Shown here piece after piece: positions 1 through 64,000 of a DNA stretch of 64,000 nt. The translations under genes and the position numbers were made by a program. This DNA comes from Amoebidium appalachense (taxonomy: Eukaryota; Protista; Ichthyosporea): the NCBI GenBank assembly GCA_963693365.1, contig CAVNZM010000012.1, positions 682,001 to 746,000 on the forward strand, read 5' to 3'. Under the pieces are notes generated by a model. It did not search any database, was not told the origin of the DNA, and saw only the letters and a program-made list of their open reading frames with translations. Position 1 is the first letter of the stretch. Each line of letters begins with the position of its first letter.

Positions 1-1
1 A

Positions 2-328
2 TGCCCCGAATGCCGGAAACCTGCAAAGGAAATTGTCCACCATCCCATGAGTTATCTCCACATTCTTGACGACCCAAAGATTATAGATCTGGCCACGCCT
101 GTATGTGGGCCCGGGCCTTGTAATCTTGCAATAGAAAAGGGCTACAAGCAACTTATGAAGGATGTGGGGGTGATTGATAGGAGGGCGGTGGTGTGTGCGG
201 GGTGCAATGGGAGTGCAACGAGTATGAAGGTATGCAGCAAGTGCAAGCGGGTGCATTATTGCAGTAGGGAGTGTCAGGTGGCGGACTGGCCGTTGCATAA
301 GCAAAGGTGTGTGGCCCCGGATAAGTAG
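2..328 (+). CDS. zf-MYND zinc-finger protein, 3' part (frame open from window start)
   Basis: C-terminal CAGC...CSKCKRVHYCSRECQVADWPLHKQRC is a canonical MYND finger. The frame continues upstream without a stop (CPECRKPAKEIVHHPMSYLH...), so the start lies outside the window. Confidence 0.85.
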   Translation, partial: CPECRKPAKEIVHHPMSYLHILDDPKIIDLATPVCGPGPCNLAIEKGYKQLMKDVGVIDRRAVVCAGCNGSATSMKVCSKCKRVHYCSRECQVADWPLHKQRCVAPDK

Positions 329-380
329 AAACCAAAATGCGTGTCTGTTGGATTCTCCCGTATTTTTTGCCTCGTCCCCC

Positions 381-411
<31 letters not shown>

Positions 412-458
412 TTTTTTTTTCTTTTGTCAAACACCTACAAAATGGTCTCTCACTTGTT

Positions 459-495
<37 letters not shown>

Positions 496-698
496 TCCCC
501 TTTCCCCCCTCCGCCCCCTTCTCTGCTCCCCCCCCCCCCCCCCTCTCCCCCCCCTCCCCAGCGATTTTCCTACATACACACACGGGCCGCTTGTTGACTG
601 TCTCAATCTTTACGGGATTGTTCACAGGTTAATATAATGTGGACTACTAGTGAATGTCGTGCCTCTGATTTGGCGTTGTAACTGGTGGATGTGTTTGG

Positions 699-729
<31 letters not shown>

Positions 730-1329
730 GTGTGTGTGTGTGTCTGCCAGTGTGTGTGTGGGGAGGGGGGGGGGGGGGGGGGGGAGGGGGGGGGGGTGAG
801 TGTGGGTGCCTGTTGATATGGCTTTGGGTTGGTTGGCAGTCGGGCCATTTGATTGGTTGGTTGGTTAGGAGAGGGAGAGGGGGTGGGGGGGGGGGGGGGG
901 GTTTGGAATCGTACACCATAAAACCCATGCCCAAGCACATGCGCACACGTATTCGAGAAAACACGGGGCCCGCACACGCGTATAAAGTCATCCCTCATAG
1001 TTACGATGTGATTGTGTTTATGGTCTGCCCGTGTGCCATGCTTGTCGATGGCATTTAAAAATTATTGCCGGCTGCATATTATGTATTGGTGTATGATATT
1101 AAAGCCTTTAATGTGGCTGATAGTTAGGCACCACTGTGTGCATGTCGTATGTGAAATTAAAGCACCTTTTTTTTAAATTACCGGCCTCTCATAATCAGTA
1201 TGATTGTTAAAGGTCCATCTAATGAAAGTTTTTTACTGAATTTGGTAGTGCGGGTTGACGCATGCGTCAAACATATACGCGTGCTACCGTGCGCGCTCAG
1301 ATGCCCACTGCGTACACCTTTTCAGACAC

Positions 1330-1570
1330 GGGTGCGCACATGCACACACAGGCGCATGTATGCAAGCGCACGTGAACACAAATACACACGTGCGCACGCG
1401 CACGCGCGCGCGCACACACGCATGCACGCATGCATGCACGCACACACACATGCACACGCACACACACACACACACACACGCACGCACGCGCATACACACA
1501 CACACATACACACGCGCGCACGCGTGCGCACGCACGCACGCACGCGCACGCACACGCACACGCACACAGC
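1330..1570. repeat. Alternating purine-pyrimidine (CA/CG/TG) compound microsatellite
   Basis: Direct reading: cacgcgcgcgcacacacgcatgcacgca... Confidence 0.9.
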
Positions 1571-2062
1571 ACATTAGTTGCTCCTCATACCGTCACGGTG
1601 AGCTGATGGGTTGCAAGTGTACACACACAAATGTGTGCATGCATGCAGCTTTCTTCCTCACTTAGTCTAGCACACTGTACACTTGACACAGATCTGTCAC
1701 AGGCACTAACACATGTTTACGTGCACACACACTTGCACACCTGGACACGCACAGGCACACGCGCTATTGCGCTCCCGCGCAGTTGAAACCAGTCGCGCCC
1801 ACATCTACACACCCGACCATGCACACTTGACACATACACATACCCACCCATGCCCCAGCCATTCACCACCCGAAGGGCACACACAAGAAGCACACACTCA
1901 CACACACAAACACGTATGTATAGTGCTGCACAAGGGGCATGTGTAGGTGTGTGGCCCATGCATGGGTCGGGGATGGCATTTATATGGCCTTGTGGGAGCA
2001 GTGCCTCAGTGGGAGAGATTCGGGGGGGTGGGGGTGGGGTGGGGGGGAGGGGGGGGGGAAGG

Positions 2063-2098
<36 letters not shown>

Positions 2099-3441
2099 GG
2101 GGGGGGAGCTGGGGGGGGGAAGGGAGGAATTCGGCATCCGGATCCCAGCCCCACGCTCACAGTAGTACACAACACTTGCCCCCCCTCATCCCCCCCCCCC
2201 CCCCCCCCCCTCCCCCCCCCTCCCCCCCAAGTAACATAACCACCACGACCACCACCGCCACCAGACGTGCAATTCCCCTGGGCCTCCCACGTGCGCAGGA
2301 TTAGATCTATCTTCCTGCATAGAATCATCCCCCCCCCCCCCCCCCCCCCCCCCCTTCTCCCGCATGTACACACACATACCCGGTTCGAAGTGCACAGCGT
2401 TCACTTCAATCAAATGATTGACCATTGGGCCCTGTGGCCTAGGCCTCACTCACGAAAGACAACTGACACTGCCTGATAAGCCCTGCCCCATAGACTTTCT
2501 CTAGCTCTGCCTCTCCGCTCTCCTCTCACTCTCTTGCTCGGTCTCACTTTCACTCTCGAAACGTAGATTCTAAATAAAATTAATTAGATCTCCCCGCATA
2601 CGTAAATCCCCTCCCCCTCCCCTTCCCCCCTCCCCGGGCCCCTTCCCCCCCTCTCGCCCACACACACTCGAAAGCAACTCATTAACACGTAATTGCGTAA
2701 ACGATAACCCAAGCCGTCCCCTCCCCCCTCCCCCCACTCCGAACACACAAAGAACTGACTACAACCGTAATCTTTGCATGCATGCGGCCCGGTCCTCCCC
2801 CCCCCCCCCCCTTTCACCCACACATACACACCGGGCCCACACACATACGGCGAGTAGCACCCAGAGCCTCCTTCCAGCACCAGCTGCAAGTGGCAAGAAC
2901 ATGAACACACACAGTTGCAAAGCCGCAACAAGTGTGTGTGTGAGGGGGATTGGCATGCCGGGGCAGCACTTGAGGGGAAGAAGGTGATTGGTCCATCCTG
3001 GATACGTGTGTGTGGGGTGTGGGTGGACAGCGTGAATGGTTGCAGTGTCGGCGTGCATAAAGGAACAGATAACGAGTGTGATAGAGGGATGCCAAGGGAT
3101 ATCCCGCATGTTTGAAATGATGCAAAAAATGGACAATTGGGTGCATATATGCAAGACCTGGCGTGTGAGTCACCTGAAGGAACAAAATTAGTGTCCGTAG
3201 ATGGACCAAGCACACATCCATATTGTGTTGCATGTGCTGCCTCCCCCCTCCCCGCCCCCAAACACACACACACAAACACACGGTGATGTTGGAACTCGCT
3301 CGACGCCTAAGACGGGGCTCGAGAATGGAACACAACTTCCGGGACAAGACTTTTTTAGTGGTGTGTGCGCGCATGTGTGTGTGTGTGTGTGTGTTTCTTT
3401 TCTTTTCTTCCCCTTATTTCTTTCTTTCTTTTTTTTTTTGG

Positions 3442-3503
<62 letters not shown>

Positions 3504-4479
3504 CTGAGGGCCAAATGGTATGTCAATTAACGGTTACAACCGGGCTGATCAAATAGTCGGTGTGTGGGCTTTATTCATGACACCGGGGACAAACATTGTC
3601 CAGCGGCAACACTAAAAGCTCATGCACATCGTTACAGCATATTACCGCTCTGTTATATCCTAGTAAGAGAAACACGGACAGGAACCAGTACAGTAGGTAA
3701 AGTAGGCTGCCTCTCGTCAAAAAGACAGTTAAGAGCTCGCAAGCAAACGAAGCCAAAATCAACGATGACTTAAACACACAACCGTGTGCAACAATCAGAA
3801 GCTCAGTAACCTAGTGCCTCCCAAATGCCTTATCCAAATCCCATCTCTCACACCTGCCCTTTACCACCCAATATTTCAACAATGTCCATCGCTATTAATC
3901 CCTTTTTTCTGACGCCAATCCCTTTTTTCCCGATATTCCCTTCATCAGATGGACAGGGAGGAGGGAAGGGACGGGGGAAGGAAAATGCAATGTTGAGGGA
4001 AGTAGGTGGTGGTAGGTGGATGGGTGGGGGAGAGAAGAGGGAGGGAGGGAGGGAGGGGAGAGAGAGAGAGAGAGAGAGAGGAGACGCGGGAGACAGGTCA
4101 GAAAAAGGGAGAGGGAAAGAAAGGGTACGGAGGAGGGGAAAAGAGGAGTAGACGAAACACCAAGGTTAATGGTTGGCCCTTAGGACACATAAAAGCCGAA
4201 CCACAATGACTGAAAAAAGGAGGCGCAAACTCAGAGCCTATCGACAAAAACGACTGAAAACAAAACCGAGGGAAAAATTTAAGATGGATACGTGTTGCAC
4301 CACGTGTGGTCTAACACTAGGCATGTGTCAGTAGCATCAGGTTTCACTTCCCCGCGCTTATTTAGATTAACCGACCCAGTTCTACTGAGGTCCCTTGATT
4401 CGACAGAGTGCCCTCACTCCCACTCCTCCCTGCCCAACGAGACCCCCAACCCCCCCCCCCTCCCCCCAAACCCTCTTCA

Positions 4480-5110
4480 AACACGGACCTTAGCCCCCGT
4501 CTTCTTCCCACCCCACACATACTTTGTAAGCCGCCACATTCCCCCCTCCCCCCAACCCCACTCTTCACGTCAGGGAAATACATACCAACAACACACACTG
4601 TCCCATTTTACCCATCCCCCCCCCCCCCCCCCCCCATTCCCCCCGGTTTCTGCACCCCCCCCCCCCCCAAAAAAAAGATACACAGATCTACTTTGACCCT
4701 CTCTCCCCCCCCCCCGAAAAAAAAACAGACCTACTTTGCCCCCCTCCCTCCCCCCACCCCCTTCTTTTCCGGTGTCTTCGCCCCCAAAGACACACAGATC
4801 CACTCCCCCCCCCCCCCCTATCCCCTTCGGTTTCTAACCCTCACCCCCCCTCAAAAAAACGGAACTAATTTGCCCCCCCCCCCCCCCCCTCCCTGTTTCT
4901 GCACCTCCCAAAACATACACACAAGTCAGGCTTGTTTCTGCAACCTAATATGTATATTAGGGCCCGAAACACATACACACGGATCCCCTTTTGCCCCCCC
5001 CCCCCCCCCCCCCCCCCCCCTTTCTTCTTCTGCAACCCCCCCAAAGCGCACACAGAACCACTTTGTCCCCCCCGAAACCCCCCCCCCACCCCCTAACACA
5101 CACACACACG
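4480..5110 (+). repeat. Degenerate tandem array with interspersed C-runs
   Basis: Recurring blocks tttctgcaccc...aaa.cacacagatc.actttgcccc at irregular ~60-120 bp spacing. Confidence 0.5.
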
Positions 5111-6546
5111 TCCCGGCTTTTCTCCACGTTTCTATAGCAATTATAACAACATGACACAAAACCTACCCCCTCCCCCCCCCCCCCCCCCCCCCCCCCTTCC
5201 ACCCCTTCTTTCCCGGTTTTCATATAATGCGTCTCGGAAAATGCCATCGTGGCCCAATCAGGCAGCACCCTTTCACCATGTTCGTCTCTTCCTTCCGTCC
5301 CTGTTGATTATGTTCCAAGAGGCACTGCTCCTTCTGTTGTAAAACTGGTAGCTTCCTTCACGCTGAAACTGTCAAAGTATAGGTGTGTCTAAAGAGGCTA
5401 AGCACAAAGGAAGGAGGGCTGGGGTGGGTTTTGAAGCATGGTTGAGTTTACGATTGCATCCAAGCAACGCTATGTGTGAGTGCGCACACAACACAGGCGC
5501 AGATGTCAGGCGCGTTGAATAGGTTCATGATCACATGTTTGCAGAGCGAGCTCAGTGGGAGCAGAAAGGAAAGGGGTAGGGTGGGGTGGAGTGGGGGTGA
5601 GGGAGAGGTTGTCGTGGTGGTGGTTGTGGTGGTATGTGTGTGTGTGTGTGTGTGTTGGGGGGGGGGGGGGGGGGAGGGGGGGGGAGGGGGAGCATAACCT
5701 GCATAACGTACTGAAAGGTGTCGCTGCGGTGGGTTCAAAATGCTTTGCCATGAGCGTGTTCCGCTCTAAACCACCCGATCTCCCTCTTGATGAATCGTGT
5801 GATAACGGCGGGCAAACATCATGCAATCCCACACAATCATTTTGACACCACACCTCCGGCTCTGTGGCCTGTGGGCACTACACGAAACTACAGATTGCCT
5901 TGATACTTACAAGAGCAACACTTTTCCTACCCTGTCAGCTGTCTCTCAAGCTCAACACCAGCGTCCACCTACTACAACAACAGTTCTTGGAACCGTTCTG
6001 CCTTCCTGTACACGTGTACAAATAACAACAACCTACGTAATGTGCCACATGCATGTACATGTGCACAGTCCAACGCCCGTTTGACGCCGACGGTCATTTT
6101 GAGTGGCTGCGGCGAAGCCGGGCGGCTAAATGCGGCTAATGGCGGGAGACGTTAGCCAATAACAATAGAGCGGTTAAGTCATTAGAGTCAATGAAATCGC
6201 AAAACAATTTACCTTTTTGAGCAGTAATGGTTCGATGCTGTTGCTTACACGTGCATGCCTCGACCGGCATGATAAAACTATCTGTGGACAACGACACCCA
6301 ATATATGTCTTTAGATAGGGTTTATTAGATTTTAATGCATTTATTCATTACTTTCCATTCGTGTAACAATTTGATACATGGAACCCAATTTTGCCGTTTA
6401 CCAGCTTAACCAATCCCGGCCGCAGGTATATAAACACAATTTACCTCTGTTGGCACCGGTCAATACACGTGTACAGGCGAACCCAACTGGTATCTTCGCC
6501 TCGTACTTTTTCTCTTTTTCTTGCTTGTTAGTTTTAATCTTTCAAA

Positions 6547-9458
6547 ATGGCAGTTAAGTCTAAGGAGCCCAAGGGCAAGAAGGAGGCCGAGAAGGCTAAG
6601 AAGGCCCCTCCCCCCAAGAAGGTCGAGAGCGAGAGCGAGGAGGAGAGCGAAGAAGAAGAGTCCGAGGCCTCCGAGGAGGAGAAGCCCAAGGCCAAGGTGT
6701 GTGTTGGGGGGGATGGATGTGGTGGGGGTGGTGGGGGTCGGGTGGGAGAGTGGGATAAGGTTTAGAGGAAGGGAGGCCTTAGGAGACGTGATGGGGGAAG
6801 GGGTGGGGTTGAGGGGCAGAAGCTGGTGATGGGTCAGTCCGGTTTGCTTTCTTTTCTTTCGGGATCTGGTATGACCGGAGATGTTAGACACTTTGGCCTG
6901 GTCTTTCAACCCTCTAAGATTCACGCACAAGTGCACATGCACATGCAGGCACAGCGCCTACTTTTCCATTATGCTCTTCTCGCCACTTTGTTTGCTTAGT
7001 CCCGTGCTTTCCAGGAGCTGCTTCTTGTCGACTTCCCCCCAATCCCCCCTCCCCCCCCCCCCCCCTCCTCCTCCCCTTTCCCCCCTCCTCCGCCCATCTC
7101 TTTTTACCTTTTTCTCGATGTCATCGTGTCGGCTGTTCAAGGCAGGGCACACTTATAAACGCTTTTAGAGAAAGGGGTTCCTTTTGCATAACTTGACCTA
7201 CGGTGTGGGCCGAGTAATATAAGCCTTTTATGATTTTGCAGCTTCCAACTTTTGTTTTCTCCCCCCCCCCCTTTCTCCCGTCCAGCTTGTTACTTGGATG
7301 CCTTTGTCGTTTAGTGTCTCATAGTCGTGACCCCCTTCCCTCCCCGCCTTTCCCCCGTCTGGGCCTTCCCCCCCCCCCCCCCCCCCCCCGGCAAACCCAT
7401 AAACACAAACTTGTTCACACTTGCGAACACTGAACCACCTCTGTGCACCGTTGCTCCTCCGTTGTCGTTTCCCAAACCTTTTAGTATATCATTTTTCTTC
7501 CCTGCTTGAGCTGCAGAGAGCATGCTATCTCTGTCTTGTAGTTCTCGTGTGCCAGCTACCCTTCGGTTACTTATAGTAGTGTGCTTTACAGGCCGGCACG
7601 TCTGCCAAGAAGGAGGAGTCCTCTGAGGAGGAGGAAAGCGAGGAGGAAGAGAGCGAGGAGGAGGAAAGTGAGGAGGAGGAGAAGCCCAAGAAGGCTGCCC
7701 CCGCTAAGAAGGCACCCGCCAAGAAGGAGAGTGAGAGCGAGGAGGAGGAAGAAGAGAGTGAGGAGGAGAGCGAGGAGGAGGAGAAACCAAAGAAGGGGGC
7801 TGCCAAGAAGGAAGAGAGCGAGGAGGAGAGTGAAGAGGAGGAGAGCGAGGAGGAGGAGAACGGTGACAAGATGGAGGACGAAGAGGAGGAGGAGGAGGAG
7901 CCGATCAAGAAGAAGGGTGCTGATAAGGGCGCACAGAAGCGCAAGGCAGAGACGCAGATCGAGACCCCCGCCAAGAAGCAGGCTGCTGAGGGTGGTGAGG
8001 GCACCACCCTCTTCGTGGGTGGCCTCGACTTCAAGCTGGACAACGATGGTCTGCGCGAGGCATTCAGCGAGAATGGCTTCGAGGTGACTGACGTGCGCGT
8101 CCAGATGGACCGCGAATCGGGCCGCTCAAGAGGGTGTGTATCTCCCCCCCCCCCCCCCCCCCCCTCTCCCTCCGTGTGTGTGTGCTTGTATGGCTTCCCC
8201 TTGATTATGCCTGTGTGTGGCGTCTCTACGGCTATTCCCCTTGTGGTTGCTTTCAGGTTGAAGCATTATGGATGACCAGGACTGATCTTTCGGGAAACTT
8301 GGAGATACAAGAAGGGAAAGAGAAGGAGAATGGGTTTCAGCAAAACAGGTGTATGTAGAACACCCACCCATGGGGTAGTATATATGATACTCACTCGGTC
8401 ACTGCAGGTTTGCCTATGTCGAGTTTGCCGACGCAGCCACGGCCAAGAAGGCCCACAGCCAGATGGCCGGTGTCGAGGTGATGGGCCGTGCCCTCCGCCT
8501 GGACTGGGCCAACTCCAAGCCCGCAGCACGCACCCCGGGTGGTGGCAAGAGCGAGCCATCCACATCTCTGTTTGTGAAGGGCCTGCCCTACAGCGCCAGC
8601 CAGGAGACCGTGCAGGAGTTCTTCTCCGAGCACAACCCCACCAGTGTTCGCCTGCCATGGGACAACGACAACGACCGGCCCAAGGGCTTTGCCTACATCG
8701 ACTTCGAGGATGCCGACAGCGCCAAGGCTGCCATTGAGGCTCTCAACGGTGCCGACATGGAGGGTCGCAGCATCTTCATCGACTTTGCCACCCCACGCTC
8801 AAACGATGGCGGTAGCAGGGGTGGCCGTGGTGGCCGCGGCGGCGGATTCGGCGGACGTGGCGGCCGCGGCGGCCGTGGTGGTGGATTCGGCGGCGGACGT
8901 GGCGGCCGTGGTGGTTCGTTCGGCGGCCGTGGTGGCGGACGCGGTGGCGCACGTGGTGGTAAGTGTCCCTTTCGTTGATGTTTGTGCATTTGCTTGTGCT
9001 TGCCCCTGCACCCTGACCCCCCCCCCTGCCCCCCGCTCATAAACCCTCTCTCCCGCCGTTAAAACTACCGCCACCATACATGCACACATGACACCACCAG
9101 ACATGGACATATAACAGACCACCACACATCATCTTCACACTCGCAAACCGTTGTACTCCCCCTTCCTCCCCCCCCCCCCCCCCGCCCCCCCCCCCCATTT
9201 CAACCCTAGGCCTATTCCCTCGTATGTCCTCTTCTTTCCCCACTGTACAAATGAAGATACAACCCAATGCTGAGCACCTCACTCCTTCTCAACCCTCTTC
9301 AAGGGGAATGTACATACTAAGTCGTTTTGATGGCCAGAACGATTCCTATTTTGTGCCCTACATGTATAAAGTTCTTACAGTCCTATGTTCCAGGTTTCCG
9401 CGGCGGCCGTGGTGGCGGAAGCGAGTTCAAGGGCAAGAAGATGAGCTTCGATGATTAA
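6547..9458 (+). CDS. NCL: Nucleolin/Nsr1/Gar2-like protein; exons 6547-6696, 7592-8133, 8408-8958, 9394-9458
   Basis: Alternating acidic-Ser and Lys/Ala/Pro N-terminus, two RRMs (LFVGGL...RGFAYVEF; LFVKGL...KGFAYIDF), RGG/GAR domain, C-terminal FKGKKMSFDD*. All GT-AG introns are phase-compatible. Confidence 0.96.
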
Positions 9459-9890
9459 GCGGCGAAAGGGCGGGTGGGTGGGGTTGGGTTTGAAGGTCGG
9501 AGCCTGATGTTTGCTGTTGCTACGCTCACGTTGAAAAATTAAGTGACCCAATGTAGTGAATTCGTGATTTTCAATTATGATTTTATGGTTTTAGGACTTA
9601 CTGATTGCACGGGTGGTTGTACCACTTAACGACTGTACGTAATCAGGTTTTGAAGATCACAGCAACACAACACTGATTTTTACGATTATGTCACCTCTTG
9701 TTTTCTTTGCATAGGCGACATTTATTCCATGCGCTAAGGCATGGTTAGTATCGTGTGTACATTGGTTGCGGATAATAGTGGCTGTGCTCGAACAGGCAGT
9801 CAAGTCAATAAACTCCGAAGGAGTTATTCCCAGTCAGACAACACCATATGTGCACCGTCTATCCTCCCCCCCCCCCCCCCCCCCCCCCCC

Positions 9891-10568
9891 CGCGCACGCA
9901 TGCACACACCGCTCTGTTGGCGACAGCTCCCTTGGAACCCATGCGGCATGTTACCCGCCGGCGTAACATAACTCGGACTATCGGTTTGGCTTTTTTCAAG
10001 CCCAAAGCAATGGGTGATACCATATTTCCGGCTGACATCCGGGGGCATAGCTTTCCGTTCGAAGACGATAAAGTTCCGCCCTAGTAAGCGTGTTACTACC
10101 CTGCGGCGTGGGTCAAATCTCATATTTTCCCCTCTGATTACGAATTCTGTGGCCTTCGGGACTTAATTCTTTTCAGCTGGTGTAGTATGTTAGCCAGGGA
10201 AGTATCGACTTAGGTATCGACGGGGGAGCTTCCTAGAAGCCCCGTCTCCTGAGTTCCTATCTATATTTTTCTTGCTTCTGCTTACTGCTGCAACTTTAAC
10301 CCCCGGCCTTTCCCACTGCCCTTGCCTGCATAAGCAACCCTGCTCGTCTCTGATCAAGACGGGTGACCTACTCATGTTCAAGTGAAACAGTATCTGAGTT
10401 GGGTTTCGTTAACGAGGGGAATAGGTCGAAACTCGGGTACTGTGGATGACGTGGGCCCCCCCTGAGGATGGGCTCTGCTTATTATGCATACTCTTTATGT
10501 ATGGCTTGCATTCTGCATCGTGTTATCCGTTTGTTCTTGTGTACTTCGTACTTTTTGACGCATTCAAA
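9891..10568 (+). mobile_element. 678-bp interspersed element, copy 1 (putative non-autonomous/3' unit of a poly(C)-associated Penelope-like retroelement)
   Basis: Reverse complement of 47840-48517 with no differences seen by eye. Flanked by poly(C) on both sides, carries several hairpins, and ends ...gacgcattcaaa + (C)n. The repeat itself is certain; the class is inferred. Confidence 0.8.
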
Positions 10569-10570
10569 CC

Positions 10571-10601
<31 letters not shown>

Positions 10602-10666
10602 GTGCACACATACACCACCATCTACCCACACACTCACGGGACGAGGATATATCATCGATTGGCTCT

Positions 10667-10740
10667 GCAAAATCTGCCTTGTGGTGTCCGTCGTGAATGT
10701 GCACTTTTTTTACTCGGTAACACATTCTTATCCTCTCAAC
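10667..10740 (+). repeat. Short dispersed repeat (tail family B) ending before a C-rich run
   Basis: Ungapped, roughly 80% match by eye to 63306-63370 (caaaatctgc..tgtggtgtcc.tc.tgaat.tgca...ctc.gtaaca.attct). Weaker relative at 59636-59700. Confidence 0.7.
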
Positions 10741-11893
10741 CCCTCCGCAACAACAAAGGCTCCCGCCACATTGTTTTGATATATGGTACACTCATGTGGG
10801 TGGATTATGGGCACAACGGCCTGTGTGTGCTTTTATTAGAACGGATGCAGAAGAGACACAACACACACAAACGAAGCGTTGCGCATGTCTGTGCCATAAC
10901 TGCACATTAAGGACTAAGCGTTCAGATTTTGAAATTTCATGTCCCATTGATCAAATTTCCTATGAGAGATTTGCGGCCCCCAAGGAGTTTAGGGAGTTGG
11001 GGGGTATGGGAGACCAAGCCGTGCACGTGGCTCACGGGCCCGGCGCCAAAATTTGAAATCCCCGCGCGGGCCAGACTGGGCCTGAGCTCAGACGGTATAA
11101 CGGACCAATCCCGACTTTGACCATATATGGTCAATGTCTTGCAAATTCGTCTGGCAGGTGAGTCGTTAATGCGTGCCTCTCTGGTCTGTGCCATGACTGC
11201 ACACAAAGGCGTGCCTCTCTGGTTAGTGGCTGTCGCACTGGAATGGGTCACAGGGCCCATGACCCCCCCCCCCCCCCCCCCCCCCCTCCCCCACACACAC
11301 ACACACACACGCAAGATACAAGGGCATGCGGTGTGTCACTGTAGCTGCATAAATGTGGGTGATCGTTTTGCCTGCCCCGGTCTTGCACACTTGGTGACTG
11401 TTATTTTTTTTAGATTCTTTGCTCAGCGACTCGTTCTTGGTCCTAATTGGGCCCTGGAGGTTAGGGTAGTAACAGTAAACAATCCCAGAGTTGTTCCTTT
11501 TCACCGACATTTTATTCTCTGCTCGTGAGATTTCTGAGCAAATTACAATAATAGGTAGTACTAAATAGGTAATACTATGTACATGTGCCTGTGTATGGGT
11601 CCCTGTGTATGGGTCCTTGCACGAGCAAGCACACATGTAAACGAGTTCGTGCGTGTGTGTGTGTGTGCGTGCTGGTGTACATCGTGACATGTGGTGGTGT
11701 GCACGCTGTACGTGTGTGTGTTGTGTCACTTGTGTCTCCTTGGAGAAAGCCGTCCCAAGGTCACTCGAACCAAATGGCCTCAAAGATAACCATATATGGT
11801 TTGGCGCCAAAGTTCAGCCAATCACAACCATGAGCCACTTATTGATGTCCAGGGTTCGATTTCTGTTTTTGAAACTTTGGGGTAGGGTTCAAA

Positions 11894-12760
11894 TTGTTCA
11901 TCTCTCGGACCTCGCGTAGGCATCCTCTGATGGCTCCTTTGCTGTGTGTTTTTGGTCTCCCTCCGGCGAGTCAGCGTATGAATGAGTTAGGCCTTCGCTT
12001 TTGTTTTCATCTGGTTAGGCTTCCTTCTTATCATCCTTTGTTGCAATTCTTTCCTTCTTTAGCCCCTGTTCCCATTTCTGATGTTCGTGCGAAATGTCCT
12101 GTACCCAATCTATCTCCCATTCAGAGATATCCTTTTAAATATATCGTCTCCTTTATTTTTCTCTTCCCCTATTTATCAGCAGTATGTTACTTGGTTTCAT
12201 ACTCAATATCCTTTGCTTCATCGTTGTGATAAAGAGTATCATGGTAGGACTCTTGAGCCTGTGCTTCTTTTTATATTAGAGATTCGTATATTTTCTCTAC
12301 AATCGACGTTATGTCAATGAGCTACTTATATTCATCCTTCCTCTCGTAAACCTACAACACTTGCCGATTTTGCCATTCTAACCTCTCCTTGTGATAGTGC
12401 TTGGAAATATGTTTATTTTGGCATTGTAACCTTAGTTTCCATAAATGTTTGTGTCACTTTTGTGCAGAACCTTTTTCTCGCAAACATCTAGATAGATGTA
12501 TTTATTTATCTCAGATTCTTCCGTTAGAAATTCGAAGACTCGCTTATTTAGATAATCCTGATATTACTTCTATTGACTATCTGTTAAACCACCGTATGTT
12601 TAACGAGTTTTCTAGGGTGTATGATTATTTGAGTCGTTCTCTCCTCCGTATCCGTGAGTAGGGGTTTTCGTATTTTCTTCTCTGAGATAGTATCTGTGAT
12701 ATCTCTGGCTTGCTTCTCTTTCATGAGCATATCAATAAAGTCATTATAACAAAAAACAAA
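11894..12760 (+). mobile_element. Degenerate 5'-truncated non-LTR retrotransposon (LINE) 3' end
   Basis: Frameshifted ORF with CCHC-type knuckle CHFCAEPFSRKHLDRC ending ...LLRIRE* at 12661, short 3' UTR, AATAAA at 12734 and an A-rich tail. Homologous copies at 13053-13150 and 32871-33107. Confidence 0.8.
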
Positions 12761-12978
12761 TTGTTTGGGATTTGTCAAAAAACCTTTGGGAAAGGCTTTG
12801 GGAAAATCCTGGGCGTGCAAACAAACGGTCATGAACACGGCCCTCCTCCCCTACCCCCTCTAGATCTTTGCCCTCCGGCCGTGTCGACCCACTGTGGTAC
12901 CCACTCACGGCCCGCAAACTCCCCCCTCCCCCCGGCTGCCGGCCTCCCTGCCTCAACAACGTCCCTCCCTCCGGATCC

Positions 12979-13025
<47 letters not shown>

Positions 13026-13052
13026 AATCCCCCCCCGAATCCCCGGAGGTTC

Positions 13053-13150
13053 TTTTATAATGACTTTATTGATGTGCTCATGCAGAAAAGGAGATGTCGC
13101 AGATATCTCAAAGAGACGACTGGTATCGAGTCGCTCAAATAATGTACATG
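13053..13150 (-). mobile_element. Short inverted fragment of the same LINE 3' UTR
   Basis: Reverse complement reads ...catgagcacatcaataaagtcattataaaa, matching catgagcatatcaataaagtcattataac at 12722-12750. Confidence 0.75.
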
Positions 13151-13425
13151 TGGAGGTAGACTCGCAGATATATACATAATACCCAAAAATTATATTGGAC
13201 AAGTAAGAAAAAAACAAACACTAATATTAGAGTCAGCGCTATATAGAGGTTCTTTGGGAATCCGGAAAAAAAGTTAGGGAAATTCCCAAACGTTTTTTGG
13301 GAATTTCGATCCCTGGTGATATCACGGGCATCACGTGGCCCCAAATGTGAGCTGAGAGACCTTCCAAGTCTTTTCGAACCTTAGTTTGTTATTGCGTGTG
13401 TTTTAGTGCAGAGCACTTAGTAAGA

Positions 13426-15615
13426 ATGGACGCAGCCACGGTGCGACAGCTAGTGCAGCAGGCAGAGGCCTTCTGCTTTGACGTGGACAGCACGGTCATA
13501 CAGGAGGAGGGCATAGATGTGCTTGCTGAGAGCTGTGGCGTGGGCGAGGAGGTTGCTGCCTGGTGCGTGGCCCTTGTGTGTTATAAATCCAGGAGGGGGG
13601 GAAGGGGAGGGGGGGGGAGGGGGGGAGGAGAGGGGGGGGAGGGAGAAAGGGATGGGGTGGGGGAGGAGGGTGGGGGTGAGTGAAAGTTGGGAGGCATTGG
13701 AGGGTGAAAGAATGGAGGAAACGGGTAGGGGTGCTTGGGGCAGGGGGTGAGGCGGCGGGACGGGGGAGAAGGGATGAGGGGGACGGAGGGGGGGGGGGGG
13801 GGGAAGGTGTTGTCTGGTTAATTGATAAGGTTGTGTCTAAAGGAAAGGGGTAGGCGCGTGCTTCTGCATCTGTGTTAAAACCAAGCGGGTGGAGCAGGGA
13901 AGTTCTTAAATTGGTGTGCTATGCGTCAAGTAAAGGAGCCTGGAAGGGAACGCTTGAGCAACTTTGAACTGTGGGGCTACGGGAACAGGCTTTGGTTTAA
14001 GCAACTTCACATGCACTACGAAGATGTATGCATCAAAGGGGGGAACGAGATAGGAAGAGGGGAAGGTGGTTTCAAAGTTGCGGTGCGACTACGTAGGATG
14101 GCTGGCTCTGAAACAAGGAAAGCATACAAGTTTTTTTTTATTTTGAGGGCGGTCACGGTGAGGGAAAGCGGGGAGGAGGGGGCAGGGGGAGGGGAGGGGG
14201 CAGGAGGGGGGGGGGGATATGGGTGATCATTGACCTGGTTGTTCAAGAAAGGCTGGGAGGTGGGGGGGGGGGGGGGGGGGGGGGGGGGTGGGAGGGGGGT
14301 GGGAGGTGACTGGGGAGGAAGGTGGGAGGGGAGGGGGGGGGGGGGGGGGGTTAGTTGCCGCTGAAAGAAGGGATGACGTATTTTGAGCCAAATCTACTCA
14401 TTGCGCAACACACCCACTCAGTGTCAGGAGCATCGCATCTCATGTTCTTTTTCACAGGACACGACAGGCCATGGGTGGTGGTGTGACCTTCCAGGAGGCG
14501 CTCTCTGCACGTCTTTCCATCATGAAGCCCTCCAGGCAGCAGCTGGAAGAGTGTCTGACCAAGCACCCTGTCAATCTCACACCCGGTGTCAGGTGTGTGG
14601 GTGTGGGGTGGAGATGGAGATGGGAGCTGGGACAGAGTTGCGGGCGCTTGGGATGGGAAGGATGTGTGTGCTCGTTTGTGTGTGGGCTGGTGGGGCAGGG
14701 ATGATGTAAGTTTGTGTACGTGTGAATGGAAGGAGGGGAGGAGGGTTTGGGGAAGACAGAATGGCTGTTTTCTATTTTGTGTTGCTGTTGCTGGGAGAAG
14801 GGGAATGGGGGCAAGAGGTTGGGACGCTGAGGAGAAGTTTAAACAGCTTTGTTTCATCCCCCCCCAAAGTGAAGAAGCGAGAGAAAGAATCGAGAGAGAG
14901 AGGGGAGTATTGTGGCAGTAGTGGTTTTCTTTTTTCTTTTTCTTCTTCTTCTTTTTCTTTTTTGGCGGGGGGGGGAGGGGGGGGGGAGGGGGGGGAGGGG
15001 GGGGGGGGGGGTTTGAGGGAAGAAGGGGTTTATGGACCTAGGGGTTCGGGGAAAGGTGATGGAGAATGCTTAGGCCTAGCCCTGCACGAGAGAAGGCAGG
15101 TCGGAAGTTGCTGTGTGCTGTTTAGTTGGGTGGGCGGTGGTGGTTGTGCTGTGTGGGGTGCTTCAACCTTTCTCTTCTACTAATGCTCTAACCCTAGTTG
15201 TTTCGTTCTGAGATGGCTGCCTTGGTCCCTTACCGTCCCTGCCCCCCCCCCCCCCCTCCCCCCCCCCCCCAAAAAAAAATCTTTCCACACCTCTTCATCC
15301 CTTATATCCTCGCCCTTTCAATGTTCCATCTCCTTGCTAACAATGAACAACGTCCCACCCTCGAGCCCACCCGGCCATCCACACACACACGTAGCCCCCA
15401 TCCCCCCCCCCCATCCCCCCCCCCCATACACGATAACACACACATGTACACACACACACACACACACACAATCACACACACACACACACACACCTTCAAA
15501 CCCGCCCCCCCCCCCCCCCCCCCCCCCCCCTGCCCCGCCCTCACCCCGCTCCCCGGCTCACACATACACGTACACACACACACACACACGCACAAACTCG
15601 CACATACTCACCGTC

Positions 15616-15647
<32 letters not shown>

Positions 15648-15657
15648 ACCACCACCA

Positions 15658-15703
<46 letters not shown>

Positions 15704-15764
15704 CCCTTCACCCCCCCTCTTCCCCCCCACCCCTCCCCCCCAAACACACACACGTTCACACACA

Positions 15765-15824
<60 letters not shown>

Positions 15825-16116
15825 GACCTTGTTGTGCGGCTGCAACAGGCAGGCAAGCAGGTGCATCTTGTGTCTGGGGGGTTCAGGCAAATGATCTACC
15901 CCGTGGCAGACACCCTGCACATCCCTCACACGGACGTCTATGCCAACAACCTGCTCTTTGATGACGTCACTGGCGCATTTGCTGGGTTTGACCCCAACGA
16001 GCCTACGTCACGGTCTGGGGGGAAGAAGAACGTTGTGGAGATGCTGATGGTGCGTGGGTGGGGGGGGTGGGGGGTGCGGGAAGGGGGAAGGGGGGGAGGG
16101 GATGTGTGGTATTGGT

Positions 16117-16183
<67 letters not shown>

Positions 16184-17356
16184 GGGAGGTAGGGAGATAT
16201 GGGGTGTGTGGGTTGTGGGTTGGAGGTGTTTTTTTTATCTGTGTGTGTGTGTGTGTATTTGTGGATGGGAGGGAGAGGGGGGGGGGGGGCGGGTATGAAG
16301 GAGGAAAGAAAATTTGTCGGCGAATGCCTGTGAATGTTATGGATGGAGGTTGGAAGTCTTTGGTTGGTTGGTTGGGGGGGGGGGGGGGGAGGGGGGAGGA
16401 CAAAGGGGGAGGGTGTGTGAATCTGGAGTCTGATCAATTGAGAGGAGATGAGTAGGAAAAGGGTGTTAGAGGAAGGGGGGAGGGGAGGGACGGGGGGAAG
16501 GATTAGGAGGTGGGGGGGGGGGGGGGGGAGAAAGTGAAAAAAGAAGGCTGCAAATTGGAGGCATGGGTCGAAAGGCTGTCGAAGGTAGGTTGTGTGTTGG
16601 TAGGTTTAAAGTTTCTGTACGGTGTGTGTGTGAGCATGTGTGTTATGTTCATGGTGATGGTGGTGGTGGTGGGGTGCTGGAGAGAGGCCCCCGAATAGGG
16701 CTTTTCACTTCTCTCTGTTTTTCTTTTCTTCTTTCCCCCGTCACTCCCTTTACCTCTGCCCTTTTATTCTGTTCTCTTGCCCTAAGCAGACCTCTCTCGC
16801 CTCAACTTTATACCCGCTCGTGCATGCTCGTAGCGTTCATTTTACTAATCAGTATACTTGGGTCCCCCCCTTTGCCCCCTCCCCCTCCTCCCCCGCTCCC
16901 TTCCCCGGCGCCCTTCTTACCACAACACGTACATCCATACACGCAAGCGCCGAAGTATTAACACACACGCACACACACCCACATACACACCCTTCCCCTC
17001 TCCCCAACTCCCCCCCCCCCACCCACGTCCACGTACACGTACCCCCCCCCCCCCCCCCCCCCCCCCCACCCCCCCCCACACACACACATACCCACACACA
17101 CGCACACACACACACACAGACACAGCGTGGCTATCAGACGGTAGTGATGGTTGGTGACGGTGTGACAGATATGGAGGCCAAGCCCCCTGCAGCCCTGTTC
17201 ATTGGGTTTGGAGGCAATGTGGTCAGAGAGTCGGTCAGGTCTAAGGCTGACTTCTTTGCCATGTCGATGCAGGATATCATCGGTGTGAACCCCCCCCCCC
17301 CCCCCCCCTCCCCCCAATTTTTTTTGTTTGCTCCATTGTTTCTCTCGTACTCTTGT

Positions 17357-17419
<63 letters not shown>

Positions 17420-17819
17420 CACACAGACACACACACACGCCAGTTCCTATCCTGCTTTCCCTCCTTTCTCCTTCCATCTTGCCCCGTCACCATTACCCCT
17501 CTCGTCTCTCCCTCTGTCTGCATATGCAACATTGAATGACTGGTTCATCATCTGCAATTAGTATACGTGTGTGTAGGTGTGTGCAGGGCAAATCTCATTT
17601 TGACTTTCAGATCATCGTGTGCTTGCTGTGGATAGGCGGGCAATGGGGGTTGCGAGAGGGGGGAAGGAAGAAGGGGGGTGAGGAGGGAGGGGCGGAGAGA
17701 GAGATAACACGTACGTGTGAAACAAGACATGGCGTAGTAATGTTGATGTGGACCTGGCCAGGCAGAATAGTGCCCTGACCTCTCTTCTCATTCCTTCATC
17801 TGCAGATCTCTTGAGTTGA
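13426..17819 (+). CDS. PSPH: Phosphoserine phosphatase (HAD family); exons 13426-13562, 14458-14592, 15824-16049, 17120-17282, 17806-17819
   Basis: Motifs [66 protein letters not shown]. Phase-compatible GT-AG introns. The exon 4 acceptor could alternatively be 17126. Confidence 0.95.
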
Positions 17820-18184
17820 TGCGTGCGTGCACTGGAGGTTCCTTTACATCATTCTATAGAAGGAAGGTGAGAGATGGAGAAAATCATTCTTCCTACACTC
17901 TTCCCACCACTCCTGGATAACGTAAATATAAGCCTGTGTTCAATTAAACACCTAGACGCTGCAAGCTGGATTTGTTTCCTGCGTAACAGCCATTATCTCA
18001 CGTTATATCGTACATAAAAATGCACATGCTGGTTCTTGGTTTCTTGACACTTGGCACCCCCCGTCAATCCTTGCTCCCTTGTCGTGTGGGTGTTCACTGG
18101 TTCTTTTCCTTTTTCTTTCTTTTCTTTCCTAATTTTTTATTTTTTATTTTTTGAGGGGCGGGAAGGGGGGTAAGCCTCAGGGGA

Positions 18185-18223
<39 letters not shown>

Positions 18224-18438
18224 TTTGTGTTATAGGTAAATGAAGCTCCCCTGGGTGCCTGGTCAGGCGTGTTTGAAGAAAGTGTCTCGCTATCACATAC
18301 TGTGCTACGTGTGGATTCACACGCTGGGTGGTATGCCTTCAAACAGCTAGCAAGCCTTACGGAAAACATAAGTCGTGCACTTTCGCACAAATGTATTATG
18401 CACACACGCACAAACACCCGCGCGCACGCTGATGCACG

Positions 18439-18469
<31 letters not shown>

Positions 18470-18748
18470 GGACGGTGATATAATGGGTAGCGAGCCAAGG
18501 TGACTGCTTGTGGAGCAGTTCTGTAGTTGAGTATGCCCAGTGTGTACATAATGGAGGGTTGGTTCCACATGGCCCCAACCCAAGTTGACTGTTAATGGTA
18601 AGGTTTTGGCCGCAGGACGGTCAAAGATTCCCTAACCCGGCTCCGATGACGACTCGGTGTCTTTTGCATGATTTTCCAACGACCAGCGCATGAAAAACCT
18701 CCCCCCCCCCCCCTTTCTCCCCACCACCACCACCATGGCCACCCATGG

Positions 18749-18788
<40 letters not shown>

Positions 18789-18987
18789 ACATGTATACGT
18801 ACGCACACGCTTAACTTACACGTGACATACACACACACCCCGAGGTGACCGTGCACACTAAAGACACCCACTCACCCCGCCCACCGTGCATGTACGTGCA
18901 CACAAACACACAACCTGGCCGTCCCGTGCCCCAGCCTCCTTCTCGACCTTTACCAGCCGAAGCGCAAGGCTTTTGGTGGTGATGGTG

Positions 18988-19018
<31 letters not shown>

Positions 19019-19791
19019 ACGTGGGTTTAATTTGTGTGTGGTGGTGGCCCGGTGCACGTGGAGCTGCTCGGTGGGTGGGGTGGGTAGGATACCCAGCACT
19101 GCAACGGTTGCATCTCACGATCGAAGACTCGAGCTCGAGCAGGCCTGGGCCCGAGTAAGTCTATTCGGACCGGGTGTACATGTACACCTTTTTTAGAACA
19201 TATCAATCATGATCCACAATATTATAGGACTAATGAATCATGAACTTAATATCATACCTTGTTATCGAGACGTGAGAATACAAAATAAAGAATACAAAAT
19301 GTTATGCAAAAGTAGAACAAACACACAGGTAATGGTGGCGGTCGGTTTGAAGCCTATTGAATGGTTAATTAAACTACGGGGAAAATCACACGAGTAGAAA
19401 TGGCAGGGAAGGCATGACGGGAATCGGTGAGAAAGGAGTCACAGATAAAGCATTAACATGGGTGTGCTAAAAGCTTTCATACGTGAAGGTTGTATGTATG
19501 GTTTTTCACTTAGCAAATAATGAACAATGCTAAGAATCAAGCAAGGCAACTGCACCTCAGATTATACACTCCCAGGTGTGTGTCCATACATTCTTATGTG
19601 TATCTGACCCAAACAAGGAAAAGACCAACTCCCTCCCTACGCACCCATTTGTTCCCTCCAAGCCACCCGGTCCGACACTTCCACCTCCTCACTACAACAC
19701 ACACGTTCACCACACAACCAAACCCTCCCCTTTCCCGCCCACCTCCCCCCCTCCCCCCCCCCCCCCCCCCCCCCCCCCAACACACACACAC

Positions 19792-20447
19792 CTAATCATA
19801 TCTATGTGGCCGTGTACCACCATATCCTCCCCTCTGTGCCCCATACATTCCCGCTCCAGGCTGCCCACCCCCCACGTAATACTGTTGCTGTCTCCTCCTC
19901 TCCGCATCTTGAATCGCATTTCCAATCGCAACCTTCCCCACAACATAAACCGCACCTGCCGTACCAGCAAACAACCCAAGCAACCAAGTAACAAGAAACG
20001 AAGCCGCCGCAACCGTCGCCAACCCAAAGAAAAACAAACCGGTCAAAAAATCCGGACGATAGGAGGAAATCACCCCCCACAGGCCGAAAACAAATGAAAT
20101 AAACGACATAATTATACCGATTGTGAAGTTAAAAAGCATGTTGATCACTACACGCAGTGCATATTCGAGCATGCCCTCATCCCTGCCCATGGCCCCTATG
20201 CCGTAGAATAGAACATCCCAGAACGTTTGGCGCTTTGCAAATTCTTTGCCGCGGGAGAACGTGCCTGTGTGGTTTTAGAAAAAAGTGTCAGCAAACGACA
20301 GCTTGAATGTGAGTGGCTGTAGGGCAACGGCATGGTACGAGGAGGTGGGTGGATGGAAGGGGGGAGTTCCATTAATGCAAGGGCAAATGCATTTTGTACC
20401 CAGGTAGGTGTGAGCAGATGGGTTGGAGAGTGGAGGGCGGGGGCAGA

Positions 20448-20482
<35 letters not shown>

Positions 20483-20661
20483 GGGGGGAGGGAGGGGGGG
20501 AGGGGGCTAAAGGTGTGCGAAAACAATGAAGATGCAGAAAGTGAGGGCATGTCATGCGAATGTTGCTTGTTCTTTGTGTGTGGGACGGGCGGGGAGGGGG
20601 GAGGGGGGAAGGGGTGGAAGGGGGTGGTACAGATTCTTAAAGGCACTCACTCAGTGTTCCA

Positions 20662-20696
<35 letters not shown>

Positions 20697-20729
20697 ACAC
20701 ACACACACCCAAAACACCCACCCACCCAC

Positions 20730-20766
<37 letters not shown>

Positions 20767-21094
20767 ATCACCCCTGTCCCCCCCCCCCTCCCCACCCCCC
20801 AAAATAAAAAATCTCTCCCCTCAACATAGCCCAAACCCGTCACCACCAATGCCAAACAATTGCCATCCCCTACCCCTCCCATCCCCCCTCCCCCCCCCCC
20901 CCCCCCCTCCCGCTCCTCTCCTATCCCCCTGTTCCTTCCGTGTCTTTCTCTGACTAACGGTTTAACCCTTACCCCTTCCCCCTTCCTCCCTCTTTCCCCA
21001 TGCGCCCTTGCCATTCCGATGTTCCTTGGGTTTTGATTTTATCAACACAAAACAACCCTTCCCCCTCGGGGTTCCAAATCCCCCCGTTCTTTCT

Positions 21095-21172
<78 letters not shown>

Positions 21173-21410
21173 CTCCCCCGACCCCTCTCCCGCCTCCTCC
21201 GCTCAACCTTGTCTTTCGAGATCACCACCCCCTCCACCTCACCACCCCCTCCACCCCGCCTTCTTTCCACACAAAAATCTGAAAAAACACTCCCCCCTCC
21301 CCCCTGACCTCCTACCCCCCCCCCCCCCCCCTCCTGACCCCATCCGTATGTGTGGTTTGCACTCTGCGATGTGTTCTCTGCTATGACAAAGACGGAGAGA
21401 TTGTGTGTGT

Positions 21411-21455
<45 letters not shown>

Positions 21456-22596
21456 CGCGCGCGCCTTTATCACTGTGTGCGTATGTAAGTGCATACGTGC
21501 CTGCATATATGTGTGTACACGTGTGTGTGTGTGTGTGTGTGTGTGCCCGCGCGCGCGCCTGTGTGCCGTGTGAAGAACAAGGGTAAGGGGGGAGGGGGCT
21601 GTACATACCCCAAAACATCTGCCGAACCTCCTCCGTGCCGTATGAACTGAACAGACCAAGTGCGGCCTTTGCATCCTTCACCCCCTCAGTGTATTCCCTC
21701 TCCAACTTATCATACTCCAGCGCCGCTTTCTCGTATTGTTTCTTGTTCTGCGTGCATGTTTCGTCGCATGAAAAAAACCAACCGCGTGAACCGCGGTATC
21801 TCTCTTCCAGCTGGTACATCCTTGCACGTGTATCGATGAGTTGTTTTGTTGGGAGACTCTTGAGTGTGCTCTGCAAGGAGCATTGGTTTTAGTGGTTGCA
21901 CGCACATTGCCTGGATCTGGAAGGAGGCAACTTGGTAGAGTTCGCATGTGGGAACTGATTTCTTACGATTCCTTCTCCCTTCTCAACATCTATGCACAAT
22001 AGTCTATATACAGGCAGCCAGCAATCAGCAGCATCCGTTTCGGAACCGGAAGGGGTTTTGCCCCCCCCCTCCCCCCCCCCCTTCCCCCCCTCCCCCCCCC
22101 CCCAAAAAAAAAAAAAGGAAGAAGAAGAAGAAGACACACCACCACAGTTTCCCCCACCAAAATCTTTTCCTCTCCCCCTTACTCCCTTCCTTTCCCTCGT
22201 TTCCCCCAATCTATATCATCAATATTCATTCCGTGTCCCCGCCACTCTCTTCTTGCCAGTCTGTGAACCACAGGGTTACCATTCCAAACAAGCCGAGCCA
22301 CAATTTCCCAACCTGCAAAAAAAAAAAACGTTCGGGAAACTCACTGCGTATAAGAAGAAAAGTTTCTTTTCCTGTCCCCCCCCCTCACCCCCCCCTTCCC
22401 CCTCCCGCGTGTGTTTCCTGCCCCCCCCCCCCCCCCCCCCCCCCCGTCCCCCCGCCCACACCCCCCTCCACACGCACATACAGACCCACCGCCCCCATTC
22501 TCACCCCCCACACCCAACCCCATCCATGCTCCGCTCACCACAAGCTCCGCCCCCCGCCCTGCAACCTACATACACCAGTGCAACTCCAACCCCCCC

Positions 22597-22627
<31 letters not shown>

Positions 22628-22922
22628 AGTCCCGTCTTCCTACCCCAACCCGCCTTCCCCCCATCTCTCCCCCCTCTTCCCTCCTCCCAAAATAAGGAGG
22701 GAGAGGGGATGAGGAAGGAGGGATTGGGGGAAAAAAGCCTACCTCATAAGTCTGCAGGGCGTCCTGTGACGGTACATAACCGTTGCCCAAGGCACACAGC
22801 AAAAGACCAAGCACCCAGCCCAGACTAATAACATAGTGCTGCCTGGCTAGGTTGAACCCTGTCTTGACTATCACCGTGCCTATGTCACTGCCCTCCACTA
22901 CAACTTCACGGCGGTCAGCCAT
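19792..22922 (-). CDS. Hypothetical multi-pass membrane protein; exons 22922-22743, 21870-21609, 20264-19792
   Basis: Three phase-compatible exons give an N-terminal hydrophobic segment, a coiled coil with WFFSCDETC, the motif [33 protein letters not shown]...GRDE, 2-3 C-terminal TM helices and a Gly/Tyr/Gln tail. Confidence 0.85.
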
Positions 22923-24088
22923 TCTGATGTTTGGACAAACGACGAAGGGCGAATCCCTTTTTGCGCAGTCTATCCGGACCTCACTAGATTATAACGCAGA
23001 GCAGGGCTAATGTCTCAGTAGTAGAGAATTAAAAAGCGGAGAAGTAAGTGTGCAATTTTTACTCACTAAATAGCTTATTATATATGCCTCCCTGCTATAC
23101 TCTCTCTTCGTTCATCTCCAACTAACTACACGGTGTGTTGCTGTTTGTGCTTTTTTCTCTATATATATAAAAGAGTTGGCGACTTCGATCGGGAAAATGT
23201 AGGATAGTTTACGTGATAGTCCAAAACGCGTAGACTCTTAGAGCTCAGTGCTCAACGCATAAAAGACTATTTATGTCACTCAGACAAACAAATAGCACGT
23301 GCGATTTTGCAGCCAAATAAAGATAAAAACACCTATTGTTGATTGGTTGATTTCACTCGTGCGTTAAATCTTGCGGGTGATTGGCAGCTTCAGAATACAT
23401 ATTTGTGATCATTACAGCATACAGCTACAGTAGCATATCGCTGAAAATCAATAATGAGCATTTATTACAGAAAGCAATTATGTTCTAATCTTAGCAGTTA
23501 TAAGTCAAAAAGAACGATGAGTGCATAATCTGCAAGTTGACTAAAAGAAACCAATATCTGAATGAACACATGTGCGATTGGGTCAAATAACTAACCAAAT
23601 ATAGCTATTCAGAAGGATCGCTAATTGGTGCATGCATACGCATGTACCCCGACCGTGCCAATCAGATGAGAAAAGCAGGCTGTGTGCCTTGATGCTTGCG
23701 CGTGATTGGCAGCTTCAGATTTATTTTCAATAAAACCGATGAAGCTCAAATTTAATACTGTAAACTGTTCAAACCCCATTTATAATTGAAAAATAAGTGA
23801 TACGCCCCACAAAATTCTAAAGTTCAAATTCATATCTTCTAATATACGGGTGAATCATTTCCCGGAAAACCCGATGATTCACTTTTCTCCAACTTGGAAG
23901 GTACACAAACACAACTTGGAGTAAAGGGGCCAAGAAAGATTAGATGTTTTTTCTGTAAGATTCGTTCAGTGTCTCCAAGATTCGTTCAGTGTCTCCATTC
24001 GCCTTTGTTTCACCCACTGGTTGGCGTAAGGGGAGGGGATTCAAAACAACACAGAGAAACACGCCGTTTTGGCGCTCCACAAACGAAA
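22923..24088. promoter_or_regulatory. Putative bidirectional promoter between divergent genes, CCAAT-box rich
   Basis: AT-rich, microsatellite-free 1.17 kb between two divergent ATGs. Several ATTGG/CCAAT, including a 25-bp direct repeat cttgcgSgtgattggcagcttcaga at 23370 and 23695. Confidence 0.55.
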
Positions 24089-24633
24089 ATGAAGTTCGGC
24101 AAGCACTTGCTGGCTAATATGCCCCCAGAATGGAGGTTTAACTTCATAGATTACAGCGGGCTCAAGCGGTTTTTGAAGAGCAATGTGACGGCCACGGCGT
24201 GGGATGACAACCTCGAAGCCAAGTTTATTACTATGCTCGAGGAGGAGCTCAAGAAGGTGCGCGTGTGCGTGCGTGCGTGTGCGTGTGAATGGATGTGTGT
24301 GTGTGTGTGTGTGTGCGTGTTGTGCATGTGTGCGCACGTCTTCTTGGTGTTTGGGTGCCTACGGGCGTGCGTGCTTGTCACGTGATGTGTACTTCCCGGC
24401 GTATTATCACACGAAATTGTGCTGCATAGTGTCTTGACAGATGTTTACTTGTATACTTGTGAATACATGAGGGAAGGAGGTGGGGGCAGGGGGAGGGGGA
24501 GAGGACTGATGCAACTCGAAACCGAGGTGTAAGAAAGGGCCGGCTAAGGCTGACACCTGAAGGAACTTGAATGTTGTTGCCTGCTCGTGTATACTCTGCT
24601 TAGTTGGCTAATGTGTGCTGCTTTCTTTCCTGC

Positions 24634-24678
<45 letters not shown>

Positions 24679-25469
24679 CGCTCATTGGCTACTGCGAGTT
24701 GCTCGCTTTCCTTCCCCCACCCTCGCTTAGTTGGCTAACATGTGTTGCTTCTTTCCTGCCCCGCCCCCCTCCAAACCCCCCCCCCCCCCCCCCCCCTCCC
24801 CCGACTTTTTTTTTGTTGCAGCAATGTAGCCTCCAATTCCCTTCTCTTCCCTTTTGCATCTCTTTTCTTGCTGTAGCAACGCGCTTTAGAATGTGTATAG
24901 ACGTCAAACCTTTTTTTTACATGGGCAATGCCTACCCTCCCCCCCCCACCCCCCCCCCACCCCTTTTCGCTTCCCTGGAAGGTGTTAGACTTGTACCATC
25001 TCTCGTTCTTCGTGTGGGCTAGATTGGTTGTCTGTTACACATCGTGAAACGTGTGTGTTGAATGGCTGACAGAGCATGCGAGTGAATCTGATCGCAAACA
25101 AGGCTCTTGGGAGGCTCTTGGGCGGCAGTGTTTTGTGTTTTCACTTACGCGTGTATATTTGGTGTCTGTATCGTGTGTTGTATGTGTGTGGGTGTGGGTG
25201 GGTGTGTTTGTGTGTGTGCGCATACACTGTGTGCTCGTGCATTCGTGCGTGTGCTTGTGCGTTTGTGTACCTGTGCAGTTAAGCATGTGAGAGATTATCG
25301 AGTTGTTGTTGCACCGGTTTTGTATGGTTTTTTCTTTACTCATGTTGTCACGTGGCCTCCCCACCGGGCTTTGGTTCGCTTATATTGCATACACGTTGGT
25401 TGCTCGTGCTCGTGGTTCTCTGGTGTACCGCACGTTATTGTTTTGTATTTTTCACCGTGCTCTACTTCT

Positions 25470-25501
<32 letters not shown>

Positions 25502-26205
25502 TTTTTTCCCCATCTGGTCCACCCCTCCCCCCTTGTTTTCTCCCGCGGTTTCTCCTCAGCACATGCACCGTTTAAGCTCCCTTCCCTCGCCTTACCCTCC
25601 GTCTCTCTCCACTTCATCTGTCAACGGGTTGTGCCTGCATGTGTCTTTCGTATCTCTTTTCTGAAACTTATATATCCCTTCCCACCCCCCCCTACCTTCC
25701 CTTACTGATGCACCCTCCCTTTCCAACAATCATGTTTCCCCTTGGCGAAGTTATAGTCACTGTTCTGTTGTCGTTGAAACAAAGAATGGGTTAGGAACCA
25801 CCTTGCCAGAGACAAAGGATGCTTTGGGAACCACACGCTTGAGGTTGAAGAATCAAGACTCATTGATGTGGATTAATTACTACCCCCCCCCCCCCCCCCT
25901 CCCTTCGTGATGGGCTCAGTCAAACGTTAAACATTGGATGCAAATGTGTTTTCCGTGTTTGTTACTTGTGTCTTCCCCCCCCCCCCCCCCCCCCCCTCCC
26001 CCTAATTTCTCTTCTCCTCTGTAATACGTTCTGACCCCCCTTCCCCCCCTCCCTTCCTCTTCCTGCAGGTGTCCGATTTTGGGTTTGTCAAGTACAACGA
26101 GCTAGCGCGGCACGTGCAGTTTATCGAAAACGAAATCAACAAACTGCAGGATGCTTCGGCAAGCCCAAAGCTGGCCCAGCTCAAACAGGAGCTGGACGAC
26201 ATCAC

Positions 26206-26245
<40 letters not shown>

Positions 26246-26459
26246 GGGGGGAGGAGGGGGATGTGTAGGTGTGGTTTGGGGAAGGGGGGGGGGCGGAGAC
26301 GTGTAGGTGTGGGTTGGGGGGGGAAGGGGGGAGGGGGGTGCGGACGGAGGTGTGTGTGAGATGGGGGGGGGGGGAGGGGGGTTGATCGTTGTTTTTGTTG
26401 GGGGGGGGGGGGGGGGGTGACGGAGGGTTATGGGTGTTTTTTTCTTCGGGGGGGGACGG

Positions 26460-26502
<43 letters not shown>

Positions 26503-26695
26503 GGGGGAGGGGGGGGGAGGGGGGGAGGGGGGAGATGTCGGGGGATGGGTGTGTGTGAGGGAGGGCAGGTGGGGTGGGAAAGGGATTGGTGTGTGTGTGT
26601 GTGGTGGGATTGGTGTGTGTGTGTGGTGGGGTGGGGAAATGGTTGGGATGAGGAATCAATGGGAGGTTCGTGTTTGTGTGTGCATAGGAAGAGGG

Positions 26696-26740
<45 letters not shown>

Positions 26741-27714
26741 TTTGATAAGGTTGTGTGTGTGTGGGGAGGGGAGGGGGATGTGAGGTGGGTCGGTGAGTGA
26801 GTAACACTTTTTTTACTGGGGCGGGGAGAGGAAGAAGGGGGGGGGGGGGGGGGGGGGGATGGCAGTCTGTGCAGTTTGGCATGTAGGTTTGGGTGTGTAT
26901 GCATGGAGGGGGGGGGGGGGGGGGGGGGGGAGGGTGCCTTTGTGTGTGTGTGTGCGTGCGTGAGTCATGGATAATGTCCGGTGGACCTCTCTGCCGACCT
27001 GACCATTTTCTCCCTGCAGGGGACATTACCAAACTTGCCAAGTTCAACAGCCTCAACTACACGGCCTTCGTCAAGATCTTAAAGAAGCACGACAAGGTCA
27101 CAGACTACCGCTTAAAGCACACCTTCCTTGCGCGCCTGACCACCCAGCCCTTCTACAAGGAGACATTCGATGGCATGATTGTTACCCTATCAGCACTCTA
27201 CGAAAAGCTCAAGCCAGCCGACCGTGCAGACAAGAAGGGCACGGTGAACCTGCAGAGTTTTGTGCGTAAGACCACGAAGTACTGGGTGCATGCTGATAAC
27301 ATCACTGCTGTCAAGTGCAGTATGTGTACCCTTCTCCCCCCCGCCCCCCCTCTTGTTCAGGTGTGTTTTGCCTGCCTTTGCACCGCCCGTGATGACGGGT
27401 TTGCCGTGTTCGTTGTCTGATTTCACTGTCGGTTTCTTCACTTTGAACCTCCCACCCCAATTTCCGGATTTGGGGATTTGGGATCTCTATAAGGGTTGGG
27501 TTCGCCCTGAGGTTGGCCGTCTTTTGGGGAGGGGGAGGGGGGGGGGGGGGGAAGGGGGCGGGGGGGGGGGTAGGATTACATCCGGAGTAAGTTACCCGTT
27601 GTGAACCCCACCCATCCAAATACCCATTATTGGCATTGTGTTGTCCATCTTGCATGTGTACCTCATGCTCTTGTGACCCTTTCTAACCACCCCCCCTCCC
27701 CCCCCCCCCCCCCC

Positions 27715-27796
<82 letters not shown>

Positions 27797-28546
27797 CATC
27801 ATGCAGAACCTACCCGTGCTGCTGTTCAAGCGGGACCCCAACTTCTCCCGAGGCTACGATGCCGCCATCTCCTCCATCTACTACGACAACCCCCAGCTGG
27901 ACGTAGGTGCCCACACACACCATGCACACGGGCATACGTGCACACTAATGTATATGCATGCACAGACGTGCACATGTATGTGCATACACATATGTGCAAA
28001 TGTATATGCATACACAGACGTGCAAATGTATATGCATACACAGACGTGCACATGTATGTGCATACACAGATGTGCAAATGTATGTGCATACACATACGAA
28101 ATGTATATGCATACACATATGTGCAAATGTATATGTACACATACGTGCAAATGTATATGCATTCACAGACGTGCAAATGTATATGCATACACAGACGTGC
28201 AAATGTATATGCATACACAGACGTGCAAATGTATATGCATTCACAGACGTGCAAATGTATATGCATACACAGACGTGCAAATGTATATGCATACACAGAC
28301 GTGCAAATGTATATGCATGCACAGACGTGCAAATGTATATGCATACACATACGTGCAAATGTATATGCATACACAGACGTGCACATGTATATGCATACAC
28401 AGACGTGCAAATGTATATGGATACACAGACGTGCACATGTATATGCATACACACACACACACACACACAAATTATTGTTGACCCAAGCAAGTCCAATGGC
28501 ATTATCTCGCCTTTCCTCTGCTTTCTCTCATGACTCGTTGCATTCT

Positions 28547-28594
<48 letters not shown>

Positions 28595-28887
28595 ACACCT
28601 CCTCTCCCCCTCCCCATCTCGTCGCTTCTTTCCCCCTCTTCCCCTCCACCCTCCACCCTCCACCCTGCCTTCCGGATCCGCCTCTCCCCTTCCCCACCTA
28701 TCCCAATTAGCCCCAACCCCCCTCCCCCAGGCGCCCACCTTCCCCCTCACGCTCCCTCCCTCCCAGTATTCTTGTGACTTGTCTAAATTGGCACACCATT
28801 GCCTCTGCTTATGCCGAAAAAGTTTTTTGTACCATGAAGCTTTTGTACATACTGAAACCGTTCCCGCCCCCCCCCCCCCCCCCCATC

Positions 28888-28970
<83 letters not shown>

Positions 28971-29997
28971 CTCTACCACGAGCGTATCGAGAAGGTTGAA
29001 CGTGCGCTTGCACTTCGTCTGCGTTGGTACGGCACACGGCCCAAGGAGGTGTTCGTGGAGAGGAAAACACACCACGAAGACTGGACGGGAGACAAGAGTG
29101 TGAAGGAGCGGTTTAGTCTCAAGGAGAAACACGTCAACTCGTATCTTGCTGGGGAGTTTACGTTGGATCAGAAGGCGGATAAACTGAGAGCACGGGGGAA
29201 GAAGGAGAGCGATATTCAGTACCAGGTGGGTTTGTGGGTGGGTGGGTGTGTGGGTGGGTGTGGTCTCTCTCTCGCTCTCTGTCTGTGTGTGTGTGCCTGT
29301 TCTTTTTGTGTTATGGTTGCAACGTGTGTAATGGACATTTTTTACCCTTCTCTCCTCCCCCCCCCCCCCCCCCTCCTCCCCCTCCGCTATCAAAGGTGCT
29401 TTGCAAGTTGTGTATGCCTGTGCACGCTCTTCACCGGTGGTTGTATGGGGGTAGCAAATTAGAACGTGCTGGGGTGTGCACGTGCAAATGGGCCCCAAGC
29501 TTATTCCGTTGTATGTCTGGAAGCAAATAGTTCGTCTCTTCTCCTCTCTCACCGTCCTGTCCCCTTTTGTCGATTCCAAGTCAAGACCCTTTCCTTTTTT
29601 CCCGGTTTGATGAGCCAAAAAAACATTGTTTACGAGATTTAGTTTGATTGGTCCATTAAACCCCTCACTCTTTAACTTTAAATGCTGACCAATGGTCCTG
29701 CAGCTCAACCTAGCCAGTGAGATCCAGGGGCAGATCAAGAAGTACGGCCTGCAGCCCTGTGTGCGCACATTCTACAACCGCACAGCCTTCCAGCACCCCA
29801 CATCTCAGGCCGTGCGTATCCCCCCCCCCCCCCCACCTCCCTCCCCCCTCTTTTCCCCTTTGGAATTCCACACTAGACTCACAAAAACAAGAAATAACTC
29901 GCTGACACTGCACGTCCGAACTCTCTTGGAACACGTTTTCGACTCGACTTCATATGTTCGTGTCGGCCAACCCCCCCCCCCCCCCCCCCCCCCCCCC

Positions 29998-30084
<87 letters not shown>

Positions 30085-30249
30085 ACACAATCCTTCTGAT
30101 CGGATGTCATGTGCCTTTGTGTTAGAGGCTTTTAAGCACAGTAGGTCCAGGAGCCGGCTGGCCACTACATGGGTTTCTAATCTAGGTTGCTCTCACTCAT
30201 CCACGTGCACACACACATGGGATACGCACATGTACACACTCCGAGGCAT

Positions 30250-30283
<34 letters not shown>

Positions 30284-30860
30284 ACGTATCTCGCTGGACA
30301 CTGAGCTTACGATGATCCGAGAGATGGAGCGATGCAACGGCAATTGGTTCCGCTCCGAGGTCGGTGTTGATTGGCCATTCGACTACCTCCCAGCCAATGA
30401 AATCACCCGCTTCCCATATGCAATTCTCGAGGTGAAACTTTCAACGGCCGCGGGTGAAAAACCCCCCCAGTGGATCATGGATCTTATTGACAGCCACCTG
30501 GTGGAGGTGGTGCCCAAATTTAGCAAGTTCATCCACGGCTGTGCCACGCTGCTGGAAGAGAGGGTGCGCCTGCTGCCCTTCTGGCTGCCCCAAATGGAAA
30601 AGGTGTGTGTGTATGTGTTGGACCCCCCCCCCCCCCCCCTCCCCCCTCCCTCCCCTCCCCCCCCCCTTCCGGGTGGCACCTGTCCTTTTCCGGATCCCCA
30701 AACGTGCTTTCTTAGACTGCTGGCTTGCTGAACTTTAAACCGAATGCACACATAAGAAATTCGGTTTTGTGTTATTTAGTCGGCATCCGGTTTGTGGGAG
30801 CTGTTGTCTTACCGCGACTGTTTGTGGTGCCGGTGTTTTTACACAACTTCACACTTCTCC

Positions 30861-30895
<35 letters not shown>

Positions 30896-30928
30896 ACCCA
30901 CCCACCCCCCACCACCCACCCACCCACC

Positions 30929-30978
<50 letters not shown>

Positions 30979-31277
30979 ACATCCGCAAGCCGGCCAAGCC
31001 CGGGTTCCCGCTAGCGGACATTGTTCCCACAACCGTGCCGGCCATCACCCAGGGGCAGGGCTACAGCGCCATCCACATGAACGGCATAGAACTTGAAGAT
31101 GATAATGAGCCAATGGAACACGAGGAGGCCACGGAGAGCACGTCACTGCTGGGCAAGAAGCCACGGAGGGATGGACGGTCGAATGCATCATCACCTACAT
31201 CGTTCAGATCCAGAGGGGTACGTGTTTTTTGTGTGTTTGAGTAGGGGAGTGATGGTCAATTTTGGGGAGGAGGGGAT

Positions 31278-31311
<34 letters not shown>

Positions 31312-31372
31312 ATTTGGGGGAGGAGGGGATGAGGGGGAAGAGGATTTCTGGTGTGGATGTATCTGTGTGAGC

Positions 31373-31410
<38 letters not shown>

Positions 31411-32158
31411 ATGTTCATAGCCCCCCCCTCACTCACCGCGCTTCCGCCCACTATCCTTCTGAGGTTGGTTCGATCATTCTGGTCAATTTTCAACTATTTT
31501 TCTCGATGACCCTCTCACCGTCATAACATTCCATTTTGTTTTCCCTCGTTTTACAACATCAATGCAACTTCTTCTGTCTACCCCGAACTCTGAAGATGCA
31601 TGTCGTGATCGAAGGACTGATCCCCCCCTCCCCCCTCCCTCCCCCTCCTCTCTCTCTCTCTCTCCCCCTTACCCCTCCCCCCCCCCCCCCTCCCCTTCTA
31701 TCCCCTTCCCAACAAAAAAACATGCACACACACACACACACACACAGTCACACGCAAGGCCGCAACCACCCTCGCGTCAAACGAAACCCATTGCGCTCCC
31801 CGTGCGTGTGGAGCCCAAGGTGTTCTTTGCAAACGAGCGCACGTTCCTCAACTGGCTACACACTGCCGTCCTTATCTCCACCATCGGTCTCGCGCTTCTT
31901 AACCTCGCACCGGAATCGAAGGGTGCAAAGGCGTCGCGCATCGCCGGACTTACTCTGATTCCCGTAGCAATCATGTTTCTGGTTTACGCCCTCTACACTT
32001 ACTTCTGGCGTGATCGTAAGATCAAGACGCGCGATCCGGAGCCGTACAACACGATTGTCGGGCCGATTGCAATCACGTGTGTGTTTTTGGGCGCAATGGT
32101 AATCAACTACATTGCGTGGTTCTTGGAGAACGGCGCAGATGTGTCAAAGTGGGATTAA
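24089..32158 (+). CDS. VTC4: Vacuolar transporter chaperone 4 (polyphosphate polymerase; SPX-VTC-DUF202); exons 24089-24256, 26069-~26208, ~27020-27319, 27796-27902, 28971-29225, 29704-29811, 30282-30602, 30978-31217, 31748-32158
   Basis: SPX (MKFGK...FIDYSGLK; [15 protein letters not shown]), VTC catalytic motifs ([78 protein letters not shown]) and TM domain ([17 protein letters not shown]). One junction has a 1-nt phase ambiguity. Confidence 0.96.
27948..28452 (+). repeat. 26-bp minisatellite, about 19 copies, in VTC4 intron 4
   Basis: Unit acgtgcaaatgtatatgcatacacag repeated head-to-tail with point variants and no spacers. Confidence 0.93.
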
Positions 32159-32577
32159 TGGGTGTCGACGCGGAGGTTGGTGGAACGGAAAAAAGATTGG
32201 TCTTCTATTCTTAACGATTAGCAAGTTAAACGGTAAAAAAAAATTCTTTTGACTCGGGTTTATTGATCCGTTGATGAGGGCAACATGCAGCCACAGGCAC
32301 CATAACCACCAGTAGAACTGAAAAAGCCAAAGCTGCGAAATAAAAATAAAGCGACAAGTGACAAAGGACACCAGCGGGCAAAACCTTAAGGGTACGTGGT
32401 AAAAATTAGAGGTGTTTCACTTTGCTCTCATTTGTCGGCGAGAAACGGTTGTGGTTGGCGCATTGAGCGGTTCCAAGATGTACGATGTATGGGGGAATGT
32501 GGTGATTGTGAGATATTGATTGATCGATCTGGGTTGGTTTGCTGTTTGTTTGATTGCTTTTTTTTGTCCGGGGGAAT

Positions 32578-32642
<65 letters not shown>

Positions 32643-32870
32643 CTCAATACGGGGAGGGGGGGGGGGGGTTTGGTGAGGGGCAATTAAAGATAAAGGTTAA
32701 CGTTCTTGATCGGATAAAGTAAATGACACATTCTGCTGTTGTTATTGTATATACTATGGGAGTTCGTGTGTGGAGAGAGGGGAGGTCTCGTGTGGTTGAT
32801 AGCTAAACGGCACGTGTCACGGTATAGGTGGTATATTTAAGTTTGTGCTAGCTGTATACATACGAAATTC

Positions 32871-33107
32871 TTTTTTTTTTTAATAATGACTTCATTGATA
32901 TGCTCAGCAAAATAGAAGCCATCGAGATATCACCGATATCTCGGAGAAGAAAATACAAAAGCCCTCATTCTCGGATACGGAGGAGATAACGACTTAAATA
33001 ATCATACACCCTAGAAAACTCACTAAACATACCGTGGTTCAACAGATAGTCAATAGACGTAATAGCAGGATTATCTAAATAAGCCAGTCTTCTAATTTCT
33101 AAAGGAA
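32871..33107 (-). mobile_element. 5'-truncated LINE 3' fragment with poly(A) tail
   Basis: Encodes PLEIRRLAYLDNPAITSIDYLLNHGMFSEFSRVYDYLSRYLLRIRE*, nearly the same as 12521-12661. A T-run at 32871-32881 is the tail. Confidence 0.85.
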
Positions 33108-33467
33108 TAGCAAACGTGTATTGCCCTTGGGTGGCTGGTGCGTAGATATAGTCTGCATGTCGATGAGTGTAACACAGCCAGATGTGGTATTGTTGGGCTT
33201 CAGATGAAATTTGTACATATACATACGCATTGCAGACCTCCGTCCATATACGCATTGCAGATCCGTGCATACAAGTAGGTCTGTGCGCCGGCTGTCGCCG
33301 GCGCCAAAACATAACGAGACAGTTATTGATGTTGGGTTGTGTGGTTGTTACCTCCCCTCTCCCCTCCCCCCCCGGCCCCCCCCCCCTCCCACACTCGCCC
33401 TCACGCTTCCCCCCCCCCCCCCCCCCCCCCCCCCTGGCCCCCCCGCCTCACGCTCCCTCCTCCCCCC

Positions 33468-33498
<31 letters not shown>

Positions 33499-33921
33499 AA
33501 CCCCCTCTCCCCCCCCCCCCCCCTTCTTGCCACACTGTGTTATCAGTCTAGGGCCGGGAGAGATTGCCATTGCCGAAGTACCAAGTTTACTTGTGGTCCT
33601 CCAAAAACATGTAGCTGAAAACCACCAAGTGCAATATGTTCTAAATTGCTTGCAAAAAATTTATAATATTTTTATTATTTTGTTGTTTTACTTATTTTAC
33701 AGAACTGTTAAACTTTGGTAACCCGATGATATGCATGGACAGGCAATAAAACTTTCCACGTGCACTGAGTGCCAGGTGGGCAACATATTTCAGTGAAGTC
33801 TGGAATTGGCACCCCCCCGAAATGTTCCCGAACATAAAATCATCATTCTACGGTGTGTGTCAATATACCATGCTCACAAGTCAGTACTGCAATTATACTA
33901 TTCTCAGTTTACTTCAAAGCA

Positions 33922-33971
<50 letters not shown>

Positions 33972-34462
33972 CCCCATGGCATTCCCTGCCCCCCAAAAAA
34001 AATTTTTATGCTTTTCATACTCAGTGACTGCAATCATGGCACCCGTGTTTTCTAGATATATTTCCTTTCATTGTGTTCAACGTCTATGTGTGTGTGTGTG
34101 TGTGTGTGCATGTTTGTGTGTGTGTGAATGTGTGTGTGTGGGCCAAGTGAAGGTTGTATGCGCTTTTTTCTTCTTAGTTGTTTTTGTATTCTATTCGATT
34201 ATTACTTTGTGTGTAAATGTGGAAAAAAAACAAATAAAAAAACAACGACCACCGCCCAGCTTGAATCACCCTAGCTCTAGTGTAAAACAATAATCATTAT
34301 CAGTCACAAACCCTTCTACTACACTCGCCCCAAATGTCATATTCACATTACTGAGTTGATTTAGTTGTGTTTTTTACTCTATTTTTTTCAACAACTGTCT
34401 GCTATTAAACAGTAAAATGTACATCTGTTTGTGTGTGTGTGTGTGTGTGTGTGCCACAGGCC

Positions 34463-34507
<45 letters not shown>

Positions 34508-34631
34508 ATATAGAATTTACCGTCCTCATCCCCGTGTCCCCCTAAACCGGTGTTAGCGGACCTTTGAGGTTTTTGTGATTGGATTGGTAGTTCTATTACA
34601 TTAAATTTTTCAAAATGTCGTTGTACCAATG

Positions 34632-35392
34632 ATATAATACGTTGTAAAACAAATGTCGCCGAATTTCTCTAAAAAAAGTGCGTTCCATTCTTGGTTAGAA
34701 ACCCAAACCGTTTTGATACGGGAATCACCTGATCTCTGCCGTCATTCAGCCCAGCGCGTTCACAGTGAATCCGAAACCGCTGGTTTTTTTCTTTTTATTT
34801 CAAAGCCCCGAGTACGTACATCCTCTCGGGCCCAACTTTACGGCACTATATTTCAATTTTCTCATTATCAAATATATAGTTATTTTAGGCTTTTTAATTA
34901 GTATCGCAAGAATATTTAGCGATTTTGATGTCATAAAAACAACTAAGCAACGTTTCGATGGTTTTTGATGCCTCACAAAATGGCCTTAGGTCCCCTCCAA
35001 ATTCCGGATTTGAGGTCCGGCAGTAAAAAAGGTGCGTTCCATTCTGGGTTAGAAACGAAAACCGTTTTGATACGGGAATCACCTGATCTCTGCCGTCATT
35101 CAGCCCAGCGCGTTCACAGTAGACTCCGAAACCGCTGGTTTTTTTCTTTTTATTTCAAAGCCCCGAGTACGTACATCCTCTCGGGCCCAACTTTACGGCA
35201 CTATATTTCAATTTTCTCATTATCAAATATATAGTTATTTTAGGCTTTTTCATTAGTATCGCAAGAATATTTAGCGATTTTGATGTCATAAAAACAACTA
35301 AGCAACGTTTCGATGGTTTTTGATGCCTCACAAAATGGCCTTAGGTCCCCTCCAAATTCCGGATTTGAGGTCCGGCAAACAACGCATTATAT
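34632..35392. repeat. ~355-bp near-perfect tandem duplication (34672-35022 / 35025-35377) bounded by 14-bp inverted repeats; possible non-autonomous DNA element
   Basis: The two units differ by a few substitutions and one indel. atataatacgttgt (34632) and acaacgcattatat (35379) are 13/14 complementary. Confidence 0.8.
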
Positions 35393-36817
35393 ATATTGTT
35401 AATATGTGAACAAGCTTAATTAAGTAAAGCTTTTCGAAGAAACGCACGATCGGCGTGTGTGCAGTTTTAAGTCATCTTAAATTGCAAAGGTGCTTGATAT
35501 ATTATATAAGATTTACGCAGCTATGGTTATTCTTTATGTCTTTGCGAATTCGACACAGAATTTCAGCGAGGATTCCGGCTGCTACGCGCATCCAGTGCAT
35601 GCATGCATGATAAGATTGCCATCCATGGTGATGGCCATGATGGCCATGTGCCGATGCATACGGCGGTTTCAAATGTGGCCACATGTGCCGATGGCAGTTT
35701 CAATTGTACAGCACTGTGACTCAGCATATGCGGAAAGTGAACTCTCCATAACCTCCATGCACATGCACGTGAGTTGGATCCATATTGTATTCAGTGCACG
35801 TGGGTACACATTACCGAGCTCCCTGTATTAGTGTAAACAATGTACATTTGAGTGAATGAGTGAACCAATCAGAAGGTAGTTGCCCGTTTGGCGGGCTTCT
35901 CGGAAAGGAGCCAAGTCAGTCGGTTTTAGCCGGCGTCACCCGTCCGTGCGTGACTTTTACACGATCCTATTAGCTAAATATCATGCATGGGCAAACGTAG
36001 TATAGTGTAGCAGCTGTATAAGTAATGGTGACACAGATGGGGAAAACACTTACGTATGTGATGCAATTTCGATTTACGACTTTTCTTGATTTCTAATTAG
36101 TGGGTTTGTACATTATTTAAAGTGCCAAAGACCATTTTGTGGTTAGGAAAAAAGATCTTTGAAACAGAAGCTAATAGTTGCTTTGGATACATTTAGGGGT
36201 ACTTATACCTGAGGTATATACCACCTCAACCCGACCCGTGAGAGGAGGCGCGGACACATGCATATGCCCAGCATAAGCGACTGCTATTGCCAGTGGTAAA
36301 GCAGAAAACTTCTCTGGTAAAATGCAGCAATTTTCAGACGTGTAGCAGATGATACTTCTTTGCCCCTGTGTAATAAAGCCTGCTATGCTGCGCTGTGACC
36401 TACGTGCGACCCGTTGACATCAACCGAAAAAAGTTTGCCCAGGCACATGGGTTTTTACTATAATTTGCTAAAGCTAATCAGCATCTGTATATAGTTATAA
36501 TGCTGCATTAACGCATCTAATAGCGAATCTAGCGCTGTAAATCATGCATTATAAAATATCTCTTTGCACCCATAGGCTCATCCAGGTCAGGCAGCAGAGC
36601 GAAGCAAAACGGCAAAAGGACGTTTGGGCCTTACCGACCGTGACAACAGTCCAACCGCCTCCAGTCTCCTCCAACGGTCTCACACATTCGTTTTTCAGAA
36701 AGTTGCGTGCTGGTAAAGGGCTTCTTGCAACTTGTACAAGTTGACTTTACTTACATCTTGTTTTCTTGCGTATACACTTAGGCATAGCAGCCTAGAGAAA
36801 TTTTTTGTGTTGTCAAC

Positions 36818-37144
36818 ATGGCTCCCCCACGGCGCAACACGGCGCAACAAGACAGCAGCGACGAGGAAGAAGACATCGAGGATGACGAGACCTACGAGCC
36901 CATCAACAAACATGCACCCCCCATCACTTACAATAACCTGGCCGAAGAGATCACGGCTGCTATTCGGGCGGCAGAGTCGGCAGCTGCAAAGGCTACCTCT
37001 CTTGCCTTGTCGGCCAGTATGAAACCGGCGTTCTCATTCAACCCGGCTATGCCCCCACCTCTTCCCCCAGGTGTGTTTGTGGACTACTTGTTTGGTTGTG
37101 TGTGTGTTTTGTGTGTGTGTATGCATCTTTGTCTGTGGGCTCGC

Positions 37145-37184
<40 letters not shown>

Positions 37185-39757
37185 CTGTGTGCTGTGGGTG
37201 TATTCATGTACTTGGCAGGCTTTCGGTCATTCCCTTCTCACTAGACTAATACGCCACCCAACTTAGGGATGCTTGAAGAAATTGTTGAGCACGAAACACT
37301 CCCCTTGCTGTTTGTGGGCTTTCCAACACACTAGCATTACTTAGCTCTTCCTTGTGCTGTCTTTGCTACTAGTTTCCACGATACATTTTCACCTACAAAA
37401 GGCGTTGCTTGACAAATACTTCAGTGGTAGCTAGCTGTGATGCAGGAACTCTGCATCCAACTGGTCCTTTTGGGTGTGGTATGATAATGGGTTCTTATAA
37501 CGGTTTGCATGTGTGCTCTTTCCGTTTTTTGTTTGAATAGGAAAACGTCTATTTTTACTTTGGTAGGAGAGAACGTTGTTGGGGACGAGGGACGGATTGC
37601 TGACAGAGGGAATTGATGGTTGTGGGGGAAGGAGGTAGGGCAGGGTGATGCTTGAGAGAGAGGCACGTTGGAGAGAGGCGATTCAAGATTTACTACTACC
37701 CTTCTAGGAAACACACTTGACAAAGGCTCACAGTGCAAATGCACAACGAGAGAGACAATTGCTCATACACGCAAATACACATGCACGCACATGGACACCT
37801 ACATACCAAATACAACTTGCAACCGTGAGCAGCTGTGTTGGAGATTCCCTCTCGATGTTGAGAATCTTGATTCGGCTATTTTGGGGCTACCGGGTTTTGG
37901 CCTGGTGTGGTGTCTGTGCTTTTGTTTCACACCTCGTATGAAGGGGTTGCTGTAGTTCAGCGTATTTTGGTCTCTTGGGTAAATTTTTTTAAGTGTGTGT
38001 ATAATGATAACTATATCCACATTTGTTCTGTTTCTTATTTGCTTATTGGGTTTTCCGGGAGGGGGAGGTGGGGGGCATGATGCCAAGACAGGCCAGACTC
38101 AGGGACTTAGTTATTGTAAAAGGAGAGAGAGTGGGAGGGGGGAATGGATACAATGGTCTTTCCCGTTGTTCTTGTTTTTTACCGGTTCATACCCCCACTG
38201 CTCTCCCTTTTTTTCCTCACTGTCTTGCTTGCGCCTTGTCGTATCGTACACAGTCCAAATTATTGCCTCGGTCCTTTACCCTTTCCCTCGTATCTTTGTC
38301 TCGCTTCGGATCATTTCTTTCCCCTCCCCCCAACCCCTCCTCCTCCTCCTCCTCCTCCTCCTCGTCCGGCCCCGGTCTTTTGTTCCTCCTTGAGCTGCTT
38401 ATCTATTTTATGTTTCGAGTCCTCTTCAAGATAAAAGCACGTGCACATTCATGCGATACACACTGCCCAATCCATTCTTGTCTCTTTTTTTTGACGACCT
38501 AGCCCACAACTAGGTTCGTTTAAATCTCTTCTATGCCATTGCTTTGGGGCTCTACACATCCTTTCATTTCTTGTCATTCCCATCGGTTTTTCTTTTCTCA
38601 CCAACACATGCCCACACACACACACACACATAGGGCCTGACGGACAGCCGTACAACGAGCACTGTGCGCGATGCCACTCCCTTCACCTCCAGAACACCAA
38701 GCTTGGAGTGAACATGCAGAACTTCAGGGCCATGTACACAAACCTGCACAGAGACTACATGCAACTCTACTCGGCACACAACGAGCTGGCTGAACAGAAC
38801 TCTACGCTTGTAAAGACGAATGCTATGCTTGAGGAGCAGGTATATACGTGTGTGTGTGTGTGTGTGTGTGTTTGTGGTGGGGGGGGTCTTTGCTTGTGGT
38901 GGGGGGGTGATAGACAAGGTGGTGGGAGTTGAAATGGTTGGTTGGGGGATGGAGACGGGTTAGAGTGTGTGTGGTGCGGGGACACATGTGCTGTGTATCT
39001 AATTCATTCTTCCCTCTTCTTTCTTTCACCAATCTTTGAATGAGTGTGTTCGTGCTTGTGCGTGTGCGTGTTTTTTCTTTTGGGGGGGGGGGGGGGGGGG
39101 GGGGGGCGAAGAACAAATTTCTGGGCACGCAAAGCCAAGATATACACGTCATAATGAGCACCTATACATACACCACATCATAATGAAGCACATAAGCATT
39201 GAATGCTTAACAGTGACATACGCAGACCTACAGCACGTACTTGTGAAGCTATATTCATTACAGTGCTTGCACCGTCTTTCTGCACCAATCAGATTTTTGC
39301 AATCACATGATTGGCTGGTATGGGAAGTCTATATAGGAATCGTTTGCTTCGCTCAAAAAGTGATTTTAGAGTTAAACCGCCAGCCAATCACATCGCGTAG
39401 GCCTGCCTTGCTCCGATTGGTGCAGAAAGACGGTGCAAGCACTGTATATGTTTCCACACCACGCGTCACCAAACTCACACGTATGTTTCCTCAGGCCAAG
39501 CACCTCAAGAAGGTGAGTGAGAAGGAGGAGGCCATTCTCAATGCGCTGAGGTCCTTCCGCAAGCAGCGCAAGTTGATCCGCAAGGAGAAGGGCAGGAGAG
39601 ACAGGGCCAGCCAGGCACAGAGGGTGCTGACGTCATTCATGGAGAAGGCCCTGCCTGATGACGTAAAGATCAGACAGGTGCGTGGGGGTGTGGGTGTGTG
39701 TGTGGGGAAAGGAGGGGGGTCTCATAGGGTGTGTGGGTGGATGCAGATTGTGGGCGT

Positions 39758-39789
<32 letters not shown>

Positions 39790-39863
39790 CTCGAACAAGT
39801 CTGACTCTGTGCGAAAGGAAGACAGGGAACGGGTGGTCTGCTGTGTTATGGAAGGTCCTTTCC

Positions 39864-39901
<38 letters not shown>

Positions 39902-40138
39902 TGGGTGGGGGGGGGGGGGGGGGGGGGGGGGGGGGGCTGTGTGCTGTTTTTTGGAAGGGAGGTGCTGGTGTGTTTGGGATAATTCTGACTGGGTGTGAGC
40001 AGATTGACTTCACGGTGGAATACAAGAGAGACAGTGGGGAGAGTGTCAACGACATCTACACGCTGCGTGACGGCAAGAGAACAAAGATCAAGAACGAGAG
40101 GGAGAGCGCAAGAATCCTGGGTCTCAAGGAGCCCGGGT

Positions 40139-40178
<40 letters not shown>

Positions 40179-40217
40179 CGTGTTGCAATGGTTGTTGTCA
40201 TACCCTCCCCACCACCA

Positions 40218-40254
<37 letters not shown>

Positions 40255-41147
40255 CCCGTTTGGTTGGTGGGGTTACACGTGCAAGTGAAATGTTCGAAAC
40301 TCGGGTTAATGTGTGGATGGCTTGGGCCCCCATGAGAATGGGCCCTTCATCTGATGCATGCTCCCTGTTTGTATACCTTCTTTTGGTAATAACTGTGGTT
40401 GTTTTTCGATCGTGAATGTTAGCTTCATATCCGTAACACATTCATAACCCCCCCCCCCCCCCCCCCTCTTCCCTTTTCGGTGTGTGTGTGTGTGTGTGCG
40501 TGTGGTGTTTCTTTGTTTTGTTTTTTGTTGGTTGGTTGGTTGGTTTTTTGCTTTTGCTTTTGCTTTTTGTTTTTTAATGGGTGTTCATGCACTGACTATT
40601 ATTTTTGTGGGTGTTCATGCACTGACTCTCCCTCCTTTGCAGTGACATGGATGCAGCGCAGCAGGCCCGGCTGCAACTTCTATCAGGTGGAGACAAGAGC
40701 AAGAAGGTGGCCATGATGAATGCATCGGCAGTGGCCGCAGCCCAGAGACCTAAGAAGGGCCCTGAGGGCATGATGGGGGCTATGGGTTATGCTAACCCCA
40801 ACTCGCTTTTGCTCACGTACGACCAGAGGGCTAGGCAGGCCGCCGCACAGCAACCCCAACAGATGCAAGCAGCCGCCGCACAGCAGAGGCTTGCAGGGGC
40901 ATACGGGCAGATGGCTTATCCCCAGGCAATGCCTGCGCTGGGACAGTACCAACCCGGATACCCCGCACATGCACCCCAGGCATATGCACCACATATGCAG
41001 GCATACGGTCAGCCCACATACGATATTCTTCCCCCCCTGCCCATGGCTCAACCCCCACCTCAGGACGGGCAGCAGGCGGATGCGTTGCTGCGTCTGTCTA
41101 TGCAGCAGAGGGGATTGTGGCCGGGTCAGCAGCAGACGTATTCGTAG
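36818..41147 (+). CDS. Hypothetical nuclear protein (acidic N-terminus, CxxC + coiled coil, basic region, MBD-like segment, Gln/Ala/Pro-rich tail); exons 36818-37070, 38634-38839, 39495-39677, 40003-40136, 40643-41147
   Basis: Five exons join in frame at GT-AG sites with codon usage like the neighbouring genes. Function not recognised. Confidence 0.8.
39261..39444. mobile_element. 184-bp MITE, Tc1/mariner-type, intronic
   Basis: 33-bp terminal inverted repeats cagtgcttgcaccgtctttctgcaccaatc(a/g)ga with one mismatch, TA on both flanks, and an inner inverted pair tgattggctgg / ccagccaatca. Confidence 0.88.
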
Positions 41148-42326
41148 TGTGTATGTACGTGTTTGTGCCTGTAGGCACTTGTGTGTGTGTGTTTTGGGGG
41201 GGGGTGGCAGAGTGCTTGTTTTTCAACGAGCGGCCAAAAAAAAATTGTGTGGGTGGTAGGGTTTACAAAATCTCGTACTTGTTTTTTGTATTGTTTTGTT
41301 CGTTCGCCTGTTTTTTTGTGTTGATTTTGTTTTTTCGTGTATTAGGTAATCTTCTCTAATGGTATTGTGTGTACGCACCTAATTAGCACGTGTGCATGTT
41401 AACTATTTCTAAGTGAACGGCCTTTGTTGAAGATAAAAAACACAAGCACTGTGTTCACAGCTGAAACCTAGCAGTGTGTGTGGGTATACTTGTGGCTACA
41501 TAGCTTGTGGGGTACCTTGAATATTGATGTGTACGTGCTCACTTTTGAAAATGCACTGTAGTGCAAACCAGCAATTAGAAAATTAAAGTTTCCAATCAAC
41601 CGTGAGAGAAAGAGGCGTGATGCTGTACAACAAAGGAGCTGCTCTCAGTGTGTCCCCCCCCCCTTCCCTCCCCCAAGCACATATTTGTTCACACACACTC
41701 CCCCTCGCTCGAGCTCTTTCTCTCTGGCTCACTCACTCATACACTGGAGGGGAAAAAGGGGGAGGGCTGGGTAAGGCCTAAATAAAATTTTATGCTGAGG
41801 CTCAGTACCTACTGCAAAACACATGATTGTGTGCTGTCACTACAGTATGCCCTAATACAGTAATAACACCCGGCGGGCCCCATCCAAAGTAAAAGCTGCG
41901 CATACGTAGTATGTCGATCGGAAACACGGGGTCAAATATGGGCCCGGGGGGGGGGGGAGCCTGAGGGCACGTGCGCATGAATTGCTGATAAGGAAGGGTG
42001 GGTGGGCAGGAGGGGCACACTACAGATTTTGAAAGGAACCGTCCGCGAGGACCTCGAGGTGGGCGAAGGGGGATCTAATCAACACATGTACAATCATTTC
42101 GAAATCTACCGCTAAAATGCCCCTGCCTCCCCACTTTGTTGCCGGCTTGCCTGATGAATTAAGCCTTGCCAAGTAGCGACCCTAATCAAGATCATCGGGC
42201 ATTGACAGGCAACTCTAGCTACTGTACCCGTTAACAACTTGAACTATTTTCAAAGGCTTCTAATCCTCTACCGGGACTTCCCCCCCCCCCTCTCCCCCCC
42301 CCCCCCCCCTCCCCCCCACACACGCG

Positions 42327-42369
<43 letters not shown>

Positions 42370-42377
42370 GTGTACAC

Positions 42378-42452
<75 letters not shown>

Positions 42453-42457
42453 TACAC

Positions 42458-42506
<49 letters not shown>

Positions 42507-42578
42507 ACCACGAACAAAAGCACAACTTAATTTACTTCAAAATTGAATATTAACCCCTTCCCTTCCCACTACGTACCC

Positions 42579-42611
<33 letters not shown>

Positions 42612-43244
42612 TGCAAAGATATTGTTTCAAAGGTGCCCATTCATATACAATCGCACCATAACGCCAACCGCAAAAACACAATCGTCAGAATATAAACATG
42701 TGGGCATACATATGCATGCCAGTAATCAAACCGTTCCCCCGCCCTCCTCTCAGGCACACACACACACACACACACACCCATGCATGGACAGTGGCACATG
42801 CACACCTCCCCCCCCCCCCCCCCCCCCCTCCCCCCATCCCCGCTTCCCCGCGGCCCTCCACAAAATCAAACAATCATAGTTAAAACAAGGCATATTGCTT
42901 CTCTTCCCCAGGTTCATCCATGGTCATGATGATATTAGCAGTCTAAGAGCAGTGAAACTCCAATACTGCTGCACAGTCAAACAGGTTAGGGGCTAAACGA
43001 ATGAGTGTGACAGGCCTTTACGGAGAATGTAAGGCCCTTGTTTTGTGTTTTGTGTTTTGTTTTTGTTGTACACGTGCACATGTGCCACACCGGAGTAATT
43101 ACACGGTGAGCAAATGTCAACTGAGATTGCAGTCAAACCCCTCCCCCTCCCCCCTCCCCCCTCCCCCTCTCCCCCCCTTCTTACATCCTCCCCACCTCCC
43201 TCCCCCCCCTCCCCCCGGCCCCCCTCCCCTTCCCCCCGCCCCCC

Positions 43245-43281
<37 letters not shown>

Positions 43282-44911
43282 CTCTAGAGCCCGTGCACAT
43301 GTATGGTTACTCCGACAGGAATTGGGATCTTTACAGCTCCCCCCCTCCACCCCCCCCAAACACCCACACAATAACGCACTTTCTCCCCTCCCTCCTCTCA
43401 CCACCACAACCACCACCCATACACACGGAGACGCCCACCCCGCCCCCACCTCCAGCCCCCACCCCAATCCCTATATCCAAACGAGAGGCCTAAGTTGATA
43501 TAGAAAGACAGGATCCCTACAGATTCTGCATTCAAATTGCTGATTTGGGGGGGTCTACATATCCCAACCTAGGCGATTTTTTTTTCTTTTTTCTTTTGAC
43601 TGGATTTATTCGACGGAAAGATATGCAAGTATGCACGGCATACTTAAAAAAACTTCACGAGTTATCCAGTAACAAGTGCATACTGAGATACCTGAACACT
43701 GTGTGAAAATCATATAAATACTCAATGTGACGACCAACAGAATTCAACAAAAGTCTAGGCGATTGCCTACTGATGATTTCATGATGAATTTAATTCTTTC
43801 AGGACATTTGGGCACAAAAATTTATCCAGCTGTTCAGTTATGTTGCAGCGGTGACATTTACAAACTTTAGGCCGGCCTAGTATTTAATGATGATCGATGC
43901 CACAAAAAAACATACATTATTTGCTGAATACTTCTTTTTTCGCTTCTATTTGCAGCAGCACGGCGTCGCATCCATTTCAGCCCCCCCTCGTCCCCCCCCC
44001 CTCCCCCCCCCCCCCACACACACATCCTCCAAAGTTTCCCCGGCGCCGCCCCCTTGCCGTCCCGGGCCCTCACGCTCTATAGCTTCCCACTTCCCATCAT
44101 CGTTTCCATATGCTCCCCCATCCGCCTTATTATATCTCCGACATAAGTCATGTTTTCTCGGCCACCCCAGCAATCCTTACTAAATAGTACGGTACGCCCC
44201 CTCCCCCCCCCCCCCCTCCCCCCTCCCCCCCCCCCCCGGCCTCCCACCCTCCCCGTTTAGTCAGCCTCAAGACGCTTTTCCGCCATTCCCTTCCCCCCCT
44301 CCCCCCCTCCCCCCCTCCCCACCCCACCATCACCACCACCACCACCACCACCCGCCCCAGGGGCGAAGAGCTCGCCCAACTCGTCCTCCTTCACTTGGCA
44401 GCCGCCAGCACTATCACCTCCTTCAACACCCATCCCCCCCCCCTCCCCTTCACCCCTCCCCCCCCCCCCCTCCCCCCCTCCTCCAACCCCTTCCGCCACC
44501 TTTTAGCACCCACAATTTTCCCGGTCCATAGCCTCTCCCGTCCTCCCCCCACTGCACCCTCCCCCCCCCCCCCCCCCCCCCCCCCCCCAGATCGGATGGC
44601 GGATGTCATTGAACGGTTACCCAATCAAAATTAGCGGCTGCCAACTATTTACGCGCGTTGTTTGGCAGGTGGCTAACCACAATAATTTTATCACCTTACT
44701 GGCTAACTTTTTTAGCTGCAGCGCTGCCTGCAGGACTACTATAGTATTTCTACAAAACAATATAGTAAAAATTATAGCTTTTATGATATTCCTACTTTTT
44801 TAGTTGTTTCATATGTATGTTTCGCGACCAGCAAAGCGCTTTTGAGGGATGGTAACATCGCTGTAAACTAAGCCGGTCCCAAAGACCATAATGCTCCCTC
44901 CCCCATCCTCC

Positions 44912-44945
<34 letters not shown>

Positions 44946-46331
44946 ACCGCCTCCCCCTCTCTTTCCGTCAACAATTCATCAGCACCACCAATATTCTCCA
45001 CTCAGGGGCACATACACACATCGTATGTCTAATCCCGAGTACACTGTCGTGGTCTTTTTTAATAAAGTTTTCTGCATGCAAGGTTGCTAGTAGTTGCTAA
45101 ATAAGATAATTGCTATTAGTAGATCCCCCTTGACGTGGATTATTTCTCCTGTTCGCTGTTCTCTCACCTTTGACACCTTGCACTCCATCCTAAGTCGAAA
45201 GATATGATTGTGAATGTGTGTGTGATGTGTGTGTGCGTGTGTGCGTGTGTGTGCTTGAGTGTGCATGTGTGCGCACACACATGTGTGTCGTGTGCGATCG
45301 CGTGCACGCATGCGTGTTCGTTTCACTGTGTGCATGTGTGGTGTGTGCGTGTGCATGCGGCTCAATGACATGGCAACAGCGTGCACGTGCATTTATAGGG
45401 CCATTTCTCTGCTTACGCAAGTACACACAACATAACCCCCTCCACACACTCATGCATACCAACCTATGAGCCAATATTGCTTCACTACCCGCACAGTCAA
45501 GCTGTGTTTTTTGGCTCCGGCTCCGGAAAAACAACTGGGAGCATCAGAGAGAGCAAGTTTCCTCAGACTGCCAACAAGGGGTGTCTCATTACTTAACAGT
45601 ATTCTCGAACCCCGGGGGGGGGGAAGGGGGGGAGGGGGGGGAGGGGGGGACAGACAGAAACCATATAAGAGGTTGGGGATATACTTTAGGCCCTCCGTCC
45701 TCTAACCGTCAGTACTCCTATGAGGATTGGGGATAAGTTTATGCCATCATGATGATGTGCTCTATATTCTAGGGTTTGCGAAGGAAAACGTATCAAGTGG
45801 CAAGGGGAGCTGGCAGCGGCCGGGAGGGGGGAGGGGGAGGGGGGGAAGGGAGGAGAGAATGGATTGGAAAGGATAGGAGGGGGGTGAGGGGAGGGGGGGG
45901 GGGGGAGGGGGGCCGAGAAGGAAGGGGAGAGGGGGGGGGGGGGGGGGTCCGGAGGGGGGAACGATTGGTCATTACTATTGGACTTGTGATTTTTCTCTTC
46001 ATTTTCTTTTAGTATTAACGTAGTTCTTTATTTAATTTTTGGGGGAAGGGAGGTTAGGGAAAGGACATGTAGACACACGTGTGTGTATCCTGTGCGTGTG
46101 TGTGTGTGTGTGTGTGTGTGGGGGGGGGGGGGGAGGGGGAAGGGGAGGGGGGGGGGGGGTGGGGACGGGAAAGGGGGAGGGGGGGGGGGAGATGGGGGTA
46201 CAGAGTACTACGAAGTTACACTGTACACATTGAGAATGTGCAGCACAAAGCAAATCCGATGCAAAATACACATGGAGATTCAATGATGATAAGTTTCTAT
46301 TCTCTTCTGTTTCTTCCGGTCCTTTGTGCCC

Positions 46332-46414
<83 letters not shown>

Positions 46415-46603
46415 ACCCCCTCTTCCCCCCAAAGCACACACACACACACCACCACCCCCCGTCATGACGGACAATACTGTATCATTTAGAGTTTCTTTTC
46501 TTTCCTGTTTTTTCCTTTTTGCCCCCCGGCCCCCTCTCACCCACACCCACCCCACTTCACGACGGACAATACGGCAAAGCACACACGAGGAAGGGGGAAA
46601 AAA

Positions 46604-46650
<47 letters not shown>

Positions 46651-46825
46651 GGGGGGGGGGGGGGGAATGGGGATTAGAGGACACCTAGCATAGACGACGA
46701 TATATATTTTTCTCATTTTCCCGTCCCCCCCTTCTCCCCCCGCCCCCACTCCCCTTCCCCAGGGCCCCTCCGGATCCTCCTCTCCCCTGTTTTTGAAAAG
46801 TGTGGGAGGTGGTGGTGGTGGTGAA

Positions 46826-46866
<41 letters not shown>

Positions 46867-47133
46867 GGAAGGGCTGAACTTCAAGGAGGGAGGAGAGAGG
46901 ATACGGAGAGGGGTCAGAATGTACGACAGAATACTGTAGTTACAATGACAGACAGAATTTTGCAGATTCTGCACAGCACACACTACACACACAGGGTCTG
47001 CAACGCAAGCAGGGCCATTTATTCACCTCGTGCATGTAACCAACTCAGACACGGGTTCACTGTATGGGCCACCCGTCTTTATCAGAGACGAGCCAGGTTA
47101 GTAATGGGGGCCGGAGGAGTAGGAGGTGGTGGT

Positions 47134-47200
<67 letters not shown>

Positions 47201-47839
47201 CGGCTGCTTCCCTTACACCAGATTCAACTCGCATCTACTCTTTTACCAAACTTTAATGCCAATACTTCCCGTGCTTTGACAGGACATGGAGACTGACCGA
47301 ACAAACAGGAGGGAAGGGGAGTGTGTGTTTGTGCATGCGCGTGTGGGGTGGTAGTGGTGGTGTGGTGATGGAGGGTGTGTGTGTTTCGAGGGGGGAGCAT
47401 GGGTGTGTCTTATGATGGTCGTGGTTCTGGGTTTGAAATGCGTTACAGGAGTGCAAAATGCACGTTCATTCGGACAACACAATGCCGAATGAAAAACACG
47501 CAAAGAGTATGCATGGGGGGGGGGGGGGAGGGGGGAGGTGGGGTGATTCTTGTCTAAGTGTCGACATATTATGGGGCCTCAGTTCAAGTCGATGTGTCAA
47601 CTTTTATTCAGTTCGAACTGACATAATTTAGCTCATACGGGAGGATGAAAGCTTGCAACCACCATTTCTAACTGAAGTACCCGCACAAGTTATTTTTAGC
47701 TTCCCCCCCTTCCCCATACAACCTTCCGGAGGTTCCCTGCAGGGCTTACGTTTTAATGCCATGTTCAATACTCAAGCTACCTCCCCGTAGATGTTCACAA
47801 AGGGGCAGGAGAAGAGGGGGGGGGGGGGGGGGGGGGTGG

Positions 47840-48517
47840 TTTGAATGCGTCAAAAAGTACGAAGTACACAAGAACAAACGGATAACACGATGCAGAATGC
47901 AAGCCATACATAAAGAGTATGCATAATAAGCAGAGCCCATCCTCAGGGGGGGCCCACGTCATCCACAGTACCCGAGTTTCGACCTATTCCCCTCGTTAAC
48001 GAAACCCAACTCAGATACTGTTTCACTTGAACATGAGTAGGTCACCCGTCTTGATCAGAGACGAGCAGGGTTGCTTATGCAGGCAAGGGCAGTGGGAAAG
48101 GCCGGGGGTTAAAGTTGCAGCAGTAAGCAGAAGCAAGAAAAATATAGATAGGAACTCAGGAGACGGGGCTTCTAGGAAGCTCCCCCGTCGATACCTAAGT
48201 CGATACTTCCCTGGCTAACATACTACACCAGCTGAAAAGAATTAAGTCCCGAAGGCCACAGAATTCGTAATCAGAGGGGAAAATATGAGATTTGACCCAC
48301 GCCGCAGGGTAGTAACACGCTTACTAGGGCGGAACTTTATCGTCTTCGAACGGAAAGCTATGCCCCCGGATGTCAGCCGGAAATATGGTATCACCCATTG
48401 CTTTGGGCTTGAAAAAAGCCAAACCGATAGTCCGAGTTATGTTACGCCGGCGGGTAACATGCCGCATGGGTTCCAAGGGAGCTGTCGCCAACAGAGCGGT
48501 GTGTGCATGCGTGCGCG
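47840..48517 (-). mobile_element. 678-bp interspersed element, copy 2
   Basis: Reverse complement of 9891-10568 with the same two boundaries. The ORF track gives identical peptides. Its 3' end runs into a G-tract on the plus strand (poly(C) on the element strand). Confidence 0.8.
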
Positions 48518-48640
48518 TAACGCAATGTGTGAAGTGTGTCTATAGCTATGAAAGGGGGTATGCAGAAGTGGACAGATGAAGTGTGTGGAGAGAAAAACAG
48601 TAAGAAGAAAAGTAGACACCGGTATGTGCAACCCCGCACA

Positions 48641-48675
<35 letters not shown>

Positions 48676-48772
48676 AATAAGCGAAGATTACAGGTAATCA
48701 ACCAGAACAACAAATGACAAGCAAAACAACAGGCGCCAAAAAAAAAAAAAAAAAAAAAAAAAAAAGGAGGAA

Positions 48773-48778
<6 letters not shown>

Positions 48779-48866
<88 letters not shown>

Positions 48867-48900
48867 GGGAGAGAGGGAGAGAGGAGAGAGAGAGAGGGGA
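48779..48900. repeat. (AG)n microsatellite (a similar (CT)n lies at ~21098-21168)
   Basis: Direct reading. Confidence 0.9.
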
Positions 48901-49206
48901 GGGGGGGGGGGGGGGGGGGGGGAGGGGGAGGGGGGAACTCAGAACACTTCAGAAGGCACAAAGAGAATGAGGTACACAAACTATTGTAAAAGGTACAAAC
49001 ACGAGAAACGTAAAGCACTTAAGACTCTTAGAGCACCATGCAGACAGCAACGGGTTGGGTACCTGGGGGGCTAAAAAGGGCTGCATACAGAGACACAAAG
49101 GTTCGTTCGATTGGGTGTGGATCTACCACACCTAGAGTGTTTATTCGACGGCAGAATATTATATATCTCTGAAATATTTCTAATAGCATATCGTTCGTTA
49201 TGTCCT

Positions 49207-50291
49207 TCACTCATCGTCCTTGGTACCAGACTTCAGCACCTTGACAAACGTCATGTAGTTGAAGTCCTCGTTCTCAATATGGTTGCCGCGCATAATCTCT
49301 TCTATCTCTTCCTCGGTCATGCGGTCACCCATAGTGGTGAGGTACTCGCGTAGAACATCAATAGGCACTTTGCCCTTGCCACCCTCGTCGAAGCACTCGA
49401 ATGCTTGCCTGATGGTGCCTTCTGGATCCGAGCCTACAAGCTTTTCACCAAACAGCGTCAAGAACATAGTGAAGTTAAGCTGTGATGAGCCGGGAGCCTC
49501 GGCAAGCATCTCCTCGAGCTGAGCGTCCTTGACGTCTAGCATGCCTGGAGGGGAGACATGAAGGTTAGCGGATTTTATATTATTTCAAAGGAGCGCACAA
49601 GCCCTTCAAGGTTCTACAAAAGACACAGCAGATGCTAACAAACAGCCACAGGAACTGCAACCGACACGCTACAAGGAAAGCTTGGAAACGCTGGCAATAG
49701 TTATCCCGGCACACACTACTCACCGAGAGAGTTGTAGGTCTCCTCCAGATCTGCCTTGCTGATGAAGCCGTCGTGATCATAGTCGATCAGGTTGAAGGCT
49801 TCCTTGAACTCAGCAATTTGCTCCTGGTCGAACATCGCGAAGATGTTCGAGGAGGCGCGCTGGGCGCGCTTCTTCTTGGTCTTGCGGGAAGCCTGTGGAC
49901 ATTGACATATTAGCACAAAAGCAAAAGATCTTGTGCTACCCAAGCACAGAGACCGTTTCAATGCCCAGCAGAGAGGACGTGTGTCGTATTATAACTTGCG
50001 TTGTCGGCTAAATCTGGACGTTCTTTCTTTAAAGCCGTTGTGCTAACAAACAATGCTGCTCAGGGCACACCTTTACCATCCTGGCACTTATCGACTCAAA
50101 GGGACTGCTGCTCCCATTCTTCTAAAATCTTGGTGAAAGCATTCTATTGCATCACTGGGAACTCCACCCTTTCGAGTTTGTTGACCCATTTACATAAATG
50201 AAATGTTTCGCAGCAGAAGTTGAGAAGAAACAGGTGCATAAAAAGCGACATATCTCCGCACACCAGAGGGAGGGGTGGTGTTGCTCACCAT
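49207..50291 (-). CDS. MYL12: Myosin II regulatory light chain; exons 50291-50289 (ATG only), 49892-49724, 49544-49207
   Basis: [69 protein letters not shown]. The ATG-only first exon is inferred from aagATG|gtgag in phase 0. Confidence 0.93.
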
Positions 50292-51550
50292 CTTGTTAGG
50301 TCTCTATCTGGTTTGGTTGCAAGGGCAAATGAACCACAGCCGGTTTTATACTGGTGCCTGGCGCATTTTCCCAATTTGGAAAGTTGCGCTCTGACCGGCT
50401 AAAAGGACAACCACAACAGCATTTTCTGGTGGTCTCTGGACCAATCGAAACGCTTTGTATCAATGCGTTTTGGAGCCAGGCGCACCCGCAGCAAGTTCGA
50501 CGACAAATGCACAGCCTATTTCACATGCAAATGAAGCATCAGCCTGCTTCTATACACCTTAAAAACATTGAATTATATTTATGTCCCAGGTATGAGTTTT
50601 TTATCTTGTTTTTTTTTGTATTCATGGATTTCTGCCGTATGCGCCACAAGGGCATTTCCTGCTCCAACATCAACGCCAAAACGGGTCCTGCTCATTGGTT
50701 TCATATCACTCAGGTCACCGTGCCTCGTAATGCGCATACATATTCGGCGACAGAGAAGCATGACTTGTGATTAGCTCTGAACCAATCGTCGTGCTTCTAA
50801 GCCGTGGCTTTTAGAGCAACGTGACGCAGTTTTCCCAGGCTGCTCTGCTGCTGCAGAAAAAAGATAGGCCTGCCCAGTGCCCAGGCGAATGGACAACTGT
50901 GACGTAAAAGGAAAGAGCAAAATAAACATGACAATATTTGAGAAAGAGAGGGGATTGAGAAAGAGAGGGGATTTAGAGTAGCCAAGTAGGGATCAAACAT
51001 CTAGAGCAGAAATAGAGCGAAACCATGAGACCAAACCGGTTATTCGCGTTCTTTGCTCGCGAAATTTGTTGGCAGGGACCTAGCTGCTTTTTCATTTTTT
51101 CCATTCCTCGCGCCTGTCACCAGTGACTGTATACGTAGATAGAAAACCAAGCTTCCCGTCAAGTGCAAGAGTTCATGATGGAATTCAAATCAAACAAAAA
51201 AACGGGACCCATGAGGCAAAGAGAAAGAGGCACCAAACGCCAAGTCCACATGTAGCCGTAATGCTTTGCTTTTGGGATTCTAACGCGTAGTTTCACGAAT
51301 ACAACCTTAGTGGGCTAGGCTGCTTTGTTCGCGCTAATTCCCTCGAAGTTTCGTGTGCGCGTCAAGGTTGTTGGTGCATAGCTTGAATTCGTGCGCACAT
51401 CTGTCTAGTTAGGCTGGGTATTGCTGCTTCTAGATCTTTCACACATTCTCCACTTTCTGCGGATAGTGTTTTTTTTTGGTTTATATTTTCTAATTGTGTT
51501 GGTGGTGTGATTTGTTTGATCTGTTTGTTAAGGAGTTGTGTGAGAGTTTT

Positions 51551-51606
<56 letters not shown>

Positions 51607-51929
51607 GTGTGCGTGCGCACGCGCGCGGGTGGGTGGGTGGGTGGGGGGGGGGGGGGGGGAGGGGGGGGGGAGGGAGGGAGAAAAGTACTTAAAATTTCGA
51701 CTTTATTGCCATGCTTAGTTGAGGCTGAGCAACCAGTGCAGGCTTAACTATCACTTGATATATAGCTATCATATACCGGCATAGCCGGCGCTTATGCTTT
51801 CTACCACTAGTATTATAAGAGTGCATTGGCCATTTCTGGTGTAGCCACCGTCAACAAGTTTGCTTTGGTAGTTCTTGAGGATGTTACACTCCATTTCGTA
51901 CAAAATGTATACCTATTCAGGCTAGCTCA

Positions 51930-53622
51930 TCAATACCACCCCAATACCCCGCTTATCAAACCACCTACAGCCAAAGCAATAGCAGTGCACACTTCCGGGC
52001 CCCCAGCATGTCTTTGAGCTGCCGAGCTACTCTGTGAAACCACTGCGTTTGAAGATCCAGAGGGCACACGTACGCCCACACAGTCTTGGTCTGCACTATC
52101 GATAAAACCATCACAGTCGTTGTCCACACCATCCCCACAATCAGTCTCCTTGTTAGCGTTATAGTTCCCGCACACACCACCCACATCCACACACACCTCG
52201 TCTTGATTTTGCTTGCCATCTGAGCACGAGCCCTTTGTCATAAAGGGATAGCTCCAGACTTTCTGGCCTTCTTTGTTTGCATCCTGCGCTATAAACATCT
52301 GGCATCCGTAAATGGCCGTGCCCTCCTGTCCAGGCCCGGAGCCACGGGGGAACTCAGCAGCCCACTTCAGAAAAGTGCCGTTTGGTGCAAACGCCTGAAA
52401 ATGACTAAAGTTAGTGGTTATCCTTGTACGGTTATTGCGCATGTGAACAAGGCAAGGTTCCCGGAGTACAACTATATTAATAACCACGGCTTAGCACAAG
52501 AGACGTGTTCAGTTCCTGTGCTCCCCTGCAGTCGCTTCTTTCGTTCAACTTTGTACTGGCATTGAGTTCCCTGACCCACAGTACCCCAAAAACAAATGGG
52601 CTTGTATGTACGAACATAATATTAGATAGCTATGCAGCCAGATGTTAACCAGGTGAATCTTTTTTTTTTTTTTGCCCCAAGATTTTGACATTAGATGCGC
52701 CCAGGCAAAAAGCATTCACAAAGGACAGAAGCATACATACCATAATCTGCTTGTCTTGGCTCGAGCCCACATACATCACACCGTTTGTGCTTCCCCCAAT
52801 GGTAGATGCCGCGTCGTAGGAAAGTGATGTGACCTCTTTCATGCCATATGCCCTCACGTCTATGCGCATACCACAGTTCAGGTTATCAAATATCTGAGTG
52901 GTAGGTTTGTGGCACTGGCCAACAATTACACCTGCAGACTGGTCGCCAAAATAAAACGTCCCCTCAGCGGGCACGGAAGGGTTGTCCGGCACAAACACTC
53001 CTGCCTCCATACCCCTTTCTGCGTTAAGAATCCCTCCGGGGAAAGCAAACTGCCATATGGCGTCTGCCTGCCCATTGGTTGCATCCACCTCCGTTACTTG
53101 CGCAAACCCGGGTCCCTTCAGCCCAAACTCCTGACCGATGTATATCTTGTCACTGGTGGGATCAGCCACCATCACCACCTCATTGTCTCCTGGGCTGTTG
53201 AAGCATTGTGCACTCGTGCCATCCAAAGATATAAGTGCATACTCACCCTCATCGCTTACCACCACCAGCTTGTTTAGTTTTGGGTGCACGACGGCATCGC
53301 TAGGGCCGAAATTCTTGTTGCATTTGTGACCACGGTTAGTGCTGCTCCCGCTGAAATCCCAGAATAGCTTCCCGTCTTTCTCGCTGAATGCAGGGCTACT
53401 ACCAGGGGAACAGGTGGGTTGGTTGTTCACACACTGTGATGTGTTAATGGTGCAGTCAGGGTTACAAGCTAGGTTGCCGGCGCGGAAACCAAGAGACGAG
53501 CAAGTCGCACCTTTGAAGTCTGTGCCGTCACATTGACATGCAGCTGTGCCTGTACGAGCAACACCAGCTATGCCCAACAGAGAGAGGGCAACCTTAGGCT
53601 TAGTCATTCCTTTGAGCTTCAT
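51930..53622 (-). CDS. Secreted/anchored protein with SdiA-regulated/YjiK-like beta-propeller and bacterial-type Cys-rich repeats; exons 53622-52741, 52394-51930
   Basis: Signal-like N-terminus, CDGTDFKGATCSSLGF..GNLAC...C repeat, propeller-like motifs (LVVVSDEG, IYIGQE, GMEA, QEG), CSDGKQNQDE and ETDCGDGVDNDCDGFIDSADQDC, hydrophobic C-terminus. One phase-0 GT-AG intron. Family names are from recall. Confidence 0.82.
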
Positions 53623-54615
53623 GGCTAACGCTATCGAAACTGGCAATCTACAGCTAAACCGGATTTTAGGCACTTTGTGTATACACTGGTCAGAGATAAT
53701 AGAGCGAAGATAAAATATAGCTGAAGCCACACAGCTCAAAGTTGATGGATTCTAACAACAATAAGCAGCTCATAAAGTATGTGTGCACATTTTCAACAAT
53801 CACTCAGCTGGTGTGCTGCTCATTGGTGAGGACGTAATCCAATCGCTATCCTGCCGTTTTGGCCTAATGACCTACTGACCAATCCGGCCAGTGAAATCTA
53901 ATGACTGTTAGATTTCTATTTATACTCCAAATTCTAACTACAACATGGTTCACAATGCTTCTACATGGTATATACAAATTGTTCCTTTAAAAAAATTAAA
54001 GTAATTTGCTTATTCAATAAATGTCTTTTTGGAGCACCACTTTTTTAAATGGCAGAAGCCTCTGGCGCAACTTTGCATTGCCTGACACATCAAATTTGAT
54101 GACTATCACCTGAAAAAAACAACAACCAATCATTTGTGTCATTCGTTGTGGCAACATAAGCTTTCAAATGCCGTGTTTTTGATTAGTTATAAATCATTGT
54201 CGCTCAGTCATGAACTCATCTTAATCCATTCCTTATTATGGAAACATCATGCACATGTTTAGCTGATACTGTTTAAGCCAATCACATTTGCGAAAGACAG
54301 AATTTGTGGACTTTGTGGAGGCCGAAAAAAGTTTGGCCAGGCTTTTTCTCCACGAGCTCCCGTTTTTCACCCTTCGATACCAGTCCTTCTAGCCCAAACC
54401 TCCCTCCCTCCCCCCCCCCCCCCCCCCCCTCCCCCCCCCCCCCCCGTCCCCCTCCCCCTGCTCCCCACACACATCCCGCGTCCCTCCCTAACCCCCCCTC
54501 CCCCCGCCCTTTTGAACGCTGTCTGTTGTAAATCCCCAGTTTCACTGCCAGCTCAGCTTCCCCAGCTTTTATCTCTGATTAATGGGAACCGATTCCCAAC
54601 CTCGTGCCGTACAAC

Positions 54616-63570
<8,955 letters not shown>

Positions 63571-64000
63571 AAAACCAAATTCCGGCAAAAACACCGAAGA
63601 TTCAACCGCACGCCCCAAGTTGCAACCATCGTAGGATTCGGCCCCTGAGGCTTTGCGTATGCTGTCTTTTGTCGATTAGAGGGTAACGTCGTGCATGTGT
63701 ACGTGTGTGTCCGTTTGTTTTTTTGTGATCACGAGTATGTGCACGCACGTGCGTACGTGTGTTTTAAGGGGAAGGGGGGGGGGGGGGAGGGGGGGGGGGG
63801 GGGGGGGGGGGCAAACATAATATACTTCTCTAGTCACATACAGACACTATAGTTTAGGCTAGATTAAGTTGGCTTTGGTATAATATAACATATTTTAAAA
63901 AAATTATTTCATGGCGTGTGTGGGTTGGTGTGATTACAGTGCATTAGATATTGCGAATGTATGCATGACAGAAATAAACCGAGATACATTTGAAATCTTT

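What the first reader, a model, noticed from the sequence alone, without database searches (positions are those of the whole stretch)
9891..10568. Recently active 678-bp element that ends in poly(C): candidate Penelope-like (Chlamys/Naiad-type) non-autonomous unit
Seen: two copies 38 kb apart (9891-10568 +, 47840-48517 -) with no visible differences and the same 5' and 3' limits, plus a third, 89-bp 3'-only copy (61816-61904). All three end cattcaaa followed by a C-run. There are no TIRs, no poly(A) and no TSD. The first ~190 nt encode ...RRRNITRTIGLAFFKPKAMGDTIFPADIRG...PP* (stop at 10084). Known: Penelope-like RTs end in a thumb motif of the type 'vAy.rp.nl.d.l', and Chlamys-clade elements (N-terminal GIY-YIG, ORF ending after RT) associate with (C)n/(CA)n. 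Inference: this is the ORF end plus 3' UTR/pseudo-LTR of such an element, mobilised as a fixed-length unit in a holozoan-like genome.
Basis: partly seen in the sequence, partly recalled or inferred. Interest (0 to 1): 0.82.

Follow-up and report, generated by a model that had tools for sequence, protein, structure and literature searches.

The report
High-copy C-run-targeting Penelope-like retroelement
A young, very abundant repeat in a single-celled relative of animals has a fixed 3' end, variable 5' ends and sits in runs of C; it is likely a Penelope-type retroelement of the endonuclease-less kind, which would be unusual because that kind normally stays at chromosome ends.

Summary
The repeat is real. 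The 678-bp copies and the 89-bp copy are 100% identical. Public contigs show a very high-copy family, deepest at the 3' end.

The claim of a fixed-length unit is wrong. Depth and one intact contig run on past 48517, so 9891 is a 5' truncation point and copy 2 is at least 800 bp.

About nine older relatives in the window share the 3' terminus. Six of 12 3' ends abut C≥10 against a background near 1%, and most placeable 5' junctions are C-rich too, so C-runs are the likely target.

No RT and no homolog of the peptide was found. The Penelope-like (PLE) call therefore rests on a post-thumb motif (about 5% by chance), a defective hammerhead-like fold with a long helix III, and some head-to-tail joints.

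A motif followed soon by a stop fits endonuclease-less Coprina/Neptune-type PLEs better than Chlamys/Naiad, where a similar motif lies upstream of RT.

Verdict: likely a new PLE family, clade unproven.

The parts
9891..10568 (+). Young copy 1, 5'-truncated, flanked by C-runs on both sides
9866..9891 (+). C26 run at the 5' junction of copy 1 (likely target remnant)
10569..10587 (+). C19 run at the 3' junction of copy 1
47840..48640 (-). Young copy 2, at least 800 bp; the true 5' end is not defined (may run through the (GT)n at about 48645-48672 to about 48760; inferred)
48518..48640 (-).
61816..61904 (+). Young 89-bp 3'-only copy; C5 at the 5' junction, C19 at the 3' junction
9893..10084 (+). 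ORF end (63 aa + stop); no database homolog
9980..10024 (+). PLE post-thumb-like motif IGLAFFKPKAMGDTI (loose class pattern found in 94 of 2000 shuffles)
10345..10451 (+). Defective type I hammerhead-like arrangement: CTGATCA at 10350, GAAA at 10384, 14-bp helix III closing at 10443, G at the cleavage position, bulged stem I
40268..40447 (+). Older relative with the family 3' terminus followed by C19
59438..59564 (+). Older relative; a second, weaker one follows in the same orientation at 59643-59694
46915..47110 (-). Older relative keeping the 5' half of the hammerhead-like region
47432..47514 (-). Older relative with a C13 run at its 5' junction
10672..10730 (+). Older relative just downstream of copy 1 (round-2 E 0.0014; raised contig depth)
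55773..55836 (+). Weak older relative between two C-runs (E 0.5-1); similar weak ones at 62139-62232 and 63261-63368

Best explanation
This is a young, high-copy repeat family with a fixed 3' end, variable 5' ends and C-runs at its junctions; it is likely a Penelope-like retroelement whose visible part would be the end of an endonuclease-less (Coprina/Neptune-type) RT ORF plus a structured 3' repeat, copied by reverse transcription primed at C/G tracts. Shown: identity, high copy load, 3'-weighted depth, C-run junctions, and an ORF end with no endonuclease after it. Inferred: an RNA ending ...cauucaaacc(c)n pairs with the G-rich strand of a genomic poly(C)/poly(G) tract. A PLE RT, supplied in trans or from a spliced full-length copy not seen here, extends that DNA 3' end and often stops early. 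The junction resolves in the same C-run, which hides any TSD. Whether the 3' OH comes from a partner GIY-YIG nick or from spontaneous breaks at G tracts is untested. The copies in the window cannot encode RT: there are in-frame stops just upstream of the peptide in copy 2.
For: Copy load: 10,794, 9,725 and 5,809 contigs laid in X1, X3 and X14. X1 summed depth is 5-7e5 over 9936-10271 and 1.2-1.7e6 over 10314-10523, against 43-49 on the flanks; X14 is not flagged as a possible source. 20 of 24 listed runs, from 7 studies, hold at least half of the words. Truncation: plus shared 3' termini with different 5' ends. Target: 6 of 12 3' ends abut C>=10 within 4 nt; in the strict round-1 set it is 4 of 7; background is 0.9% and 0.4% by strand. 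5 of 7 placed 5' junctions are C-runs of 4 or more, against 1-2% background. PLE traits: the motif has the same spacing as the post-thumb motif of Neptune, Penelope and Hydra in Fig. S7 of PMC8557442; a loose class pattern occurs in 94 of 2000 shuffles. A relaxed hammerhead descriptor hits once; 7 of 1000 shuffles give any hit and 0 of 1000 have helix III of 12 bp or more. Fungal and protist EN-less PLEs are described with long-helix-III hammerheads (PMC4209133). 3 of the 12 joint sequences shown (of 41) are a family 3' end joined to an internal element position, i.e. head-to-tail (table 5c).
Against: No RT domain in the 76 non-repetitive window ORF stretches scanned (76 of 81). No homolog of the peptide; one search's 5 hits are short matches summed over 4-10 stretches, and the 4 read are unrelated repeat proteins. 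The motif is short, and the tight version (0 of 2000) was fitted after seeing the sequence. The hammerhead breaks the core (C at G8, G at the cleavage site, stem II not adjacent to GAAA); the strict descriptor finds nothing, the relaxed one was loosened post hoc and does not require stem II; the Rfam hit is 14.2 bits against a cut-off of 34; folding z is -0.2 to -0.4. EN-less PLEs are normally telomeric and low-copy (PMC13159263); here the copies lie between genes, with no TAACCC arrays in the window. Head-to-tail joints can also come from re-use of one target. The ends of the old copies were placed by hand with the flanks in view. That Coprina ORFs end just after this motif is recalled, not shown by any search.
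Confidence: 0.5

Rival explanations
1. A non-autonomous unit mobilised by a Chlamys/Naiad-type (N-terminal GIY-YIG) PLE; the motif would then be coincidental or a remnant of the EN-RT linker.
For: (C)n is a common Chlamys target, copy numbers can be very high, non-autonomous Chlamys exist and canonical hammerheads are mostly absent (PMC8557442). All of this fits.
Against: In Chlamys proteins the similar motif lies N-terminal to RT and is followed by the CxC region, not by a stop (by eye). Chlamys is reported from the green lineage and Physarum, and Naiads mostly prefer (TA)n.
Confidence: 0.17
2. The 3' end of a microsatellite-targeting non-LTR retrotransposon (LINE), or a LINE-mobilised SINE-like family, unrelated to PLEs.
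For: 5' truncation, a fixed 3' end and repeat targeting are generic signs of target-primed reverse transcription. Microsatellite-specific LINEs exist (recalled). A shared upstream module with different middles (depth differs between modules in X9 and X20) is SINE-like. No PLE homolog was found.
Against: No poly(A) or short tandem tail at the ends. No tRNA and no Rfam Pol III head in 48300-48800. The motif and the hammerhead-like fold lie in the order and strand expected for a PLE.
Confidence: 0.25
3. A rolling-circle DNA element (Helitron- or Replitron-like) or another unknown copy-paste repeat.
For: No TIR, no visible TSD, and tandem joints.
Against: No CTRR-type end (recalled hallmark). The strong 3' gradient with many different 5' ends is more typical of reverse transcription.
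Confidence: 0.07
4. Local duplication or misassembly.
For: Two copies are 100% identical.
Against: Thousands of variant contigs in runs from several studies, and diverged relatives in the window.
Confidence: 0.01

Closest known systems
Coprina (EN-less PLEs of fungi, diatoms, Selaginella) and EN-less offshoots of Neptune (MjPLE01)
   Same: ORF end with no endonuclease after a post-thumb-like motif; a 3' region with a long-helix-III hammerhead-like fold; a 3' end that could pair with a G-rich strand (PMC4209133, PMC6431247, PMC13159263)
   Different: Dispersed between genes at very high copy, not telomeric; target is C-runs, not telomere repeats; hammerhead core broken; RT not found
Chlamys PLEs, including non-autonomous MRC1-like units and the EN-less genome-wide PLE-X1_cBra of Chara
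   Same: (C)n or (CA)n targeting, 5' truncation, high copy, hidden TSD; PLE-X1_cBra is a precedent for an EN-less, dispersed, microsatellite-associated PLE with a hammerhead (PMC8557442)
   Different: Motif position (C-terminal here, N-terminal of RT in Chlamys); host lineage (holozoan); no EN, CxC or IFD seen
Neptune / Penelope-Poseidon / Hydra (C-terminal EN+ PLEs)
   Same: Motif spacing is closest to the Neptune rows of Fig. S7
   Different: The ORF stops about 20 codons after the motif instead of continuing into GIY-YIG
Microsatellite-targeting non-LTR retrotransposons and their SINEs (recalled)
   Same: Fixed 3' end, 5' truncation, repeat target
   Different: No poly(A) or repeat tail of their own, no Pol III head found

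Membership tests
Penelope-like elements (any clade) | PLE-clade RT | not testable with these tools
   No genome held; no RT in the window; no homolog found
Penelope-like elements (any clade) | Frequent 5' truncation with a fixed 3' end | tested here: met
Penelope-like elements (any clade) | Partial tandem / pLTR arrangement | tested here: inconclusive
   3 of 12 shown joints are head-to-tail; same-orientation neighbours in the window; target re-use is not excluded
Penelope-like elements (any clade) | Post-thumb motif | tested here: inconclusive
   Present on the sense strand; loose pattern in 94 of 2000 shuffles
Penelope-like elements (any clade) | Retained intron | tested here: inconclusive
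   Intron-like upstream module with 3 yAG sites, no donor placed; no splice joint (contigs only)
Coprina (EN-less PLE) | No GIY-YIG after the RT thumb | tested here: met
   Stop at 10082-10084; no GIY-YIG-like text in the downstream frames by eye; no Pfam hit for the peptide
Coprina (EN-less PLE) | Telomeric / subtelomeric location | tested here: not met
   Copies lie among host genes; 0 TAACCC arrays in the window
Coprina (EN-less PLE) | Canonical type I hammerhead with long helix III | tested here: inconclusive
   Strict descriptor 0; relaxed 1 hit with two core defects; 7 of 1000 shuffles
Coprina (EN-less PLE) | Reverse-complement telomere repeats at the 3' end | tested here: inconclusive
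   At most one TAACCC-like unit at some old ends; the host's telomere repeat is unknown
Chlamys/Naiad | N-terminal GIY-YIG, CxC motif, IFD | not testable with these tools
   No full-length copy reachable
Chlamys/Naiad | (C)n or (CA)n insertion preference | tested here: met
Chlamys/Naiad | Motif placed N-terminal to RT rather than at the ORF end | tested here: not met
   (by eye; only one complete Chlamys C-terminus was visible because long rows were cut)
LINE / SINE | Poly(A) or tandem-repeat tail | tested here: not met
LINE / SINE | tRNA/5S/7SL-derived head | tested here: inconclusive
   None found, but the true 5' end is not defined

The most novel reading that the evidence does not exclude
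An endonuclease-less, Coprina-type Penelope element has left the telomere. It primes reverse transcription on interstitial poly(G) tracts (quadruplex-prone break or stall sites) instead of telomeric overhangs, and so reached hundreds to thousands of copies in an ichthyosporean genome: telomerase-like priming used genome-wide without a nuclease.
Probability: 0.2. Interest if true: 0.75.

Novelty: new member of a known kind. Interest (0 to 1): 0.45.

Why it matters
I found no PLE described from ichthyosporeans in the held library (searches; none of the 20 listed of 78 papers holds 'Penelope-like'). A young, very abundant family in a unicellular relative of animals would fill a gap in PLE distribution. 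If its RT partner truly lacks an endonuclease, the family would give thousands of natural insertion sites for asking how EN-less PLEs obtain a primer away from telomeres, a question PMC8557442 leaves open for the Chara PLE-X families. If it is a Chlamys-driven or LINE-driven unit, it is an ordinary new repeat family.

Tried and rejected
Genome-wide BLAST was impossible: no genome is held.

Exact DNA patterns gave 0 hits: metagenome contigs, viral contigs (21, 50), genome contigs (49). Peptide locus searches gave 0 of 371 and 0 of 47 candidate stretches confirmed.

Protein searches: longer, 0 of 23 candidates; near, no candidates. HMMER over 1.84 billion proteins gave 5 hits that are summed short repeats; 4 were read and rejected, P0002 was not read. 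ESM Atlas gave no usable hit twice; Pfam gave none.

Expression: no RNA holder listed. X4 and X20 are RNA only by guess, so I draw nothing on expression.

Insertion polymorphism at copy 1 could not be judged, because the tool skips the C-runs. X9 shows the peptide-bearing part at depth 45-270 but the upstream module at 1e4-4.5e4; this hints at a strain-specific burst, but X9 has no single-copy reference.

SECIS and K-turn readings of 10445-10490 were considered by eye and dropped: the stem is too short and Rfam gave no SECIS hit. Rfam miRNA and sisRNA hits are below cut-off.

The idea that the family generates the genome's C-runs was rejected for recognisable copies: only 6 of the 173 C/G runs of 10 or more abut a family 3' end.

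Earlier findings: nothing in four look-ups. Papers not held: PMC1890498, PMC5850863, PMC5785218. Supplement file 2 of PMC13159263 was not searched, and PLE protein rows in PMC8557442 are cut at 400 letters; both could bear on the Coprina and Chlamys C-termini.

Full report
Observation. The two long copies are identical over 678 bases and the third over 89. All three end in ...gcattcaaa next to a C-run. The window is extremely rich in such runs: 118 C-runs and 55 G-runs of 10 or more, 3,643 of 64,000 bases. C adjacency therefore had to be tested against background.

Copy load. No genome is held, so I used public runs. 20 of 24 listed runs, from 7 studies, hold at least half of the unit's words; 3 are flagged as possible sources. 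Laying four runs gave 10,794 (X1), 9,725 (X3), 17 (X4) and 5,809 (X14) contigs. X1 summed depth is 5-7e5 in the 5' half and up to 1.7e6 in the 3' part, against 43-49 on the flanks. The tool warns that this is not a copy number. Allowing up to 31-fold overlap of short contigs still leaves hundreds to over a thousand copies (my inference). The rise toward the 3' end and the many loose ends show several subfamilies sharing the 3' part.

The 5' end. On 48400-48640 the depth does not drop at 48517. One 552-nt X4 contig spans the whole stretch with 0 differences, and X9 and X20 are deeper upstream of 48517 than downstream. So 9891 is a truncation point and copy 2 is at least 800 bp. It may continue through a (GT)n tract to about 48760; this is inferred from loose ends that resemble the sequence on both sides of the tract. 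In copy 2 the peptide's frame has stops a few codons upstream, and the upstream module is intron-like with three yAG sites. The visible copies cannot make RT.

Relatives and target. With simple repeats masked, the last 240 nt find 7 copies at E<=0.0015 and nothing in the reversed window; a second round adds weaker ones. They align at a shared terminus. Of 12 3' ends, 6 abut C>=10 within 4 nt and 9 have C>=6 within 12 nt, against background rates of 0.4-0.9% and 2.5-5%. In the strict set of 7 it is 4 of 7. The old ends were placed by hand, and five of the 12 come from the weaker round. Of 7 placed 5' junctions, 5 are C-runs of 4 or more (background 1-2%). 2 of the 13 loose ends shown also begin with a C-run on the element strand. 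C on both sides points to insertion into existing C-runs, not a C tail; empty sites could not be seen.

The peptide. No database returned a true homolog. The window has no RT among 76 of 81 candidate stretches scanned; the five left out are tandem-repeat frames at 27987-28477. Fig. S7 of PMC8557442 shows a motif after the thumb in Neptune, Penelope/Poseidon and Hydra (for example PLVAYKRTRNIGDIL in Neptune1_Ac), and IGLAFFKPKAMGDTI has the same spacing. A loose class pattern occurs in 94 of 2000 shuffles and 6 times in the window, two of them these copies. A tighter, post hoc pattern occurs in 0 of 2000. In those clades GIY-YIG follows; here the frame stops about 20 codons later. In Chlamys proteins a similar motif lies upstream of RT, and the one complete C-terminus shown lacks it (by eye). 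That Coprina ORFs end this way is recalled, not shown.

The RNA. A type I hammerhead-like order is present at 10345-10451: CTGATCA, GAAA, a 14-bp helix III and a bulged stem I. It has C at G8, G at the cleavage site and no stem II next to GAAA. A strict descriptor finds nothing; the relaxed one hits 7 of 1000 shuffles, and none with so long a helix. Subfamily fragments keep GAAAC and one shows U at the cleavage position (loose ends; by eye). Rfam gives only a sub-threshold Hammerhead_1 hit in a different register, and folding is no better than shuffles. Long-helix-III hammerheads are described for fungal and protist EN-less PLEs (PMC4209133). I rate this a suggestive remnant, not a shown ribozyme. 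Three of 12 displayed joints are head-to-tail.

Host. The myosin light chain's only named hit of 3 is a Sphaeroforma arctica protein at 74%. The host is likely an ichthyosporean or a close holozoan.

Mechanism. The most likely reading is target-primed reverse transcription of a PLE-type RNA at C/G tracts, with frequent early termination (steps marked in Best explanation). The source of the primer is open. A partner GIY-YIG would make this Chlamys-like in function. Nuclease-free priming on G tracts would mirror telomere attachment by Terminons and Coprina (PMC6431247, PMC13159263). A dispersed EN-less precedent exists in Chara (PMC8557442).

What I read. PMC8557442: parts 1-6 of 10, passages, and supplement parts 1, 2, 6, 53, 55, 57, 58. 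PMC4209133: parts 1-2 of 4. bioRxiv 10.64898/2026.07.22.740005: part 1 of 5. PMC13159263, PMC6431247, PMC7761336, PMC11244446: passages. The last has 0 'Penelope' in its text and in two supplements.

Verdict. A real, young, abundant, C-run-targeted retroelement family. It is likely PLE-related (about 0.67 across clades), more likely EN-less-type than Chlamys/Naiad, with no RT in hand. Interest 0.45.

Noticed in passing
window 12519-12759 (+), 32871-33107 (-), 13055-13114 (-): A second repeat family (86% identical) that ends an ORF. The last 48 codons differ at 9 synonymous and 5 non-synonymous codons, and one copy ends in an A-run. Likely the 3' end of another retroelement; no Pfam hit.
   Followed up: partly
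window 34678-35377: Tandem duplication of about 354 bp, 98% identical, in an AT-rich stretch.
   Followed up: no
window 27933-28456: Array of about 26-80 bp units inside an intron of the SPX-VTC (VTC4-like) gene.
   Followed up: no
whole window: C/G homopolymer runs of 10 or more cover 5.7% of bases (118 C, 55 G), together with many (CA)n tracts; an extreme low-complexity landscape.
   Followed up: partly
window 48518-48620: In X9 and X20 this upstream module is much deeper than the peptide-coding part, so other subfamilies share it with different middles.
   Followed up: no
window 10429-10439: One X1 contig shows a local tandem expansion of a roughly 10-nt unit here that resembles TAGGGT repeats (table 5c).
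   Followed up: no
window 49207-49988 (-), 8388-8978 (+), 23843-32158 (+), 15795-17305 (+): Host genes: myosin regulatory light chain, an RRM nucleolin-like protein, a VTC4-like SPX-VTC-DUF202 protein and a HAD (phosphoserine phosphatase-like) protein.
   Followed up: partly
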